Origin: Thermoplasmatota archaeon
Lineage (GTDB): Archaea; Thermoplasmatota; Thermoplasmata; UBA10834
Direction: 5' to 3'
Assembly (NCBI GenBank): GCA_963818745.1
Contig: CAWFTI010000001.1
Span: 156,422-220,421 of the forward strand
DNA length: 64,000 bases
In this document: piece after piece, positions 1-64,000 of the stretch
Position numbering within the stretch: the first letter of the stretch is position 1
How the letters are laid out: each line of letters opens with the position of its first letter
Position numbers and translations under genes: made by a program
The notes under the pieces: model-generated
What the model was told of the DNA's origin: nothing
What the model saw: the letters and a program-made list of their open reading frames with translations, nothing else
Databases searched by the model: none

Positions 1-567
1 TGGATGATCGGTGCCGCCGGGTTGACAGGCTGCTCGTTCTCGATCCAGAAGGTGAGCCTGTACCAGCCGGCCTTCAAGCCCCTGGTCTCCCAGTTGTAGC
101 CGTAGAGCAGGTTGCCGAGCTCGTTGACCTCAGCCGAGTAGGCCGTGGTCGGGCCGTCTACCCAGAGTCCCTCAGCGATGTAGCTCTCGTACAGGACGAC
201 GCCAGTCGGCATCCTGTTCGCGTCGAGCACTTCGATCATGAAGTGCGCGGACATCGTGTACACGGCCGCACCGATGGTCAGGTCGTGAAGAACGACCTCT
301 GTCCTGACCTTCTGGCCGACCGGGAACTGGTGGAATATTATGTCATCCGACCAGTCTGCCTGTACGTTCATCGCCGGCCCCACGAAGCTGTACGGGAAGG
401 CGACGGTGTTCTCCGTGACGGGCAGTCCGTCGATGACCAATCCCCTCAGGGTACACAACGCTCTCGGCCAGGGTGTAAGCCATGGCTTTCCCAGCAGTTG
501 CCTGCAGGCCGGCGAGTGCCAGCATAGACAGGACAACGGCGCCCACTACGAGTTTCTTGTTTCTCAT
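1..567 (-). pseudogene. Secreted protein of unknown function. Its 3' end lies outside the window and it has one frame break (indel or assembly error).
   Basis: ATG at 567 is preceded by GGGGGGAG. The N-terminus looks like a signal peptide (MRNKKLVVGAVVLSMLALAGLQATAG). The listed ORF stops at 343. After the C4 run at 442-445 (G4 on the coding strand), a second frame stays open to position 1 (LVIDGLPVTENTVAFPYSF...GWYRLTFWIENEQ). Confidence 0.55.
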
Positions 568-832
568 TCTCCCCCCAATCTCCCTTCAGTGCACGGGGGG
601 AGCTTCAGTGCATAACTTCACGTCCTCCCCCTTTGACTGACAATCCGTCGCATGCGGATGATGGATTTAAGGCTGTTATGGTTCAATCGTAGAAGTGTGG
701 TTCAAGAGTCAAAACATAATGTGATACTGACTAAGGGTTATTCTACCGCTAGGCTTTACCGTGTCGGAGTTGACATACGTTCGAAGTTCGACCGCTCCGT
801 TGCCGACAACGACGGTCGGCGAGCCATCGAAC

Positions 833-840
833 TTATATAA
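833..840 (+). promoter_or_regulatory. Putative TATA box for cysK
   Basis: TTATATAA sits about 31 nt upstream of the cysK ATG (871), at the end of a low-GC 300-nt spacer. The spacing fits an archaeal TATA-to-TSS distance with a very short leader. Confidence 0.3.
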
Positions 841-870
841 CGATGTTTCAATGCCAGTGGATGTGTTAGC

Positions 871-1803
871 ATGGCGCGCACCAAACCTCTGAACAACATA
901 CTGGACACCATCGGCAACACTCCGATGGTCAGGCTGAACAGGATCGTACCGGAAGGATCGGCGACCGTGTACGCCAAGCTGGAGACGTTCAACCCGATGT
1001 CCTCGGTCAAGGACAGGATCGCGAAGGCGATGATCGAGACGGCCGAGAGGAAAGGGCTGATCAGGCCGGGCACGACCATCATCGAGCCCACATCCGGGAA
1101 CACGGGGATAGGGCTCGCGATGGTGTGCGCGGTGAAGGGCTACAAGCTCATACTCACGATGCCGGAGACCATGAGCGTCGAGAGGAGGAAGCTGCTCGCG
1201 GCGTTCGGCGCTGAGCTCGTCCTCACACCCGGCCCCGAGGGGATGAGGGGCGCTGTGAAGAAGGCCGAAGAACTCGCGGCCTCCACTCCGGACTCGTTCG
1301 TCCCGCAGCAGTTCAAGAACAAGGCCAACCCGTGGACGCACAGGAAGACCACCGCGAAGGAGATACTGCGTGCGGTCGAACGCGTCGACGCGTTCGTCGC
1401 AGGCGTGGGCACGGGCGGGACCATCACGGGTGTGGGGCAGGTACTGAGGCGCAAGAACCCGCAGGCACTCATCATCGCAGTGGAGCCCGAGGAATCACCA
1501 GTGCTGTCGGGTGGCGCTCCGGGGCCGCACAAGATCCAAGGGATAGGCGCGGGGTTCGTCCCCGACACGCTCGACACGAAGGTCTATCACCGGATAATCA
1601 AGGTCTCGGCCGAGGATGCCGCGGAGACCACCAGGAGGCTTGCGAGGCTCGAGGGGATCCTCGCGGGGATATCCTCCGGGGCAGCAGTTTTCGCAGCCAT
1701 CAAGATCGCCAAGGAGCTCGGTGCTGGCAAGAACGTGGTCGTTGTCATTCCTGACACTGGAGAAAGATACTTGAGCACCGACCTGTTTGCGGAGGGTTCG
1801 TGA
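871..1803 (+). CDS. cysK: Cysteine synthase (O-acetylserine sulfhydrylase)
   Basis: 310-aa ORF with the PLP beta-family signature ...[14 protein letters not shown], plus [10 protein letters not shown] and GTGGTITG. Length is typical for CysK. Confidence 0.93.
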
Positions 1804-2528
1804 CGGCCGAAGCCGAGAGGAGCGACCTGGACATAGTGCTGGAGCGGGATCCCGCTCCCAAGAGCCGCCTGGAGGCGAAGCTCTTCAGCCCGGGCCTGCA
1901 CGCCATAAGGTTCTACAGGACCTCCCACAGGCTGTACCTCAAGCGCAGGTACAAGACCGCGAGGGCTCTGAACTACATATCCAGGGTGCTCACGGGAGCG
2001 GACATACACCCGGGCGCCACGATTGGCAAGGACTTCTTCATAGACCACGCGACCGGAGTCGTCATCGGAGAGACCTCCGAGATAGGGAACAACGTGTCCA
2101 TATACCAGGGCGTCACGCTCGGAGGTGTGAGCACCGAGAAGAGGAAGAGGCACCCGACCATAGGCAACGACGTGGTCATCGGAGCCGGTGCGACCATCCT
2201 CGGCCCGATAACCATTGGGGACAACGTCAGGGTGGGCGCCGGGTCCGTGGTCGTGAAGTCCGTCCCGCCCAGCTCCACGGTGGTGGGAGTGCCCGCGAAG
2301 ATAGTGAAGCGCGAGGGCACGACCACGATCGACCTGCACCACGAGGAGCTGCCCGACCCCGTCGTGAACGCCTTCGTGGACCTGTGCCACAGCCTGTCGG
2401 AGATGGAGTACAGGCTCGAGATGATCGAGCAGAAGCTCGGCATCGAATCCATCAAGCGGATATCGCCGCAGGTCCCGGCGAAGGCCAAGTCGGAGGACCT
2501 GAGCTGTCCCGTCAAGGAGAATCCTTAA
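1800..2528 (+). CDS. cysE: Serine O-acetyltransferase
   Basis: The GTG start overlaps the cysK stop (GTGA). Hexapeptide-repeat beta-helix: [44 protein letters not shown]...[34 protein letters not shown]. Confidence 0.9.
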
Positions 2529-2560
2529 TATCCGCCTGGATATTGGAGGCGTGATAGCCC

Positions 2561-4020
2561 ATGGCGCTCGTTTTGTACAACACGCTGACGAGGAAGAAGG
2601 AACCGTTCGAGCCGCTCGCAGACGGGAAGGTCGGCATGTACGTCTGCGGCGTCACGGTGTACGACCAGTCACACCTCGGCCATGCGAAGTCGGCCATCAA
2701 CTTCGACGTCATCGCCAGGTACCTGAGGCACAAGGGGTACGAGGTCAACCACGTCACCAACTTCACCGATGTCGACGACAAGATCATCAACAGGGCGAAC
2801 GAGCTGGGCATGGAGCCGCTCAAGCTGTCGCAGACCATGATCGACGAGTACCACAAGGACATGGACGCCCTCAAGATCAAGCGGGCCAGCGTCTACCCGA
2901 AGGCGAGCGAGACGATGCCCGACATCATCTCGATGGTCAAGGGGCTCATCGACAAGGGATACGCGTACGAGTCGAACGGCTCGGTGTACTTCAGCGTCCA
3001 TAAGGCGAAGGAGTACGGGAAGCTCTCCGGACAGAGCCTCGACCAGATGGACGCGGGCGCGAGGGTCGAGGTCGGGGAGGACAAGCGGGACCCGATGGAC
3101 TTCGCGCTCTGGAAGGCGGCGAAGCCGGGCGAGATCGCCTGGGATCAGCCCTTGGGGCAAGGGCCGACCGGGATGGCACATCGAGTGCTCGGCCATGTGC
3201 CTGAAGCACATCGGCAAGACCGTAGACATCCACGGAGGCGGCACCGAGCTCGTGTTCCCCCACCACGAGAACGAGATACTGCAGTCCGAGGCGTACAACG
3301 ACGCCCCGTTCGTCAGATACTGGATGCACAACGGCCTGCTGACGATCGACCAGGAGAAGATGTCCAAGTCGCTGAAGAACTTCTTCCTGATCAAGGACAT
3401 ACTGAAGAAGTACTCGCCCGAGATCGTGAGGTTCTACCTCCTCAACGCGAGCTACAGGCAGCCGCTCGACTACGACGAGAAGTCGCTCGAGGAGACCGGA
3501 AAGGCCTTGGAGAGGCTGCAGAACGCGTACGACGTCCATGAGGTCGATGAAGGAGTCCGCATCGGGTAGCGAGGATGCCGCCAAGCTCTGCGACGATGCT
3601 CGAAAGCAACTTGAGGAGAGGATGGACGACGACTTCAGCACGAGGGAGGCCATTGCCGTCATGTTCGACTTCTCGAGAGATGTGAACACGCTTGCCAGCG
3701 ATGGGAAGCTCAGCAGGAAGGGCGTCGAGAACGCCATCAGTGTCTTCAGCGAATTCAACGGACTGTTCGATGTCCTGATTGAGAGGGAAAGGCACGTGGT
3801 CACCAAGACCCTGACCATCGAATCTGGCCTTCCGGACGTCGCCTCGATGACCAGGGAAGAACTGGCGGACGACGAACGTGTCACTCACTGGGTGGAGATG
3901 AGGCAGGCCGCACGGTCCAAGAAGGATTTCAAGTACGCGGACGCGGTCCGGAACAAGCTACTTGAGTTCGGCATCGAGATACAGGACGGCAAAGATGGTG
4001 CCGCATGGAAGCGAAAGTAA
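2561..4020 (+). pseudogene. cysS: Cysteinyl-tRNA synthetase, split over three frames (two +1 breaks)
   Basis: The first part carries the HIGH region (CGVTVYDQSHLGHA). The frame is lost at about 3146, where the sequence reads tgg gat C agc cct tgg ggc aag; removing one base restores [19 protein letters not shown]. The second part (3195-3569) contains KMSKS. A second break lies at about 3530-3570, before ...RMDDDFSTREAIAVMFDF (the anticodon-binding domain). Confidence 0.9.
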
Positions 4021-5048
4021 GCGCTGAGACCGCCAGAAGGAAGGCTGAGCTGCTCGTCGGCGGGGCGGTGCGGATACCCAAGGATTTCCGGCTCCCGTTC
4101 CTTCCGAGCAGGTCGACCGCAGGCCCTGGAGCAGGCTCCACTTCGGTCGTATTCTCGTTCGAGGGCACCCGAGCGAAGAAGGCGATCTCGCGGGACGAAG
4201 GCGAGTTCGAGCTGGTCCAAAGGGATGACGGTCTGTCGATCCTGAGGCGAGGCGAGGTTTTCATCGACCGCGTAGAACTGATCCCGACCCTGATGCACGC
4301 CCCGTACCAGGCGTTCGTGAACATCGACAGCAGGTGCATCTACGACTGCAAGTTCTGCAACTCTCCCCGACTGGATCCCGCCGCCACGAAGAACCTCTCC
4401 GACGACAAGATAATCCAGATGATCATGGAAGCATCGAAGAGAGAGGGTTTCGAATCCGTCGCGTTCACCAGCGGCGTTTCCGAGTCGCCCTCAATGACCG
4501 TGAAACGGATGGCTGGCTCTGGTGGAGAGGACCCGAGAAGCTGCTTCCCAAGACCCCGATAGGTGTCGAACCCTATGCGACCAGGCCGGACCATATCGAT
4601 ATGCTAAGGAACGCAGGCGCGGACGAGATCAAGATCAACATCGAGACCTTCGACAGGGACATCTTCGAGAAGGTCTGCGGGAAGATGGACTACGACCACA
4701 TCCTCCACGCGATCAACCATTCTGGGCGAGGTCTTCCCGAAGAACGCGGTGTGCTCGAACATCATCTTCGGCCTCGGGGAGACCGACGAGAACGTCCTGC
4801 ACGGGACGAAGGTGCTCGCGAACATGGGTGCCGTTGCGACCCTGAGGGCGCTCAGGCGGGACGAACACAACATGGCCGAGCTGGAGAAAGCCCTCGGGCG
4901 CGTCGAACCCGTCACAGCGGACCGCATGCTCTCGCTGGCGACGGAGCAGAAGAAGATACTCAAGAGCTACGGACTCTCTCCGCTGAAGTTCAAGACGATG
5001 TGCCACGCGTGCCTTTCGTGCGACATCGTGCCGTTCTGGGACGTGTGA
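4005..5048 (+). pseudogene. Radical SAM domain protein of unknown specificity, split over three frames
   Basis: CIYDCKFC (CxxxCxxC) follows an N-terminal domain of about 100 aa. Coding continues in another frame from about 4510-4545 (LPKTPIGVEPYATRPDHIDMLRNAGADEIKINIETFDRDIFEKVCGKMDYDHILHAIN). It returns to the first frame near 4716-4722 (ILGEVFPKNAVCSNIIFGLGETDEN...). The start overlaps the cysS end by 16 nt. Confidence 0.7.
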
Positions 5049-5053
5049 GAGGT

Positions 5054-6721
5054 TCATCTGTGCGAGAAGACGCACCTGATCTTCGGCGTGGATTCCTCCA
5101 CACGGACGAATGCGAACCTCTCCAGCTGGACGACCTTTCCCTTCGCTGCTGCGAGCCCCGGCTCGGCGACACCTTTCTTGGAGGTGCCGTCCGTCATGAG
5201 CACCTCCGCCTCGACGGCGTCCGAAGGGGCCCAGTGGATGATCTGCACGCCGCTCTTGAGCACGGACAGGTCGTTGCCAGCGTACTTCATCTTCCCGTCC
5301 GAATAGTCGACGTTGCAGAGGTCCTTGAGCCGCAACATGACGTCCGCTTTCGGGATGTCCTCCCTGCCCACGAAGAGTGGGATCCCGGGACCGACCTTGA
5401 GCTCCCTCACGCCCCTCTCCGGGTGCGCCGGATGGACCGGTGCCTTCGCGACCGTGCTCGGCATGCCCTCGATCACGAACTTGACCGGGTCGCTGACGAA
5501 GAAGTATCTGTTCGATGAATCGTCGACGAGGTCGCGGTTGAACGAGTACAGGGTCTTCCAGGAGAACTCGATGTCGACCTCCTTGATGCCCGTCTCGACC
5601 CAGTACCTCCTGATCGCCTCCGGCCTGATCCCGCGACGCCTCATCGAGGCGAGCGTGCCCAGCTGCGGGTCGTCCCAGCCGGAGTACAGCCCCTCCCTGA
5701 TGCCCTTGCCCATCTTCGAGGTGGACAGCTGCGCGTCCTCTATCGACACGCGGCCGTAGTGGATGTACACGGGCTTCTTCCACCCGAAGTAATCGTACAG
5801 GTACTCCTGCCGGTAGGTGTTGTTCAGGTGGTCCTTCCCGCGGAGCACATGCGTCAGGTCCAGCAGGTGGTCGTCGACCGCGACTGCCAGGTTCATGAGC
5901 GGGTATACCCTGTACTTGGTCCCGGTGCGAGGGTGAGGGGTGTCGTCTATCCTGACCGCGACGAAGTCCCTGATGGCCGGGTTCGGGTGCTTCAGGTCGG
6001 TCTTGACCATCAGCGACGCCTCCTCGGGCTTGTAAGACCCGTCGAACATCATGTCCCACCGGAGCATCTGCTCCGATAGCTCCTGCTCCCTGTGCGGGCA
6101 GGGCTTCTTGTGGTTCTTCAGCTCCCGCCAGTCGTCCGGCTTGCAGGTGCACACATAGGCCTTGCCCATCTCGAGAAGCTTCTTCGCGATGTCGTAGTAT
6201 ATCTCGAACCTGTCGCTCTGGATGATCGTCTTGTGTATCTTGACCCCGAGCCATTCGAAATCGGCCGGGATGGAATCGTATCCGCTGGGGTCTATCCTCG
6301 CGGGGTCGGTGTCCTCGAACCTGTTGTAGCAGATGCCGCCGTACCGCTTGACGTACTCGTCGTTCAGGATGGCCATGCGGCTGTGGCCCAGGTGCAGCGG
6401 GCCCGAGGGGTTCGGAGCCATCCGCATCCTGACCTCGCCCTTCACATCCTTCAGGTCCGGCAGGCCAGCCTCCCTCGGCCTGGCCTCCTTGACCAGAAGC
6501 TCGGGGGCGATCTCCTCCAAAGCCTTCCTCTGGGCGTCCGGAGAGAGCTTGTTCACCTCGTCTATGACTCCTTTCGCGAGCGCCGAGGTCTCCTTCGCCT
6601 TCGACCTCAGCTCGGGGTTCTCGGCCAAGACCTTCCCGAGCACGGAGCCCATCGTGGCTTTGCCGTCGAACTGCACCGCGTTCTGCAGCGCGTACTTGCG
6701 AATCACTGCCTCTAGGTCCAC
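5054..6721 (-). CDS. gltX: Glutamyl-tRNA synthetase (archaeal Glx type)
   Basis: RMRMAPNPSGPLHLGHSRMAILNDEY (HIGH-like), FEDTDP, and the ELSEQMLRWDM...LMVKTD region. The ORF is open to 6805, but its hydrophobic N-terminus looks non-native. GTG at 6721 (VDLEAVIRKYALQNAV) fits the usual N-terminus. Confidence 0.88.
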   Translation of the reverse strand: MDLEAVIRKYALQNAVQFDGKATMGSVLGKVLAENPELRSKAKETSALAKGVIDEVNKLSPDAQRKALEEIAPELLVKEARPREAGLPDLKDVKGEVRMRMAPNPSGPLHLGHSRMAILNDEYVKRYGGICYNRFEDTDPARIDPSGYDSIPADFEWLGVKIHKTIIQSDRFEIYYDIAKKLLEMGKAYVCTCKPDDWRELKNHKKPCPHREQELSEQMLRWDMMFDGSYKPEEASLMVKTDLKHPNPAIRDFVAVRIDDTPHPRTGTKYRVYPLMNLAVAVDDHLLDLTHVLRGKDHLNNTYRQEYLYDYFGWKKPVYIHYGRVSIEDAQLSTSKMGKGIREGLYSGWDDPQLGTLASMRRRGIRPEAIRRYWVETGIKEVDIEFSWKTLYSFNRDLVDDSSNRYFFVSDPVKFVIEGMPSTVAKAPVHPAHPERGVRELKVGPGIPLFVGREDIPKADVMLRLKDLCNVDYSDGKMKYAGNDLSVLKSGVQIIHWAPSDAVEAEVLMTDGTSKKGVAEPGLAAAKGKVVQLERFAFVRVEESTPKIRCVFSHR

Positions 6722-6826
6722 GGTCCACTCGATTGTCGGGTACGTATAAAAAGAGTTTCCACCGAGGGCGGAGACCACAGCGCAGAGGAGGATAGATATA
6801 CGCATTCAGGCATCAGACGGAATGGT

Positions 6827-8098
6827 GTGAAATTGTCGATTAGGGCGATGCTCTCCCAGTTCGATGACACGGTCGTCGTGAAGGGCAAGATCTCCCGGGA
6901 CCTCGAGCTCACCAAGATACTGCTCAAGGAGAGGACCAAGCCCGTCCTGTTCGAGAACCTGGACGGGTTCAGGGCAGTGGGCAACCTCTGGTCCACGAGA
7001 GAACGGATCGCGAGGGCGATGAACACCGCTCCCGCGGACCTGTCGCAGAAGATGCTCAGCGCGATGGATTCGCCGTCGCCTCCTCAGGAGATCGAGAGCG
7101 CCCCGTTCGACAAGAACATACTCACAGACTTCGACCTCAGGGAGTCCGCCATACCCAAGTTCTACAAGGGAGACGGTGGCCGATTCATCACGGCCGGTGT
7201 GGTCGTGGCCGAGCACGAAGGCATCCGCAACATGTCGTTCCACAGGATGATGGTCGTGGACGAGAAGAAGTTCGCCATCAGGGTGGTCCCGAGGCACCTC
7301 CACGCGCTCCACAGGAAGGCCCTCGCGAAGGGCCAGGACCTCAAGGTGGCGGTCGCGGTCGGGCTCTGCCCGTCGATCATGCTCTCCGCGGCCATGAACG
7401 TCGAGTTCGGCAAGGACGAGCTCACGGTCGCGAACTCCCTCAGGCAACTATGTCTCAACGAGCCCGTGTGCGTGCGCAAGATCAGGAACGGCCTGCTCGT
7501 GCCCGCGTTCGCGGAGTACGTCTTCGAGGGCAGGCTCACGAAGGAGCAGACCGACGAGGGGCCGTTCGTGGACATCACGGGCACGCAGGACCCGGTCAGG
7601 AAGCAGCCTGTCGTCGAGATCGACAGGATATACCACAGGGACGACCCGGTCTTCCAGATGATACTCCCTGGCGCCGACGAGCACTACCTCATGATGGGCA
7701 TGCCGAGGGAGCCGGTCATCCAGAGGGCGGTCGGGGTCGCGGTGCCCGAGGTCCACGGTGTGAGGCTGACGGAGGGCGGCTGTTGCTGGCTCCACGGCGT
7801 CGTGTCCATAACCAAGCAGAAGGAGGGCGACTCGGTCAACGCCATCATGGCGGCGCTCGGGGCGCACCCGTCGATGAAAATGGTCACGGTCGTCGACAAC
7901 GACATCGACATCTACGACGACAGGGACGTCGAGTGGGCCGTCGCGACGAGGTTCCAGGGGCACAAGGGCCTCGTGGTGATAGAGAACGCCCGCGGGAGCA
8001 GCCTCGACCCGAGCGCGGACGAGACGACCACGAAGATGGGCATCGATGCCACGAAGCCCATGGGCGGCGAGGGGTTCGACAAGGTCCTTCCTTATTAA
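6827..8098 (+). CDS. UbiD-family (prenyl-FMN type) decarboxylase
   Basis: 423 aa, GTG start. UbiD-like blocks: PVLFENLDGF..VGNLWSTRERIA, RFITAGVVVAEHEGIRNMSFHRMMVV, FAIRVVPRHLH, GPFVDITG. Confidence 0.8.
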   Translation: MKLSIRAMLSQFDDTVVVKGKISRDLELTKILLKERTKPVLFENLDGFRAVGNLWSTRERIARAMNTAPADLSQKMLSAMDSPSPPQEIESAPFDKNILTDFDLRESAIPKFYKGDGGRFITAGVVVAEHEGIRNMSFHRMMVVDEKKFAIRVVPRHLHALHRKALAKGQDLKVAVAVGLCPSIMLSAAMNVEFGKDELTVANSLRQLCLNEPVCVRKIRNGLLVPAFAEYVFEGRLTKEQTDEGPFVDITGTQDPVRKQPVVEIDRIYHRDDPVFQMILPGADEHYLMMGMPREPVIQRAVGVAVPEVHGVRLTEGGCCWLHGVVSITKQKEGDSVNAIMAALGAHPSMKMVTVVDNDIDIYDDRDVEWAVATRFQGHKGLVVIENARGSSLDPSADETTTKMGIDATKPMGGEGFDKVLPY

Positions 8099-8175
8099 GC
8101 CAGTACCCGGCCCTGGGCGGCCCCCCGTGTTAAGGAAAAAACATTAAATAGCCTCAGGTTCTCATTCAATCCAGA

Positions 8176-8514
8176 GTGAACCCGATGGTCACAGTCACAC
8201 CGAAGGCAGCCGAGACGATCAAGGCGATCGTCTCCGAGGACAAGCGCGAGGAGCCGATAAGGATATTTTTCGCAGGATACTCGTGCTCCGGACCTGCATA
8301 CATGATGGGCTTCGACAAGAAGAAGGACGACGACGTCGAGCTCAAGGTCGACGGCTTCAAGCTGATCTACGACAAGGAGCTCGAGGCAGACCTGAAGGAG
8401 GCCACCATAGACTCCGTCGACACCCCACAGGGACCCGGAGTCGTCGTCCGCGTGAAGCCGAGTAAGCCGAGTGGCGCCTCGTCCTGCGGCGGAAGCTGCT
8501 CCGGCTGCCACTAG
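8176..8514 (+). CDS. IscA/HesB-like Fe-S cluster assembly accessory protein with an atypical Cys-rich C-terminus
   Basis: IRIFFAGYSCSGPAYMMGFDKKKDDDVELKVDGFKLIYDKELEADLKEATIDSVD matches the IscA fold pattern. The C-terminal tail SSCGGSCSGCH replaces the canonical CGCG..SF. Confidence 0.65.
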   Translation: MNPMVTVTPKAAETIKAIVSEDKREEPIRIFFAGYSCSGPAYMMGFDKKKDDDVELKVDGFKLIYDKELEADLKEATIDSVDTPQGPGVVVRVKPSKPSGASSCGGSCSGCH

Positions 8515-8556
8515 AAGTAGATTCATCGGACCCGAGAGAAAACATTCATACGCACG

Positions 8557-10905
8557 TTGCGCTCTCGAAGGCTCGTGTTCTTCGAACACGAGCTTATCAA
8601 ACCTTCCAGCATCGAGCTCAGAGACTATCAGGTCAACATAGCTCATTCTGCAATGAAGGAGTCGACCCTTGTGGTCCTGCCCACGGGCATGGGCAAGACG
8701 GTCGTGGCGCTTTTCGTCATAGCCGAGACCCTCAGGACCATGCCTGGCAAGGTCCTGTTCATGGCCCCGACGAAGCCGCTGGTGGAGCAGCACGCGAAGT
8801 TCCTCAGGGAGCACCTGCTCGACTTCGAGCCGACCGTGTTCACGGGAGAGGTCAACCCGAGGGACAGGGAGGAGGACTGGAAGAAGGCCAGGGTCATCGT
8901 CTCCACGCCCCAGGTCATCGAGAACGACCTCGACGAGGGGAGGATAGACATGAAGGACATCGACCTGATCGTGTTCGACGAGGCGCACAGGGCGGTGGGG
9001 GACTACGCCTATGTCACCGTCGGGAAGAGGTACCTCGACACGGGGAAGCTGGCCCTGGGCATGACCGCATCCCCAGGCTCCGACGTGGCGAAGATAGCCG
9101 AGGTGTGCGAGAACCTGGGCATCACGGGCGTGGAGATAAGGTCCGAGCTCGACGAGGACGTTGTCAAGTACACCCAGGACGTGAAGGTGGAGTTCATCGG
9201 AGTGGACATGCCCGAGGGCATGTCCAGAGTCGTCTACCTGCTCCAGAGGCTGCTCGACGAGCAGGTCGCGAAGCTGCGCGGGTTCGGATACCTGGACCCG
9301 AAGAAGCCCCCGACGACGCGGGACCTCCTGGATGCGGGGAACGTCATCCGCGCGCACCTGACGTCCGGGAAGAAGTCACACCACCTGTTCAGGGCTGCTA
9401 GCTCCCAGGCCATGGCCATGAAGATCAACCACGGGATCGAGCTGGCTCAGACCCAGGGCAGGAGCGCGCTCGAATCCTACTTCGACAAGATAGTCAAGCA
9501 AGGGGAGGAGAAGGGGGGCTCGAAGGCGGCCAGGGACCTGGTGAAGGATGCGAGGTTCCAGCAGGCGAGGACTCTCCTGTACTCGATGGAGGGGGACCAT
9601 CCCAAGCTCGAGAAGATCGAGCCGATCCTGAAGGGGCAGTTCCTGTCGAAGCCCGACTCGAGGGCCATCGTGTTCACGCACTACAGGGACACGTGCGAGA
9701 CCCTGACCCAGAACCTCGGGAAGATACCAGGGCTCAGGCCCGTCAGGTTCGTCGGCCAGGCGAGCAAGGGAAAGGACATCGGGCTGAACCAGAAGGAGCA
9801 GAAGGAGGTCATCGAGAAGTTCCAGGCGGGGGAGTACAACGTGCTGGTGGCGACCTCCATCGCCGAGGAAGGGCTGGACATCCCCTCGACCGACCTCGTG
9901 GTGTTCTACGAGCCCGTGCCTTCCGAGGTAAGGACCATACAGAGGCGGGGCAGGACGGGCAGGAGGCGCGCGGGCAGGGTCATCGTGATGGTCACGCGGG
10001 ACACGAAGGACGAGGCGTACCTGTATTCCAGCAGGAAGAAGGAGCTCCAGATGCGAAGGGAGCTGGAGTCCCTGAGGAGGAAGCTGAGGGCAAGGAAGGG
10101 GCTCCCGGACGCACCCGCCCCGAAGACCGCCCTGACGAAGGCGAACCTGGAGGAGATGCTGACCCCCGACCTGCCCAGTGCGCAGGAGGAGCTCTCGAGG
10201 AAGGTCTCCGAGAAGAAGGGCCAGAGATCCCTGGGGCAGTTCGACAGGCGGAAGGACGCGGAGGCCGCGACGCTGGCCGTCTCTCCAAGAGTCGGACGTT
10301 CGACGCTCATGGAGGCTCTGACCGAAGCGGGGTTCGCACCCAGGGCTCAGGACCTGGAGGACGCTGACATCGTGGTCTCCGGCAGGGTCGCGGTGGCGCT
10401 GAGGACCGTGGACGAGTTCATCCGGGGCATCTCGGAGGGGACCCTCCAGGTCTCGCTCGCGAAGCTCAAGCACGAGTACCTACACCCGCTGCTGATCGTC
10501 CAGGGGCCGTCCCAGGGCGCCGGGGTCCAGGCGGGCAACGCGGCGGTGTACGACGCGCTCAGCACGCTCCTGTCGGAGTTCCACATGCCTGTCCTGTCGA
10601 CGTCGAACGCTTCCGAGACCGCGGCCATGGTCAGCTCGCTCAGAAGACAGGAGGAGGAGAAGGCCACGGGAAAGACTCGCTCGGTCCAGACATCCCTCGA
10701 TCCGGGGAGCAGGCAGATGTTCCTCGTGCAGGGCCTCCCGAACGTGTCCGCGACCCTGGCCCAGAGGCTGCTCGAGAGGTTCGGGAGCGTCAAGGGCATC
10801 GCGGACGCGAGTGTGGAGGAGCTGGCGGGGGTCGACGGAATCGGAAGGGTTATTGCGGAAAGGATTCATACTGTAATGAGGAAGAAATACAGGGAGGAGA
10901 GTTAG
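8557..10905 (+). CDS. hef: Hef/FANCM-like helicase with an ERCC4-like domain and (HhH)2
   Basis: 782 aa. SF2 motifs: LPTGMGKTVVA, FDEAHRA, MTASPG, ATSIAEEGLDIP, QRRGRTGR. The C-terminus has an ERCC4-like region and LVQGLPNVSATLAQRLLERFGSVKGIADASVEELAGVDGIG. The start (TTG at 8557) is uncertain. Confidence 0.88.
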   Translation: MRSRRLVFFEHELIKPSSIELRDYQVNIAHSAMKESTLVVLPTGMGKTVVALFVIAETLRTMPGKVLFMAPTKPLVEQHAKFLREHLLDFEPTVFTGEVNPRDREEDWKKARVIVSTPQVIENDLDEGRIDMKDIDLIVFDEAHRAVGDYAYVTVGKRYLDTGKLALGMTASPGSDVAKIAEVCENLGITGVEIRSELDEDVVKYTQDVKVEFIGVDMPEGMSRVVYLLQRLLDEQVAKLRGFGYLDPKKPPTTRDLLDAGNVIRAHLTSGKKSHHLFRAASSQAMAMKINHGIELAQTQGRSALESYFDKIVKQGEEKGGSKAARDLVKDARFQQARTLLYSMEGDHPKLEKIEPILKGQFLSKPDSRAIVFTHYRDTCETLTQNLGKIPGLRPVRFVGQASKGKDIGLNQKEQKEVIEKFQAGEYNVLVATSIAEEGLDIPSTDLVVFYEPVPSEVRTIQRRGRTGRRRAGRVIVMVTRDTKDEAYLYSSRKKELQMRRELESLRRKLRARKGLPDAPAPKTALTKANLEEMLTPDLPSAQEELSRKVSEKKGQRSLGQFDRRKDAEAATLAVSPRVGRSTLMEALTEAGFAPRAQDLEDADIVVSGRVAVALRTVDEFIRGISEGTLQVSLAKLKHEYLHPLLIVQGPSQGAGVQAGNAAVYDALSTLLSEFHMPVLSTSNASETAAMVSSLRRQEEEKATGKTRSVQTSLDPGSRQMFLVQGLPNVSATLAQRLLERFGSVKGIADASVEELAGVDGIGRVIAERIHTVMRKKYREES

Positions 10906-10906
10906 C

Positions 10907-11110
10907 ATGGCAACCAACAAATGCCCTCTGTGCGAGAGCCCTTGCATCATCAAGACCGTCGCCATGAAGGACGCTGATTGGTGCGAGGTCGATGTCTGCA
11001 AGATGTGCGGCACGATGTACCCCCGGGGGAAGATGATCTCAAAGAAGCCGAAGACGGCGCCGAGGACCCCGAAGAAGAAGGCCGAAGGGAAGAAAGGAAA
11101 GGGGAAGTGA
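10907..11110 (+). CDS. Small zinc-ribbon protein with a Lys-rich tail
   Basis: 67 aa, with CPLC...C...CKMC followed by KKPKTAPRTPKKKAEGKKGKGK. The ATG lies 1 nt after the hef stop (TAG C ATG), which suggests translational coupling. Confidence 0.5.
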   Translation: MATNKCPLCESPCIIKTVAMKDADWCEVDVCKMCGTMYPRGKMISKKPKTAPRTPKKKAEGKKGKGK

Positions 11111-11197
11111 CCGCGGGCCTCTGGCCATAGGCCGGCAACCTCTGGGCGGCGCAGTAATGTTTATGAACCCATTGCCCATAGAGGGCCGCCGAGAATC

Positions 11198-11473
11198 ATG
11201 GAGTTCAAGCTTCTCGAGAAGAAGAAGGACAGCATCAAGGTCCAGGTCTACAACGCCGATGAGACCCTGATCTATCCGTTGATACACGAGCTGCTCCAGG
11301 ACAAGAACGTAGATGACGCCAGGTACGTGACCGGGCACCCGCAGCTGGACAAGGCGATTCTGATTGTCAAGGTGAAGGAAGGGAAGCCCCAGGCCGCGCT
11401 GAAGAAGGCCGCGAAGTCCCTCTCGAACCAGTTCCTCGAGGCGAGGCAGCTGGTCGAGAAGCAGCTGGGCTGA
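11198..11473 (+). CDS. rpoL: DNA-directed RNA polymerase subunit L (Rpb11 homologue)
   Basis: 91 aa. MEFKLLEKKKDSIKVQVYNADETLIYPLIHELLQDKNVDDARYVTGHPQLDKAILIVKVKEGKPQAALKKA matches the RpoL pattern (...HT/ETL.N.L..EL....V.FA.Y...HP). Confidence 0.8.
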   Translation: MEFKLLEKKKDSIKVQVYNADETLIYPLIHELLQDKNVDDARYVTGHPQLDKAILIVKVKEGKPQAALKKAAKSLSNQFLEARQLVEKQLG

Positions 11474-11517
11474 GCCCAGGTAACGTTAATACCTACACTG
11501 GTCATTCTGCTGATTGC

Positions 11518-12798
11518 ATGAGAGATAGCGAGCTGGGCCTTGAGGTATTCCTGACGGGGGACATCCCCGGGATGGGCGGGAAGCTCAAGAGGGCCCCTGA
11601 GGATTTCATCGTCGACGAGATCTCGGTCCTCCCGACGGCGGCCGAGGACGGCAAGTACGTCATAGCCCGGGTCTGGCACAGGAACTGGGAGGCGAACAGG
11701 CTCGTCAGGAGGCTGGGCTCGAACCTGCATGTCAGCCGCTCGAGGATCGGCTTCGCCGGGACCAAGGACGGCAGGTCCGTGTCCACTCAGCTCATGTCGT
11801 TCGACGCACCGATCGAGCAGGTGAGGGCACTGACCATACCCGATGTGAAGATCATGGAGGCGTACACCGCCCGGCGCATGATATCGATCGGAGACCTCAT
11901 CGGGAACAGGTTCGAGATCAAGGTGGCGGAGATCGACCCCGCGACGGACGCGAAGGGGACCTGCGACCAGGTCACCGCCAGGCTCAACGAGGCCGGAGGG
12001 TTCCCCAACTTCTTCGGGGTCCAGCGGTTCGGGACGATCAGGCCGATAACCCACCTGATCGGGAAGGACCTGGTCAATGGGGACGTCGAAGGGGCAGTGA
12101 TGCGCTACATCGCCAACCCGCTGGGGGACGGGTCGGATGTGGACGTCGCGAGGAAGAACCTGCAGGAGACGAGGGACTTCGAGAGGGCGTTCAGGGAGTA
12201 TCCGATGAAGCTGACCTTCGAGAGGATGATGATCGACCAACTCAGAGGCCACCCCGAGGACTTCATAGGCGCTCTTCGAAGGCTCCCGAGCAACCTCCTG
12301 ATGATGTTCGTCCACGCCTACCAGTCATACCTGTTCAACCAGACTCTGAGCGAGAGGATGAGGAGGGGGTTGCCCATAGGCGTGCCCCAGGTGGGCGACC
12401 TCGTGCTGCCTCTGGACAAGCTAGGCCTGCCGGACCACGACAACCCCATAGAGGTCACTGAGGACAACGTCGATAAGGCCAGGAGGAACGCCAAGGAAGG
12501 GAAGGCGTTCGTCAGCGGTCTGATATTCGGTTCCCAATCACAGTTCGCGGGCGGACAGATGGGCGAGATCGAGAGGGCCATCGTGGAAAGGGAGGGGATC
12601 GCCGGTCCCGACTTCGAGATAGTGGGGCTGAGGGAGGCTTCCTCGAAGGGCACCAGGAGAGAGCTGCTCGCCCCCTTCAAGGGCCTCCTGGTCACCGTGG
12701 ACGGCACCGATGTGATGTTCAGGTTCTCGCTCAACAAGGGATGCTACGCGACCAGCATGCTCAGGGAGTACATGAAGGCCGATGTCGGCCAATATTAA
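11518..12798 (+). CDS. truD: tRNA pseudouridine synthase TruD/Pus7 family
   Basis: 426 aa. PEDFIVDEI, GFAGTKDGRSVSTQ (catalytic Asp), NFFGVQRFG. Confidence 0.88.
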   Translation: MRDSELGLEVFLTGDIPGMGGKLKRAPEDFIVDEISVLPTAAEDGKYVIARVWHRNWEANRLVRRLGSNLHVSRSRIGFAGTKDGRSVSTQLMSFDAPIEQVRALTIPDVKIMEAYTARRMISIGDLIGNRFEIKVAEIDPATDAKGTCDQVTARLNEAGGFPNFFGVQRFGTIRPITHLIGKDLVNGDVEGAVMRYIANPLGDGSDVDVARKNLQETRDFERAFREYPMKLTFERMMIDQLRGHPEDFIGALRRLPSNLLMMFVHAYQSYLFNQTLSERMRRGLPIGVPQVGDLVLPLDKLGLPDHDNPIEVTEDNVDKARRNAKEGKAFVSGLIFGSQSQFAGGQMGEIERAIVEREGIAGPDFEIVGLREASSKGTRRELLAPFKGLLVTVDGTDVMFRFSLNKGCYATSMLREYMKADVGQY

Positions 12799-12856
12799 TT
12801 GATTCAGTAAATTATAAAAATAGTCGAATATTGTATTGAGGGTCGATCCCCGGCCC

Positions 12857-14292
12857 TCAGGAGCGCTTCGCGACCGACTTGATGTACTCCACCATCTTCC
12901 TGTCGACCGCGGGGTCGAGCGGAACCTCGATCCTGTGGTCCTTCAGGATCTGCGCGGCCCTCTTTCTCGCCTTGACGACGATGTCCTTCTCATCCCCCTG
13001 GGAGTCCCAGGCTGACCGGGAACCTCTCCAGAACGAGCTGGGGACGTAGCCCTCCTTTCTGAAATGCCTGAGCGTGTGAGGGCTGCTCAGGAACCCTCCA
13101 GACATGCCCGCGGCAGCGATCACATCGACCGCCAGGGTCTCCTCGGTCACATCGACCCCTGCGAGGATTCTCTTGACCTCGCCGCAGACATCGTTGTCGA
13201 GGACGAGCTTGGCATAGCTCGCAGTGAGGCTGGATTCGATGCTACCAGCAGCGTCGTACACGAGATCCAGGCCCGCCATTCCCGCCATGAGCATGGTGGT
13301 GGCCGTCTCGACACCGGACTGGTAATCGGCAATCATAGCCTCCGTGTTGCCGCCAGTCCCCCTGATCGGCATCCTGTAGTGTCTCGCCAGCTGAGCGGCT
13401 CCTGCCATGATGAGCCCGACCTCGGGCGCGCCCAAGGCGATCGAGCCCGTCCGCATGTCCATCATGCCAGAGACCGTGCTGTACAGCGACGGAGCACCCC
13501 TCTTGGCCAGTTGGGCGACGGCGACGGACGCGAGGACCTCGACGTTCTGCTGGACGAGCAGGCCGGCGATGGTCGCGGGAGACGTCCCGCCGGCCATGCA
13601 CTCGGGGGGATAGCACGTAGGCTGTCCGGCCCTCGCATACACGATAAGGCCCTCGGTCGTCTCCTTCGACAGAGTGAGCGGGCTCACCGGGTTGGCGAAC
13701 CCCAGGACCATGGGCCGTCGCGGCGAGTTCGTCCCTCCCTCCGGCGACGATCGCGGCGAGGTCGATCGACTGCTCGGTGGGGGTCTTGCCCCAGTTCCAG
13801 CCATCCATCGTCTTCATCGAGTGCTTGAACCCCAGATATATCTCCTGAAGAGGGCCTATGGATTCCGGCACGTCCCTGGGCCAGCATACCCACGACGAAT
13901 GATCTATGTGCGGGAGCGCGTCCGTGAGCCTGAAGAAGTTCTCGGAGTCCTTGACGGTCGAGGGCCTCACGACGCCGTCCAATCCCTCCACCTGGACAGG
14001 GGTGCCCACGCTGCTCAGGTGCACCTTGCCCTCACCGAAGGCGATCTCGTGCTTCCCGTCCCTGCCGTGGAGCTTGAACTTGCTGGGTGCGCTTGAGATG
14101 GAATCCCTGAGCACCCGCTCGGGGATCTTGACGATGCTGGTCTTCTTGTCGAGATTCAGCGCCTGCAGATACCAGCAGGCTGGCCGCTTCCCGCTCCAGG
14201 ACCCTGATGCCAGTGCTCTCGAACACTCTTACCGTGGCGGAATCGATCTTCTCTATATCGGCCCTTGAGAACGGCTCGTACCTCGCGACCAT
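12857..14292 (-). pseudogene. MttB-superfamily (trimethylamine/quaternary-amine:corrinoid) methyltransferase, split over three frames
   Basis: N-terminus: MVARYEPFSRADIEKIDSATVRVFESTGIRVLEREAASLLVSAG. A break at about 14158-14166 leads into LNLDKKTSIVKIPERVLRDSISSAPSKF...IDLAAIVAGGRDEL. A second break at about 13716-13726 leads into RRPMVLGFANPVSPLTLSKETTEGLIVYARAGQP...HTLRHFRKE. Both breaks are frame changes, not in-frame UAG codons. Confidence 0.8.
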
Positions 14293-14330
14293 GCGGACCC
14301 CAACCTCCTTTGTAGGAATGGAACCGGTAA

Positions 14331-14525
14331 ATGCCACGGCCGCTATCTAGTTTCGTGAAGAAGAGGAGAAAAGACACAGTCCTCACGTGCCCCCAGTGCG
14401 GCTCCGCGGACCTGTACTACGAGACCGCGCTGATCACCGGCTACAAGTACCACTGCAAGAAGTGCAACTACATCGGGGCTTTCGTGGTCGAGAAGGATAT
14501 GGAAGAGAGCGACGCGAAGAAATAA
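14331..14525 (+). CDS. Small zinc-ribbon protein
   Basis: CPQCGS...x22...CKKC. The real start is possibly GTG at 14355. It is divergent from the MttB-like gene. Confidence 0.45.
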   Translation: MPRPLSSFVKKRRKDTVLTCPQCGSADLYYETALITGYKYHCKKCNYIGAFVVEKDMEESDAKK

Positions 14526-14555
14526 TCTCCGCGGTCGCCTGTCGATGTGGTTTCC

Positions 14556-15779
14556 TTACGCGAACATCGGGCCCGATTCCATGCCCTTCTGGACGCATTC
14601 CTCAAGGACCTTGTTTATGGCCTTCTCGAAGTCCGCCGCGGTCACGTAGTCCCTGTTCTCGCGGATCGCGAACATGCCCGCCTCTGTGCACACCGCCTTG
14701 ATGTCCGCACCCGTCGCGCCCTCGGATTTCGCAGCGAGGTCGTCGACGTTGACCGATTCCTCGAGGTTCATGCGCCGCGAGTGTATCTTGAATATCGCTA
14801 CCCTGGACTCCAGGTTCGGGATGGGTATCTCGATGATCCTGTCGAACCTGCCCGGCCTGAGGAGCGCCTCGTCGAGTATGTCCGGCCTGTTGGTCGCGCC
14901 GATGATCTTGACCTCGCCCAGCGGGTTGAACCCGTCGAGTTCCGCGAGTATCTGCATCAGAGTCCTCTGGACCTCGCGGTCGCCGGAGGTCGCGAGATCG
15001 AGCCGCTTCGCGCCCACGCTGTCCAGCTCGTCTATGAACACTATCGACGGGGCCTTCTGCCTGGCCAGGTCGAACAGCTCCCTGACCAGCCTCGCGCCCT
15101 CACCTATGTACTTCTGAACGAGCTCTGAACCGACGAACCTGATGAACGTGGCATTGGTCTGCCTCGCGACAGCCTTCGCGAGGAGCGTCTTGCCAGTACC
15201 CGGGGGACCGACCAAGAGGACGCCCTTCGGCGGGTCTATCCCGACCTTCTTGTAGAGTTCGGGCCTGAGGAGCGGGTCCTCGACCGCCTCGCGTATCTCA
15301 AGGATCTGGTCCGCGAGCCCGCCGATCTCCTCGTAGCTGATCTCCGGTTTCGAAATGATCTCGGCGCCGACCACGATCGGGTCCAACGACGGCGGCAGGA
15401 CGCCCATGACTGCCAATGTCTGCTTGTTGAGTGCGACCCTGGCTCCCGCCTCTAGGAGCTCGGGGGCGACGTAGTCCGAAGTGCTTACGACGAAGTCCGG
15501 GCCCGTGGAGCTCTTCACGACGACCCTGCCGTCCGCGAGCACATCCTTGATCTGCCCTATGATGAGCGGCGGGGCCTTCAATCGCTCGAGCTCCGCCTTG
15601 AGCCTCTTCAGCTCCTTCTGCAGCCGGATCAGCTCGCCCTCTGCGAACCTCTTCTCGCCCTCTACCCGTCGGGATTCCTCGACGAGCTCGAGGTTCCGTT
15701 CCTCAAGGACCGAAATCCGTCGATGAATCTCGTCGTACATTTCGGTCGTCTGCTCGTTTGACAATTTATTGCACCCCAT
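14556..15779 (-). CDS. pan: Proteasome-activating nucleotidase (AAA+ ATPase)
   Basis: 407 aa. N-terminal coiled coil ([19 protein letters not shown]), OB region, Walker [16 protein letters not shown], Walker B IVFIDELD, and a C-terminal hydrophobic-aromatic-X tail (MFA). Confidence 0.93.
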
Positions 15780-15855
15780 TTATTTTTGTCTCTCCCGAGC
15801 TGGTATGTAATAAGGTTAAATACTCTATTTATCCTTTGCTGACCTGCTCGGCAGT

Positions 15856-16359
15856 GTGATTTTGATGCTCTGTGAGATGTGCGGAAAACAGGTCACCTTC
15901 TGTAAGAAGGTGATGATAGAGGGAGTGCATCTTGAAGTTTGCTCCGAATGCGCAAAATTCGGCAAAGAGCAGAACAAGCCGAAGGACCCCGCCGAGGCTG
16001 CCCCGAAACCCATCATCGTGCAGAGGCTCGAAGTGAGGGAGAAGAGGAGCAAGCCGATGGACATTCTAGAGAAGGTCGAGAGGGACGATCTCGTCGACGA
16101 TTACCCCGCGCGGATTCGCAACGCCCGTTCGAAGGTCGGGATGTCGCAGAAGGACCTCGCGATGAAGATCAACGAGAAGCTCGGGCTGATCCAGAAGATA
16201 GAGACGGGCGACATGAAGCCGGACGAGAAGCTCATCACGAAGCTGCATAAGGAGCTCGGGGTAGTCCTCAAGGAGAAGGTGACCGAGATACCGGTGGAGA
16301 AAGCCACTGGGTCCAGGTCGCTGACGCTGGCTGACCTGATAAAGAGAAATGAAAAGTGA
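15856..16359 (+). CDS. mbf1: Archaeal multiprotein-bridging factor 1 (zinc ribbon plus HTH)
   Basis: CEMCG...CSECAKFG zinc ribbon, then a Cro/C1-type HTH (IRNARSKVGMSQKDLAMKINEKLGLIQKIETG). The start could be an ATG a few codons downstream. Confidence 0.85.
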   Translation: MILMLCEMCGKQVTFCKKVMIEGVHLEVCSECAKFGKEQNKPKDPAEAAPKPIIVQRLEVREKRSKPMDILEKVERDDLVDDYPARIRNARSKVGMSQKDLAMKINEKLGLIQKIETGDMKPDEKLITKLHKELGVVLKEKVTEIPVEKATGSRSLTLADLIKRNEK

Positions 16360-16374
16360 CCGGGCAGAGGGCGC

Positions 16375-16863
16375 TCACCTGACGGGCGCTTCCCTTCCCA
16401 GTATCTCCGATGCCGCGCGCTCGATATAGGCGTTGTCTATCGACAGACCGTAGTCGGAGGCCACCAGCAAGGCCGCGGGCCCGACGTCGATGCCCAGCAT
16501 CTCCTGCTTCTTGTTGACCTTCGAAACGACCTCGCGCTTGGGAACCGACCTCGTCTTCACGATCTTCTCGACGATCTCCGAGAAGAGGTCTCGGTTCTGC
16601 CTCGCGGTCTCCTGGAAGACCTCCTTCGGAGGTCTGTAGTCCAGCGGGACCTCGATGCTCGCGCAGTCGAATGTGGGTGTGAGGTTTCCGTTCTTGCGCT
16701 CCAGGTATCCCCCTGACAAACCCGCGTCGAGAAGCTTCTGCGCCTCCTTCGGCGGGAACCATCTGAGGTCCATCGAGGCAGAGAACACGAATTCACGCTC
16801 TGTCAGGAGCTCCTTCCCCTTCCTCCTGAACAGTACTGCGATGCTCCTCTGAAGCTCACTCAT
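16375..16863 (-). CDS. DUF2240-family archaeal protein
   Basis: MSELQRSIAVLFRRKGKELLTEREFVFSASMDLRWFPPKEAQKLLDAGLSGGYLERKNGNLTPTFD resembles the DUF2240 N-terminal signature. I chose the ATG at 16863, which overlaps the upstream gene stop by 8 nt. Confidence 0.6.
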   Translation of the reverse strand: MSELQRSIAVLFRRKGKELLTEREFVFSASMDLRWFPPKEAQKLLDAGLSGGYLERKNGNLTPTFDCASIEVPLDYRPPKEVFQETARQNRDLFSEIVEKIVKTRSVPKREVVSKVNKKQEMLGIDVGPAALLVASDYGLSIDNAYIERAASEILGREAPVR

Positions 16864-17392
16864 CCCTAACCAAGCTCCCGAAATCCTCCGATACGATGTA
16901 GTCCACACCGAGCTCCTCCATGCGGACGCGCTCGGACACCGATGCGAAGACCCCGAGCTTGAACGCGAGTTGCCGCTTCGCCTCGGCAGCCTCCTCAGCT
17001 AGATCCCGCGGGACCAGGATATCGGCCACACCGATCTCCTTGATGTCCCGAGCGAGGTCGAGGAAGGCCCTGCCAGCAACAGCGGGGTCAAAACTCACGA
17101 TCCCATCCCGGATGTCTACTTTGAATGTAATGTTCTCGGACAGCTTAAAGGCTCCTCTCAAGTCATCGAGCGAGGACAGAGTCGCGCTGCCGATCACCGC
17201 TCTTTCCGCACCCGCGATGAACACGTCGATCACGTTCTGCGAGAAACGCACGCCCGCCTCGTACAACGTCGGGATCTCCTCGCATATCTCCTGCGCGACG
17301 TCGAGTTGCGGTTTGTTCTTGACGATGCCGTCCTCGTCCTCGACGTAGAGCATCTCGAAATTGCCTGCGAGCTTTGAGGCGAAATCGCTCAT
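16856..17392 (-). CDS. Hypothetical protein, possibly a HisA/HisF-like half-barrel
   Basis: The ORF is open to 17638, but sequence that looks like real protein begins at MSDFASKLAGNFEMLYVEDEDGIV. Blocks such as VFIAGAERAVIGSATLSSLDDL and GVADILVPRD resemble HisA/F strands. The start is uncertain (17392, 17422 or 17461). Confidence 0.35.
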   Translation of the reverse strand: MSDFASKLAGNFEMLYVEDEDGIVKNKPQLDVAQEICEEIPTLYEAGVRFSQNVIDVFIAGAERAVIGSATLSSLDDLRGAFKLSENITFKVDIRDGIVSFDPAVAGRAFLDLARDIKEIGVADILVPRDLAEEAAEAKRQLAFKLGVFASVSERVRMEELGVDYIVSEDFGSLVRDE

Positions 17393-17618
17393 CGACCCGC
17401 GCGGGTGCGACCGTCTCAACATCGTGCGCGGCTCTAACTTCAAATGTGGAAGGACCTTCATGGACAAGGGGGCGCAGAAGGCCTCATTAGTAGATAAATG
17501 ATGCGAGGTGGCGACCCTAGACCCGCACAGAACCGCGCCCACGTCCCTGTTGGCACTCGCGCGGGCGAACGGGCCATCTGGGTGGCCTCCAAAACCCTGT
17601 CCCCGTACGCAGTAACGC

Positions 17619-17625
17619 TTATATA
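17619..17625 (+). promoter_or_regulatory. Putative TATA element in the thermosome upstream region
   Basis: TTATATA lies inside an otherwise GC-rich 320-nt spacer, about 90 nt upstream of the thermosome ATG (17712). It is nearly palindromic, so it could serve either strand. Confidence 0.25.
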
Positions 17626-17711
17626 GAAGCTCTGACATATGATAGAACCTGGACCCCCGATTATTCGGGTATCTGTCCGGAAAGCCAGTTCAGTTGAAAT
17701 GGAGGTATGAA

Positions 17712-19349
17712 ATGATAGGGCAAACACCTATTCTCATCTTGAAGGAAGGCACCAGGAGAGAGAAGGGAAAGGGCGCGCAGTTCAGCAACATCACTGCAGC
17801 CAGAGCCATAGCGGATGCCGTCAGAAGCACGCTCGGCCCGAGGGGCATGGACAAGATGCTCGTCGACAGCATGGGCGATGTCGTGATAACGAACGACGGT
17901 GTGACGATATTGAAGGAGATAGACGTCGAGCACCCGGCCGCGAAGATGATCGTGGAAGTAGCCAAGACCCAGGACGAGGAATGCGGGGATGGCACGACCA
18001 CTGCGGTCATTCTCGCCGGGGAGCTGCTGAAGAAGGCGGAAGCGCTGATCGAGCAGAACGTCCACCCGACGGTCATATCCGGCGGCTTCAGGATGGCTGC
18101 GAACAAGGCAAGGGAGGTCCTCGAGAACATATCGATCAAGGTCTCCCCTGACGACAAGTCGGTTCTGTTAGACATCGCGAGGACTGCGATGATCTCGAAG
18201 AGCGTCGCCGCATCCAGGGACTTGCTCGCGGACGTCGCGGTCAAGGCCGTGAGCGCCGTCGCGGAGAAGAGAGAGGACGGCAAGATGGTCGTCGACGACG
18301 ACAACATACAGGTCGTCAAGAAGCAGGGCGGCTCCACGGACGACACCCAGATGATCTCGGGCATCATCGTCGACAAGGAAGCCGTTCACCCGGCCATGCC
18401 GAAGAAGGTCGAGAAGGCCAAGATCGCGCTGGTCGACTCCGCGTTGGAGGTCAAGAAGACCGAGATCGACGCGAAGATCGAGATCACGGACCCATCCCAG
18501 CTGCATGCGTTCCTCGACGAAGAGGAGAACATGCTCAAGAAGATGGTCGAGACCGTCAAGAAGTCCGGTGCGACGGTGCTCTTCTGCCAGAAGGGCATAG
18601 ACGACCTCGCACAGCACTTCCTGTCGAAGGAAGGCATATACGCGGTCCGCAGGGTCAAGAAGAGCGACATGGAGAAGCTCGCCAAGGCGACCGGCGCCAG
18701 CCTCGTGACAAAACTCGACGACCTCAGGGCGAACGATCTCGGATTCGCCGCATTGGTCGAAGAGAAGAAGATCGCCGACGACAGGATGACTTTCGTCACG
18801 GGCTGCAAGAACCCGAAGGCCGTCTCGATACTGATCAGGGGCGGCACGGAGCACGTCGTGGACGAGATCGACAGGTCGCTGAACGACGCGATCAGCGTCG
18901 TGGCGGTCGCCATCGAGGATGGCAAGCTCGTCACGGGCGGCGGCTCGTCTGCGATGGAAGTCGCCCTGAAGCTCAGGGATTACGCTGCCTCCATCGGAGG
19001 CAGGGAGCAGATCGCGATCGATGCCTTCGCGAACGCACTCGAGGTCGTACCGACGGCACTGTCGGAGAACGCTGGCCTCGACCCGATCGATGTTCTCATC
19101 GAGCTCAGGCAGGCCCACAAGTCGGGCAAGATCTACGCCGGGATCAACGTGTTCACGGGCAAGGTCATCGACATGAAGAAGGAGAAGGTCCTGGAGCCGA
19201 TCAGGGTCGGAAGGCAGGCAATAACCTCCGCCACCGACGCCGCGGTCATGATCCTGAGGATCGATGATGTCATCGCGTCCAAGGGCGGAAGCGCGGGCGG
19301 CAGGGGACCGAAGGGCCCCGGCATGGGCGACGAGGGCGGTCTGGATTAG
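17712..19349 (+). CDS. ths: Thermosome subunit (group II chaperonin)
   Basis: GGAGGT is followed by ATG at 17712. Motifs: GPRGMDKML, ITNDGVTILKEIDVEHPAAKM, GDGTTTAV, and a Gly-rich C-terminal tail. The ORF track starts at TTG 17694. Confidence 0.95.
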   Translation: MIGQTPILILKEGTRREKGKGAQFSNITAARAIADAVRSTLGPRGMDKMLVDSMGDVVITNDGVTILKEIDVEHPAAKMIVEVAKTQDEECGDGTTTAVILAGELLKKAEALIEQNVHPTVISGGFRMAANKAREVLENISIKVSPDDKSVLLDIARTAMISKSVAASRDLLADVAVKAVSAVAEKREDGKMVVDDDNIQVVKKQGGSTDDTQMISGIIVDKEAVHPAMPKKVEKAKIALVDSALEVKKTEIDAKIEITDPSQLHAFLDEEENMLKKMVETVKKSGATVLFCQKGIDDLAQHFLSKEGIYAVRRVKKSDMEKLAKATGASLVTKLDDLRANDLGFAALVEEKKIADDRMTFVTGCKNPKAVSILIRGGTEHVVDEIDRSLNDAISVVAVAIEDGKLVTGGGSSAMEVALKLRDYAASIGGREQIAIDAFANALEVVPTALSENAGLDPIDVLIELRQAHKSGKIYAGINVFTGKVIDMKKEKVLEPIRVGRQAITSATDAAVMILRIDDVIASKGGSAGGRGPKGPGMGDEGGLD

Positions 19350-19404
19350 ACGCGTACCCTCAAACCCTTTATCAATTTCTTAAAAACACCACGAACGAAT
19401 ATGC

Positions 19405-20040
19405 ATGCTCGAACTTGAGAGCTGGAGGCGGTGGAACACGGCCGACGAGGAACCGAGCGGGGCGGCGAACGGAGAGGGAGGCGACGAGGCTGATGAGAAG
19501 CCCGAGCCAGACCCATTGGTGGAGAGGGACCGGACGATAACGGACCTCACCGTCGCACTCAAGCGCCTGCAGGCCGAGTTCGAGAACTACAAGAAGCGCA
19601 CGGAGAGGGAATGGTCCGAGAGGGTCAAACTCGCTGGCGAGAGAGTGATCGCCGACCTGCTGCCGCTGCTGGACACCTTCGACAAGGCCTTGGAGGACGC
19701 GAGGAACAACGGGGATGCGAAGAGCCTCAGGAAGGGGCTGGAGAGCATCCACAAGCAGCTGGTCATGACCCTTCAGAAGGAGGGCCTCCGCGAGGTCGAG
19801 GCGAAGCACAGGTTCGACCCGTTCGCCCACGAGGCGATGATGAGGGAGGAGAAGGAGGGTGTCGAGGACGGAAGGATCCTCGAGGTCTTCCAGAAGGGAT
19901 ACGCTCTCGGTCCCAAGGTCATCAGGACCGCGAAGGTCAAGGTGGCCGTGAAGAAGGAGCAGCCTCAGGAAGTCACAGTTCAAGATCAACCAGTCGAGAA
20001 GGTCTCCGAAGGAGACGGCAAGGAAGAACAAGAGGAGTGA
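19405..20040 (+). CDS. grpE: Nucleotide exchange factor GrpE
   Basis: LQAEFENYKKRTERE, LLPLLDTFDKAL, FDPFAHEAM, GYALGPKVIRTAKVKV. Confidence 0.92.
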   Translation: MLELESWRRWNTADEEPSGAANGEGGDEADEKPEPDPLVERDRTITDLTVALKRLQAEFENYKKRTEREWSERVKLAGERVIADLLPLLDTFDKALEDARNNGDAKSLRKGLESIHKQLVMTLQKEGLREVEAKHRFDPFAHEAMMREEKEGVEDGRILEVFQKGYALGPKVIRTAKVKVAVKKEQPQEVTVQDQPVEKVSEGDGKEEQEE

Positions 20041-20046
20041 GATGAC

Positions 20047-21936
20047 ATGACAGACTCAAAGGGAAAGATAATCGGGATAGACCTGGGAACGAGCAACTCT
20101 GCAGCGGCGGTGATCGAGGCCGGAAGGCCCACGATCATCCCGAGCGCGGAGGGGACGAGCCTGGGAGGCAAGGCGTTCCCGTCCTATGTGGCGTTCACGA
20201 AGGACGGGCAGATGCTGGTCGGGGAGCCGGCGAGGAGACAGGCGGTATCGAACCCCGAGGGCACCGTGATGGCGATCAAGAGGAAGATGGGCACGGACTA
20301 CAGGGTGCACATATACGGCAAGGAGTACACGCCACAGCAGATATCGGCCTTCATCCTCCAGAAGATCAAGCGGGATGCGGAGGCGTACCTCGGCTCCAAG
20401 GTCGAGAAGGCGGTCATCACGGTCCCAGCGTACTTCAACGACAACCAGAGGCAGGCGACGAAGGACGCGGGCACCATAGCTGGCCTCGAGGTCGTGAGGA
20501 TCATCAACGAGCCCACGGCGGCGGCGCTCGCCTACGGCCTGGACAAGGCCGAGAAGGAGCAGAAGATACTCGTGTTCGACCTCGGAGGCGGGACCCTCGA
20601 TGTCACCATCATGGAGTTCGGCCAGGGAGTGTTCGAGGTCATCTCGACCAGCGGGGACACGCAGCTCGGGGGCACCGACATGGACAACGTCCTCGTCGAG
20701 TACGTATCGAAGGAGTTCAAGGCCGACACGGGCATCGAGATCGCCAAGGACAAGATGGCGGTCCAGAGGATCCGGGAGGCCGTGGAGAAGGCTAAGATAG
20801 AGCTGTCGTCCACGCTCGAGACGGAGATCAACCTCCCGTACCTGAGCGCGGACGCCTCTGGTCCGAAGCACCTCGCGATGAAGCTCACGAGGGCCAAGCT
20901 GGAGGAGCTCGTGCGGCCCACCATCGAAAGGTGCAGGAAGCCCCTGACGCAGGCGCTCCAGGACGCGAAGCTCACGCCGGACAAGGTCGACAAGATCATC
21001 CTGGTGGGCGGTCCGACGAGGATGCCCATGGTCCAGAAGTTCGTCGATGACATCCTGGGCACCAAGATCGTCCGCGGGGTAGACCCGATGGAGTGCGTCG
21101 CGATGGGCGCGTCGATCCAGGGAGGGATACTCGAAGGCAGCGTCAAGGACCTGCTCCTGCTCGATGTGACCCCGCTCTCGATGGGCGTCGAGACCCTGGG
21201 CGGAGTGTTCCACAAGCTGATCGAGAGGAACACGACGATACCCACGAGGAAGAGCGAGATATTCAGCACCGCGGCCGACGGACAGACCAGCGTGGAGGTG
21301 CATGTGCTCCAGGGCGAGAGGCCCATGGCGCCCGACAACGTCACGCTCGGGAGGTTCCACCTCATAGGCATGCCGCCAGCGCCGAGAGGGATGCCCCAGA
21401 TAGAGGTCACGTTCGACATCGACGCCAACGGCATCATCGACGTGAGCGCGAAGGACCTCGGCACAGGCAAGGAGCAGAAGATCACGATCACGGCCACCAC
21501 GAAGCTGGACAAGAACGACATCGACCGGATGGTCAAGGACGCGGAGAAGTTCGCCGACGACGACCGGAAGCGCAAGGAGAAGGCCGAGGTGAAGAACAAG
21601 GCCGAGCAGAAGGTCTACGAGGTCGGCCGCATCCTCGAGGAGATGGGGGACAAGGTCCCGCAGGACCTCAAGGAGCGGATCACGAAGCTCGCGGACGATG
21701 TCAAGGCAGCCCTGCCCAGCGACGACCCCGCAGCGATCAAGCAGAAGCTCGACGAGCTGGAGAAGGCGCTCCTCGAGATCGGCAAGAGGGTGTACGAAGC
21801 GACCGCGAAGCAGCAGGCCCAACAGCCGCAACAGGGTCCTCCGCCGTCCGAGGGCGCGGAGCCGTCCGAAGGCGGGGACAAGGGCTACGTGGACGCCGAA
21901 TACAAGATAGTGGACGACGAGGAGAACAAGAAGTAG
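20047..21936 (+). CDS. dnaK: Hsp70 chaperone DnaK
   Basis: 629 aa. [33 protein letters not shown], and a C-terminal lid with an acidic tail. Confidence 0.97.
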
Positions 21937-22021
21937 GCTCCCCAAACCTCTTTCTCTCACTTTCGTCTTATCCGTGCCGGCAAGGACACCGACGGGGAGT
22001 TTCGCACTCAGAGGCTGAAGG

Positions 22022-23176
22022 ATGGCTTCGAAAAGGGATTACTACGAGATCCTGGGCGTGAGCAGGACCGCGTCCAAGGATGATGTCAAGAAGGCCTACA
22101 AGACCATGGCCATGAAGCATCATCCTGACATGAACAAGGAAAACCCGAAGCAGGCCGAGGAGAAGTTCAAGGAGCTCTCGGAGGCCTACGAGGTCCTTGC
22201 GGACGACGAGAAGAGGGCCAGGTACGACCAGTACGGCCACGAGGGCGTGCAGAGCTCGTTCAGGAGCGGAGGGTTCGACTGGTCCGATTTCACGCACTTC
22301 AACGATGTGAGCGACATCTTCGGGGGCTCCGGAGGGTTCGGCGGGAGCATCTTCGAGCAGTTCTTCGGAGGCGGGAGGGGCAGGCAGAGCCCTCAGGAGG
22401 GCAGATCCCTCAGGTACGACATCGAGATAGCCCTGGAAGAGGCTGCCAAGGGCCTCGAGAAGGAGATACGCGTCCCTCACTCCGTCCAGTGCTCATCGTG
22501 CGGCGGGCACGGCGCGAAGCCGGGGGACATGAAGACCTGCCCGACGTGCAAAGGGGCCGGCCAGGTGCAGAGAGGGCAGAAGCGCGGGTACACCAGCTTC
22601 GTCACGATATCCGCATGTCCCACCTGCAAGGGTGCGGGAAAGCAGATCCTGAAGGCGTGCTCCGCGTGCTCGGGCGAAGGCGTGACCCAGACGGTCAGCA
22701 CCCTGAAGGTGTCGATACCGAAGGGCGCGGACGAGGGCATGAGGCTGAGGATCAGAGGGGCCGGGGAGGCCAGCGCGAACGGTGGGCCGCCCGGGGACCT
22801 ATACATAGTGATCCACCTGAAGGAGCACGATGTGTTCGCGAGGGATGGCAACGACCTGTACATAGATGCGTTCATCACCTACACCCAGGCGGCCCTGGGG
22901 CACGAGCTCGAGGTGCCGACGCTCGACGGCAAGGCGCTGGTGACGATCCCCTCCGGGACCCAGACCGGGACGGTCCTCAGGCTCAAGGGCAAGGGCATGC
23001 CCGACCTGAGGGGATACGGAACGGGGGACGAGTTCGTGCGTGTCCAGATCGTGACTCCGACCAAGCTCACCTCCGAGCAGAAGGATCTTCTCAAGCAGTT
23101 CGGACGGTCCGTGGGGGACTACGAGAAGTCTGCCAAACGAAGGTCGGTCTTCGACGGTTTCCGCCACAGAACCTAG
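22022..23176 (+). CDS. dnaJ: Co-chaperone DnaJ (type I)
   Basis: J-domain with HPD (KHHPDMN), a G/F-rich linker, and four CxxCxGxG repeats ([32 protein letters not shown]). Confidence 0.95.
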
Positions 23177-23215
23177 CGTAACATATTTATCCGTAGCTAG
23201 ACAAATCATGGTCGA

Positions 23216-23968
23216 ATGAGACTGGTTGGGCTCCTGACAGAGGACCCGAGAGCATATTTTGAGATGCTCGAGGTCCTGAGGGAACAGGACCTGAAGTACA
23301 TCTCCCTCGAGTTCTCCGACCCTATACCCGCGAACGTAGCGGTGGTGCTGACCACCGAGCACGAAAGACACAGGGTGCAGTTCGACGCGGTCGTGTCCGA
23401 TGATGACCCCGAAGTGGCCATCGGGAAGGCGAAGAAGGCCCTCTCGGGAGACAAGAACGTCAACGACCTCATGATCGGCATAGATCCTGGCCACAGGCCC
23501 GGGGTGGCAGCCCTCGGAGATGGCGTCGTGTTGAGCAGATCCCTCGCTCCTACACCCGAGGCCGTGAGGGAGATGGTCGAGGACATACTCGAGAACTACC
23601 CATCGAACAATGTGATCATCAGGATAGGCCACGGGGACAGGACGAACAGGAATAGGATATTCAACAGGCTCTGGGACGATGGCCACAAGCTGGAGATCGT
23701 CGATGAGAGGAATACCACCACGCGCTCGCAGACCCCGGACGAGGACGCGGCGGTCGAGATCGCGATGACGCCCGGCTACAGGCCCTACTCCAGACAGAAG
23801 GTCGAGCCGTGCGACGGGGAGATAAGGAACATACAGCGCATCAGCAGGCTCGAGAGCAACGGGATGCTGACCGTCTCGAAGGACCTCGCCTCGAAGGTCG
23901 CGACAGGCGAACTCTCCATGGACCAGGCGATAGACCTCCAGAGAGGTTCTGGGCCTGACAACGACTAG
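23216..23968 (+). CDS. Predicted RNase H-fold (RuvC/YqgF-like) nuclease, function unknown
   Basis: LMIGIDPGHRPGVAALGDGVV, IRIGHGD and IVDERNTT resemble the acidic strands of RuvC/YqgF-type resolvase folds. No closer family is recognised. Confidence 0.4.
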   Translation: MRLVGLLTEDPRAYFEMLEVLREQDLKYISLEFSDPIPANVAVVLTTEHERHRVQFDAVVSDDDPEVAIGKAKKALSGDKNVNDLMIGIDPGHRPGVAALGDGVVLSRSLAPTPEAVREMVEDILENYPSNNVIIRIGHGDRTNRNRIFNRLWDDGHKLEIVDERNTTTRSQTPDEDAAVEIAMTPGYRPYSRQKVEPCDGEIRNIQRISRLESNGMLTVSKDLASKVATGELSMDQAIDLQRGSGPDND

Positions 23969-24924
23969 AACAGATGATGCTCCGTCGGCGTCGCCTTGCC
24001 CCCGACATCGCACCTGATCGTCTCGATGCCCAGCTTCTTGATCCTGTCTTCGACCTCGGCCACCAGGCCGGGATGGGTGTTGACATAGACCGTCGCGCCC
24101 GTGTCGATTGAGAAGTACGCTTTGAGACCTTCCTCGCGCATCTTCCTAACCTCGAGTATGACCTTCACGGTCTCCGGCCGCCAGAGTATCATCTCGTCCA
24201 GGCCGGTCATGGTTATCCCGTGCAGGATGAGGGAGTCCTTCTCCGCCAGCAGCCCTATTCGGTCGATGTCCTTCTTCTTTATCGCGCTCTCCATCTCCGC
24301 GAGCGCACCGTGGACATAGGCCAGGCGCGAGTGGAAGAACGGCGACCCGAGCACGGCCCTGTGGGCGTTCTCGGTGAACTTGAATGCCGGGATGAGCGCG
24401 ACGACAATCCCGATCTGGAAGTCCTCTGACATCAGCTGGTAGGAATACGACTCCTCGTCCTCGTGACCGGCCTTCCACCTCGAGAACGCACCGGTCACCG
24501 ACCTCGTCGCGGACCCTGCCCCCCGCCTCGCGATGGTCGACATCTGTTCGAGCGAGAGGTTCAGTCCAGTGGCCTCGCACGCAGCGATTGCGAGCGCGGC
24601 GAACCCTGAGGCCGAGGCCCCGAGGCCGACATTGGATGGGAAGTTGTTCCTGGACTCCATCCTGAACCTGTCCTTGACACCGCTCCTCCGGCGGACCTCG
24701 TCGACCACGAACACGACGCGTTCCAGCTCCCTGTCGGACAGCATCCTACCGTCGACCGTGGCCTGGTCCTTGTCCGAATTCCCGAACTCGATCGTCGTGT
24801 GTGATTCGGTGGGAGAGGTCGCGACCGATATCGAGTCGTGGAACGGTATCCTCAGTTCCTCGTCCTTCAGACCGTGATACTTTATCAGGCCCTGGATCGG
24901 ATGAGCCTTCGCGGAACCTTTCAT
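23965..24924 (-). CDS. Mevalonate (di/mono)phosphate decarboxylase family protein (GHMP superfamily)
   Basis: AHPIQGLIKYHGLKD, NNFPSNVGLGASASGFAALAIA (GHMP motif II), ARRGAGSATRSVTGAF. The substrate (MVAPP, MVAP or 3,5-bisphosphate) cannot be told from the sequence by eye. Confidence 0.8.
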   Translation of the reverse strand: MKGSAKAHPIQGLIKYHGLKDEELRIPFHDSISVATSPTESHTTIEFGNSDKDQATVDGRMLSDRELERVVFVVDEVRRRSGVKDRFRMESRNNFPSNVGLGASASGFAALAIAACEATGLNLSLEQMSTIARRGAGSATRSVTGAFSRWKAGHEDEESYSYQLMSEDFQIGIVVALIPAFKFTENAHRAVLGSPFFHSRLAYVHGALAEMESAIKKKDIDRIGLLAEKDSLILHGITMTGLDEMILWRPETVKVILEVRKMREEGLKAYFSIDTGATVYVNTHPGLVAEVEDRIKKLGIETIRCDVGGKATPTEHHLF

Positions 24925-24933
24925 GCCAATACC

Positions 24934-25338
24934 TCACACGTCGAACAGGACGATCAGCGTGCCCTTCGCGTCGTCGAACTCCAGCCGATGATATGTTATG
25001 CCTTTCACAACAGACCTCTTGGGATGCCTCTCACCGTCGAACTCCTCGCCGCGAACGAAGGCCTCCAAGGTCAGGCCGTTGGTCTTCACCCTGAACTCGC
25101 TGAACACGAGATTCTCGGCATCGTGCAGGAACAGCAGTTCCTGCAGGAAATCGACCAGCAACTGCTCCCTGCTCTCCGCGCTGAGCACGACCTTGAACTC
25201 CCCCTTCGGGACAACCTTCGAGACGTCGGTCATCTGGTCGAAGAGCGCGTATGCGGCGTTCTCGAACCGCTCGCCCAGCGTCTCCCCATGGACCTCGACC
25301 ATTGCGTCGGCCGTGTGTTCGAGAACCCTGTACCTCAT
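24934..25338 (-). CDS. Archease
   Basis: 134 aa. MRYRVLEHTADAMVEVHGETLGERFENAA...VKGITYHRLEF is the typical archease signature. Confidence 0.85.
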   Translation of the reverse strand: MRYRVLEHTADAMVEVHGETLGERFENAAYALFDQMTDVSKVVPKGEFKVVLSAESREQLLVDFLQELLFLHDAENLVFSEFRVKTNGLTLEAFVRGEEFDGERHPKRSVVKGITYHRLEFDDAKGTLIVLFDV

Positions 25339-25365
25339 CGTGAGAAAAGTGCGATTGCCAGTATA

Positions 25366-26070
25366 TCAAGGCTGTGCCTTGACACAGCCCCGACAGTAGT
25401 TGCACGAACTCGACAACTGGCAGGAGGCGCACTTGGGGTTTCGCGCGCTACATACCGCGCGCCCGTGCTCTATGAGGTTGATGTGGAAGTTGTAGAACTC
25501 CCTGGTCGGGACCAGGCGGGCCAGGTCCTCCTGCGCCTTCTCTCGCGATGTCCTGGGTCCGATCAATCCGAGCCTCATGCTGACGCGATGCACGTGGGTA
25601 TCCACCGGGAAGGCTGGCATCCCGAGAGAGAACAAAAGGACTATCGATCGAGTCTTGGGCCCCACGCCTTTCATCTGGGCCAGCCACGCATCGGCCTCGG
25701 CGGGCCGCATATCCCTCAGGAATTCAAGGGTCAGGGCGCCCCTGGAATCCTTGATGAACTTGAGTGCACCGAGGATCCTCTCCGCTTTGATGTCCGGGAG
25801 CCCCCCCGAGCGTATGATCCTGGACACCTTCGAGGTCGGCTCTCCAAGGAGTTCGTCCCAACTCGGATACTCCTTCTTGAGTGCCAGAAAGCTCCTGTGG
25901 GAGTTGGTGTCAGTGGTGTTCTGGGACAGGATCGTCTCCACGAGTGTATCCAAGGGATCGTTGCCGCCGGAGGGCAGCTGCCGTCCGTAAATCCGCGTGA
26001 GGGTACGGTTCATCAGCAGCGCTTTCTTCCTCAGCGATGCCGTCCCGCGATCCTGTCGCATTGAGTTCAT
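25366..26070 (-). CDS. nth: Endonuclease III (HhH-GPD glycosylase/lyase with a 4Fe-4S loop)
   Basis: ILSQNTTD, the HhH motif MKGVGPKTRSIVLLF, FPVDTHVHRV, and CSARNPKCASCQLSSSC (C-x6-C-x2-C-x5-C). Confidence 0.9.
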   Translation of the reverse strand: MNSMRQDRGTASLRKKALLMNRTLTRIYGRQLPSGGNDPLDTLVETILSQNTTDTNSHRSFLALKKEYPSWDELLGEPTSKVSRIIRSGGLPDIKAERILGALKFIKDSRGALTLEFLRDMRPAEADAWLAQMKGVGPKTRSIVLLFSLGMPAFPVDTHVHRVSMRLGLIGPRTSREKAQEDLARLVPTREFYNFHINLIEHGRAVCSARNPKCASCQLSSSCNYCRGCVKAQP

Positions 26071-27446
26071 CCCGTGGTTATCCTGACGTCCCGGAAGACC
26101 ATGCTCGGCATAAGGGAAGAGCCGAAATCCTTCTGGTCCGAACCCACCATCTCGACGCCGCCCAGCAGGTCCATGACATTGCCCGAGACCAAGGCTCCGC
26201 TCACGCCCCCGACTATCTCCCCGTGCTCGATCTTCAGGCCCGGGCTCGCGACGAACGAAAAGTCACCCGTCTCGACATTGGCGGTGTGGGCCCCTTGGCA
26301 CCCCCACACCAGATAGCCGCGATCCATCTGCCGGACGAGGCTGTCCAAGTCCCCTCTGCCTCGTTCGACGACGAGGTTCGTTGGGGCTATGGACAGGTTC
26401 CCTGTCGAATAGTCCCTCGTGCCGTTCCCAGTGGAATCCTCACCTGCGATGGCACCGAAGTAGCTGTTCCACAGGAACCCTTTGAGCACACCGTCCTTGA
26501 CGAGCACCGTCTTCTTGCAGGGCAACCCCTCGTCGTCGAACGGCCTGGAGCCCGCGCGGCCTGGAATGGTCGGATCGTCCGTCAGAGACAAAGCACTGCC
26601 AGCCACTTCCTTCCCGACCTTGTCCGCCAGGAACGAGTTCTTCCTCACGAAATACTCCCCGGACAATGCTCTGCTGAGCACTATGTTGAGCAAGCCCGAT
26701 TCACTGCTTCCGAGCGACAGCGGGGAGAACAAGACCTTGCATCTCTCGGTCCTGGGATTCGCAGCGCGTGCGCAGAGACGAGCGATCCGGCCAGAGGATT
26801 CGCCGAGAAGTTCGAAATCCAGGTTTTTCGAGCGCGATGCGGCGGCGTCCATGCATTCCGGTGTGACCGCATTCCCCGTCCCGCTCACGCTGATGCAGTC
26901 CGCCGAGAGGATAGTCTCCTCCATCAACGCCTCGATGCCAGAAGAGTTGGAGATCGCGATGACCTTGTGGATGGCCTCCACCTCGCCCCCGGTGACAGAC
27001 ACGCTACCGGCGCTGCGGGCCGATCCGATCATCACGTCCGCGGATGAGCGAAGCTCGGACAGGTCCATCGAGGAGACTCGCTTGTCGAACACACCTCCGA
27101 CAGGACGATACGACCTCTTGGATGAGGGGAAGCCCTGCCAATTTCTGTCCTTGTCTCCCGCCCCAGACATCTTGAGCGCCGAGGCCACACACATGCGCAC
27201 ATGCTTCGAATCGAAGGTGTTCGTGAAGGCCATTCCCATCTTCCCGTCGGTGACGGCACGCACGAAGATGCCAAAGTCCTTCAAGGAAGAGGCGCCCACC
27301 ACTCTGTCGCGCTCGATGAGCACGCTCCGCTCGCGCACGGCATTGCAGAAGATCTCGTACTCTTTGCATTTGAGCGAGCGGGCTGCCTTGCGCGCTTCAG
27401 AGACCGTATCCTGAACGATGGATTTCTGCGATGTGTCAGCGGCCAT
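26067..27446 (-). CDS. pmbA: PmbA/TldE-family metalloprotease subunit
   Basis: The ATG at 27446 shares one base with the tldD stop (TGATG). The C-terminal region (GFLWNSYFGAIAG...TGNGTR...VERGRGDL..., GEIVGGVSGALVSGNVMDLL) is typical of PmbA. The longer N-terminus in the ORF track overlaps tldD and was rejected. Confidence 0.85.
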   Translation of the reverse strand: MAADTSQKSIVQDTVSEARKAARSLKCKEYEIFCNAVRERSVLIERDRVVGASSLKDFGIFVRAVTDGKMGMAFTNTFDSKHVRMCVASALKMSGAGDKDRNWQGFPSSKRSYRPVGGVFDKRVSSMDLSELRSSADVMIGSARSAGSVSVTGGEVEAIHKVIAISNSSGIEALMEETILSADCISVSGTGNAVTPECMDAAASRSKNLDFELLGESSGRIARLCARAANPRTERCKVLFSPLSLGSSESGLLNIVLSRALSGEYFVRKNSFLADKVGKEVAGSALSLTDDPTIPGRAGSRPFDDEGLPCKKTVLVKDGVLKGFLWNSYFGAIAGEDSTGNGTRDYSTGNLSIAPTNLVVERGRGDLDSLVRQMDRGYLVWGCQGAHTANVETGDFSFVASPGLKIEHGEIVGGVSGALVSGNVMDLLGGVEMVGSDQKDFGSSLMPSMVFRDVRITTG

Positions 27447-28843
27447 CAGCCCGCACCTCCGAACACTATCGCACCCTTCTTGAGGCTCATGTGAGGACCG
27501 CCGTCGCTTGTTGGCGACGACTGCCCCATCTTGCCGCAGTAGCTCGACTCGAACCCGAAGTCCTTCCCGAGACCGTCGATGAGCGCGAGCGACTTGACGG
27601 CGATGCCGCTTATCGCGAGGTCCCTCACTGGCCTCGACACCTCCCCGTCCCGAATCTCGAAGCACTCCTGTATCCCCACCTGGAAGCTCGAGTTCGCCTC
27701 TGCCTGGCCTCCCCTCACATCGAGACACAGGTATCCGAACTTCTTGCCCTCGAACAGTTCGTCGAGGGACATCTCCCCAGGCTCGAAGTACGTGTTCCTC
27801 ATCCTGATGATCGGAGGAACGCGGTAGGATTCGGCGCGCGCGTTCCCTGTCGGCTTACGTCCCAAACGCGTGGCCCATTCCCTGTTGGTCATCTGGTCTT
27901 CGAGGAGGCCGTCCCTAATCAGGAAGACTTTCCGCGGGATCACGCCCTCGTCGTCGACCTGGATGTTCCCGAATCCGTTCGCGAGCCTCGGCGAATCGAC
28001 CATCGTCACAGACTCTGGGGCCACCTTCTTGCCTTCAGACCCAGAGAACGCCCCTGAAGAGAAGAAATCGGCCTCGGACAGATGGCCCAATGCCTCATGG
28101 GCGAGCATGCCGACGACACGGGGCGCCAGCACGCACGGGTAGGTACCCGGCTTGCAGGGGACGCCCTCCAGCTGCTGGCGGATCCTCCTGATGAGCCTGT
28201 CGCCTATCACTTCGACCGTATCCTTCTTCTCGAAGTGCTCCCATCCGCCTGCAGCTATGCCAATCTCGTCCCTCGCGGAGGCAAGCACGCCGGAATCCCT
28301 GGCGGACACCGAGGTCATGAGATAGAGCATCGACACCTCGGATTCGACGGCTGTTCCCTCCGAGGTGACGGTCACACGTGTGCCTGTGAAGTCCCTGTAG
28401 CTCGCCTTGCAGGTCGTGATCCTCGGATCGGATGCTGATATGTGCAAGCAGAGGGTCTTGAGAAAATCCGTCTTGTCCTCCGCCCTGACGTCGTCCAATG
28501 GGGTGACGGCGCGGGTTGTGAACCGCTTCTTGACGGGACGCATGTCTGCGAGAACCGACTTATCTGTCGGCGAGGCGACAGTGAGGACGGAAGAAGCTTT
28601 GGACGCCTCGACGACGGTCCCGGGAACGTCGGCCATCCTGTTCGAGACCGCGAAACCCCAGGAACCATTGTCGAGGACCCTTGCGGAATGTCCGATCTCG
28701 CCACGATTGGACACTACCTCCAATCCGGTCTCCCTCGCGTCGATGGCCATCTGAGAGATTTCCTCGGCTCTCAATTCGACATAATCGAGACCTTGGCATC
28801 GCCTACTGTCCAATGCTTTGAGAAGCGGATCCGCCAGACTCAT
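27446..28843 (-). CDS. tldD: TldD-family metalloprotease
   Basis: HEALGH zinc motif (MLAHEALGHLSEADF), GNARAESYRVPPIIRMRNTYFEPG, QAEANSSFQVGIQECFEIRDGE. I chose the start at MSLADPLLKAL (28843). Confidence 0.88.
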   Translation of the reverse strand: MSLADPLLKALDSRRCQGLDYVELRAEEISQMAIDARETGLEVVSNRGEIGHSARVLDNGSWGFAVSNRMADVPGTVVEASKASSVLTVASPTDKSVLADMRPVKKRFTTRAVTPLDDVRAEDKTDFLKTLCLHISASDPRITTCKASYRDFTGTRVTVTSEGTAVESEVSMLYLMTSVSARDSGVLASARDEIGIAAGGWEHFEKKDTVEVIGDRLIRRIRQQLEGVPCKPGTYPCVLAPRVVGMLAHEALGHLSEADFFSSGAFSGSEGKKVAPESVTMVDSPRLANGFGNIQVDDEGVIPRKVFLIRDGLLEDQMTNREWATRLGRKPTGNARAESYRVPPIIRMRNTYFEPGEMSLDELFEGKKFGYLCLDVRGGQAEANSSFQVGIQECFEIRDGEVSRPVRDLAISGIAVKSLALIDGLGKDFGFESSYCGKMGQSSPTSDGGPHMSLKKGAIVFGGAG

Positions 28844-28947
28844 CTTTCCCGAGAGGTGAGGCCACTGCTGGCACAAAAACCTATGCGAACATGCGAAAAA
28901 CGCCTGGACATGCATGATTCAATCCCGTTACCTCTGAAAGTTTTTAT

Positions 28948-29778
28948 ATGCGCCTGGCATCTGTTTTTTCCGTGAACATCTGCGTCATAGGCTGCGGAGC
29001 AATAGGAACGACCATTGCGCGTGCAGTGGACGATATGCCGCAGATCGATGTCATCTACCTTACGGACCGTTCGAAAGAGTGCGCCACAAGGCTTCAGGAG
29101 CACACGAAGAAGGTCAGGTACGTGCCGGACATCGTCCCGATCCTGAACGACATCAAGCTCGTTGCAGAGGCCGCGAGCCAGGACGCAGCGAGGTACTATG
29201 CGCCCCTGTCCTTGTCCGCTGGAGTCGATATCCTGATCATGAGCGTGGGTGTCTTCCAGGACGAAGAGTTCCAGAAGGACACTTTCCGATTGGCCAAGCG
29301 AAAAGGGGCCAAGATATTCATCCCGAGCGGCGCGATCGGAGGCATAGACGCACTGTGCGCGGCCAGTCTGGAGGGCATCGACGAGGTCACGCTGACCACG
29401 ACCAAGCCGCCGTCGGCATTCGGCCCCAACCCCTACCTGGAGTCGAAGAGCATCATCGCATCCGACCTGAGGACGCGCACCGAGCTGTTCTCGGGCTCCG
29501 CCCGGGATGCCGTGAAGCATTTCCCGCAGAACATCAACGTCGCCGCGACGATCTCCCTCGCAGGCATAGGCTTCGAGAGGACCATGATCAAGATCGTCTG
29601 CGACCCGCAGGTGAAGACGAACGAGCACCATCTGCAGGCCCGGGGGAAGTTCGGGGAGCTGGATGTCGTCACCAGGAACGTTCCGTCCCCGAGGAACCCG
29701 AAGACGAGCTACCTGGCCGCCCTCTCCGCGATCTCGGCGATAAAGAAGATCACTGGCAACGCATGGGTCGGAGTGTGA
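28948..29778 (+). CDS. nadX: L-aspartate dehydrogenase
   Basis: ICVIGCGAIGTTIA Rossmann motif, IPSGAIGGIDAL, FSGSARDAVKHFPQNINVAATISLAG, NEHHLQARGKFGEL. The start may lie a few codons downstream. Confidence 0.82.
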   Translation: MRLASVFSVNICVIGCGAIGTTIARAVDDMPQIDVIYLTDRSKECATRLQEHTKKVRYVPDIVPILNDIKLVAEAASQDAARYYAPLSLSAGVDILIMSVGVFQDEEFQKDTFRLAKRKGAKIFIPSGAIGGIDALCAASLEGIDEVTLTTTKPPSAFGPNPYLESKSIIASDLRTRTELFSGSARDAVKHFPQNINVAATISLAGIGFERTMIKIVCDPQVKTNEHHLQARGKFGELDVVTRNVPSPRNPKTSYLAALSAISAIKKITGNAWVGV

Positions 29779-29826
29779 CCGCGCCAGTTCTTTATACGCT
29801 CACCATCATTCCGTCCCCGTGATCAC

Positions 29827-30912
29827 TTGGCAACCAAGGAGAGATGGATTTTCTCATCGATGAAGACCGAGGTCGATGCCGTCGTCATCATGAACGGCGT
29901 GGAGCCCAATGTCGACAGGAGCTTCTTCTACGCGACCGGGATCCCGAACGGCCTGTTCGAGGGATGCATCGCGATCATCGAACCCCGCAAGATGGAGGTG
30001 CTGAGCTCTAACCTCGAGGAACTCAGCTCAAGGGAGGCGGGGGTCAGAACCACGGTCTTCGACAACGACAAGCACAGGACCGAGCTGCTCGCGCGGAGGC
30101 TCAAGGGGATGGACAGGATCGGGATCAACGCCCACGACCTGACGCTGAGCAACTACAGATACATCAAGAAGGCGGTCAAGAAGACGAAGCTGGTCGACGT
30201 CACCTCCGACATGGAGAACGCGCGGCTGATCAAGCAGCCTGACGAGGTGAAGAAGATCCTGAAGGCGTGCGACATCGCCACGAAGGCCGGGAAGGAGATC
30301 CCTGAGTTCGTCAGAGAAGGGGAGGCCGAGACGAGCGCCGCGGCAGAGCTGAACTACAGGATGATGAAGCTCGGTGCTACCGGACCGTCGTTCGTGACGG
30401 CGGTCGCTTTCGGCGCGAAGAGCGCAGAGCCGCACTACATGCCTATGCAGAGGCGGTTGAAGAAGGGGCAGTTCGCCTTGTTCGACTACGGGGCGGAGTA
30501 CGGAAGGTACGTTTCAGACATAACGAGGACTTTCATCTGCGGCAGCCCGAACGCGAAGCAGAAGGAGATGTACGATGTGGTGGCCGAAGCTCAGCAGGCC
30601 GCCCTGGACTCCATCCGCGCAGGGGTACACGGGAAGGACGTGGACGCGTCTGCGAGGACTGTCATCGACAAGAGCAGGTTCAAGGGAAGGTTCATACACA
30701 GCACTGGCCACGGCCTGGGCGTCTCCGTTCACGACCCTGGCTCCATATCCCCCTCGAGGGACATGGTCCTCAAGGAAGGGATGGTGCTGACCGTCGAACC
30801 AGGGACCTACATAAAGGGCTTCGGAGGAGTCCGGATAGAGGACGACGTGCTCGTGACGAAGAACGGGTGCAAGATCCTCACCCCTCTGACGAAGGAGTTC
30901 GTCAGGGTCTAG
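29827..30912 (+). CDS. M24-family Xaa-Pro peptidase
   Basis: Pita-bread metal ligands in context: FDYGAEYGRYVSDITRTF, HSTGHGLGVSVHD, VEPGTYIKGFGGVRIEDDVLVT. Confidence 0.88.
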   Translation: MATKERWIFSSMKTEVDAVVIMNGVEPNVDRSFFYATGIPNGLFEGCIAIIEPRKMEVLSSNLEELSSREAGVRTTVFDNDKHRTELLARRLKGMDRIGINAHDLTLSNYRYIKKAVKKTKLVDVTSDMENARLIKQPDEVKKILKACDIATKAGKEIPEFVREGEAETSAAAELNYRMMKLGATGPSFVTAVAFGAKSAEPHYMPMQRRLKKGQFALFDYGAEYGRYVSDITRTFICGSPNAKQKEMYDVVAEAQQAALDSIRAGVHGKDVDASARTVIDKSRFKGRFIHSTGHGLGVSVHDPGSISPSRDMVLKEGMVLTVEPGTYIKGFGGVRIEDDVLVTKNGCKILTPLTKEFVRV

Positions 30913-31292
30913 AACAGAGAGAGGATCCTCACATCGGATATCAGCCCGGCCACGGCGTCCACGATGTATATCAGCACGACCCCGACGAGGGAGACGGCGA
31001 TCGCCGCGAGCCATTCCTCGGAGACAATCAGCTCTTCGATCATGATGTACCGCACGGTGATTATGAGTATCACGAAGGCCAGGAGGAGGCCTAGGTCGCC
31101 CAAGTCGAACTCGTTCGCCGCGCTCCTGAGGACCGGGATGGCCACGACCGCGACGATCGCGACGACCAGCACCCTCAACATGTACGACCCCGAGGCTGTC
31201 CAATCGTTCCCCACTATGGCGCCGCTGACGAAGAATATCACGGTCACCAGCGCAAGAACCACGCAAAACAAGATCAGTTGTTCGATGCTCAT
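30909..31292 (-). CDS. Hypothetical integral membrane protein
   Basis: 127 aa with about four hydrophobic segments. No recognisable family. Confidence 0.5.
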   Translation of the reverse strand: MSIEQLILFCVVLALVTVIFFVSGAIVGNDWTASGSYMLRVLVVAIVAVVAIPVLRSAANEFDLGDLGLLLAFVILIITVRYIMIEELIVSEEWLAAIAVSLVGVVLIYIVDAVAGLISDVRILSLF

Positions 31293-31307
31293 CCTGTCGT
31301 CCTCCTC

Positions 31308-31904
31308 TCACTTGCCCCCGGCCCGCTTGGTCCGCGGAATGGCAAGTATCTCCCTCACCTCGAAATCGAAGAACGAGTTCGCGTGTGCGGGCATGACGAC
31401 ACATGCCGTATCGGCCCCGTAACCAGTCCCTCCGATGGCGATGACCTCGTCGCCGCAGCACGGGATGGCGCCGCTGTCGGCAGCCATAACCGATATCTCC
31501 ACGCAGACCTTCATCCCCTGACCGAACAGTGCCCGGAGGGCCTCGGCGATGGCCTCCACCCTCGAGACACCGCCCAGCTTCCTGCTTATCGACCTCTCCA
31601 GCCCAGACAGGACATGCGACGCCCTCACGATCTCCGCGCCTCTCGCCCTGATGGCTTTCTCGGTCTCCCGGGACATCTCACGCTTTCCCTCACGGTCGAA
31701 GCCCGCGTGGGAAGTCACGACGACGACCGAGACGTCCTCGCCCTCGAGCTCGTCCAACACCATCTTCGCGGTCTCTCCCCTGTTGCTCGCCACCACGACG
31801 TGCGATATCCCGCCTGCCGTCACCCTTTCGTGCACGACCTTCAGGACGGATCCGGTGTTCTTCTTCCCGGGTCCCTCGAAATACAAGATCTCAGCCCGTC
31901 TCAT
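31308..31904 (-). CDS. Pyruvate kinase C-terminal (alpha/beta) domain-like protein
   Basis: [23 protein letters not shown]...[15 protein letters not shown] resembles the stand-alone archaeal PK alpha/beta domain family. Confidence 0.5.
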
Positions 31905-32010
31905 GATCAGTCGAAGTCAATATAAGCTCATCATAATAAAAGTATGTCGCTCGCGGAGGCCCAGCCCGGGGCAACAATCCTTATCTACCCTCTTCAGGCT
32001 TATCGAACCC

Positions 32011-33019
32011 GTGGCCATATTCTTCAATGAAGAGTTCTACGGTCATATGCAGGACCCGTTCCATCCTGAATCGTCTGAAAGGCTCCGGGGGATAGTCCAG
32101 AAGCTGAGTCAGCACGGCCTGTGGAAGGACGTCGTTTCATCGAAGACGGGGATGATCGACAACCTGCTCTTGGTCCACGATGAGGACTACATCGAATTCC
32201 TCAAGACCTGCGGGGAATGCAGTCTCACGATGGATACGCGTGTCCACCACGAGACCTACGGGATCGCCGCCCTCTCCGCACAGTGCGCGATCGATGCCAG
32301 CCATGTACTCGAAGGAAGAGGGGAAGCCTTCGTTCGCGCTGACGAGGCCGCCGGGGCATCACGCAGGGCCCAACTACGGGATGGGGTTCTGCTACTTCAA
32401 CAACATATCCATAGCCGCCCGGTACCTGCTCAAGAACGGGGACCGAAGGGTCGCCATAGTCGATGCCGACGTGCATCACGGGAACGGCACGGAGCAGATA
32501 TTCGCCTCCGACCCGAAGGTCCTGTACATCTCGACCCACCAGATGGGCATATTCCCGGGAACCGGGAGCCTCGACTTCGTCGGGAAGGGAGAGGGCGAGG
32601 GATTCACGATCAACATGCCCTTTGCCGCGGGATGCGGCGACTCGACCTACGATGTCGCGTCGAGCGAAGTCATCGCCCCGATACTGGAGGATTTCAAGCC
32701 CGACGCCATCCTCGTGAGCTTCGGGGTCGACAGCCACTACAGGGACCCGCTCGCCTCCCTGAGCCTCTCGTCCGACGGGCATGTCAGGCAGGCCAGAGCC
32801 CTCATGAAGGCCTCGGAGAGGTGCGGAGGAAGGGTCACTTTCATGCTCGAGGGCGGGTACGATGTGCCGGCGCTCTCCGAGGTGGTCGCCGCGGTGATCG
32901 GCGAGATGAAGGGCGTCTCGGTGCCACTGGAGTTCACTGATATGATCGACAACAGCTGCCTCGGCAGGGGCACCATCGAACGATGCAGGCGCATCGCGTC
33001 CCAGTACTGGGACCTATAG
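32011..33019 (+). pseudogene. Histone deacetylase/acetoin-utilisation (HDAC/AcuC) family protein with one frame break
   Basis: GTG at 32011 starts VAIFFNEEFYGHMQDPFHPESSERL. The frame changes at the G4 run at 32320-32323. The second part contains FALTRPPGHHA, DADVHHGNGTE and EGGYD. Confidence 0.85.
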
Positions 33020-34171
33020 GTTCGGCTTCCTCTTCCTGAGGTCGAGCCTCTTCTCGTGCTCCCGCTTGATGCTCTTCTCGATCATGTCCAGGACCGTGTC
33101 CATCGACTTGTACAGGTCCCAGTCGGTGTGCTTCGAGTAGTACATCCCCTTCTCGGTGGTCAGCCTGGCCCCGAGGCTGTACTTACTCTTCACCCCGTCC
33201 TGGTGGTAGACCGAGGTGTGGATCGTGAACACCCTTGGGGACTCTATCCTGGCGATCCGCTGCATCGTCTTGCCGATGAGCTCGTAGAGGGTGTCATAGA
33301 CATCCGGGTCCTCGAGGTCCAATCCCGCTATCTGGACGTAGACGCCCTTCCTGGGCATCAGGCCGATGACCTGCTCCATGAGGTCCGCGTGGGATACGAC
33401 CCCGACGAGGTGGCCGCCCTCGGTCACGAAGAGGGTCGTCAGGCCCTTCTCGAGCATGACCGCCACGGCCTTCTCGACCGTGTCCTCGGGCCGTATGGAG
33501 ACAGGGGTCCTGCTCATTACGCTCCCGACCTTGACAGCCGCGGGCGCGCGGTCGCCCCTTATCTCGTTCGGGGGCTTGCCCGCCTTCGGAGCCCACAGGA
33601 CCTCCATGACCTCAGTCATGCCGATCGCCCCGACGAGCCTGTTCGCCTCATCCGTCACGGGCAGGGTCTTCTCGTTGAGGTCCTTCATCATTATCTGGGC
33701 CTTCCTCACGGTCTCTTGCTCGGAGACCGTCTGGGGTGTGCTGCTCATGAACGAGCCCACGTTCTTGCTCCTGAGCTGGTCGACCTTGGGCAGTATCCTG
33801 ATGATGTCCGTCCTTGAAACGAACCCAACCATCTTGTGGTTCCTCACGACGGGCGCTCCCCTGACCCCTGCGGACATGAGCTCCTCGGCGGCGTCCGTGA
33901 CCTTCATGTCCTCCTCGAGCCTGGGGCACGAGACCATTATGTGCTCTGCCTTGGCGGTCAGAGGGACGTTCCTCCTGGCCAGGAACGAGGAGTAGCAGAT
34001 CAGGCCGATAGGCTTGTCGCCGTCCAGAACTGGCACTTCGCGTACATGGCTCTTCTTCATCTTCGAGATGACATCAGAGACCGTGTCGCCCTTGTTGGCA
34101 GTCAATGCGGCAGCGCTCATGATGTCCTTGACCAACATCTGGCCTATTTCCGTGGCGTTCACTTCAAACAC
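33014..34171 (-). CDS. Four-CBS-domain protein with a C-terminal HPF/RaiA-like (S30AE) domain
   Basis: 385 aa with four CBS repeats in aa 1-275. The C-terminal ~105 aa (VYVQIAGLDLEDPDVYDTLYELIGKTMQRIARIESPRVFTIHTSVYH...YSLGARLTTEKGMYYSKHTDWDLYKSMDTVLDMIEKSIKREHEKR) follows the beta-alpha-beta-beta-beta-alpha pattern of HPF/YfiA. Compare ...[23 protein letters not shown] in YfiA. Confidence 0.6.
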   Translation of the reverse strand: MFEVNATEIGQMLVKDIMSAAALTANKGDTVSDVISKMKKSHVREVPVLDGDKPIGLICYSSFLARRNVPLTAKAEHIMVSCPRLEEDMKVTDAAEELMSAGVRGAPVVRNHKMVGFVSRTDIIRILPKVDQLRSKNVGSFMSSTPQTVSEQETVRKAQIMMKDLNEKTLPVTDEANRLVGAIGMTEVMEVLWAPKAGKPPNEIRGDRAPAAVKVGSVMSRTPVSIRPEDTVEKAVAVMLEKGLTTLFVTEGGHLVGVVSHADLMEQVIGLMPRKGVYVQIAGLDLEDPDVYDTLYELIGKTMQRIARIESPRVFTIHTSVYHQDGVKSKYSLGARLTTEKGMYYSKHTDWDLYKSMDTVLDMIEKSIKREHEKRLDLRKRKPNL

Positions 34172-34371
34172 ATCCGTTCTCAGACCTTCAGCACGAGCAA
34201 AACAATGCTGAAACTCATCTTTCGTTCCTATGCAGGTTCCTTATCTAAATACTTTCCATTCGGTTCGGCCCGCTGATAAGTTCGTCAAGCATTTATATCG
34301 AACGTTCATTCTGGTACAATGCAGATGCACCGTGAATGGGGCATGAGACTGACCGCATCAGGGGGGTTGGG

Positions 34372-35700
34372 ATGGTGAACGGCAATTCCAGTGATTCAGC
34401 GGGCTGCCGAAGCTCGCACGGCACGGGGAAGAACTCGGCCGATTCCGGGTCCGAGGGAGGCTCCAGGGGTTCGAGCAGGACGGCCTTCCACACGCTGGAC
34501 GACTTCGACGTCCGCGGGAAGAGGGTCCTTCTGAGGGTGGACATCAACTCGCCGGTGGACGAGAAGACCCTGCGACTCGAGGACGGGTCAAAGATACGCG
34601 GCTCTGTCCCGACGATTAGGGAGCTCATGGACCGCGGCGCGAAGGTTGTCGTGCTGGCGCACCAGGGCAGGCCGGGGGACTACGACTTCATACCGTTGAA
34701 CGAGCACGCCACGTACTTGAGCCAGTATACGGGCAAGAAGGTCAGATACGTAGATGACATCATAGGCTCCCGCGCCCAGAGGGCCATAGACGGCCTCGCG
34801 GAGGGTGAATGCATCCTGATGAAGAACGTCAGGAACCTGCCCGACGAGCAGGCCAAGAAGGCGCCCGAGGAACACGCTCGGTCGGAGCTCGTCAGACAGC
34901 TCGCCCCCAAGTTCGACCTCTTCATCAACGACGCCTTCGGGTCCTCCCACAGGGCGCATGCCTCCCTCGTGGGGTTCTCGACAGTCATGCCATCGGCCGC
35001 GGGCAGGCTCCTGGAGAGGGAGATATCCACGCTCTCGCAGGTGTTCCAGAGCCCAAAGCGGCCGTCGACCTACATCTTCGGGGGAACGAAGTTCTCGGAC
35101 GCGCTCCAGGCGATAGAGAAGCTCGCCGAGACCGACCAGGTCGATCACATACTCGTCGCAGGCTTGGCCGGATACGCGTACCTCTGGGCCCTCGGGAAGC
35201 GCATAGGGTCCAAGACCGAGGAGCACATGAAGAAAGACATGACGGTCGAGGTCGTCGAATCAGCGAGGAGACTCCACAAGAAGCACGGTGCGAAGATCGT
35301 GCTGCCAGAGGACGCGGCCATCGACGACAATGGAGCCCGCAAGGAGTTCAAGATCGACGACCTCCCCCAGGACGCCGCGGTGAAGGACATCGGGACCGCC
35401 ACGATCGCCAGGTTCACGGAGGCGATCATGGGTTCCAAGACCGTGTTCCTTTCGGGACCGCCAGGAGTCTACGAGTTGGAGGAGTTCTGCAAGGGGACGA
35501 AGGCGGTCTTCGACGCGATGATCCTATCAGGTGCTTTCTCGGTGATCGGGGGAGGGCATTCGAGCGCGGCCGCCAACAAGCTGGGCCTGCTGGACAAGTT
35601 CTCCTACGTCAGCACGGGAGGGGGCGCCCTCGAGAGGTTCATGCTAGGCAAGGAGATGCCTGTCATAGAGGCGCTCAAGGCTTCTGCGAAGAAGTTCTAG
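34372..35700 (+). CDS. pgk: Phosphoglycerate kinase
   Basis: RVLLRVDINSPVD, AHQGRPG, FGGTKFSDAL, VSTGGGALERFMLGKEMPVIEAL. The homologous core begins at FHTLDDF. The only in-frame starts are ATG 34336 and ATG 34372, which leaves an unusual Ser/Gly-rich leader of about 40 aa. Confidence 0.9.
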   Translation: MVNGNSSDSAGCRSSHGTGKNSADSGSEGGSRGSSRTAFHTLDDFDVRGKRVLLRVDINSPVDEKTLRLEDGSKIRGSVPTIRELMDRGAKVVVLAHQGRPGDYDFIPLNEHATYLSQYTGKKVRYVDDIIGSRAQRAIDGLAEGECILMKNVRNLPDEQAKKAPEEHARSELVRQLAPKFDLFINDAFGSSHRAHASLVGFSTVMPSAAGRLLEREISTLSQVFQSPKRPSTYIFGGTKFSDALQAIEKLAETDQVDHILVAGLAGYAYLWALGKRIGSKTEEHMKKDMTVEVVESARRLHKKHGAKIVLPEDAAIDDNGARKEFKIDDLPQDAAVKDIGTATIARFTEAIMGSKTVFLSGPPGVYELEEFCKGTKAVFDAMILSGAFSVIGGGHSSAAANKLGLLDKFSYVSTGGGALERFMLGKEMPVIEALKASAKKF

Positions 35701-36335
35701 CCGTACGGGAAGCCTTTCCTGCCCGCTCCGCCGAGGATGGTCCCTCCGAGGGACCTCGCCCGGATAAGGCCTCTGAGCGGCACGCCATCGATCTCGTTCA
35801 GGCTGCTCTTGTTCACGATGACCATGACGAGTATCGGCTCGCCGCCGGCATCCTTGATGTCCGTGATGGCGCCCTTGATCGTCGCTCCAGTGCTCAGGAC
35901 GTCATCCACGATGATGACCTTCCTCCCGTCGTTCACGGAGGCGAAGTTGGAGCTGAACGCACCTCCGGACTCTGACTCCGAGTGCGGGCGGTAGACGCCG
36001 AAGTCTATCCCCAGGAGCTCCGACAGCTTGGTCGCGAAGGGCACTCCGTTGATCGACACCCCGAGAACGACTTCCGCGAGCTGGCTCCGCTTCCCCAGCT
36101 CTTCCAGGACGATGTCCGCCAGGAGTTCGGACAGGAGCCCGACGCGGTATCCCGAGACGCCCACCGACCTCCATCCGATCTTGACATCCGATGGAGGAAG
36201 GCCTTCCGCGCCGTATTCTATGAGGTAATTGACAGTGTCTATCGAAAGGTGTAGCTCGTCGGCGATCTCGCGAACGCTCAGGCCCTTCTTCCTCAGAACC
36301 TTCGCATTGGCCGCCAATTCTCTGACATCAACCAT
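35697..36335 (-). CDS. HTH plus phosphoribosyltransferase-domain regulator (PyrE-like, GfcR family)
   Basis: N-terminal HTH (LRKKGLSVREIADELHLSIDTVNYLI) and a PRTase PRPP loop (VIIVDDVLSTGATI). Confidence 0.7.
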   Translation of the reverse strand: MVDVRELAANAKVLRKKGLSVREIADELHLSIDTVNYLIEYGAEGLPPSDVKIGWRSVGVSGYRVGLLSELLADIVLEELGKRSQLAEVVLGVSINGVPFATKLSELLGIDFGVYRPHSESESGGAFSSNFASVNDGRKVIIVDDVLSTGATIKGAITDIKDAGGEPILVMVIVNKSSLNEIDGVPLRGLIRARSLGGTILGGAGRKGFPYG

Positions 36336-36370
36336 TGTACCACGACGCCGAAGAGTAGCATGTTACGATA

Positions 36371-37279
36371 TTAACCTTTCTCAGGGGGTGCTGTCTCCAA
36401 GGCACCGATCATCGCGGCCAGTGCTTTGTTCAAGGGAGTGGGGATGCCTTTCACGGACCCCAGTTCGCAGACCATCCCGTTGATCTGTGCAATCTCGGTC
36501 CTGCGGCCCCGTTCGATGTCCTGAAGCATGCTAGAGCGGTTGACCGCGGTGTCCTCCGCCACGGCCCGGACCCTGGACACAAGAGGGCTCTTCTGCAGGT
36601 GGACCCCGTGAGCGCGCGCAACATCGACGCACTCCTCGACTACACCTGCCAGTAATCTGGATATCGCGGCGCTCTCGAGGAGCTCGCCGTTTGTGATCCT
36701 CAGGACCGCGGTGATCGGGTTGATGCATGAACTCACTGCCAGCTTCGCCCATATCTCCCTATCGATCTCTCGTTCCAGACGGACGGGCAGCCCGCAGCTG
36801 GAGAACGCGGATGCGATCACCCGGGCGCCCTCTTCATCGAGGTCGGAACCTATGACGGTCATACCCAATCCGGCCACACGGATGACCCCAGGCGATACCA
36901 GAGCGGCACCCATGGAGGTCGTGCCTCCGAAGGCCTGGCTGCCCTTCCATCCCCTCAGCAGCTCGAGGTTCCCGATTCCGTTCTGGAGCGTGAGAACCTT
37001 GGTGTCGGAGGTCGTCCATCCCCTGCAAGCATCGACTGCTATTGCAGTATCGTACGCCTTCGTCGTGATGATCAGAACATCCGGAGGGGATAATCGACCG
37101 ATGCTGGCGTACGCCTTCGGGTGAGATGTGAGGTCTACCTTGCCAGTGAGACGCAGTCCCGACCTCATGATGGCCGACACGTGGGCCTTTCTCCCGATGA
37201 GAGTGACCTCGTGTTCGCCTGCGAGCATGCCCCCGAGGGCGCTGCCCAAGGCACCCGCGCCAAACACACAGATGCGCAT
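36371..37279 (-). CDS. panE: 2-dehydropantoate 2-reductase
   Basis: MRICVFGAGALGSALGGMLA Rossmann motif, an ApbA/PanE-like central region, and C-terminal SSMLQDIERGRRTEI. Confidence 0.82.
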   Translation of the reverse strand: MRICVFGAGALGSALGGMLAGEHEVTLIGRKAHVSAIMRSGLRLTGKVDLTSHPKAYASIGRLSPPDVLIITTKAYDTAIAVDACRGWTTSDTKVLTLQNGIGNLELLRGWKGSQAFGGTTSMGAALVSPGVIRVAGLGMTVIGSDLDEEGARVIASAFSSCGLPVRLEREIDREIWAKLAVSSCINPITAVLRITNGELLESAAISRLLAGVVEECVDVARAHGVHLQKSPLVSRVRAVAEDTAVNRSSMLQDIERGRRTEIAQINGMVCELGSVKGIPTPLNKALAAMIGALETAPPEKG

Positions 37280-37303
37280 CAGGCATCGATGACCGCGAAC
37301 GGG

Positions 37304-38257
37304 CTATTTGTGACTTCCTTTGCGACGAGCCGCGTTCGCCTCTATGTGGGCGAGCCTGGTCGGTTCGGGGATCCGCGATTTGAGGAAACGCTTCGTGATC
37401 TCGAGGGTTTCCTTCGAGGAGATTCGGTGCCCCGGGGAGACAAATACCGGTTTGGACCCTTCCCCGATGCGGTATCCGACGACCCTGCCATTCATGACAA
37501 CGCGATTCGGGCCACGGATCGTGCCACAGAGCAGCTTCTTGGCGACCCCTATGGAGGGGACATCGAACACCACACCCGCATGACTGGCTACACCGAAGCC
37601 GTCAGGATGTAGGATGCCGTTACCATCGTACATCAGGACCGTGCGGTCGTCCAGGAGATCCATCAAAGGAGCGACCAGCGGCAACTCCCTGAAGGCCAGG
37701 TATGTCGGGATGTACGGGAACCGGGCATCGCCCTCCATCACGACCCGCTCAAGCTCTCGTCCCGTGCGAAAATCGAACACTACCATGGCGGCGTAGCCGT
37801 GCTCCCCTTGGTAGGATATGTCGACGCCAGCGACCTTCTCGAGCTCCTCCCCCGTGCTCTTCGAACTGAGCCGCTTCCTGAGCGACAGCTGCCTCTTCCT
37901 GAGCTTTCTGAGCGGGTGCGACGAGACGAAGTCCTTGAAAAGCACGTCCTCAAGGTTCTGAACCTTGTTCCTCTTGATCTCGATGCCCTCTCCTCTGAGC
38001 AGCCTTATCTTCTTCGTCGGCCCGCCGCCCGTGTAGCCGCCGATCGCGCCATCCGATTGTACCACACGTCTGCAGGGCACCCTGACGATGTCGTCGTTCC
38101 TGCTCATCGCGAGCCCCACGAACCGGCTTGCGACGATGTCCCCGAGGGCTTCCGCGACAGCACCATAAGTCGTGACCTTTCCCAACGGGACTTGCGCGAC
38201 CAAGTCGTAGGTCTCCTTCCAGAGATCCGGGAGCGAGCCCAGTGGTTCCTGGTGCAT
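37304..38257 (-). CDS. Fusion protein: O6-alkylguanine-DNA alkyltransferase-like DNA-binding domain plus endonuclease V
   Basis: aa 1-95: VPLGKVTTYGAVAEALG...VPCRRVVQSDGAIGGYTGG (MGMT C-terminal domain, with PCRR instead of PCHR). aa ~130-317: VAGVDISY...PYIPTYLAFRELP...MYDGNGILHPDGFGVASHAGV...IGVAKK (EndoV). Confidence 0.85.
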   Translation of the reverse strand: MHQEPLGSLPDLWKETYDLVAQVPLGKVTTYGAVAEALGDIVASRFVGLAMSRNDDIVRVPCRRVVQSDGAIGGYTGGGPTKKIRLLRGEGIEIKRNKVQNLEDVLFKDFVSSHPLRKLRKRQLSLRKRLSSKSTGEELEKVAGVDISYQGEHGYAAMVVFDFRTGRELERVVMEGDARFPYIPTYLAFRELPLVAPLMDLLDDRTVLMYDGNGILHPDGFGVASHAGVVFDVPSIGVAKKLLCGTIRGPNRVVMNGRVVGYRIGEGSKPVFVSPGHRISSKETLEITKRFLKSRIPEPTRLAHIEANAARRKGSHK

Positions 38258-38291
38258 TGACTAACCCACGGCACCAGGAAGTATTTAATGC

Positions 38292-39338
38292 GTGGGCAGA
38301 CAACTACGTCGAGCGATGGAGAGCCAGGCACTCAGGAGATACTACGCCATACTCGAGGGTGATGAGAGGGCAAGGTACCTGATGACCAAGGAGGTCCCGG
38401 TCGATGCCTCTTTGGGCGGGGACGAGGACACGCTCTGGGCAGCTCACGACAAGGGGCTCCGCGAGCCAACAGGCAGGAATGGACAGACCTTGATGGACGT
38501 CAAGGTCGAGCTGGCCGATCGGATGCTCAGCGACTGCAGATTGTGCGAAAGAGAATGCGGGGCTGACCGAAAGGCTGGCGAGAGAGGGCACTGCGGGGTG
38601 CTAGGGCCGAGAATAAGCAGCGAGTTCATCCACATGGGAGAAGAGCCCGACCTTGTGCCGTCCTACACCATCTTCTTCTCGGGGTGCACATTCAACTGTG
38701 TCTACTGCCAGAACTGGGACATCAGCACGAGGCCCGATGCCGGGACCGAGATCAGCCCGAAGACGTTGGCCAGGATGATAGAGTCGAAGGATCCGCGATT
38801 CGGAGGCGGACGAGCGTCGTCTGCATTCTCCGGACACGCGAAGAACATCAATTGGGTCGGGGGAGACCCCACATCGAACCTTCCGTTCGTACTCGAAACC
38901 CTGAATGAATGCCGGGCCAACCTGCCGCAGGTCTGGAACTCGAACATGTACCTGACGGAGAAGTCGATGAGGCTCCTAGACGGCATTGTCGATGTGTACC
39001 TTTCCGACTTCAAGTACGGGAACGACGAGTGCGCGCAGCTACTGTCGAATGCTGCGCGATACACCTCCATCGTGAAGAGGAACCACATCATCGCAAGGTC
39101 TCAGGCCGAGATGATCATAAGACACCTCGTCCTCCCTGGACACCTGGATTGCTGCACGCGCCCAGTGCTCACTTGGATCGCCGAGAACCTGGCGGACGTC
39201 AAGGTGAACGTCATGGCGCAGTATCGACCGGAACACAGGGCGAAGGAGTTCCCAGGCATCTCCAGGAGCCTACGGCTCGGGGAATACGAGAGCGCAGTGC
39301 GGCTCGCGGATGACCTGGGCCTGGACCTGTGCGACTAG
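38292..39338 (+). CDS. Radical SAM protein, PflX/pyruvate formate-lyase-activase-related
   Basis: N-terminal CRLCERECGADR...GHCG plus the radical SAM motif GCTFNCVYCQNWDIS. Confidence 0.75.
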   Translation: MGRQLRRAMESQALRRYYAILEGDERARYLMTKEVPVDASLGGDEDTLWAAHDKGLREPTGRNGQTLMDVKVELADRMLSDCRLCERECGADRKAGERGHCGVLGPRISSEFIHMGEEPDLVPSYTIFFSGCTFNCVYCQNWDISTRPDAGTEISPKTLARMIESKDPRFGGGRASSAFSGHAKNINWVGGDPTSNLPFVLETLNECRANLPQVWNSNMYLTEKSMRLLDGIVDVYLSDFKYGNDECAQLLSNAARYTSIVKRNHIIARSQAEMIIRHLVLPGHLDCCTRPVLTWIAENLADVKVNVMAQYRPEHRAKEFPGISRSLRLGEYESAVRLADDLGLDLCD

Positions 39339-39348
39339 GCTCAGACCG

Positions 39349-40464
39349 CTACTTGGGCATCTCCTTGACGTAGATGGTCCGCTGCGGGAAGGGTATGTCG
39401 ATGCCTTCTTCCGAGAACCGCTTGTTGATCTCCTTCCTGATGTCGTGCGCGACCCTCCACTTGTTCATGAAGTCGTCGACCCACACGAACACCTTGAACT
39501 CGAGGGCGGACTCGCCGAAGTTGGTGAACCGGACCACTGGCTCTTTCTCCTTTTCCAACACGATATTGGACTGCATCCTCGCAGCCTCGAGCATGATCCT
39601 CTCGACCTTGGCCACATCGGAACCGTAGGCGACTCCGACCACGACGCTTGTCACCGTCCTCCTGTCCGGTTCCGTCAGGTTCACGACCTTGTCGTTCACG
39701 AGCTTGTTGTTCGGGAGCACTATGTAGTCGTTGGCGAAAGTGTCGTAGAGCCTGGTGCTCCTGATGCCGATCTTGTCCACGCGGCAAAGCTCACCCGTCG
39801 GCAGCGTGATGTGGTCCCCTTCGGAGAACGGCCTATCAAGGAGGAGTGCGATCCCGCTGAAGAAGTTCGACAATGCATCCTGCGCCGCGAAGGCGATCAC
39901 CAAGCCCATGACACCGACGCCCGCCAGAAGGAAGGTCACATCGTACCCTAGGTAGGTTATCACGGACATCGCGCCGAAGATCATGATGAGGATGCCGCCG
40001 ATCTTGTCGATGACAGGGATAAGCACATCGTCGATCTCGGAGGCGGTCTTCTGGGAGTACCTCCTGCCCAGGAATATGAGCACTTCCTTGAACACCTTGT
40101 ACGCGACGAAGGTGATGATGACTATCAGCACGATGCCGTAGAGAAGGAATATCTCGCCAATATCGCGCTCGCTGAGGGGAAGGATCGAGAACGAGCTCAC
40201 CAGTCCATAGACGATCACCAGCGCGAAGACGGGTTTCCGCAGGATCTTCAGGATCCTGTCGTCAATGTCGGTCTTGGTCTTCTTCGTGAACATGCGCACG
40301 ACCGGGTCGAACACATACATGAAGACCAGCGCGATGCACGCCCAGATGCCCACGTTGAGCAAGAAGGTCGAGTAGTTGCCGTTGAACGGTTCCGGGAGAG
40401 GATTGTCGAACGTCCCCAAGAGCTTGTTCTTCCCTGGAGCCATCACTCCCCACACAGGGATCAT
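39349..40464 (-). CDS. MscS-family mechanosensitive channel
   Basis: Multiple N-terminal TM helices, then the MscS beta-domain pattern FSEGDHITLPTGELCRVDKIGIRSTRLYDTFANDYIVLPNNKLVNDKVVN. Confidence 0.85.
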   Translation of the reverse strand: MIPVWGVMAPGKNKLLGTFDNPLPEPFNGNYSTFLLNVGIWACIALVFMYVFDPVVRMFTKKTKTDIDDRILKILRKPVFALVIVYGLVSSFSILPLSERDIGEIFLLYGIVLIVIITFVAYKVFKEVLIFLGRRYSQKTASEIDDVLIPVIDKIGGILIMIFGAMSVITYLGYDVTFLLAGVGVMGLVIAFAAQDALSNFFSGIALLLDRPFSEGDHITLPTGELCRVDKIGIRSTRLYDTFANDYIVLPNNKLVNDKVVNLTEPDRRTVTSVVVGVAYGSDVAKVERIMLEAARMQSNIVLEKEKEPVVRFTNFGESALEFKVFVWVDDFMNKWRVAHDIRKEINKRFSEEGIDIPFPQRTIYVKEMPK

Positions 40465-40510
40465 GCTGGTCTCCGCGTGCCCTTCCAGGACGAATGTGTT
40501 GGTCGAGTTC

Positions 40511-40876
40511 TCAAGCTCCGTGAACTGTGAAGAACACCGTCTGATTCACCGTCTGTGTTGTGACCTCGTTGGTGGCCGATACCACCAGCTTGACGGAGGA
40601 TCCCTCATCGGGGCTCAACAGCAGGAACAGCTGGTCGAACTCCGAGCTCCAGCCCTCACCCGCTGAGACGTCGACCGAGAGCTCCAGCAGATAGGACGTG
40701 CTCTCAGGGTTGTACACGAACCATTCGTATTCCACCGAGGCTGATGCTTCACAATCCTGTGTGTGGTCCCCGAGCTCCTCCAGTATCAGGTCTTGGCCCG
40801 CGACCGCCGGGGCGAAGGCAAGGCCGAACATGGCTAGCATTGCGAGCGTTAGGGACACATAGGCGAACTTGGTCAT
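40511..40876 (-). CDS. Small secreted protein, function unknown
   Basis: Signal peptide MTKFAYVSLTLAMLAMFGLAFAPAVAG, followed by beta-rich sequence. Confidence 0.5.
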   Translation of the reverse strand: MTKFAYVSLTLAMLAMFGLAFAPAVAGQDLILEELGDHTQDCEASASVEYEWFVYNPESTSYLLELSVDVSAGEGWSSEFDQLFLLLSPDEGSSVKLVVSATNEVTTQTVNQTVFFTVHGA

Positions 40877-40984
40877 GTTTCTCGAACCCGGAATCCAGAT
40901 TAATGGTCATTATTTAAAGCCTTTCTGACCGCCCGCCGAAACGGTCCTCGAATCACTTAAGTATGGAAATCATAATCAAGTGCC

Positions 40985-41878
40985 GTGGAAGCCGGTCAAG
41001 TACTGGTCATCACCCAGCTTGCCTTGTCTGGCAGCGTATTGGGAGTTGCTTCGTACCTAGACTGGAAGACCAGGAGAGTACGGAACACATACTGGATAAT
41101 CCTGTCCCTGGTCGCGATCCTACTTCTCATGATGAAACTCGCGATCGACGAGAAACCCATCGAGTACGCGCTCATTCTCCTCCCGATCCTGGCCATACTG
41201 TCGGATGTCTATCTGGACTATGAAGGTTCGGGGATGCTTGCGACTCTTGTGCCGGTCGCGAAGTACGCAGTCGCCATCGTCTCGATCGTCGCCATGGCGG
41301 TCATGTGGATGGACGACCAGTACTTCGTTCACCTGATGACCGCGCCGATCATGATGCTCATCGTCGTCCTGATGTACATGGCCGACATAGTCAGAGGGGG
41401 GGCGGACGCGAAGGCGCTCATCGCTCTCTCGATCATGTTCCCGTTCTATCCGGACATCTCGTCCTTCCCCCTTCTGCAATCCGCGCGGTGGTTCGGAGAG
41501 GTCATATTCCCGTTCTCGTTCGTCGTCCTGGTCAACGCCGCGATCATCGTAGCGCTTCTCCCATTGGCGTTCGCGATCAGAAATCTGGCCTCGGGGGAGT
41601 TCAGGTTCCCACAGGCGTTCGTCGGATACAAGATGGACGCCGAAGACGCGAGGAAGAAGTTCGTCTGGCTCATGGAACGGATGGACGAAGGAAAGCACAG
41701 GATATACACGAAACCCCGAAGGGTCGAAGACCTCGGGAAGGAGCTGGATATGCTGGTCGAAGCTGGGCACGAGCGCGTTTGGGTCACGCCCAAGGTGCCG
41801 TTCATCATCCCGATGTTCCTGAGCCTGCTATTCACCGCACTCGTGGGCAACCTGCTTCTGCTGCTCACTCCGTTGTGA
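40985..41878 (+). CDS. A24-family aspartic prepilin/preflagellin peptidase
   Basis: Polytopic membrane protein. The first catalytic Asp is in LDWKTRRVRN and the second in VRGGADAKALIAL (GxGDxK-like). GTG start. Confidence 0.75.
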   Translation: MEAGQVLVITQLALSGSVLGVASYLDWKTRRVRNTYWIILSLVAILLLMMKLAIDEKPIEYALILLPILAILSDVYLDYEGSGMLATLVPVAKYAVAIVSIVAMAVMWMDDQYFVHLMTAPIMMLIVVLMYMADIVRGGADAKALIALSIMFPFYPDISSFPLLQSARWFGEVIFPFSFVVLVNAAIIVALLPLAFAIRNLASGEFRFPQAFVGYKMDAEDARKKFVWLMERMDEGKHRIYTKPRRVEDLGKELDMLVEAGHERVWVTPKVPFIIPMFLSLLFTALVGNLLLLLTPL

Positions 41879-41917
41879 CGCGTGCGAGCGATGCACCGGA
41901 TGTCATCCAGACGAAGG

Positions 41918-42940
41918 TCAGAGCACGAGGTTCAGACCGCTCCCGCACTTGCCGCATCTGCCGTCCTTCAGATCGGTCTCCCCAACCCGGAAACCGTCCC
42001 GCTCAATGACGAGGGCACCGCACTTCGGGCAGAACGTGTCGTCCTTGTCCGCGGCGTACACGTTCCCGAGATACACGAACTCGAGGCCCGCTTTCTTCGC
42101 TGACCTGTAGGCGCTCTCCATGGTGCCGTCGGGAGTACGCGGCGTTTTCGTGAGCTTGTAATCGGGGTGGAACGCGGAGAAGTGAACAGGCACATCCTTT
42201 CTGAGCGAATCGCGCACCCATTCGCAGAACTGCCGAACCTCCTCTTCGGAATCGTTGTGGTCTGGTATGATGAGATATGTCAGCTCGATGTGGATTCCGA
42301 GCTCGAGGGCGACCTCACACGCATTCAGGACCGGTGCGAGCCTTCCGCCGCAGACGCGTTTGTAGAACTCCTCCCTGAAAGCCTTCACGTCGATGTTCAT
42401 CGCGTCGATGACGCCCTTGAGCTCCCTCAGGGGAGCCTCCTGGATGAAGCCGTTCGTGACATAGTTCGTCTTCAATCCCGCCTCGTGAGCTGCCTTCGAC
42501 GCGACCGTTGTGAACTCGTGCCATATGATCGGTTCGTTGTACGTCCACGAGACCGATCTCGCGTTGCTCCTCCGCGCGGATCTCACAACATCGTCAGGTG
42601 TGATCGGCGTCATGTCGAATCCATCGACCTTCGCCCTCGAGATGGTGAAGTTCTGGCAGTGCATGCAGAACAGATTGCACCCAACGCTCCCGAACGAGAG
42701 GGATGTGCTCCCTGGCAAGAAGTGGAACAGTGGCTTCTTCTCGATGGGGTCCGGGTGGATGGACGACGCTAGACCGTAGATGAGGGAATATAGCTTGCCC
42801 CCTCGATGTTCCCTCACGCCGCAAAGGCCGCGCTTGCCCTCGGCGATGAGACAGGAATGGGGACACAGGGCGCATCTGACCTTGTCCCCTTCCGTGGAGT
42901 AGAAGAGAGCTTCATGGCTGCCGCGATCGGAAGTGCTCAT
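41918..42940 (-). CDS. AmmeMemoRadiSam-system radical SAM enzyme
   Basis: VRCALCPHSCLIAEGKRGLCGVR, HPDPIEKKPLFHFLPGS, GCNLFCMHCQNF, and a C-terminal FCPKCG...CGKCG ribbon. This is the characteristic layout of the family. Confidence 0.8.
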   Translation of the reverse strand: MSTSDRGSHEALFYSTEGDKVRCALCPHSCLIAEGKRGLCGVREHRGGKLYSLIYGLASSIHPDPIEKKPLFHFLPGSTSLSFGSVGCNLFCMHCQNFTISRAKVDGFDMTPITPDDVVRSARRSNARSVSWTYNEPIIWHEFTTVASKAAHEAGLKTNYVTNGFIQEAPLRELKGVIDAMNIDVKAFREEFYKRVCGGRLAPVLNACEVALELGIHIELTYLIIPDHNDSEEEVRQFCEWVRDSLRKDVPVHFSAFHPDYKLTKTPRTPDGTMESAYRSAKKAGLEFVYLGNVYAADKDDTFCPKCGALVIERDGFRVGETDLKDGRCGKCGSGLNLVL

Positions 42941-43896
42941 AGCCCAGGTTCTCCAGCTTCTCCCTCTTCCCGTTGTCTATCAGGATGTTCTCCTCGCCGC
43001 TCGTAACCTTGCCTATCACGGTCAGGGGACAGCCGATCTCCTGAGACAGCTTCGCGAGGTCGGCTTCCGCCTCCCGCTTGATCGTGAAGAGGAGTTCGTA
43101 GTCGTCGCCGAAGTTGAGCACGAGGTCCTTCTGACGCTCGGCGTCCTGGAACGCCATCTCGACCTCCTTCGCCCTCGGGATCCTGGCAAGGTCGATCTCG
43201 AATGTCATCCCTGACTTCCTGGACAGCTCGAAGATCGATGCCGAGAGACCGTCCGATATGTCCATGCAGGACGTCGCGAAGCCAGAGGCTCCCAATGCCA
43301 TCCCTTCCCGCAGCCGGGGCCATGGCCTCTTGAGGGCATCCTCGGCCTCCTTCAGGTTCAAGCCCGCGCTTCATCGAGTAGAATCCCGACCCTGCCCTGC
43401 CGAGGTTGCCTGTGACCGCGATGAGGTCCCCCGGCTGGGCGCCCTTCCTCAGCAGTATCTGGTTCTTGGGGACCTCACCGATGGCCGTCCCGCAAAGGAT
43501 GAGGTCGTCGTGCTCCTTCGTGTCCCCGCCGATGATGCTAGTGTTGAACCTGAGCGCGCAATCGTTCATCCCGTCCACCATCTGCTCGAGGAACTCGATC
43601 GGGTGGCCTCTGGTGATACCTATGGCGGTCACGACGCCCAACGGCCTGCCCCCCATCGCTGCGATGTCGCTGAGATTGACTGCTACGATTGACCACCCTA
43701 TGTCGTAGGGCCCCATCCCCTTCGGGATGTGGGTCTTGGTGACCATCATGTCGGTCGTGACGAGGATGTACATGTCGCCCATGGCGATGGCGGCGCAGTC
43801 GTCGCCTATACCGACGGACACGCCACTCTTGACAATCCTATCGATAATCCTGATGGTCTCGCGTTCACCCAGCGTGCCTAGGGTTTTCATGTGCAA
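42912..43896 (-). pseudogene. thiL: Thiamine-monophosphate kinase (AIR-synthase-related) with one frame break
   Basis: GERETIRIIDRIV, GIGDDCAAI, VTTDMMV..THIP, AVNLSDIAAMGG, IIGGDT. The frame changes at about 43361-43368 (aag cgc ggg C ttg aac). It continues as LNLKEAEDALKRPWPRLREG...DISDGLSASI...GDDYELLFT. It overlaps the downstream radical SAM gene by 29 nt. Confidence 0.85.
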
Positions 43897-44013
43897 TACA
43901 CACTCTTACGACATAGATAAGTCTTTTCGGCGCAGCGTCAGGATGTCATTGAGCCACCGTGACAAAATGTAACGTACTAATAGGGGAAGCCCTATTCCAG
44001 CCCGGTAGTCCGG

Positions 44014-45255
44014 ATGAGAGTCGAAGTGCCTTATGGGGATGGCAAGGAGGTCGTCGAGGTCAAGGACGAGAACCTCGGCGAGATCATCTACCCCAAGGAC
44101 CTGCCACCTCTCGAAGAGGACAGGATCCTGCTCGATGCCATCAAGAGCCCGATAAGCTCCCACACCCTCGAGGACTTCGTCGTCAACGGGAAGGAGATCC
44201 TCGTCATCGTCAACGACGCCACCCGACCCACACCGACTGGAAGGATCCTCTCGGCGATACTCCATGTCATCGACGGAAAGAACGTGAAGTACCTCATCGC
44301 CACGGGCATGCACAGAGAACCCACCGAGGAGGAGTACAGGTTCATCTTCGGGGACCTCTACGACCGACTGAAGCCGAGCATATACTGTCACGACGCGAAG
44401 AGAAGCGAGACCGTTTTCCTCGGCACCTCGAAGAACGGCACCGAGCTGCGGCTGAACAGGATGGTGACCGAAGCTGACAGGATCATCGTCATCAGCAGCG
44501 TGGAACCACACTACTTCGCAGGCTACACGGGAGGACGGAAATCCTTCCTTCCAGGGGTCGCGGCGTACGAGACCATCGAGCAGAACCACAAGCTGGCGCT
44601 CAAGATAGAGGCGCAGGCACTGCGGCTGAAGGGGAACCCGGTCCATGAGGACATGGACGAGGTCGTCAGGGCGCTCAAGGACAAACGCATATTCTCCATC
44701 ATGACCGTCCTCGACAAGAACCACAGGATATGCTCCGTATCAGCGGGGGACCTCAGGCAGTCGTTCAGGACGGCCACGAAGAAGGCGGATGAGGTCTTCG
44801 TGGTCAAGCTCAAGAAGAAGGCCGACGTCGTCGTCGCGGTCACCGCGTTCCCGTACGACATCGACCTGTACCAGTCCCAGAAAGCTCTCGACAACGCGAA
44901 GTATGCGGTCAAGGACGGAGGCACGATCATCCTCGTGAGCGCGTGCAGGACCGGGGTCGGCCCCGACACCTTCCTGAACCTCCTGGCGAGCGCCAACACG
45001 CCTAAGGACGCCCTCGAGAAGATCGCGCACACCTACAAGCTCGGGTACCACAAGGCCGCCAAGATGGCCGAGATCGGCCTCAAGTGCGAGATGATGGCGG
45101 TCACCAAGCTCGACCCCGAGACTGCGAAGAAGGCGCACCTTACACCTGTAAGCAGCCTGCAAGAAGCCGTCGACGCGTCCATCCGGAGGATCGGGCCCAA
45201 GTCTAAGGTGACTTTTATTATGGACGCTGTGATTACAGTGCCCAAGGTCCAGTGA
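44014..45255 (+). CDS. larA: LarA-family nickel-pincer-dependent racemase/epimerase (DUF2088)
   Basis: IVNDATRPTPT, ATGMHR, HYFAGYTGGRKSFLPG, GYHKAAKM. Confidence 0.82.
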   Translation: MRVEVPYGDGKEVVEVKDENLGEIIYPKDLPPLEEDRILLDAIKSPISSHTLEDFVVNGKEILVIVNDATRPTPTGRILSAILHVIDGKNVKYLIATGMHREPTEEEYRFIFGDLYDRLKPSIYCHDAKRSETVFLGTSKNGTELRLNRMVTEADRIIVISSVEPHYFAGYTGGRKSFLPGVAAYETIEQNHKLALKIEAQALRLKGNPVHEDMDEVVRALKDKRIFSIMTVLDKNHRICSVSAGDLRQSFRTATKKADEVFVVKLKKKADVVVAVTAFPYDIDLYQSQKALDNAKYAVKDGGTIILVSACRTGVGPDTFLNLLASANTPKDALEKIAHTYKLGYHKAAKMAEIGLKCEMMAVTKLDPETAKKAHLTPVSSLQEAVDASIRRIGPKSKVTFIMDAVITVPKVQ

Positions 45256-45291
45256 GCGCTGACGCGGTTCCGCTCACGAACGGATGATGCC

Positions 45292-46404
45292 ATGGCGAGG
45301 AAGAAGTACATCAAGGCGGAACACGCGAGCAAGCTGGAGAAGGAGATGCTCACCTGCACCTTCTGCGGATTCTGCAAGAGCGTGTGCCCGTACTTCGAGG
45401 ACAACAAATGGGACCCATCCGTCGCGAGGGGCAAGGTCATACTCGCATACGGACTCGTCAGAGGGGAGATCCCTGCGGACGAATCCGTCGTGCAGAGGCT
45501 CGCGCAGTGCACCACGTGCAAGGACTGCGAGAGGCGCTGCCCATCGAACATCAAGGTCGTCGACATCGTCGAGGCCGCAAGGACCGACCTCGCGAAGGCC
45601 GGCCTCGCACTTCCAGCACACAAGAAGATCGCGGAGAACATCAAGAAGACCAAGAATCCCTACGGCGAGACTGCCCAGGTCGATTTCGGCGTCCCCGCGA
45701 AGAAGGCCGAGGTCGGGTACTTCATCGGCTGCACCGCCCGGTACAGGCTCCCCGAGATAGCAAGGCACACGATATCCATCCTGAAGAAGCTCAATGTCGA
45801 CTTCACGCTCCTGGACGAGGTCTGCTGCGGGAGCACCCTCCAGAGGACGGGGCAGGACGAGAAGCTGCTCCCGAAGCTCATCAAGGCGAACCTGGACGCG
45901 ATCAAGAAGCGAGGGGTCAAGAAGGTCATATTCACCTGCGCCGGCTGCCTGAAGATGTTCAAGGAACAGTACCCGAAGTACGCCACCGTCGACTTCGAGG
46001 TCGAGCACCTGGTGCAGTTCCTGGCAAAGCAGGACTTGAAGCTGAAGCCGTTCAACAAGAGGATAACATATCACGACCCCTGCCACATAGGCAGATACCT
46101 GAAGATCTACGAAGAGCCAAGGAAGATACTGCAGTCGATCCCGGGGGCCACGTTCGTCGAGCTCAAGGAGAACAGGGAAACGGCCAGGTGTTGTGGCGGA
46201 GGAGGAGGGGTCCGGGCCGCCGACCCGCAGGCCGCGCAGAGGATCGCCTCCAAGAGGGTCAAGTCCGCATCCGAGGTCGCTGACCTGCTGGTCAGCGCGT
46301 GCCCGTTCTGCGTGACCAACCTGAGGTTCGGCAACGAGCTGATCAAGGCGGATACAGAGATAAGAGACATAGCCGAGCTCGTCGATGACCTACTCATAGC
46401 CTGA
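45292..46404 (+). CDS. Fe-S oxidoreductase with two ferredoxin-type clusters and two CCG domains (HdrD/GlcF/LutA-like)
   Basis: CTFCGFCKSVCP and CTTCKDCERRCP, followed by two CCG-type Cys motifs (EVCCGS, ARCCGGGGG, PCH, CPFC). Confidence 0.78.
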   Translation: MARKKYIKAEHASKLEKEMLTCTFCGFCKSVCPYFEDNKWDPSVARGKVILAYGLVRGEIPADESVVQRLAQCTTCKDCERRCPSNIKVVDIVEAARTDLAKAGLALPAHKKIAENIKKTKNPYGETAQVDFGVPAKKAEVGYFIGCTARYRLPEIARHTISILKKLNVDFTLLDEVCCGSTLQRTGQDEKLLPKLIKANLDAIKKRGVKKVIFTCAGCLKMFKEQYPKYATVDFEVEHLVQFLAKQDLKLKPFNKRITYHDPCHIGRYLKIYEEPRKILQSIPGATFVELKENRETARCCGGGGGVRAADPQAAQRIASKRVKSASEVADLLVSACPFCVTNLRFGNELIKADTEIRDIAELVDDLLIA

Positions 46405-46406
46405 CG

Positions 46407-47294
46407 GTGAGAGGCAGCCGGATGTCCGCAAAGGTTTCTGTTCGGAGGAGCCGCCCCGGGAGCGTGAAGGTGGGCTCGTGCGTCATCAGGTTCGATGTCC
46501 CTAGAGTCATGGGCATTGTGAACACCACGCCCGACTCGTTCTCCGGAGACGGCCTGGCGGGTGACGCCAAGGCCGCCATCAGGAAGGGAGAGCTCATGTT
46601 CTCGTCAGGGGCGGACATCGTCGATATCGGCGGAGAGTCCACAAGGCCCGGCGCGGACGCGGTCTCCCTCGAGACCGAGACTGCGAGGACCATCAAGGTC
46701 GTCGAGGCTCTGGCGGGTAGACATCCGGGACGCGTATCGATAGACACGATGAAGCCACAGGTGGCCGAGCAGGCGCTCTTCTCAGGGGCTTCGATCGTGA
46801 ACGACGTCGGCGGGCTGAGGGACCAGCGGATGATCAGGGTCGTTGCGGAGCATGACGCCTCCGTCATCATCATGCACATGAAGGGAGAGCCGAGGACGAT
46901 GCAGGTCAGGCCGTCGTACAAGGACGTCGTCAAGGAGGTCAAGGCCTTCCTTGAAGACAGGGTTTCGGCAGCGGAAGACGAAGGCGTTGACCCTCGCAGG
47001 ATCATGATAGACCCAGGCATAGGATTCGGCAAGAGCCAGGAACACAACCTCGAGATCCTTGCCAGGCTGCGCGAGTTCAAAGGATTGGGGAAGCCCATAG
47101 TGATCGGGGTCTCCAGGAAGTCCTTCATCGGGCGGATAACCGGGGAGCCCGTCGAGGGCAGGATGGAAGGGTCCCTCGCTGCCGCGGTGCTTGCCGTCAG
47201 GGAGGGAGCGGACATCGTGCGGGTGCACGATGTCCCGGAGACCGTCCGGGCGTTGCAGGTGGCCAGGGAAATCATCACACGGACGGTCACGTGA
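46407..47294 (+). CDS. folP: Dihydropteroate synthase
   Basis: MGIVNTTPDSFSGDG, DIGGESTRPGA, SIDT, NDV, GVSRKSFIG, VRVHDV. Confidence 0.9.
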   Translation: MRGSRMSAKVSVRRSRPGSVKVGSCVIRFDVPRVMGIVNTTPDSFSGDGLAGDAKAAIRKGELMFSSGADIVDIGGESTRPGADAVSLETETARTIKVVEALAGRHPGRVSIDTMKPQVAEQALFSGASIVNDVGGLRDQRMIRVVAEHDASVIIMHMKGEPRTMQVRPSYKDVVKEVKAFLEDRVSAAEDEGVDPRRIMIDPGIGFGKSQEHNLEILARLREFKGLGKPIVIGVSRKSFIGRITGEPVEGRMEGSLAAAVLAVREGADIVRVHDVPETVRALQVAREIITRTVT

Positions 47295-47387
47295 GATTCC
47301 TGAGACCGGCCTGGGCGTCCCGCCGGATTAACGGCGCTATCATAGAAGGTATATAGCGGCCGCTCGATTCCCGACCGCAATTGGGCA

Positions 47388-49244
47388 TTGCTAGTGGTAA
47401 CTGGGTCCGTACATCCCAGAGATCTGGCATGTCTTCGCCCGGGTGATCAGCTGCCTCAAGACCCTGTAAGAGCAGCCGCCTCAACCTCGTCCGTCGACGG
47501 TCTGACAGAGGTGGAGCTGACCTTCGATTCGATGAAGGCGATCATGAATGTAGCGTCCGGGCTCTATTCTCTGAAGAAGGTCCTCAAGACGGACGTTGGC
47601 CATTTCGAGAAGGATATCCTCTACAGGGTCGGTGCGGAAGCTGCCCGACTCTACCTGGACAGGCGTGCGACGGACACGGCCCCGAAGGAACCCAAGGACG
47701 CGCTCCTCCGGTTCCTGAGGAGCATGGCGTCCGACGGGATCGGCGCCTTCGAGATACTGCGATTCGACCACGAGAGGAGACTCGTCGAGCTCTCTGCGAG
47801 CGCGACCATCGAGGCGATCGGGTTCAGGGAGTACGGGGACGTTCAGAAGGATGTCTCGTGCTCGTACACCGCCGGGTTCATCGCCGCCATCTGCAGGCGG
47901 ATATTCGCGAACCAGCCCGATGGCGCATCCGACATAGAAGCGCTCGAGATCGAGTGCGCCGCTGGTGGGTCGACACGTTGCAGGTTCCTCGCGGGTCCGA
48001 AGAAGGAGCTCGAAGCGCTCGGGCACAGGATCCCGACTGCGAACGAGTCCATATCCGAGCACGCCCTGAAGCTCAACGAGGAGATCCTAGACAGCAACCT
48101 CAAGCTTCAGAACGCCAACCTCTCCCTTGAGAGGCAGGTCATCAAGCGCGGCGAGGACCTGCGCAAGGCCGAGGAGAATTTCAGGTCGATGGTCAACCTC
48201 TCGCCCGACGCGGTGATGATACTGGGGCACGACGGCAGGGTGAACCTGATCAATGAGGCCAGCCTGAGGATGCTCGCCTATCAGAGGGTCGAGGACGTGG
48301 AGGGCAAGATCATCTCGTCGCTGTTGGCAGAAGGCACGACGGCGTGGGACAAGCTCGCCTGGGCGCTCGAGAAGGAGAACATCGTCCGGAACATCGAGGT
48401 CAGGTTCGTCCGGATGGATGGCACCGAGTTCGCCGGGGAGGTCTCGGCCAGGTTCACCGAGAACCATGTAGAGAGACTGATCCAGATGATCGTCAGGGAC
48501 GTCACCGAGAGGAACAAGCATCTGGAGGACCTGCGGGAGGCAAGGCAGGAATCGGGATTCTTCAACACTCTTCTGTCGCACGATATTGTGAACCACTTGA
48601 GCGCCGCCATGCACTTCACCGAGAACCTCAGGAAGTCGCCCCACCTGTCGGAAGACGACCGGAAGAACCTGGATGTAGTCCACAAGAACATCAAGGGGGC
48701 GTTCGAGCTCGCAGCGGTCGTCAGGGACACTGCCAAGGCGAGGACGCTGGGCGAGGGCGACTGCGAGATGAAGGACATCGGGCACGTCCTGACGGAGGCA
48801 ATCGAGGACTCGAAGCGCATGTACTCCGACAGGAAGGTGCGCATCAACTTCACCGAGCCTACGGACCGGTGCTATGCTCGGGGGAATGTACTGCTGTCGA
48901 GACTGTTCTCCAACATTCTGACGAACTCGATCAAGTTCGACCCTCACCAGGAGGTCGTCGTGGATGTGACGGTGGACGCGGCCCACGACTCAGGCACCGC
49001 CTATTGGCGCGTGAGGATCTCCGACCGGGGGAAAGGCATACCCGACGAGGACAAGAAGAGGGTCTTCGACAGGTACTACAGGCGGGACACATCCATGCCC
49101 GGGACCGGCCTCGGCCTGTTCCTCTCCGCGCACCTGATCAATGTCTGCAGGGGCAGGATATGGGCGGAGAACAGGGTCGAAGGGGACCCCTCCCAGGGAA
49201 CGGCCATGGTGATGCTGCTGGAGAAGGCGGTCCAGAACCAGTAG
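47388..49244 (+). CDS. Sensor histidine kinase (V4R-like N-terminal domain, PAS, HisKA-like, HATPase)
   Basis: V4R-like region: CSYTAGFIAAICRRIF...ALEIECAAGGSTRCRF. Then a coiled coil, PAS (FRSMVNLSPDAVMILGHDGRV), H-box LLSHDIVNHLSA, and the ATPase N and G boxes (NILTNSIKF, DRGKGI, GTGLGL). The start is uncertain (TTG 47388 or ATG 47532). Confidence 0.8.
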   Translation: MLVVTGSVHPRDLACLRPGDQLPQDPVRAAASTSSVDGLTEVELTFDSMKAIMNVASGLYSLKKVLKTDVGHFEKDILYRVGAEAARLYLDRRATDTAPKEPKDALLRFLRSMASDGIGAFEILRFDHERRLVELSASATIEAIGFREYGDVQKDVSCSYTAGFIAAICRRIFANQPDGASDIEALEIECAAGGSTRCRFLAGPKKELEALGHRIPTANESISEHALKLNEEILDSNLKLQNANLSLERQVIKRGEDLRKAEENFRSMVNLSPDAVMILGHDGRVNLINEASLRMLAYQRVEDVEGKIISSLLAEGTTAWDKLAWALEKENIVRNIEVRFVRMDGTEFAGEVSARFTENHVERLIQMIVRDVTERNKHLEDLREARQESGFFNTLLSHDIVNHLSAAMHFTENLRKSPHLSEDDRKNLDVVHKNIKGAFELAAVVRDTAKARTLGEGDCEMKDIGHVLTEAIEDSKRMYSDRKVRINFTEPTDRCYARGNVLLSRLFSNILTNSIKFDPHQEVVVDVTVDAAHDSGTAYWRVRISDRGKGIPDEDKKRVFDRYYRRDTSMPGTGLGLFLSAHLINVCRGRIWAENRVEGDPSQGTAMVMLLEKAVQNQ

Positions 49245-49265
49245 GAGCAAACTTCGAGAGACGAG

Positions 49266-49338
49266 TGGGCCCGTCGCGATTTGAACGCGAGTCACCAGCA
49301 CCCCAAGCTGGAAGGATACCAAGCTACCCCACGGGCCC
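49266..49338 (-). tRNA. tRNA-Pro (anticodon GGG)
   Basis: Reverse complement: GGGCCCG TG GGGT AGCTTGGTA TCCT T CCAGC TTGGGGT GCTGG TGAC TCGCG TTCAAAT CGCGA CGGGCCC A. This gives a 7-bp acceptor stem, G18G19, U33, G37 and a T-loop TTCAAAT. The anticodon is at 49302-49304. CCA is not encoded. Confidence 0.85.
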
Positions 49339-49369
49339 TCGGGAGAAACAATGGCTCGGAGGCGCACCG

Positions 49370-49558
49370 TCAGTACGGTGCGACCTCGTCGATGAGGTTT
49401 GCGTGCGTCAGTATCATCCGCCGGCAGCAGTATCTGTCCAGGTGCAGAGAGTCCAGCACATCCTTCGCGGACTCGCCCATCTCGACCCTCTTGACGAAGT
49501 CCTCGTATGCGCTGCCGATGACCTTCCCACATGTGAAACATCTGACCGGTATGATCAT
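49370..49558 (-). CDS. rpoN: DNA-directed RNA polymerase subunit N (Rpb10 homologue)
   Basis: [15 protein letters not shown]...YCCRRM zinc-bundle signature, 62 aa. Confidence 0.93.
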
Positions 49559-49564
49559 TCTTGA

Positions 49565-49963
49565 TCACCTGTACGATTTCTGACGCTTCTTTCTGGCGCC
49601 TCTGCCCAGGGGCTTCTTCGGAAGCTTCCTGCGTGGGTCCGATACCAGCAGAGAGCGGTCGTATTTCGTGAACAGGGCCTCGAGCTCCTCGTCCTCGAGG
49701 AACTGCACGAGACCTTTCGCGATCGCGGTCCTCGTGGCCGAAGCCTGACCCATGACCCCGCCGCCCTGCACGTTGACATCGATGCTGACCTTGGCCGACT
49801 TCTGTCCCGCGATGGTCAGCGGCTCCATGATCTTCATCCTCGCGAGGTGAGGCTCGTATATCTCGATCGGGACGCTGTTGATCCTGACCTGACCGAGGCC
49901 TTTCCTGACACTGGCTCTTGCCACCGCGCTCTTTCTCTTGCCGCTCGCAACGACGACCTTCAT
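49565..49963 (-). CDS. rps9: 30S ribosomal protein uS9
   Basis: GKRKSAVARA..., GGGVMGQA.A.R.AIAKGL, and C-terminal RKKRQKSYR. Confidence 0.95.
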   Translation of the reverse strand: MKVVVASGKRKSAVARASVRKGLGQVRINSVPIEIYEPHLARMKIMEPLTIAGQKSAKVSIDVNVQGGGVMGQASATRTAIAKGLVQFLEDEELEALFTKYDRSLLVSDPRRKLPKKPLGRGARKKRQKSYR

Positions 49964-50394
49964 CTCGCGACCTCCCTAGAAGAACCCATGTGCTTGGCGA
50001 TCTCGCCAAGGGACGTGTACTTCACCAGATGCGGCTTCTTGGCGCTCTCGAGGGTCTCGGCCTTCATGTCCTGGAACTCCTTCGGCACCCCGACATACAC
50101 CTTCAGACGCCTGTAGGCGTCACGTCCGCGGGGCTTCTTGTACTGCAGCATGCCCCGGACGGCCCGCTTGAGCATCATGTCCGCCGTTCTCGGGTAGTAG
50201 GGACCCTTCGCCTTCATCTGGCTGCTGGCCCTTTCGGTCCGGTGCTTGTAGTGCTCTTTGAGCTGCACCGACCTGCCCGACACGAGCGCCTTTTCGGCGT
50301 TGACTACGAATATCTCCTCTCCGTTCAGAAGGCGCTTGGCCAAGTGGGTGCACAGCCGGCCCAGTATCAATCCGCTTGCATCTACGACCGCCAT
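49960..50394 (-). CDS. rpl13: 50S ribosomal protein uL13
   Basis: VVDASGLILGRLCTHLAKRLLNGEEIFVVNAEKALVSG, and MLKRAVRGMLQYKKPRGRDAYRRLKVY. The stop overlaps the uS9 start (ATGA). Confidence 0.95.
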   Translation of the reverse strand: MAVVDASGLILGRLCTHLAKRLLNGEEIFVVNAEKALVSGRSVQLKEHYKHRTERASSQMKAKGPYYPRTADMMLKRAVRGMLQYKKPRGRDAYRRLKVYVGVPKEFQDMKAETLESAKKPHLVKYTSLGEIAKHMGSSREVAR

Positions 50395-50398
50395 GTGT

Positions 50399-50764
50399 TC
50401 ACCTCATGATCTTGACATTGGAGCCCTTCGGGTACTTCGCCACGAGCTCCTCTATCGACATGTTCTGTCCGCCAGCCTTCGATACCTTATCCTTCGCTTG
50501 TCCCGAGAACCTGTAGGCGGCGACAGTGACCTTCTTCGCAATCTCGCCTGCCCCTAGGAGCTTGCCCGGAACGACCACGATGTCGTTCTCGTCGGCGTAG
50601 CGGTTCAACTTGCCTACGTTGACCTCCGCCCAGTTCCTCATGGGGCCCTCAAGGCGCACTGCGATGTCTCGCCAGACAGGTGCCTCGTTCGTCCTGCTAG
50701 CATCCTTCAGATGCTGTATCAGGGTCACGAGGTTGGGGTTCGTTTTCTTGAAGTTCTTTCCCAT
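50399..50764 (-). CDS. rpl18e: 50S ribosomal protein eL18 (L18e)
   Basis: Starts at MGKNFKKTNPNLVTLIQHLKDASRTNEAPVWRDIAVRL, preceded by GGAGGAG. The longer N-terminus in the ORF track was rejected. Confidence 0.88.
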   Translation of the reverse strand: MGKNFKKTNPNLVTLIQHLKDASRTNEAPVWRDIAVRLEGPMRNWAEVNVGKLNRYADENDIVVVPGKLLGAGEIAKKVTVAAYRFSGQAKDKVSKAGGQNMSIEELVAKYPKGSNVKIMR

Positions 50765-51008
50765 TTCTGACTCCTCCGACACCAGAGAGCAGGCGAGTAA
50801 ATGTGGGAACCGTTTATAAAGCTTTGGATGTGTCACTTAGGCTGGCCAGATGTGCCAGGACGGGCCGGCTAGCCCGCCGCTGACACCGCCCGGGCCCTTC
50901 GACCGCCAACGGTCATAATAAGGCAGTCTCAGCCCAACAGAGACCAACAGAGGATATATATGCCATACGTTATACACCGAAAATCCAGCTTGGGTTCGGG
51001 AGATTCAG

Positions 51009-52055
51009 ATGATTCGTTTTGGTCCTGCAGGCATACCCTTGTCCTGTAAGGGTCGCACTTTGAGAGACGGTATCGAGGACGTTCACAACCTCGGCCTTAC
51101 CGCGATGGAGAGCCAATTAGTGAGAGCGCACGTGCAGGAGCGCACGGCCGAGGGCGAGGAGATAGGGATCGCCCCGAAAGACCTCACGACTGACATGGTC
51201 ATCGAGATCGTCAGGAAGAAGGGCACCAAGGACGAGGTCATATCCAACCTCGACGAACCGATCAAGACGGGCGACACGCTCGTCGCGCTCTCCAGCGGAC
51301 TCGCGAAGAGCTATCAGGAGCTCAGACAGCTGAAGATCATGGCAGACGAGCTCGACGTGACGCTCTCCATACACACGCCGTACTACATGGACATCGTCAG
51401 CGAAGGGGAGCTGTGCTTCAAGAGCATGGACTCCATCAGATGGGGCGGGATCATCGGCAAAGAGATCGGAGCCACGATGATCGTGACCCACCTCGGGCTG
51501 TACGGTGATGTCACCCCGAAGACGGCCCAGAAGAGGATAGGCGAGAGGATCGGCCAGCTGGCGAAGTGGTACAGGAAGCACGACATCAAAGCGCCCCTGG
51601 GGCTGGAGCTCAGCGGCAGGCGGGAGATATTCGGGTCCCTGCCCGAGGTGCTCAAGCTGTGCAAGGACATTGACGGCGTCGTCCCGGTCATCAACTTCGC
51701 GCACTACCATGCAAGAGAGAGCGGCCTGCTCAAGGAGCCGAAGGACTTCGACGAGCTGCTCGATTCCGTATGGGAATACGTGGATGGGGAGTTCTACACC
51801 CATTTCTCGGGCGTGGAGCACGAGGGAGGGAACGAGAAGAGATACACCTCGATCAAGAAGGGGGACCTCAGGTTCGAACCTCTGGCCGAGGCCATCGTCG
51901 ACCGCAACCAGCCGGTGACGATCATATCCGGGTCACCGCTCCTTGAGCACGACGCGATGTACATGAAGGTCATACTCGAGAGGGTCTTGGCGAAGAAGGT
52001 GTCCAAAGAGACCAAGAACAACAGCTCGAAGAAGGAGAAGGCCGGATCCAGATGA
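51009..52055 (+). CDS. Xylose-isomerase-like TIM-barrel protein (AP endonuclease 2 / EndoIV-like fold)
   Basis: MIRFGPAGIP...LGLTAME.QLVR, SIHTPYYMDI, MIVTHLG, INFAHYHA. Also has a Lys-rich C-terminal tail and an insertion of about 60 aa after strand 2. Confidence 0.5.
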   Translation: MIRFGPAGIPLSCKGRTLRDGIEDVHNLGLTAMESQLVRAHVQERTAEGEEIGIAPKDLTTDMVIEIVRKKGTKDEVISNLDEPIKTGDTLVALSSGLAKSYQELRQLKIMADELDVTLSIHTPYYMDIVSEGELCFKSMDSIRWGGIIGKEIGATMIVTHLGLYGDVTPKTAQKRIGERIGQLAKWYRKHDIKAPLGLELSGRREIFGSLPEVLKLCKDIDGVVPVINFAHYHARESGLLKEPKDFDELLDSVWEYVDGEFYTHFSGVEHEGGNEKRYTSIKKGDLRFEPLAEAIVDRNQPVTIISGSPLLEHDAMYMKVILERVLAKKVSKETKNNSSKKEKAGSR

Positions 52056-52588
52056 AGGAGAGCGTAGACTACATCACGAAGAGCATACAGCAGATTTTCA
52101 AAGAGGACATCGAGAACACCGACAAGTTCGTGGACTCGATCATCGGCTCGCGAAGGATATTCATCTACGGCGTCGGGCGGTCGGGACTGATCGCCAAGGC
52201 TTTCGCGATCAGGCTCGTCCAGATGGGGCTCGAGGTGTACTTCGTGGGGGAGACGATAACGCCCATCGTCGAGGAAGGGCACCTGGTCATCATCGTGTCC
52301 TACACCGGAGAGACCATGTCCGCGATCCAGACGGCGAACATCGTCCGCAGGGTGGGCGCGAAGGTCATCACGATCACTGCGAGCGCACACTCCAAGCTCG
52401 CGAGCGCTTCCAACCAGGTCGTGGTGATAGACCCGCCGAAGGACGAAGACAGGAAGCGCCTTGCACCCCTCGGCACACTGTTCGAAGACGCTACGTTGAT
52501 CTATCTCGACAGCATCGTGGCGCAGCTCATGGAGAAGCTGGGGCAGAGCGAAGGGTCGATGAGGAAGAGGCACGCGATCTGGGTCTGA
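52052..52588 (+). CDS. hxlB: 6-phospho-3-hexuloisomerase-like SIS-domain protein
   Basis: RIFIYGVGRSGLIAKAFAIRLVQMGLEVYFVGETITP, VIIVSYTGET. The start overlaps the upstream stop (ATGA). Confidence 0.75.
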   Translation: MKESVDYITKSIQQIFKEDIENTDKFVDSIIGSRRIFIYGVGRSGLIAKAFAIRLVQMGLEVYFVGETITPIVEEGHLVIIVSYTGETMSAIQTANIVRRVGAKVITITASAHSKLASASNQVVVIDPPKDEDRKRLAPLGTLFEDATLIYLDSIVAQLMEKLGQSEGSMRKRHAIWV

Positions 52589-52601
52589 CCACGGACCGTT
52601 C

Positions 52602-53747
52602 TCAGGGATCGCCCATTTTGTCTTTGGGCTGGTTGGTGTCAGCAGCGAGCTTCTTCCGCTTCCTCGCGAACCAGAACGACAGCCCCGCGCCGCACGCCAT
52701 CAGCCCCGAGAGGGCCAGGATCTCGGGGAGGTTCTCCTTCACCCAGTCGCGCATCCTGCCCGCGAAGCCGGACTCATCGATCCCCACGATGGTGTCTATG
52801 GTCACGGTGGAGTTCGCATCTGGGAGCGGGAATGCGGAATGCAGCACGAGCCCCGAGCCCGTGGTGTAGTACGAAGACCTCAGGGGCTCTTCCACCTCGG
52901 TCCCGTTCGTCTCGCACACGTACACGGAGTTCCATTCATAATGCGCCTGAACCGTCCAATCGTCCTTCGCGAACTCTATCTCCTGCATGGGGAGTCCGGT
53001 CTCGGCGAAGGAATGGGTGAAGTTCTCCCCCAGGTCCGTCTCGTCCACCCTTCCGGATACCTCGACCAGAGCGACATCGTCCTCGCGGCTGGCCTGCTTG
53101 AGGAGGAACACGGAGTTCGATCCCCCGCCTTGGAGCATCTGCTCCATGGCCGCCCCGGTCGCGTTGACCTGCTTGTTGATCCTAAGGGTCATGTTGGTCC
53201 TGATGTCGGTCTTCCCGTTGACGACATATGACCCGACCGAGCTGGAGCGAACCGTCGAGTTCTCGGTTATGGAGAACCAGAACGTGGCCACCGCCCAGTC
53301 GCTGACCTCGACCATGCTCCCGTTGTCCAGGAGCTTGGACGCCGACAACGACCCCGTCATCCCGAACTGGGCGTAGGAGCCGTTGACCTCGTCGACCCCG
53401 GAGTCCATCTGCGAGAGGTTCCAATCCACATGGTTGGAGTCCAGGTAGACCGTGTACGCGGCCTCGGACCGCGCGAAGACGCCGTCCTCGTTCGTGTCGT
53501 TGTACAGGTACATGCGCGGGATCCCCGCCTCGAAGGTGGGGGTCCAGGGGTCGACCGTGTGCCAGAAGATGATCCTGGGCCAATCGTAGGTGACGGCGGC
53601 GGTGAGGTTGCCCGATATGATGCCGATGCCGGTGTCCCCAGGGTTGACGACCAGGGCGTAGTCCTCTGCCCTGACGGAGGACGACAGTGCTGCCGAAAGG
53701 ACTATGCAGCAGGTCAGTGCGGCCAGGGCCCTGCACAACATTCGCAA
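52602..53747 (-). CDS. Predicted surface glycoprotein (signal peptide plus C-terminal TM anchor)
   Basis: N-terminal hydrophobic leader MRMLCRALAALTCCIVLSAALSSSVRA. About 11 N-x-S/T sequons. C-terminal TM ILALSGLMACGAGLSFWFA followed by RKRKK. Confidence 0.6.
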   Translation of the reverse strand: MRMLCRALAALTCCIVLSAALSSSVRAEDYALVVNPGDTGIGIISGNLTAAVTYDWPRIIFWHTVDPWTPTFEAGIPRMYLYNDTNEDGVFARSEAAYTVYLDSNHVDWNLSQMDSGVDEVNGSYAQFGMTGSLSASKLLDNGSMVEVSDWAVATFWFSITENSTVRSSSVGSYVVNGKTDIRTNMTLRINKQVNATGAAMEQMLQGGGSNSVFLLKQASREDDVALVEVSGRVDETDLGENFTHSFAETGLPMQEIEFAKDDWTVQAHYEWNSVYVCETNGTEVEEPLRSSYYTTGSGLVLHSAFPLPDANSTVTIDTIVGIDESGFAGRMRDWVKENLPEILALSGLMACGAGLSFWFARKRKKLAADTNQPKDKMGDP

Positions 53748-53839
53748 GCTGAGCCTCTCCTCTATGACACCCTAAGGCAGGATTCCCCGAAAAAGCTTTG
53801 TCAAGGGTGGCCAGGAGGTCTCATCGGACGGAAAGACCG

Positions 53840-54487
53840 TCAAACAGCGAGCTTCGTCTTCAGCTTGCGGGTCTTCCTGACCCTCTGCACGCCCTGGCCG
53901 AGCACCGCGAAGGGCACCTCGCAGTAGCCGTCGCCCTCGAGCTTGAAGGCCTTGATGTCCTTGTTCAACGGGTCGATCACGACCGCGCTGTGATACTCCT
54001 GGCTGAACATTGTCCGTTGGGTCTCCAGGTCGGTCCTCGACAAGAAGCAGGTGTGCCCCGGGTGGGAGTGATACCAGCCGACCAGTATGTAGTCGAACCC
54101 CGAGTCGTCCAGCTTGCTGAACAGTCTCGGGAACGCATCCGGGTCGAACCTGACCTTCGCGGAGGAGCTCTTGAGGTGGGTGGTCACGACGTCCCTCACC
54201 AACGCGTACGGCCTCCCCTTCCAGGTGAAGACCTCCCCGAGGAGGAACCCCATCACCTCGAGCCTCTTGGGGGCCTCCTTGAGGGCGTGGTCCATGATCT
54301 TCTCCTTCGCGATCCAGGAGAGGTACAGGTCGAACGGCCCGCTGAGGGTGGCTGTCCGCCGGTAGAGGTCGGCCGACTCTTCGGACAACCAGTCGTGGGG
54401 CCTGATATCCTCCCTGGACGGAGGCTCCCTCTCCTCCGTCTCTCGCCTGGTCTCCTTCAGTATCTTCGGCCTAGGCATCCGCACCAC
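53840..54487 (-). CDS. JAMM/MPN+ metalloprotease (Rpn11/JAB1-like isopeptidase)
   Basis: Conserved Glu in LEVMGFLLGE and the JAMM motif WYHSHPGHTCFLSRTD (HxHx7Sx2D). Start is GTG 54487 or ATG 54481. It overlaps the E2 gene end. Confidence 0.85.
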   Translation of the reverse strand: MVRMPRPKILKETRRETEEREPPSREDIRPHDWLSEESADLYRRTATLSGPFDLYLSWIAKEKIMDHALKEAPKRLEVMGFLLGEVFTWKGRPYALVRDVVTTHLKSSSAKVRFDPDAFPRLFSKLDDSGFDYILVGWYHSHPGHTCFLSRTDLETQRTMFSQEYHSAVVIDPLNKDIKAFKLEGDGYCEVPFAVLGQGVQRVRKTRKLKTKLAV

Positions 54488-54992
54488 CTATGATCCTTAT
54501 CCTGCGGTCGGACTGGTCCATCACCAGGGGCGGGCTGTACTTGTTCCTGTTGAAGTACGCGGCCGCGCGCGTGCACGTGTCGCTGCCGAACGGGTTCTTG
54601 GGGTTCGGGTTCACGAGCAGCGATTCTATGCCCTTGATGAACGTGACCAGGTTCGAGCTGAAACCCCAGTTCTCGAGCAGCTTCGTGCAGACGTACCCTC
54701 CGTCGTCCGGGGGCATGATGTTGGGATGGAAGATGGGCGTCAGCCACTTCACGATTGGCTTCTCGACCGGATAGTCCTCGTTGATGAACACGGACATCCG
54801 ATGGACGAACCTGTGGACGACCTTGTTCTCCTCCCAGGAAGGACCTGGCACGCGCAGGAAAGTCACATTGACGAGTATCGGGAACGCGTGAAGGGTGGGG
54901 TCCGAGACTGTTATGTGATGCCTGAGCTCGCGCTGGCACATCTCGATCTCGTTCCTAAGGCGGATGCGGAGCACGTCTGCGGGAAGTGCCAT
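54471..54992 (-). CDS. Ubiquitin-conjugating enzyme (E2/UBC fold)-like protein
   Basis: 173 aa. FINEDYPVEKPIVKWLTPIFHPNIMPPDDGGYVCTKLLENWGFSSNLVTFIKGIESLLVNPNPKNPFG contains the YP..P.v.F...i.HPN motif, a catalytic Cys (codon 54687-54689), the downstream W and LL..PNP..P. The ATG lies 5 nt after the Ubl stop. Confidence 0.8.
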   Translation of the reverse strand: MALPADVLRIRLRNEIEMCQRELRHHITVSDPTLHAFPILVNVTFLRVPGPSWEENKVVHRFVHRMSVFINEDYPVEKPIVKWLTPIFHPNIMPPDDGGYVCTKLLENWGFSSNLVTFIKGIESLLVNPNPKNPFGSDTCTRAAAYFNRNKYSPPLVMDQSDRRIRIIGGADA

Positions 54993-54997
54993 CTCGA

Positions 54998-55186
54998 CTA
55001 TCCGCCTTCGGGGTCGGGTATGAGTTCCAGAACATCCTCGGACCTGACACCAGCTTCCTTCAGCGAGGTACCGCCCCTGAGCACCTTCTTCCCCTTCCTG
55101 AGCACGTAGGCACCCATGTCCTTGCTCCAGAAGGTAGCTGCGCTCTCGATTATCTCGTCGACGGTGTTCTCGTCCTCGAGCTCCAT
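54998..55186 (-). CDS. Ubiquitin-like beta-grasp protein ending in Gly-Gly; the true 5' end probably lies upstream (up to 55254)
   Basis: The C-terminus is ...VLELIPDPEGG-stop. The open frame upstream of ATG 55186 reads FRIKVKNAETGAAVE(M)ELEDENTVDEII, which aligns to ubiquitin strands 1-2 and helix 1 ([25 protein letters not shown]). There is no in-frame ATG/GTG/TTG between the stop at 55271-55273 and 55186. Confidence 0.7.
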   Translation of the reverse strand: MELEDENTVDEIIESAATFWSKDMGAYVLRKGKKVLRGGTSLKEAGVRSEDVLELIPDPEGG

Positions 55187-55298
55187 CTCGACGGCAGCAC
55201 CCGTCTCTGCGTTCTTGACCTTTATTCTGAATGCCAGAAGACCACCGCCTTCACTGGACAGTTTGGCAGGTTATATGGTTTTCGAGTACCTGTAATAG

Positions 55299-56091
55299 TT
55301 AATCCCCCTTGGGATGCACCGGGCACGCGGGGTCTAGAGATATCTCAATCTCCTCTGAGACGTTCCTCTGGCCGTCGTAGTAGAACACGTTCGAGAGCAT
55401 CATGTCGGCCTTCCCGGACACCTGCTTGAGCGCCTCCCTGACCATGACCGCTGACACTATGCTGGTCGTGGTTATCTCGGCGGCCAGTCTCGGCTCGTGG
55501 AACACGACGTCCTTGCCCGTGCAGCTGTACCTGAGGCCCGCGACCTTCGCGTGGGACTTGTTCATACCGCACTGGACGCACGCGCCGTCAGGCGGCCGAA
55601 CGACCGTCACCTTCCCAACGAACCCCTCCATGCCGCCGTCGATGTACACCCTGCCGGCGGCGTACGAATGGGAGTTGGAGTGGAGCCTCGCCAGTATGTT
55701 GTCGAGACAGCCGAGGACGATGTCGTGCTCCGCGAAGAATCCCTCGGGCTGGTCCTCGACCCTGCCCACGATGTGCTCGACGGTCGCGTCGGGGCTGATC
55801 CTCCGCATGCCCTCGGCCACGACCTCTGCCTTGGCCCGTCTCTCAGAGACATCCTCCTTGCAGAAGAAGAGGCAGCGGTTCAGGTTCGACCCGACCACGT
55901 GGTCCATGTCGACTATCGAAATCCTCCTGAAGCCGGAGAGCACGAGGTTCTTGCCGACCTCGTTCCCGAGGCGCCAGCGCCGACCATCAGCACCCGGACC
56001 TGGACACCGCGTCCATGTCGAGCCACTTGATGCGCCTGGACCGGTCGAACCTGTCGTCGTCGACCGCGCCCAACTTCAGCTGCTCCTCCAC
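55299..56091 (-). pseudogene. E1-like (ThiF/MoeB/UBA-type) adenylating enzyme, split over three frames
   Basis: GTG at 56091 starts VEEQLKLGAVDDDRFDRSRRIKWLDMDAV. A break at about 55996-55998 leads into RVLMVGAGA. A break at about 55970-55972 leads into LGNEVGKNLVLSGFRRISIVDMDHVVGSNLNRCLFF...CVQC...SCTGKD...ACPVH. Each break is explained by CCC read as CC on the coding strand. Confidence 0.8.
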
Positions 56092-56127
56092 GGGACGGTG
56101 AAGAGGGCTTGGGGAATAAAACCTTGA

Positions 56128-57249
56128 CTAGTCCCAGGCCAACCTTCCACCGGCCATGATCTGGGTCTCCTTCCCGGAGCCGCTGACCGCGACTATGGTG
56201 GGGCGCTTGACGATACCGTCCAGGTGTATCAGGGACTCCGCATCGCCGTCGTAGTTGCTCCCGACCGCGAAGTGGCATGTGCCGTAGACCTTCTCGTCCT
56301 CGAGCATGAGGGCGACTATCCTCGCCTTCCTGTTGAGGCCGATGCCGAGCTCCCCTATGCTGCTGGCGTTCTTCGCGTAGCTCTCCCCCACGGGTGGCTT
56401 GAGGAGCCCTTCGGAGACCATCTTCTTGGCCTTCGACTCGGCCATCGATATGGTCTTCTTGAGCGCAGCGGCCTCAGACCCTCCGGAGATGCGGGAGATG
56501 TATCCGTCCTTGACGTCGACCACGATCGGCTTCCTGATGACGACCTCACCCTCGTCGACGACGATCGACCCGTCGTAGGCGATCGTGCCGTTCGATGTGC
56601 CCAGAGCCGGGGATATGTAGACCTCACCCGAAGGCACGTTCCCCCCGCGCCCGCGTGCCCTGAAATCACCGTCGTCCGCGCGGGCCTTCCTCCCCTTCAC
56701 GCCCAGTGTGAAGTCGGTCCCTCCTGGGGCAGTCACGTGGATGCTGTCGCATGATGTGAGGATGGCGGAGAGCCTCTTGCAGTCCTTCCTCAGAAGCGTG
56801 TAGTCGATCGGGACGGTCCTGGAGAAGGTGTCACAAGTGACCCCTGGAGACCAGAAGGACCGCATCTTCTTCTCCTCGTACAGCTGGTCGAAGATGTGGT
56901 CGTACTTCCTCTTCTTGCCCTTGTAACCGTGCTTGAGGCCCCATTTGTCCTTGCCCAACCGGTTGGAGCTGATGGACAGCACGATATCCGGCTCCGAAGC
57001 GATGGCCTTGACGACCTCCTCCTCGGCGAAATCGAAATGTCCCTTCTCGACCTGGTACATCAGCACGGGCTTCGCCCCGGCCTTCAGGGCGGCATCGTAC
57101 AGGGCCATGGAGATCATCCTGACCTCACGGTTCGGGTTCGAGATGATCAGCACCCGCTCGTCCTTCTTCACGGCGAGAACATCCTTCATCGAAGCTTCTG
57201 CGCCCTTCACGAGCGACCTGTCATATCCACGACCGTCGGAGAAATCCAT
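56128..57249 (-). CDS. M29-family (aminopeptidase T-like) metallopeptidase
   Basis: ERVLIISNPNREV..MALYDAALKAGAKPVLM, GNVPSGEVYISP, IGELGIGLN, and HFAVGSNY resemble COG2309-type aminopeptidases. I chose the start at MDFSDGRGYD (57249). Confidence 0.55.
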   Translation of the reverse strand: MDFSDGRGYDRSLVKGAEASMKDVLAVKKDERVLIISNPNREVRMISMALYDAALKAGAKPVLMYQVEKGHFDFAEEEVVKAIASEPDIVLSISSNRLGKDKWGLKHGYKGKKRKYDHIFDQLYEEKKMRSFWSPGVTCDTFSRTVPIDYTLLRKDCKRLSAILTSCDSIHVTAPGGTDFTLGVKGRKARADDGDFRARGRGGNVPSGEVYISPALGTSNGTIAYDGSIVVDEGEVVIRKPIVVDVKDGYISRISGGSEAAALKKTISMAESKAKKMVSEGLLKPPVGESYAKNASSIGELGIGLNRKARIVALMLEDEKVYGTCHFAVGSNYDGDAESLIHLDGIVKRPTIVAVSGSGKETQIMAGGRLAWD

Positions 57250-58843
57250 GACCGAGCACCTGCCAGGAATTGCGCGTAGGGCATGATAAGCCTTGGGCAC
57301 CGACGCCGGGCGGAATGGGACGGCACGGAGGACATGCCGACCGCGCGCAGGCATCTGACCATGAACCGACCGGGGTCACTCGAACCTGTCGAGGTAGGCC
57401 GTCGGAACAGTCTTCTTGATGCGTCATCTCGTCGTACTTCCTGAGGAGGTCCTTGATCCCCTGCCTCACGCCCTTCTCGAGCTGGACCGGCCTGTGGGAC
57501 TCGAGTATGCGCTTCGCCTCCTTCCTCGCCGCGAGGACGATCGGCTCCTCGCGAGCGTCCGGGGCGGACGCCTGCATGGCGATCCTGGGCATGAGGCTCT
57601 CCGACCTGAAGAACTTGAGAGTGTGCGGGTCCTTCATGAAGTAGCCTCCGGGGCCGACCCTCGCGATTGCGTCGAAGCCCATGGTGGCCTCGGATACATT
57701 GATGCCTCTCCAGGCGCGCATGATGTTCCGCCAGAGCTCGCAGTCGAGCACGACCTGCTCCACTGATTCGCATCCGGACCTGTCGAACCCACCTATGCCG
57801 ACGATCTGGTCCGCGCCCGCGAGCGCGGGCAACAGGCCGCTGATGGCCTTCTGGTAGCCGATCTCGTATCCTGGTCTGCAGCCAGAGGCGGCGACGCCGC
57901 CGACCTGCGCTGGGAGACGGTACCTTCGGGCCATCTGGCACCCGGCGGCGTTGATGAGCGCGCCCTCTGTCGAACCGGACAGGAACACCCCGGTCCTCAT
58001 GTCCATCGGTCCGGATTCTGAGCTGTACAGTACGGGCGCTCCGGGCGCGGCCGTTTCCGAGATGACCGTGCCTGCGAGCACCTCCGCGTTGACGACAGTG
58101 ATCGTGCCCGCGAGCGTGACGGGGGCTACGGACCCGCAGATCGCCATGGAGAGATGGACGACTGGCAACCCGGCACGGGCGAACTCGATGACCGCATCGA
58201 CGTCACCCTCCTCGTACCTCAGGGGCGTGATGGGCGTGTGAGTGATCGATATGATCGGCCTCTTCTTGAGCTCCTTCTCGGAGCCGACGATCATCGCTGC
58301 GGCCTCTATCTGGAACCTGGCGTCCTCGACGCAGCCCGCCCCGTGCTGCACGTGCTTGCCGGTGTAGAACACGGATGCGGCGAACTCGTGGTTGTTCGAG
58401 ACGTCAGGAGGCAGGTCCGTTGCGACGACCTCCGGCCAGTACAGGTCCACCTCGGGCATCGCGTCGCACACGAGAGTAAGGTCCACGAGGTCCGCGACGG
58501 TCGATTTCCTCTTCTTCTGGGTGTCGATGTCCCAGACATCGGTCGGCTGGCCGTCGTTGACGCCGTATACTCTGTCCTCCGCCGGGAGCTTCATGTCGCG
58601 GGCTTTGTCCCTCGCGGCCATGACGAACTCCTTCGGGGCCTTCGCCAGAGATTCCCTGACGAGGGATTCCGGGAGCTTGACTATCTGCGTCTTCTCGTCG
58701 ACGGACGCCCCCGCATCCTTCAGCATCTTGAGGGCCTTCAGGCTCGTGACCTTGATGCCTATCGTCTCGAGTATCCTGATGGATTCGACGTGCACTAGGT
58801 CTTCCTGCTCACGGGTCAGCGGGTTGAGGACGGCTCTTGCCAA
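57221..58843 (-). CDS. MttB-superfamily methyltransferase (no in-frame UAG); the C-terminus is probably frame-shifted
   Basis: REQEDLVHVESIRILETIGIKV, ITHTPITPLRYEEG, LPVVHLSMAICGSVAPVTLAGT, DMRTG, KDPHTLKFFRSE. After ...LLRKYDEMT the ORF runs about 65 aa into Cys/Pro/Arg-rich sequence. Dropping one base near 57418-57424 gives IKKTVPTAYLDRFE-stop at 57376, which is a typical family length. Confidence 0.8.
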   Translation of the reverse strand: MARAVLNPLTREQEDLVHVESIRILETIGIKVTSLKALKMLKDAGASVDEKTQIVKLPESLVRESLAKAPKEFVMAARDKARDMKLPAEDRVYGVNDGQPTDVWDIDTQKKRKSTVADLVDLTLVCDAMPEVDLYWPEVVATDLPPDVSNNHEFAASVFYTGKHVQHGAGCVEDARFQIEAAAMIVGSEKELKKRPIISITHTPITPLRYEEGDVDAVIEFARAGLPVVHLSMAICGSVAPVTLAGTITVVNAEVLAGTVISETAAPGAPVLYSSESGPMDMRTGVFLSGSTEGALINAAGCQMARRYRLPAQVGGVAASGCRPGYEIGYQKAISGLLPALAGADQIVGIGGFDRSGCESVEQVVLDCELWRNIMRAWRGINVSEATMGFDAIARVGPGGYFMKDPHTLKFFRSESLMPRIAMQASAPDAREEPIVLAARKEAKRILESHRPVQLEKGVRQGIKDLLRKYDEMTHQEDCSDGLPRQVRVTPVGSWSDACARSACPPCRPIPPGVGAQGLSCPTRNSWQVLGHGFLRRSWI

Positions 58844-58937
58844 TCTGTCACTCCTAGACCGGGGGAGACGTTACGCGTATAAAAACCGAGGGCAACGGCC
58901 GGGCCGTTGACATGATAAACCCTTCGGACGGAGGGGG

Positions 58938-59438
58938 TCACGCCTTCTTCCTGCGTCCGAAGTTCTCCACCGCCTTCTCCTCTATCCTGCGGGCGCGCCT
59001 GCGCATGGCCTCCTTGTTCCTCCGGTGGTCCTCCTCGGACTCGAGAACGAGCACGGGAACCTCCCTGGGCTTCCCTCCCGCATCGAGCGCGACCACCGTC
59101 AGGTAGGACGACCCCGTGTGCCTCTTGACCCCTGTCATCGGGTCCTCCGCCTCGACCCTGACGCCGACCTCCATCGACGTGCGCCATACGGCGTTCACAT
59201 TGGCCTTGAGCGTGAGCAGGTCGCCCACGTGAACAGGTGACAGGAAGTCCATCTTGTCCACGGAGGCCGTCACGATGTTGGCCCGCGCGTGCCTCGTCGC
59301 GGAAACGTAGGCCGTCTCGTCGACCGTCTTCATGATCGTGCCTCCGAACACGTTCCCCGCGATGTTCGCGTCCTGGGGCATCATGACCCTGGCCACGACC
59401 GTCTTCGACTCCGAGACCTTTCTCCTGCCTCTGCCCAT
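58938..59438 (-). CDS. Acyl-CoA thioesterase (hotdog fold)
   Basis: VMMPQDANIAGNVFGGTIMKTVDETAYVSATRHA, and VDKMDFLSPVHVGDLLTLKANV. Confidence 0.82.
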   Translation of the reverse strand: MGRGRRKVSESKTVVARVMMPQDANIAGNVFGGTIMKTVDETAYVSATRHARANIVTASVDKMDFLSPVHVGDLLTLKANVNAVWRTSMEVGVRVEAEDPMTGVKRHTGSSYLTVVALDAGGKPREVPVLVLESEEDHRRNKEAMRRRARRIEEKAVENFGRRKKA

Positions 59439-59464
59439 GGGTTCGCCAACTCCCTCCGCCTATA

Positions 59465-60446
59465 TCAGGGGTTCGGGGGAGCTGGAGGGGACTGCTGAGG
59501 GGGTGACAGTGGGGGCATCTCGGGCATCGGCTGCAACGGAGGCGGAGCCTGCGACGGCCCGGACCTCCTTTTCATGACCAGCAACAGCACGACGAGGACA
59601 AGGACCGCAAGGGCGATTCCAACGCCAGCGAACACGAGTATCACCGTCGAGAGACCTCCGGTGTCGTGCGAGTACTCGTTCATCTCGAAGGTGGTGTAGG
59701 GTTCGCTAGAGTCCTCGGAGTACAATTCAATCTTCACAGCGTCGCCCGCCACCTCAGAGTACCATCGGACTTCCCGACCTCCGTCCTCGTCGGTCACCGT
59801 GAACTTCAGAGTGTCGAAGGTCCCCGCTGGGACTGTCACGCTCTCCCTGGCGGAGGCAATCGAGTATTGGTAGGTCAGCACTTCCGTGCCCGACTCGTTC
59901 AGTACCTCGTCCGTGTACACGGTTGTGACCTCGGTCACGGTCTCCTCCCAGGAATCACCAGGGCCATCTTCTGTCGGATCGAGTTCGGCACCCATCGGAG
60001 GCGAGTAGGTTGTGGTCGCTTCCGTCTCCTCCTGGGTGACTATTTGGAACGGATCCAATCCCCAGGTCACGTTAACATCCATCGTCACGTCTTCCTTGAC
60101 GGTGCCGTATCCATCCCTCGTCTCGTAGATCGTGCCGACAATCGACCCGAGGACCACCCAAGGCGAGCCGAGGATATCCACGCTCCCCGAGAAATCAGAA
60201 ATCATTTTGAGGACGCTGACCTCGTAGGAGGTGCCGTTCACAGTTGATGTCATCGTAGCCCTCGAAGGATATCGTCATCTCGCCCGAGACGTCCACTCCC
60301 TTGATGTTCGTGGCCATGTCATAGGTCCAGAATTCACCTTCCGATCTATCCATGGCGGCTACGGGGGCCGACGTCCCTACGAGGAACGCCGCCATAGTGA
60401 GCAGGCACCCGAACACGATTCTGCGTGATCTCATCATCGTCTCCAC
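59465..60446 (-). pseudogene. Membrane-anchored secreted protein with a Pro-rich cytoplasmic tail and one frame break
   Basis: The signal peptide part (METMMRSRRIVFGCLLTMAAFLVGTSAPVAA...ISFEGYDD) changes frame at about 60244-60254. It continues as STVNGTSYEVSVLKM...TM(VILVFAGVGIALAVLVLVVLLLV)...PPPLQPMPEMPPLSPPQQSPPAPPNP. Confidence 0.6.
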
Positions 60447-60679
60447 AATCAGGTCCTGTATGACCGACCCTCGGAGGAGAATCTGGCGTCATATACCTTT
60501 CCCAGGGCAGGATTGGCAACCGGCAGTACGGAACACTGGCCTTGCGTCCGTTAATATTTATTCCAAATGCAAAAAGTATAAAGCAGGGCATTCGAATCCG
60601 CCAGAACAAGCCGAGGGCACGATGGGCCCGAGGCCCATACTTTCCAAACGAGGTGAACATCGTGCCGGAAGGACTCTCG

Positions 60680-60886
60680 ATGTATGCGGAGAAGGTCTAC
60701 AACGCCATGAAGAGCTCAGAGATAGACAGCGAGGAGAAGATGGCCAACGCTGAGAAGATCGTGAGCCTCACGAAGGCCCCGAAGAACTTCGTGCTGAGGG
60801 CTCTGGATGAGCTGCAGTCGAAGGGCCTGGTGAAGCGCAAGGCCAGAGAAAAAGCGGCCGGTTACTACCTCACTCTGAAGCCTTAG
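60680..60886 (+). CDS. Small winged-helix DNA-binding protein
   Basis: 68 aa starting from ATG 60680. IVSLTKAPKNFVLRALDELQSKGLVKRKAREKAAGYYLT looks like a wHTH recognition helix plus wing. The longer N-terminus in the ORF track looks non-coding. Confidence 0.5.
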   Translation: MYAEKVYNAMKSSEIDSEEKMANAEKIVSLTKAPKNFVLRALDELQSKGLVKRKAREKAAGYYLTLKP

Positions 60887-61002
60887 TCGGACCGTCCCGT
60901 TCGCCTGCCACTGGTGGATTCCAGGGCGTATTCCACATGCCACTCCCAGTCCGCAGAAGAAAGAATATAATGTCAGACACTCTAACCGGAGCTAGTGCCT
61001 AG

Positions 61003-62121
61003 ATGAACCAGGAGTTCGAGGTCACCCCGTACGTCGTCAAGGGTGAGGTGGACTATGATGTCCTGATCGACAAGTTCGGGACCAAGAAGATCGACGACGC
61101 GCTCCGAGCGAGGATCGCCAAGCACGGGCCGCTCCACCACATGCTCAGGAGGCAGGTGTTCTACTCCCACAGGGACTTCGACTGGATCCTCGACCAGCAC
61201 GAGAATGGGCACGGGTTCTCGCTGTACACGGGCAGGGGACCGTCCGGGCCGATACACCTCGGTCATCTCATGCCCTGGATCTTCACCAAGTACCTCCAGG
61301 ACGTCTTCAAGGCGAAGCTGTGGTTCCAGCTCACGGATGATGAGAAGTTCCTGTACTACGACCACCTCACGCTCGAGGAGACCACGAAGTGGGGATACGA
61401 GAACGCCCTCGACATCATCGCGCTGGGGTTCGACCCGAAGCTCACGAAGCTCTTCCTGGACACTGAGTACATCAAGACGATGTACCCGACCGCGGTCAAG
61501 GCCGCGAAGAAGATCAACTTCTCGACCATCAGGGCGGTCTTCGGGTTCGACAACTCGAACAACATCGGCAGCATATTCTTCACGAGCATCCAGACGGTGC
61601 CGTGCTTCCTGGAGTCGATGGAGCAGAAGAGGAAGGTGGCGTGCCTCATTCCCTGCGGGATAGACCAGGACCCGCACTTCAGGATCACCAGGGACATAGC
61701 CGAGGGGCTAGGATACTACAAGCCCGCGCTCATACACTCGAAGCTGATGCCGTCCCTCGCGGGCTCCGAGAAGATGTCCACATCCGCCAAGGCCGACACG
61801 ACGATATTCACCATCGACGACAAGAAGACGGTCAAGAAGAAGGTCATGAACGCCTTCACCGGCGGGATGGTCTCGGTCGAGGAGCAGAGGAAGAACGGAG
61901 GGAACCCTGATGTCTGCTCCGTGCACGCGTACCAGACCTACCTGTTCGAACCCGACGACGAGAAGCTGGCCAAGCTGTACGCCGACTGCAGGTCGGGCAA
62001 GATGCTCTGCGGGGAGTGCAAGGGAATATTGTTCGAGAAGGTCTGGAAGTTCCTCGAGGAGCACCAGAGGAAGAGGGAGAGGGCGAAGGACAGGCTAGGG
62101 GAGTTCTTCGTCAGGGACTGA
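61003..62121 (+). CDS. trpS: Tryptophanyl-tRNA synthetase (archaeal/eukaryotic type)
   Basis: LYTGRGPSGPIHLGHLMPWIFTKYLQDVF, QLTDDEKFL, KMSTS, and a C-terminal CGECK region. Confidence 0.9.
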   Translation: MNQEFEVTPYVVKGEVDYDVLIDKFGTKKIDDALRARIAKHGPLHHMLRRQVFYSHRDFDWILDQHENGHGFSLYTGRGPSGPIHLGHLMPWIFTKYLQDVFKAKLWFQLTDDEKFLYYDHLTLEETTKWGYENALDIIALGFDPKLTKLFLDTEYIKTMYPTAVKAAKKINFSTIRAVFGFDNSNNIGSIFFTSIQTVPCFLESMEQKRKVACLIPCGIDQDPHFRITRDIAEGLGYYKPALIHSKLMPSLAGSEKMSTSAKADTTIFTIDDKKTVKKKVMNAFTGGMVSVEEQRKNGGNPDVCSVHAYQTYLFEPDDEKLAKLYADCRSGKMLCGECKGILFEKVWKFLEEHQRKRERAKDRLGEFFVRD

Positions 62122-62182
62122 ACCATACTCCCGAAACATCATTATCGTACCAGACATCTTCTCTCCACAGAGCTCGATCGAC

Positions 62183-62566
62183 TTGAAACTGAAACCGATA
62201 GCCACGGTCACGAACGGGGTGCAGGAGCGCGTCGACGACTGGGACCAGATCAGGTCGAAGCTGGTCTTCCGGGAGGAGTACGTCGAGGGGCTGTACCGCC
62301 TCGGGCATTTCAAGCACGTGTGGGTCATATTCGGGTTCCACAGACAGCGCGGATGGGTGCCGAAGGTGCACCCGCGCCATGACCCTTCGCTCCCGCTCGT
62401 GGGCGTTTTCGCCACGCGCTCCCCCACGAGGCCGAACAGGCTCGGGCTCACCCTGGTCGAACTAGTGAGCATCAGGGGGAACGTGGTCACGGTCAAAGGC
62501 CTGGACGCGTTCGACGGCAGCCCGGTCTACGACATCAAGCCATACGAGGAAGAGATCGACTACTGA
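62183..62566 (+). CDS. trmO: TrmO/TsaA-family tRNA methyltransferase (UPF0066)
   Basis: FKHVWVIFGFH, GVFATRSPTRPNRLGLTLVELVSIRGNVVTVKGLDAFDGSPVYDIKPY. TTG start. Confidence 0.82.
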   Translation: MKLKPIATVTNGVQERVDDWDQIRSKLVFREEYVEGLYRLGHFKHVWVIFGFHRQRGWVPKVHPRHDPSLPLVGVFATRSPTRPNRLGLTLVELVSIRGNVVTVKGLDAFDGSPVYDIKPYEEEIDY

Positions 62567-62622
62567 ACCACGACTGGACGGCTGGAAAAGTAGATAAGTC
62601 ACACGTCCGATGAACCTGCGAC

Positions 62623-64000
62623 ATGTCGGACAGCGATGTCGTCGACCAGCTGAACTTCTTCGAGAAGAAGGTGCTCAAGGCGCTCCATGAACTGAAGCGT
62701 GCGAGCCCCGAGCAGATACTCGAAAGGAGCGGCCTCGGACAGCTCGTGGAGGTCATGAACGCCTCCTCTTGGCTGCAGGCCAAGGGGCTGGTCAAGATAG
62801 ACGAGAAGATCGCGAAGAGCTACACCCTCAAGCGCGCGGACGCGGCCACGAAGCCATTGCCGGAGAAGGTCGCGCTGGAGGTCATCCTCAAGGGACATAG
62901 CGGCAGGTGCTCGCTGGCGGACCTCAAGAACAGCGGGAAGCTCAAGGGCGAGGAGGTCCAGATAGCGATCGGCTGGATCAAGAAGAAGGGCTGGGGAGAG
63001 CTGTCCAAGACGGGCCAGGAAACATTCATCACCATCACGGACAAGGGCCAACAGGCCCTGCACGAGAAGGGCGAGGACGAGCATCTGCTCGAGAGGCTCG
63101 CCAAGGGAGAGTTGTCGGAGACCGACGCGAAGAAGGAGGTCATCGACATGCTCATGCAGCGCAAGGACCTCCTGAACGAGAAGCACGTCACGAACAGGAC
63201 CGTCTCGCTCACGGACAGGGGCGCGGCGATAGCGGCGCTCGACCTAAAGATCAAGGAGGAGGTCGCGCAGCTCACGCCGGAGCTGATACAGTCCGGCAAG
63301 TGGCGCGAAGTGGAGGTCAGGAAGTACGATGTCAAGGCGTTCGCACCGACCGTCTACGGCGGCAGACGCCATCCGATGACCATCCTGATCGAGAAGGTGA
63401 GGAACACGTTCCTCACGATGGGGTTCACCGAGGTCTCCGGAGACTACGTCGAGAGCGCCTTCTGGAACATGGACGCGCTGTTCACCGCCCAGGACCACCC
63501 CGCGAGGGAGATGCACGACACGTTCTACATCGAGAACCCCGCGAGGATCGACCTCTCGAAGTACAAGGACCTCGTGGAGGCCGTGAAGCAGGTCCACGAG
63601 AACGGCGGAAAGACCGGCTCGCTGGGCTGGAGGTACAAGTGGCGCCTGGAGGAGGCCGAGCGGGCGCTCCTGAGGACGCACACGACCGTGAACACCGTGA
63701 GGTACATCTCCGAGCATCCGAAGCCGCCTTTCAAGGTCTTCGCGGTTGACCGGGTGTTCAGGAACGAGGCGATGGACTCGACCCACCTGCCGGAGTTCAC
63801 CCAGATAGAGGGCATCGTGTGCGAGAAGGGCGCGAACTTCGACATGCTCTGCGGGGTGCTCAAAGAGTTCTACAGGCGCATGGGCATCCCCGAGACGAGG
63901 ATCAGGCCCGGGTACTTCCCGTACACCGAGCCGTCCCTGGAGGTCGAGATACTCTGGGACGGCAGGTGGATGGAGCTCGGCGGAGCAGGGATATTCAGGC
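62623..64000 (+). CDS. pheS: Phenylalanyl-tRNA synthetase alpha subunit, 3' end outside the window
   Basis: ATG at 62623 with the frame open to the window end, which is why it is absent from the ORF track. N-terminal wHTH repeats, then HPMTILIEKVRNTFLTMGF, DHPAREMHDTFY, LLRTHTT, FRNEAMDSTHLPEFTQIEG (motif 2), GAGIFR (motif 3). Confidence 0.92.
   Translation, partial: MSDSDVVDQLNFFEKKVLKALHELKRASPEQILERSGLGQLVEVMNASSWLQAKGLVKIDEKIAKSYTLKRADAATKPLPEKVALEVILKGHSGRCSLADLKNSGKLKGEEVQIAIGWIKKKGWGELSKTGQETFITITDKGQQALHEKGEDEHLLERLAKGELSETDAKKEVIDMLMQRKDLLNEKHVTNRTVSLTDRGAAIAALDLKIKEEVAQLTPELIQSGKWREVEVRKYDVKAFAPTVYGGRRHPMTILIEKVRNTFLTMGFTEVSGDYVESAFWNMDALFTAQDHPAREMHDTFYIENPARIDLSKYKDLVEAVKQVHENGGKTGSLGWRYKWRLEEAERALLRTHTTVNTVRYISEHPKPPFKVFAVDRVFRNEAMDSTHLPEFTQIEGIVCEKGANFDMLCGVLKEFYRRMGIPETRIRPGYFPYTEPSLEVEILWDGRWMELGGAGIFR

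Follow-up and report, generated by a model that had tools for sequence, protein, structure and literature searches.

Operons encoding a complete ubiquitin pathway are known in archaea from Caldiarchaeum subterraneum (Aigarchaeota) and from Asgard archaea, in which Ub, E1, E2, a srfp-RING protein and Rpn11 are encoded together (Clusters I/II of Hennell James et al. 2017, PMC5654768; see also Fuchs et al. 2018, PMC6043591). Auto-ubiquitylation by the Caldiarchaeum enzymes already took place with E1 and E2 alone, and modification of a test substrate (S. acidocaldarius/S. solfataricus Rad50) needed the RING protein srfp (PMC5654768). Bacterial Bil operons comprise four genes, for an E1, an E2, a Ubl and a JAB, and have no E3 (bioRxiv 10.1101/2023.09.26.559546). 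Fuchs et al. 2018 also recorded prokaryotic JAMMs in Ub/E1/E2 operons without an E3, the 'JAMM-3' group, which is closer to Rpn11/CSN5 than are JAMM-1/2 (PMC6043591), and the E2/UEV tree of Lu et al. contains a Thermoplasmatota clade of PF00179 E2s branching deep among the archaeal E2s (bioRxiv 10.1101/2023.07.25.550441).

We analyzed a 64-kb stretch of Thermoplasmata DNA (the window, taken at its whole length), in which four adjacent, co-directional genes lie on the minus strand:

55299..56091, minus strand: E1-like Ubl-activating enzyme (GTG start; Pfam ThiF E = 9.5e-45 after frame correction)
54998..55237, minus strand: ubiquitin-like modifier (Ubl) of 79 aa, beta-grasp, with an invariant C-terminal ELIPDPEGG followed by the stop (TAG); CTG start
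54471..54992, minus strand: UBC-fold E2 of 173 aa (Pfam UQ_con, PF00179, E = 4.5e-14, 52.7 bits against a cutoff of 27)
53840..54478, minus strand: Rpn11-like JAMM/MPN+ metalloprotease, 212 aa from the ATG (as called in relatives); a GTG start extends it to 54487

The junctions are tight, with 5 nt between the Ubl stop and the E2 ATG, an 8-nt overlap of E2 and JAMM (17 nt with the JAMM GTG start) and a 61-nt gap between E1 and Ubl; coordinates and spacings agree with those of the original prediction. Its reading of the set as an E1, a Ubl ending in GG, a UBC-fold E2 and a JAMM protease is borne out by profile and structure searches, which back every fold. The four-gene cassette is real and far beyond chance: of the independent species-level loci kept for counting, 80 in all, 55 repeat the identical gene order (49 compact, 6 gapped), and 17 more have Ubl-E2-JAMM. 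Natural Ubl-E2 and E2-JAMM fusion proteins were found among the relatives, lending support to functional coupling of the parts. Overall, the cassette looks related to the ubiquitin system of eukaryotes, in pared-down form.

The E2 shows the spacing expected of a UBC enzyme, an HPN triad followed about 8-11 residues on by the catalytic Cys. H89-P90-N91 precedes Cys102, which lies in an invariant DGGYVC motif, and all four of these residues are unchanged across 22 family members; further features are a loop-4 YPxEKP, W109, a loop-8 NPNPxNP and a C-terminal tail, RRIRIIGG, that is disordered yet conserved. The AF2 model (pLDDT 88.4) contains helices at residues 5-22, 115-127 and 138-149 and four strands, and its top 50 Foldseek matches were eukaryotic E2s throughout (probability 1.0). 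Searching the PDB with phmmer returned 239 E2 chains at E <= 0.01, the best of which were the eukaryotic E2-C (7.7e-14) and Ubc13 (2.7e-12). The family profile, compared by hhalign, matched human UBE2D2 with 96.7% and the Caldiarchaeum E2 with 94.8% probability, in contrast to 0.1% for E. aridi BilB. Two features set the protein apart from eukaryotic E2s: loop 7 reads W-G-F-S-S (invariant W-x-F-x-S) instead of W-S-P, and three residues are inserted before the catalytic Cys in the HPN-to-Cys alignment.

The Ubl model (pLDDT 90.7, pTM 0.80) has the b-b-a-b-b-b topology of a ubiquitin/SUMO-type beta-grasp, and Foldseek matched it to SUMO1, ubiquitin, Hub1 and Caldiarchaeum Ub (TM 0.80-0.86, probability 1.0). 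By hhalign it aligned with human ubiquitin at 83% probability (E = 8.7e-6), GG on GG, and in the PDB its family profile hit nothing but ubiquitin-family chains. It is the best-conserved protein of the locus (82.7% mean identity). The first beta-strand has no ATG, GTG or TTG in front of it; a CTG occupies the homologous start position, which across loci is CTG in 40, TTG in 15, ATG in 15 and GTG in 7. Gene callers report a 62-aa ORF from the internal ATG at 55186, the earliest canonical start. Because the start is CTG or TTG in most species, gene callers truncate the Ubl, and it is not annotated in public databases. The Ubl is mostly encoded mature (GG-stop), with residues past the GG (GG+1 or GG+3-10) in about 12 loci.

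Two candidate expression signals precede the Ubl:

55271..55284, minus strand: archaeal promoter-like BRE/TATA element CGAAAAC-CATATAA in the E1-Ubl spacer
55241..55249, minus strand: Shine-Dalgarno-like GGCGGTGGT, 4 nt upstream of the Ubl CTG start

CGAAAAC-nnTATAA/TTTAA occupies the same spacer position in most near-clade loci; after it come GTCCAG, a Shine-Dalgarno string (GGTGGT/GGTGAT) and then the start codon. GGTGGT or GGTGAT lies 4-8 nt ahead of the Ubl start position in nearly all loci. Judged by this alignment and by known archaeal promoter architecture, the spacer element probably drives a single, translationally coupled Ubl-E2-JAMM transcript, on which Ubl translation would begin at a weak CTG/TTG codon preceded by a strong Shine-Dalgarno site.

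In the JAMM protein (Pfam JAB E = 2.2e-12, Prok-JAB 7e-8), which carries an N-terminal extension of about 55 residues, the catalytic residues are intact (E74, H137-S-H-x7-S-x2-D150), and the catalytic E...HSHPG..CF.S..D is kept in 63 sequences. Its best PDB matches were yeast Rpn11 (3e-14), PSMD14 (8e-13), the Caldiarchaeum Rpn11 homologue (1.3e-11) and CSN5 (1e-9). We predict that it acts as a deconjugase and, in lineages with residues after the GG, also as a Ubl maturase.

The E1, 264 aa long after frame repair, consists of one ThiF/MoeB-type adenylation domain. Across 56 sequences it conserves a zinc site, CxxC...CPxH, and an R-x-S-C-T-G crossover motif in which Cys191 is invariant. It is MoeB-sized and lacks both a separate Cys domain and a C-terminal ubiquitin-fold domain (UFD): about 30 residues separate the CxxC from the TTTS helix, and 4 residues follow the CPxH zinc motif. 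The best PDB matches were UBA2 (1.4e-24), UBA3 (4e-22), MoeB (1.3e-17) and BubCD (4.7e-7). Identity to the Caldiarchaeum E1 is 34%, in an alignment that spans only the adenylation half (residues 7-175).

Like the Caldiarchaeum and Asgard operons, the cassette combines a ubiquitin-fold modifier with a C-terminal GG, a UBC E2 with HPN and catalytic Cys, and an Rpn11-like JAMM in an operon layout, and its components are likewise closer to eukaryotic than to bacterial proteins. However, E2 and E1 share just 32-34% identity with those of Caldiarchaeum, and the host lineage is Thermoplasmata. The Caldiarchaeum/Asgard E1 has an inserted Cys domain and a C-terminal UFD, both absent here; their Ub is a pro-protein, whereas the Thermoplasmata Ubl is mostly encoded mature; a RING srfp lies in or beside their operon, compared with none near the cassette; and the JAMM gene here sits within the operon, overlapping that of the E2. 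The original prediction placed such a cassette outside the standard picture of Thermoplasmata. It is less unheard-of than this implied, since NCBI and JGI already annotate the Thermoplasmata cassette E2s as ubiquitin-conjugating enzymes, a Thermoplasmatota E2 clade stands in a published tree, and Fuchs et al. had noted E3-less Ub/E1/E2 operons with JAMMs. The JAMM-3 group (compared by description) and the Thermoplasmatota E2 clade are probably the same proteins as those of the cassette. Fuchs et al. and Lu et al. present a cluster map or a tree only, with taxa unnamed in the former, and contain no account of the operon, the Ubl sequence or start codon, the E1 architecture or the synteny, and no experiments.

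E2 relatives occur in 113 species-level genomes, every one labelled Thermoplasmata, Thermoplasmatota or Methanomassiliicoccales, including closed Thermoplasmata chromosomes (CP070732.1, CP070736.1, CP070767.1 and OY970070.1). The flanks are syntenic in the nearest ~40 species, with MttB and an M29 aminopeptidase upstream and a membrane protein downstream, and an L18e/L13/S9/RpoN cluster lies near the cassette in ~50 loci, 20 of them distant. Mean identity of the Ubl and of the E2 (77.7%) exceeds that of neighboring housekeeping genes (64-74%). Many uncultured Thermoplasmata archaea carry the cassette as a conserved part of the chromosome.

Together, these data make it likely that uncultured Thermoplasmata possess, in the cassette, a genuine housekeeping system for ubiquitin-like protein conjugation that is inherited vertically, minimal in content and built of eukaryote/archaeal-type parts. 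By analogy with MoeB/ThiF, the E1 is probably a homodimer, and it would adenylate the C-terminal Gly79 of the mature (GG-stop) Ubl. The invariant crossover-loop Cys191 would then take the Ubl as a thioester and hand it to Cys102 of the E2, which would aminolyse it onto substrate lysines, directly or via a partner encoded elsewhere; the Rpn11-like JAMM would strip and recycle the tag, and trim Ubl precursors where residues follow the GG. We infer this thioester relay, and the existence of substrates, from the respective enzyme families. Transfer from E1 to E2 in particular cannot be assumed, because the Cys domain and UFD that load the E2 in eukaryotic and Caldiarchaeum E1s are absent. The original prediction also raised proteasome targeting through PAN at 14556-15779; the PAN gene is confirmed, but it lies 39 kb from the cassette and is not linked to it, and any connection of the cassette to PAN and the proteasome is conjectural.

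The alternative that survives best retains the same pathway but makes it E3-dependent, with a RING, U-box or other ligase encoded elsewhere conferring substrate specificity in the manner of Caldiarchaeum srfp. As the original prediction had it, the cassette holds no E3: neither a C3H2C3/C3HC4 nor a relaxed RING pattern is present in any frame of the 64-kb window or of 98 related loci, in a search for RING sequence patterns that covered ±6-10 kb around each cassette. Nor was an additional gene family found that co-occurs with the cassette in both near and distant clades, and the loop-7 W-S-P, a RING contact, is replaced by the invariant W-x-F-x-S in the E2. E3 independence, to which these observations may point, has a counterpart in eukaryotic E3-independent SUMO/Ubc9 conjugation, a functional analogy only, by which one E2 could recognize and modify substrates directly. 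There is some likeness in the proteins as well, with the SUMO E1 subunit UBA2 as the best PDB match of the E1 and SUMO1 ranking high in the structural comparison of the Ubl, although the SUMO E1 is heterodimeric and has a UFD, and the cassette has neither. Because modification of Rad50 by the Caldiarchaeum enzymes needed a RING protein (PMC5654768), a truly E3-free system is something we infer rather than prove. The loop-4 YPxxKP of the E2 also resembles the E3-binding loop of eukaryotic E2s, and the E1 is not adjacent to the cassette in about 20 distant loci, so unlinked components do occur in this system. We regard an E3 encoded at a distance as possible, if somewhat doubtful.

It is decidedly unlikely that the cassette is decaying in the source strain, with real E1 frameshifts and a lost Ubl start codon. 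The E1 reading frame is interrupted by two 1-nt deletions (near 55995 and 55970, within 26 nt), which together with the missing ATG/GTG/TTG ahead of the first Ubl strand could be taken for decay. However, the ThiF gene is intact at 264 aa in ten of ten conspecific contigs, which are ~96.5% identical and served as the reference for locating the deletions, and the window is also frameshifted in the essential CysS and in at least three other genes, two of them of the MttB family. Since the conspecific E1s are intact and similar indels affect these other genes, the E1 frameshifts are assembly or sequencing indels specific to this assembly and not biology. The CTG start, in turn, is common to all conspecifics and to many other species whose Ubl genes are in all other respects perfectly conserved, and the E2, Ubl and JAMM ORFs are intact.

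A protein-tagging role for the cassette also has to be weighed against antiviral defence, the other function that the original prediction had raised, in which an E3-less operon of the bacterial Bil/Bub kind would tag phage proteins. The four-gene content without an E3 is that of Bil (bioRxiv 10.1101/2023.09.26.559546), a JAB serving as maturase and deconjugase (predicted here) and an E1 without a UFD are further points in common with Bil/Bub, and PADLOC weakly matched the E1 to the adenylation part of CBASS Cap2 'E1-E2' models. By sequence, the likeness to Bil is limited to gene content. BilB-type E2s have a catalytic Cys with a downstream His (CEHH), no HPN and no C-terminal helices, whereas the Thermoplasmata E2 has both HPN and C-terminal helices, and its profile matches BilB at negligible probability, as given above. 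BilD/BubCD E1s are larger and combine IAD, AAD and CYS domains in one chain, in contrast to the single adenylation domain here, for which UBA2, UBA3 and MoeB are much nearer matches than BubCD. The suggestion that the cassette sits between the archaeal and Bil/Bub types was therefore not upheld: its parts resemble eukaryotic and Caldiarchaeum proteins and not bacterial Bil proteins. PADLOC gave no match for E2 or Ubl, and no viral contigs carrying the E2 were found. Unlike the patchy Bil/Bub operons in their defence contexts, the cassette occupies a fixed syntenic site among tRNA-synthetase, aminopeptidase and ribosomal-protein genes in dozens of species, and this core-genome synteny renders a defence function very improbable; housekeeping protein tagging is the most likely function.

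Equally improbable is a reading in which the E1 and Ubl mainly carry sulfur, as a MoaD/ThiS/SAMP-like pair serving the thiolation of cofactors or tRNA, rather than tag proteins. Archaeal SAMP/UbaA systems have both sulfur-carrier and protein-tagging roles, and the cassette has in common with SAMP/UbaA/JAMM1 and Urm1-type systems that the E1 is of MoeB size and has no Cys domain, that the beta-grasp modifier ends in GG, that a JAMM is the deconjugase and, in the case of SAMP, that the host is an archaeon; the MoeB/ThiF zinc site and MoeB match of the E1 fit as well. Those systems, however, have no E2, and their modifiers are MoaD/ThiS-like, whereas the structural neighbors of the Ubl here are ubiquitin and SUMO. 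The E1 falls far under the NCBIfam cutoffs for MoeB, ThiF and UbaA (SAMPActivE1UbaA 76.8 bits against 450), as does the JAMM under that of the desampylase equivalog desamp_Halo (45 bits against 130). Moreover, the Ubl is tightly coupled to a catalytically intact E2 and JAMM, up to natural Ubl-E2 fusions, and the operon contains no rhodanese or sulfurtransferase gene. Finally, the idea that the cassette is a mis-binned piece of DNA, or was recently acquired from Aigarchaeota, an Asgard archaeon or a eukaryote, is refuted despite the eukaryotic proteins that are the best solved-structure matches of E2, E1 and JAMM, given the uniform GC content of the window, the low identity to the Caldiarchaeum E2 and E1, and the Thermoplasmata housekeeping synteny in 113 species, closed MAG chromosomes included, and the assignment of the host genome to Thermoplasmata, not Aigarchaeota or Asgard, stands.

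Accounts of the origin of ubiquitylation now rest on the Caldiarchaeum/Asgard operons with their RING E3, and lately also on the Bil/Bub defence operons of bacteria. The Thermoplasmata cassette represents a third, widespread arrangement, which lies in the core genome, lacks a linked E3 and combines canonical Ubl/UBC parts with a primitive E1 of MoeB size. Complete systems of this kind are under-counted by annotated-protein surveys in these archaea, because a Ubl with a CTG/TTG start is truncated or missed by gene callers. The four proteins of the cassette form a small, tractable set for asking whether a UBC E2 can be charged by an E1 without UFD or Cys domain, and whether tagging can proceed without an E3. 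We tentatively entertain the stronger proposal, which may well not hold, of an ancient, vertically inherited Thermoplasmatota ubiquitin system without any E3, in which a UFD-less, MoeB-like E1 loads a UBC E2 that itself picks the substrates. If true, it would be a living example of an evolutionary step between systems without an E2 (SAMP/Urm1) and the E1-E2-RING type found in Aigarchaeota, Asgard archaea and eukaryotes, and canonical ubiquitin and the UBC E2 would have had their origin, or else undergone an early transfer, outside the TACK/Asgard lineage.

The original prediction of a eukaryote-type ubiquitylation cassette was borne out: ORF listing and three-frame translation gave four co-directional minus-strand genes, each product matching the expected family by Pfam or, for the modifier, by a ubiquitin-like structural model.

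55299-56091, minus strand: E1, ThiF-type activating enzyme, from a GTG at 56091 to a TAA at 55299; repaired 264-aa product, ThiF 9.5e-45
54998-55237, minus strand: Ubl, ubiquitin-like modifier (79 aa); frame ends ...ELIPDPEGG-TAG at 54998, with the E2 ATG 5 nt further on
54471-54992, minus strand: E2, UBC-fold conjugating enzyme (173 aa); UQ_con 52.7 bits against a curated cutoff of 27
53840-54478, minus strand: JAMM, Rpn11-like metalloprotease, counted from the ATG at which its relatives start (or to 54487 from a GTG); JAB 2.2e-12

The best solved relatives of the E2 were eukaryotic (E2-C, 7.7e-14; Ubc13, 2.7e-12), and the top 50 structural matches to its AF2 model (pLDDT 88.4) consisted solely of eukaryotic E2s. 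H89-P90-N91, Cys102 within DGGYVC, W109 and the loop-8 PNP were invariant across the family. By hhalign, the family profile matched human UBE2D2 (96.7%, 4.5e-10) and the Caldiarchaeum E2 (94.8%, 4.8e-8, with the sequence from the supplement of PMC5654768). The JAMM protein was nearest to Rpn11 (3e-14), followed by PSMD14, the Caldiarchaeum Rpn11 homologue (1.3e-11) and CSN5, and retained the motif E...HSHPG..CF.S..D. The closest matches of the E1 were the UBA2 (1.4e-24) and UBA3 (4e-22) adenylation domains, then MoeB (1.3e-17); the candidate for its thioester-forming residue is Cys191, an invariant position of the R-x-S-C-T-G motif flanked by the CxxC and CPxH zinc ligands. The original prediction had set the cassette partway towards the bacterial antiphage Bil/Bub operons, a placement that did not hold: the E2 profile gave no hhalign match to E. 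aridi BilB (0.1%), and BubCD reached just 5e-7 against the E1, versus 1.4e-24 for UBA2.

Separately, the disordered C-terminal tail of the E2 carries a conserved basic-hydrophobic motif at residues 163-170 (54483-54506), [RP][RK]-I-[RV]-[IV]-[IV]-G, here RRIRIIGG. This motif loosely resembles a Ubl tail and may serve in E1 docking or in auto-modification.

Identification of the Ubl was less direct. Single-sequence searches gave borderline scores (E = 0.03 for Pfam ubiquitin, 0.004 for YukD and ~0.25 for single ubiquitin chains), and a clear assignment came only from the family profile, hhalign and the AF2 model. The profile, built from 27 diverse members of the family, matched only ubiquitin-family chains in the PDB and aligned end to end with human ubiquitin, GG on GG (hhalign 83%, E = 8.7e-6). 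The model (pLDDT 90.7) adopts a b-b-a-b-b-b beta-grasp, with SUMO1, ubiquitin, Hub1 and Caldiarchaeum ubiquitin as best structural matches (TM 0.80–0.86). The protein ends in GG-stop in 72 loci, with one to ten residues following the GG in about 12 others. R65 is the last Arg or Lys of the Ubl (C-terminus 54998-55045), and the trypsin remnant on modified lysines would therefore comprise 14 residues, SEDVLELIPDPEGG; digestion with Glu-C, which cuts after E77, would leave the familiar GG remnant. Conjugation sites would thus escape standard diGly workflows.

The 229 Ubl homologues found are all annotated as hypothetical, without a Pfam domain, and gene callers give the Ubl as a 62-aa ORF from an internal ATG because its predicted start is non-canonical. 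No ATG, GTG or TTG precedes the first beta-strand in the window, where the codon at the start position is CTG (55235-55237). Across loci, the homologous position holds CTG (40), TTG (15), ATG (15) or GTG (7), and a GGTGGT/GGTGAT Shine-Dalgarno string lies 4–8 nt before it in nearly all. Most species of the clade (loci L001-L095) use CTG or TTG at this position, behind a strong Shine-Dalgarno site, and only a minority ATG; with so weak a start conserved on the operon's most conserved gene, Ubl dosage may be limited.

The junctions between the genes are tight. In the 61-nt E1-Ubl spacer, a conserved CGAAAAC-nnTATAA element is followed by GTCCAG, a Shine-Dalgarno string and the start codon; we infer that it is a BRE/TATA promoter of archaeal type from which Ubl-E2-JAMM would be transcribed, a reading consistent with E1 lying apart from the other three genes in some loci. 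The codons of the Ubl PEGG-stop (GAAGGCGGATAG) form a Shine-Dalgarno-like string immediately 5' of the E2 ATG, and the E2 stop overlaps the JAMM start (by 8 nt), which suggests translational coupling. At 54993-55012, the terminal Ubl codons CCC GAA GGC GGA TAG give the string GAAGGCGGA just 5' of the E2 ATG, approximately repeating the GAAGGCGGTGG string that precedes the Ubl start, and the di-glycine codons may also serve as the ribosome-binding site for E2. Directly downstream of the JAMM gene lies a co-directional gene (52602-53747; 37–47% identity across the near clade) whose product has no Pfam match. Judged by eye, its translation shows an apparent signal peptide, numerous N-x-S/T sites and what looks like a membrane anchor at the C-terminus; the product is probably a glycoprotein of the cell surface and, because the gene is missing in distant clades, outside the conjugation system.

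The E1 reading frame is continuous only after two frame changes, near 55995 and 55970. Nineteen public contigs, among them NCBI GCA_001800715.1, encode an identical E2 protein and show ~96.5% DNA identity to the window. The ten of these conspecific contigs that were shown all carry an intact 264-aa ThiF gene, relative to which the window is one base short at each site. Other genes of the window are similarly shifted.

57421: indel that falsely extends the C-terminus of an MttB-family gene, so that it overlaps the aminopeptidase gene
60242: indel leaving a 309-aa gene without its N-terminus
12990-14416: indels in an MttB-like gene, two shifts required
2561-4020: indels in the essential CysS, broken at least twice

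In CysS, the catalytic-domain profile ends at position 191 of 301, with the DALR domain in a different frame. The unusual number of single-base indels suggests assembly or sequencing error, for example in a long-read consensus, rather than pseudogenes. Because the conspecific E1 is intact and other window genes share the defect, we judged the E1 breaks to be non-biological and concluded, from these comparisons, that the enzyme is likely functional in the organism and that the window derives from an indel-bearing assembly. An apparent in-frame TAG at 13242 in the MttB-like gene had pointed to a Pyl-using methanogen; this lead was rejected because three-frame translation placed the TAG out of frame, in a gene that requires two frameshifts.

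When one genome per GTDB species was scanned, 113 genomes contained a relative of the E2. All 80 of the 80 relatives kept came from MAGs labelled Thermoplasmata, Thermoplasmatota or Methanomassiliicoccales, closed chromosomes included, upholding the predicted Thermoplasmata host; named members of more distant clusters belong to Methanomassiliicoccaceae, Ca. Methanomethylophilaceae and Ca. Sysuiplasma. The E1-Ubl-E2-JAMM order was compact in 49/80 loci and gapped in 6/80, and a further 17/80 held Ubl-E2-JAMM with no E1 alongside. The nearest ~40 species also share conserved flanks, with genes of the MttB family and for an M29 aminopeptidase upstream and a membrane protein gene downstream. TrpRS and PheRS genes also lie upstream of the cassette and an L18e-L13-S9-RpoN cluster downstream, the latter in distant clades as well. 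ORF clustering of the loci was noisy owing to spurious high-GC ORFs and supports only coarse ribosomal-protein synteny and the lack of further conserved partners. Elsewhere in the window, ARAGORN found a single tRNA, tRNA-Pro(GGG) at 49265-49338, and a whole-window Rfam scan at gathering threshold returned no family, tRNA included.

Novelty was overstated in the original prediction, as Thermoplasmatota E2s are already known to databases and to one phylogeny, that of Lu et al., where a 'Ca. Thermoplasmatota E2' clade branches deeply among archaeal E2s (bioRxiv 10.1101/2023.07.25.550441). Fuchs et al. 2018 mentioned a 'JAMM-3' group and also prokaryotic JAMMs in Ub/E1/E2 operons without an E3, taxa unnamed (PMC6043591), and Grau-Bove et al. 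2015 listed, for Euryarchaeota, one marine group II cell only. A literature search combining Thermoplasmata, Thermoplasmatota, Methanomassiliicoccales and order names with ubiquitin brought up no account of the operon, and, among the papers listed, 'ubiquitin' occurs zero times in the RBG-16-68-12/'Ca. Yaplasmales' order paper (PMC9239135) and the other Thermoplasmatota-order descriptions. Within the literature searched, the operon, the Ubl, the minimal E1 and their conservation are undescribed.

An exhaustive HMMER search yielded 29 clusters at E <= 1e-30, 94 at <= 1e-10 and 3136 at <= 1e-3, with Ubl-E2, E2-JAMM, tandem E2 and Ubl-like plus Cys-replaced E2-like fusions among the close matches. 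In the natural Ubl-E2 fusion P0252 (L096:259-2099; ...IPDPTGG-ANLPEDLL...), the Ubl is joined straight to the E2 N-terminus, which would imply JAMM-dependent Ubl release in that lineage; its operon also encodes a 213-aa protein of unknown kind and a JAB protease. These natural fusions support a probable functional coupling of Ubl, E2 and JAMM. About 15 clusters fuse a Ubl-like domain to an E2-like domain with the catalytic Cys replaced. A family of proteins of ~225–235 aa (P0268, P0272, P0278, P0391; L097:5001-5708) combines an N-terminal Ubl-like domain lacking GG with a UEV-like, Cys-replaced E2-like domain; one protein of this type is encoded on its own, next to genes for an Arf/Ras-like small GTPase and a DUF835 protein. 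P0244 (682 aa), P0259 (534 aa) and P0280 (352 aa), of the same sequence family, comprise E2-JAMM fusions and a tandem double-E2 protein; in one E2-JAMM fusion the JAMM motif is degenerate and a zinc ribbon lies at the C-terminus, and another combines an E2 lacking the Cys with a beta-propeller.

Caldiarchaeum and Asgard operons combine the small RING-finger E3 srfp with a multi-domain E1, and Caldiarchaeum E1 and E2 suffice for auto-ubiquitylation, srfp being needed for a test substrate, S. acidocaldarius/S. solfataricus Rad50 (PMC5654768). Unlike the Caldiarchaeum enzyme, the Thermoplasmata E1 lacks the inserted Cys domain and the C-terminal ubiquitin-like domain. The predicted lack of a linked E3 was also upheld: strict and relaxed RING patterns matched no ORF near the cassette in the window or the 98 loci. 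Genes between E1 and Ubl in six loci (L015, L048-L052) were rejected as E3 candidates because they encode an opposite-strand 275-aa protein, a membrane protein and an ABC-transporter pair. A role in defence, which the original prediction had left open, was searched for with PADLOC, which returned nothing for E2 or Ubl and only generic adenylation-domain and JAB matches, and by scanning viral contigs with the E2 profile, which found no relatives. Together with the RING result, these negatives agree with a core function outside defence islands. Because mean identity is higher for the Ubl (82.7%) and E2 (77.7%) than for the E1 (68.5%), the JAMM protein (60.1%) and the flanking housekeeping genes, the pattern reads, at the level of sequence, as that of a core function passed on vertically rather than of a defence island. 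The cassette is probably best explained as a housekeeping E1-E2 ubiquitin-like tagging system, with the JAMM protease acting as its deconjugase.
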